The notes under the pieces: model-generated
What the model saw: only the letters and a program-made list of their open reading frames with translations
What the model was told of the DNA's origin: nothing
Databases searched by the model: none
Made by a program: the position numbers and the translations under genes
Source: a phage
Reading direction: 5' to 3' (one strand)
Length of the DNA: 728 nucleotides
Sequence record: AF056256.1
In this document: in pieces, positions 1 through 728 of the stretch
How positions within the stretch are numbered: position 1 is the stretch's first letter
Layout: each line of letters starts with the position of its first letter

Positions 1-39
1 ATCCCCTTTATGCAGGTTCNAATCCTGTCACCTCGGCCA
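1..39 (+). tRNA. 3' portion of a tRNA gene (anticodon-stem 3' strand/variable region, T-arm, acceptor 3' strand, discriminator, encoded CCA); 5' half lies upstream of the window; isotype not determinable
   Basis: Seen in sequence: gcagg(12-16)/cctgt(24-28) form a 5-bp stem (one G-U pair) around the 7-nt loop ttcnaat(17-23), giving the conserved G53-T54-T55-C56-R57-A58...C61 T-arm pattern. This is followed by a 7-nt strand cacctcg(29-35), one base g(36) and cca(37-39), matching canonical tRNA positions 49-76. The anticodon and 5' half are absent, so identity is unknown. Confidence 0.6.
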
Positions 40-62
40 ATTTTATTAACTGTAACTAAAAC

Positions 63-68
63 AAAGGA
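63..68 (+). promoter_or_regulatory. Shine-Dalgarno ribosome-binding site for the CDS starting at 74
   Basis: Seen in sequence: aaagga at 63-68, with the AAGGA core at 64-68, leaving 5 nt (aatat) before the ATG at 74-76. This is standard bacterial SD spacing. Confidence 0.6.
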
Positions 69-73
69 AATAT

Positions 74-517
74 ATGTTTAATACTAAAAATATGAAAGAA
101 CTGACTTCTGAGCAAAAAGTAATTCGCACTATTAAACGTTGGGGTATTGGTGCTGTAGTTGGTTTAGCAGGTTTAATCCTAGCTTTTAATTCATATACTA
201 TTGTTTCTGATGGTACGGTTAAAACCCAAACATTTCTAGGTAAAGTAGATCCTAACCCAGTATTACCTGGTTTCCATCTTGTAAACCCATTTGCATCTTT
301 CGATACTTTTAGTACAAAAGATATTGCTGTAAAATTAGATAAACTTCAGGTTCCTAGCCAGGATAAATTTAAATCCACTGTTGAACTGACTGTTATGTTA
401 CAATTTGATGGTTCTAAGGCGCGAATAACCGTATTAACGCAGGCGCCAGGATCAACACTAGACAAATATGTTACTGAAAAATACTGTCACTATCNTGANT
501 TCGGTAATCGTCCCTAA
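74..517 (+). CDS. SPFH/band-7 domain membrane protein (prohibitin/stomatin/HflK-HflC-like), N-terminal part; annotated stop is probably a sequencing artefact and the true CDS likely extends further 3'
   Basis: A 147-codon ORF from the provided track, with ATG at 74 preceded by an SD. AT-rich codon usage is consistent across 74-490. The translation has a basic N-terminus (MFNTKNMKELTSEQKVIRTIKR), then a hydrophobic stretch (WGIGAVVGLAGLILAF), then motifs I recognise by eye as SPFH-like (GTVKTQTFLGKV...PGFHLVNPF...STKD...SQDKFKSTVELTVMLQFDGSKA; compare the stomatin/prohibitin pattern G.v.v..f.g....PG.H...PF.....KD...V...V.YRV.nA). The family call is from recalled pattern, not a search. The TAA at 515-517 follows Ns at 495 and 499; 147 aa is too short for a complete SPFH domain protein (typically about 250-320 aa). 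Confidence 0.8.
   Translation: MFNTKNMKELTSEQKVIRTIKRWGIGAVVGLAGLILAFNSYTIVSDGTVKTQTFLGKVDPNPVLPGFHLVNPFASFDTFSTKDIAVKLDKLQVPSQDKFKSTVELTVMLQFDGSKARITVLTQAPGSTLDKYVTEKYCHYXXFGNRP
140..187 (+). other. Predicted single N-terminal transmembrane helix (signal-anchor) of the SPFH protein
   Basis: Residues about 23-38 (WGIGAVVGLAGLILAF) are uniformly hydrophobic or small. They are preceded by Lys/Arg-rich residues 5-22, which by the positive-inside rule suggests an N-in orientation with the SPFH domain outside the cytoplasm, as in HflK/HflC-type proteins. This is inference from composition only. Confidence 0.55.
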
Positions 518-728
518 GCCCAAATTGTTTGAAGCTAAACCCGCCCANTACAAACCCCATCCCCGGAAATGAAAAATTGCCACGCCTATGGTACCATTAA
601 CCATTTTCNTCCGGANATACTTGCCCGGTATTTGGACNGGTCNAANACCAATTCGGAAAAAAATTATCGNAANGGCCACCCAATCCNGGCGGTCCGGNTA
701 AAGTNCCGCCCNATCCCCTTTCAACCGA
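491..728. other. Low-confidence base-call region (read tail); no reliable feature calls possible
   Basis: Fourteen of the fifteen Ns in the window lie between 495 and 712. Composition shifts from AT-rich to C/G-rich with many doubled bases (cc, gg, aa runs), and every reading frame is broken by stops or X codons. This is typical of degraded Sanger trace ends. Confidence 0.7.

Follow-up and report, generated by a model that had tools for sequence, protein, structure and literature searches.

The DNA analysed here, a window of 728 nucleotides, is most likely (with a probability of about 0.8) a low-quality read from a T5-like phage, which holds the end of a tRNA-Arg(UCU) gene and the first two thirds of an orthologue of T5.080 from phage T5 and ORF trn 1.1 from phage BF23. 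The product would be a 315-aa SPFH protein without a partner, encoded last in an early unit ordered promoter, RNAX, tRNA-Arg and SPFH gene. Several corrections were gained in the process: the stop codon of the ORF in the window is artefactual, no partner gene was found, the "lipoprotein" label given to this family is wrong, and a rationale based on lysogeny does not apply. The broader point is that a well-conserved, single-gene SPFH protein is exchanged among several virulent enterobacterial phage families and appears dispensable in one T5 screen.

Source and quality of the read

When the window was compared to 50,697 phage records by megablast, 430 records matched. The best matches, Escherichia phage vB_EcoS_VAH1 (95.2% identity) and BF23 (94.5%), span positions 5-539, beyond which the matches stop. 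Over the same positions, more than 400 T5-like genomes share 94-95% nucleotide identity, with tRNA-Arg directly upstream of the gene, and in each the match covers the tRNA-Arg and a CDS labelled SPFH, "lipoprotein" or "transmembrane protein". The suggestion made from the letters alone that the gene could be phage cargo is borne out by this origin from a T5-like phage. Pairwise alignment to BF23 gave only two nucleotide substitutions over positions 5-420. After approximately position 420, single-base deletions appear, followed by repeated gaps of 1-6 bases from alignment column 457 and dropping identity; 14 of the 15 Ns in the window also lie after position 494 (span 495-712). This pattern points to a single-pass read from a T5-like phage (Tequintavirus), the quality of which collapsed after some 420 bases. 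ORFs listed beyond position 458 on either strand are artefacts of the degraded read. The following features were assigned:

1..39, + strand: 3' part of tRNA-Arg(UCU), comprising the T arm, the 3' strand of the acceptor and the encoded CCA (alignment to BF23)
65..68, + strand: ribosome-binding site AGGA, equivalent to the annotated site of BF23 ORF trn 1.1 (L001 955-958)
74..420, + strand: reliable 5' part of the SPFH gene, codons 1-116 (BF23 alignment, tblastn, Pfam)
421..728, + strand: degraded read tail over the SPFH gene, nominal codons ~117-218, with indels and 14 Ns

Positions 5-39 align to the BF23 tRNA-Arg gene (L001 855-929), called tRNA-Arg(tct) by ARAGORN, with zero mismatches, and Rfam reported a 5'-truncated tRNA match at positions 1-36 (15 bits). 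ARAGORN found no tRNA in the window itself because the gene is cut by the window edge. All matches in the Rfam 'evalue' scan of the window were sub-threshold, and those to CRISPR-DR49 and PVT1_5 were dismissed as chance (19 and 15 bits versus gathering scores of 41 and 60).

The ORF at 74..517 (+ strand, 147 aa, ATG start) is present, and it begins where BF23 ORF trn 1.1, a CDS of 948 nt and 315 aa, is annotated to start. Mapping the BF23 protein onto the window with tblastn gave 91% identity over residues 1-137, with D104E as the sole mismatch before residue 117; codons 1-116 therein cover a K/R-rich tail, predicted to be cytoplasmic, the membrane helix (residues ~24-43) and the first half of the SPFH domain. 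Since the translation agrees with the BF23 protein to residue 116 and is frameshifted after it, the stop at 515-517 and residues 117-147 result from frameshifts in the read. The start of the ORF and its reading frame to residue 116 were correctly placed by the sequence-only reading, while its end coordinate has to be abandoned; the true gene, at 948 nt (315 aa), would end approximately 290 nt past the window.

Assignment to the SPFH/band-7 family

The ORF at 74-517 is a fragment of a real SPFH/band-7 protein gene. Profile searches were significant for Band_7 (PF01145) with both forms of the protein: the 147-aa fragment matched over residues 52-111 (27.8 bits, E 3.2e-6; gathering cut-off 23.6), and the full-length BF23 orthologue over residues 52-225, covering profile positions 13-176 of 176 (64.2 bits, E 2e-17). 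Both also matched PHROG 200 (phrog_200), the fragment at E 9e-29 and the full-length protein at E 1.7e-86. Sequence searches of the PDB identified E. coli QmcA (8z5g; E 1.8e-6) and prohibitin-2 (8.6e-5) as well as prohibitin-1 and an archaeal stomatin, with HflK and HflC absent at E <= 1. No match was obtained in NCBIfam, and no PADLOC family (PADLOC-DB models) matched at E <= 0.1. Together with the AlphaFold2 and Foldseek results described below, these matches uphold the initial assignment to an SPFH/band-7 protein with an N-terminal membrane anchor.

The gene is already known as T5.080 or BF23 ORF trn 1.1. High identity and a place directly downstream of tRNA-Arg(UCU) were found in dozens of Tequintavirus genomes, and the BF23 protein (YP_009646896) is 99.7% identical to that of T5. 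The T5 gene carries the locus tag T5.080 in NC_005859, and its product is given in T5 record AY587007 as "putative transmembrane protein; IPR001107: band 7 protein" (AAX12012). SPFH/Band 7 matches were listed in 2006 by Nolan et al. for the homologues RB43ORF139c, 44RRORF098c and Aeh1ORF064c (PMC1524935).

Gene neighbourhood and the search for a partner gene

The curated order in BF23 is promoter P16-17, a stable RNA ("RNAX"), tRNA-Arg, ORF trn 1.1, a single-chain interruption and the bidirectional terminator ter1, beyond which three convergent ORFs of 64, 138 and 326 aa are found. The layout is the same in T5, where the SPFH gene is immediately followed by two rho-independent terminators and "major single-stranded nick 3, 32.6%". 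In both phages the terminators and nick site lie within ~40-70 nt of the end of the gene, and our own scan recovered a consensus-like promoter at the annotated place and a GC-rich hairpin with a T-run 36 nt past the stop codon. The SPFH gene thus closes its transcription unit, being followed immediately by a terminator and a nick.

The sequence-only reading had expected a partner gene, encoding an NfeD-family protein or a protease, just outside the window. What follows instead are terminators, a nick and convergent genes, and Pfam scans of the BF23 convergent ORFs, which include the next ORF downstream, and of the upstream genes detected neither an NfeD nor a protease domain. NfeD neighbours were likewise missing from five further phage contexts (three scanned with Pfam, two judged by annotation) and two bacterial contexts. 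In Miller, the SPFH gene has rI antiholin and DUF5856 protein genes upstream and an NMN adenylyltransferase/Nudix gene downstream; in Proteus phage P59, it follows genes for RtcB and an ATPase and precedes one for a cREC_REC protein; and in 44RR, it lies between thymidine kinase upstream and pilin-like (N_methyl) and DUF1190 proteins downstream. According to their record annotation, the neighbours in Vibrio phage helene 12B3 and Aeromonas phage Ahp1 are all hypothetical proteins. The neighbourhoods differ throughout these T4-like, Grimontviridae, Aeromonas and Vibrio phages and the bacterial chromosomes. In the contexts examined, there was no adjacent, co-transcribed NfeD-family gene (PF01957 OB-fold, with or without a ClpP-class protease domain) as in SPFH-NfeD operons of the QmcA-YbbJ or stomatin-STOPP type. 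A tblastn search of the 50,697 phage records with E. coli YbbJ returned a sole match, to a mislabelled record of 1.7 kb that clearly stems from E. coli, and the T5 re-annotation (PMC11879866) lists no NfeD.

A paralogue pair as formed by HflK and HflC was not found, as phage genomes gave one matching place each for the SPFH protein (tblastn), with no second SPFH gene next door. Adjacent genes of ~320 aa in Vibrio phage helene 12B3 were considered as an HflK/C-like pair and rejected, being unrelated to each other. A detached partner was also considered in T5.042, a ClpP-class protease of T5 encoded beside the holin and endolysin (CLP_protease, 34 bits), with a match to NfeD1b_N that remains sub-threshold (18.9 bits versus a cut-off of 40). 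Its relatives occur mostly in T5-like, Vibrio, Pseudomonas and Rheinheimera phages, and none was found in the T4-likes of Aeromonas, Enterobacter, Cronobacter and Citrobacter in which the SPFH gene occurs. T5.042 was rejected as a conserved NfeD-type partner, as it lies 18 kb away, is without the NfeD OB-fold or membrane segments, and has another phylogenetic distribution.

Predicted structure and membrane topology

The Kyte-Doolittle profile of the protein peaks at residues 25-43 (IGAVVGLAGLILAFNSYTI), within a single N-terminal hydrophobic helix at residues ~24-43. An AlphaFold2 monomer model built from a 39-sequence family alignment reached modest confidence (mean pLDDT 75.6, pTM 0.43) and comprises a helix (12-39), a beta/alpha domain (41-192), a 75-residue helix (195-270) and a second helix (273-290). 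The C-terminal tail was modelled with low confidence yet is strongly conserved, with Y291, G293, V295, P296, T298 and G301 invariant or near-invariant, which is consistent with a cap that depends on oligomerization. Foldseek comparison to the PDB returned subunits of SPFH cages for all top matches, namely erlin1/2, prohibitin, HflK/C, stomatin, QmcA and flotillin (probability 1.00; ~260-310 columns, E 8e-15 to 1e-8), followed by the major vault protein, and BFVD contained many further SPFH proteins from phages and giant viruses. Kyte-Doolittle, AlphaFold2 and Foldseek together present the architecture of an SPFH protein: a membrane anchor, an alpha/beta fold and a long coiled-coil helix.

Orientation was predicted by counting K and R within 15 residues of the membrane helix in the 39 family members. 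The mean is 3.3 on the N-terminal side versus 1.3 on the C-terminal side, and the N-terminal side is higher in 35 of the 39; the same count for QmcA, which is without any N-terminal tail, gave 0 (N) and 1 (C). Applied by itself, the positive-inside rule suggests a cytoplasmic N-terminus and an SPFH domain in the periplasm, which would be the orientation of HflK/C and the reverse of that of QmcA. A periplasmic SPFH domain, as predicted, also fits with the missing NfeD partner.

Distribution in phages and bacteria

A search with the 137-aa fragment gave only 8, mostly truncated, proteins and was repeated with the full-length BF23 protein, which was found by tblastn in 742 phage records. Identity is 90-100% in T5-like phages of Escherichia, Salmonella and Shigella, 60-78% in T4-like Straboviridae (Miller, KP15-like Klebsiella phages, Cronobacter GAP161, Aeromonas 44RR), 71-76% in Grimontviridae and 7-11-like phages, and 23-33% in more distant Vibrio and Aeromonas phages. 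Going by these matches, T5-like, T4-like and 7-11-like phages share the SPFH protein with further lytic phages. A scan that took one genome for each prokaryotic species added 61 cellular loci, including chromosomal copies in Providencia and Morganella (56-60% identity) and copies in Methylophagaceae, Methylococcaceae and other, mostly gammaproteobacterial, genomes (31-42%). The neighbours in Morganella morganii encode a TetR regulator, a zinc alcohol dehydrogenase and an HlyD-family protein, and the order on a Methylophagaceae chromosome is accD-folC-SPFH-FAD oxidoreductase. As the gene stands alone without NfeD in bacterial chromosomes too, the family is therefore a single-gene SPFH subfamily. 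Its size was gauged with phmmer against 1.84 billion cluster representatives, and the 924 relatives at E <= 0.001 (34 at E <= 1e-30) delineate a subfamily of modest size and clear definition. A rough neighbor-joining tree, which carries no support values, placed the Morganellaceae copies inside the phage clade with the other bacterial genes as sister.

Fitness and the T5 accessory region

T5.080 was classed as "Not Fit" in the dCas13d knock-down (CRISPRi-ART) screen of T5, with 7 guides, a mean fitness of -4.28 and p ~0.85 (PMC11879866, supplement 16). Lower expression of T5.080 therefore appears to cause no measurable harm to T5 on laboratory E. coli, a result for one host and from a knock-down, which does not prove dispensability. 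Viable deletions of the T5 tRNA region (30661-38625 and 29191-32442; PMC11464382) end ~1 kb before the SPFH gene (~39.7-40.7 kb) and, stopping short of it, are uninformative on whether T5.080 is dispensable. From the same tRNA/accessory region, T5 tRNA-Lys neutralises PARIS (PMC11464382) and T5.076 is listed as subverting retron defence (PMC11879866, supplement 16). The location of T5.080 is compatible with a conditional, host-specific role, which is not in itself evidence for one. Literature searches for the function of phage SPFH proteins, or for a link to defence, lysis or FtsH, returned genome-annotation mentions only.

Proposed role and alternative explanations

By analogy with every solved SPFH assembly, the T5.080 protein may form a homo-oligomeric cage that would fence off a patch of the inner membrane, where it would be anchored with its N-terminus in, its C-terminus out and its SPFH domain towards the periplasm. 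Its role could be an accessory one, of benefit in certain hosts or conditions only, and would most likely consist in sequestering a host membrane protein (e.g., FtsH) or in stabilising the membrane, or phage membrane proteins, during infection. FtsH is the obvious candidate client by analogy; specific similarity to HflK or HflC was not seen. That a phage-built, periplasm-facing cage shields the membrane or captures an inner-membrane client of the host, be it FtsH or a defence effector, as a conditional counter-defence or lysis-control factor, is put forward here as a speculative proposal with rather low odds. If true, phages would have a counter-defence or lysis-control mechanism of a type that has so far not been described in them. 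What remains of interest is why a single-gene SPFH protein, which probably faces the periplasm, has been conserved and has spread horizontally among virulent enterobacterial phages.

An alternative that we consider possible, if unlikely, is a membrane-protective, lysis-timing or counter-defence factor needed in certain hosts only, with a cage that would stabilise the inner membrane or phage membrane proteins (holin/antiholin), or would blunt abortive-infection effectors that depolarise the membrane. The gene adjoins the T5 genes with reported anti-defence roles (tRNA-Lys against PARIS; T5.076), is found in T4-like phage Miller two genes downstream of rI, which encodes an antiholin, and is shared horizontally by unrelated lytic phage families at 55-80% identity, as is typical of 'moron' genes; its "Not Fit" class on a laboratory strain points the same way. 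However, this case is purely contextual, as PADLOC gave no match and the literature searches no phage SPFH link to defence or lysis, and proximity to rI is not conserved: in 44RR, the annotated lysis inhibition regulator lies ~3 kb downstream and other genes flank the SPFH gene.

SPFH cages regulate AAA+ membrane proteases, as HflK/C does FtsH and prohibitin the m-AAA protease. The phage protein might accordingly mimic HflK/C, with its cage enclosing or displacing host FtsH and altering the turnover of substrates (LpxC, sigma-32, SecY or phage membrane proteins) in favour of lytic growth. The architecture and predicted periplasm-facing, type II topology are like those of HflK/C, and Foldseek matches to FtsH-HflK/C structures extend over ~300 columns (E 1e-11 to 1e-8). 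Against this, sequence similarity to HflK or HflC specifically is not detectable, the gene is single and not one of two paralogues, the T5 screen showed no fitness effect, and the cellular relatives stand amid unrelated housekeeping genes and not with ftsH or hflX, which leaves the mimic improbable. The connection to lambda CII and lysogeny drawn in the sequence-only reading has no bearing on this case, as T5-like phages are strictly lytic.

Far less likely, and already largely refuted, is a module of the QmcA-YbbJ type, in which a partner of the NfeD family or a protease linked to NfeD would be encoded directly beyond the window. QmcA is the closest solved relative by sequence, qmcA overlaps ybbJ in E. 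coli, and T5 does encode an unlinked ClpP-class protease, T5.042, with its sub-threshold NfeD1b_N match. Nevertheless, a terminator follows the SPFH gene and convergent genes lie beyond it, NfeD (PF01957) was not detected in the neighbours scanned, by tblastn with YbbJ or in the T5 re-annotation, and the predicted topology is opposite to that of QmcA; T5.042 itself is too remote (18 kb), is without OB-fold and membrane segments, and is absent from the SPFH-bearing T4-likes named above. Finally, a phage lipoprotein, such as a superinfection-exclusion lipoprotein like T5 Llp, is what the label on phrog_200 and many RefSeq records would imply, but it can be practically dismissed, as a lipobox requires an invariant cysteine whereas the BF23/T5 protein has zero, most of the 39 aligned family members also have none, a conserved cysteine after the hydrophobic segment is found in none of the 39, and the SPFH fold starts directly after that segment; the inherited "lipoprotein" name is therefore wrong.

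Comparison with known systems

The top full-length structural matches are erlin1/2 and prohibitin1/2 (9vvj, 9o9u, 8rrh, 9o9z; E 8e-15 to 1e-11, TM ~0.5-0.6), which have an N-terminal anchor like the phage protein and, as is predicted for it, their bulk on the non-cytosolic side. In contrast to the phage protein, they are hetero-oligomers of eukaryotic organelles, with 14-20% identity and no functional connection. HflK/HflC around FtsH (7vhq, 7wi3, 9cz2) resemble the phage protein in their N-terminal anchor, periplasmic SPFH domain (predicted for the phage), long CC1 helix and C-terminal cap region; the phage has one gene instead of a heteromeric pair and no significant sequence match to either, and the analogy is structural and topological only.

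E. coli QmcA (YbbK), solved in its SPFH-NfeD complex with YbbJ (8z5g), is the best solved match by sequence (residues 42-266), with the same order of helix, SPFH domain and coiled coil at similar length. Unlike QmcA, the phage protein is without an NfeD partner gene, has a K/R-rich N-terminal tail and is predicted to have the opposite orientation, and identity between the two is only ~19%. The SPFH genes of gammaproteobacteria (Methylophagaceae, Methylococcaceae and others; Providencia, Morganella) share length and architecture, at 34-41% identity in the methylotrophs and others and 56-60% in Morganellaceae, and are also single and without NfeD, but are cellular and located among housekeeping neighbours.

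T5.080/BF23 ORF trn 1.1 is the orthologue, with 94-95% DNA identity, 115 of 116 reliable residues in common, and the same tRNA-Arg(UCU), ribosome-binding site and start codon. The differences amount to the conservative D104E and two silent or near-silent SNPs, the rest being read error, and the read adds this one conservative substitution to a known gene.

Transcriptional context and read quality

The window opens with part of a phage tRNA gene whose BF23 counterpart shares a promoter with the SPFH gene:

Window 1-39: 3' part of a tRNA-Arg(UCU) gene with encoded CCA, separated by 34 nt from the start of the SPFH gene downstream
BF23 region (L001) 964-1911: ORF trn 1.1, the SPFH gene

In BF23, the single promoter P16-17 serves both tRNA-Arg and the SPFH mRNA, and release of this mRNA must therefore require tRNA processing. 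Bases 2-4 of the window differ from BF23 (ATCC in the window versus AATT in BF23), which is probably a read-start error. At the other end, read quality collapses over window 421-728, where 14 Ns and many indels of 1-6 bases were found relative to BF23. The ORFs of this segment are all artefacts, among them the minus-strand ORF of 88 aa at 458-724. PHROG 200 and many RefSeq records name the SPFH protein a "lipoprotein", a label that has no support, as the BF23 ORF trn 1.1 product contains no cysteine and consequently has no lipobox.

Genes and elements around the SPFH gene in BF23 and T5, and the unlinked T5 protease T5.042

BF23 (L001) 71-854: RNAX, a stable RNA, upstream of the SPFH gene
BF23 (L001) 1956 and 1982-2025; T5 region (L003) 5974-6050: bidirectional terminator and fixed single-strand nick, directly 3' of the SPFH gene
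T5 (L003) 7941-8459: T5.076, a Toprim-like protein named "DNA primase", encoded some 2 kb away from the SPFH gene
T5 region (L071) 1076-1675 (T5 21075-21674): T5.042, a ClpP-class protease of 198 aa, adjoining holin and endolysin

This nick ("major nick 3, 32.6%") belongs to the set of single-strand interruptions that T5 DNA carries at fixed sites. Within RNAX, L001 280-353 in particular contains a tRNA-like element called as tRNA-Ser(act) by ARAGORN, and a pseudo-tRNA is annotated in the matching area of T5. Counter-defence genes are present around the SPFH gene, since T5.076 has the entry "subverts retron-mediated defense" (score Semi-Fit; PMC11879866 supplement 8). T5.042 matched the CLP_protease profile with 34 bits and NfeD1b_N with a sub-threshold 18.9 bits, and was, like the SPFH gene T5.080, "Not Fit" in the CRISPRi-ART screen (PMC11879866). 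As a conserved SPFH partner it was rejected, its distribution being unlike that of the SPFH gene.

Relatives in T4-like phages and Morganellaceae

Citrobacter phage Miller region (L004) 2759-4427: stretch with the rI antiholin and SPFH genes

In the T4-like phage Miller, the rI antiholin gene is followed downstream first by a gene for a DUF5856 protein and then, in second place, by the SPFH gene. Different genes flank it in 44RR, where an annotated lysis inhibition regulator is found about 3 kb downstream.

Several database records (OR847704.1, OR848805.1, OR845725.1 and NZ_JBHSCL010000010.1) look mislabelled. Short records titled "Listeria phage LM 4-11-1 / 4-14-1" contain a T5-like SPFH gene, the "Escherichia phage ECO95 1-6-1" record contains a ybbJ-like (NfeD-family) gene with 84% identity to E. 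coli YbbJ, and a 178-kb contig of the Flagellimonas marina assembly (NZ_JBHSCL010000010.1) resembles a T4-like phage genome.

In Providencia and Morganella, chromosomal SPFH genes whose products share 56-60% identity with the phage protein have non-phage neighbours (TetR, ADH, HlyD). Because these copies nest within the phage clade in a rough NJ tree, transfer of the SPFH gene from phage to Morganellaceae is suggested.
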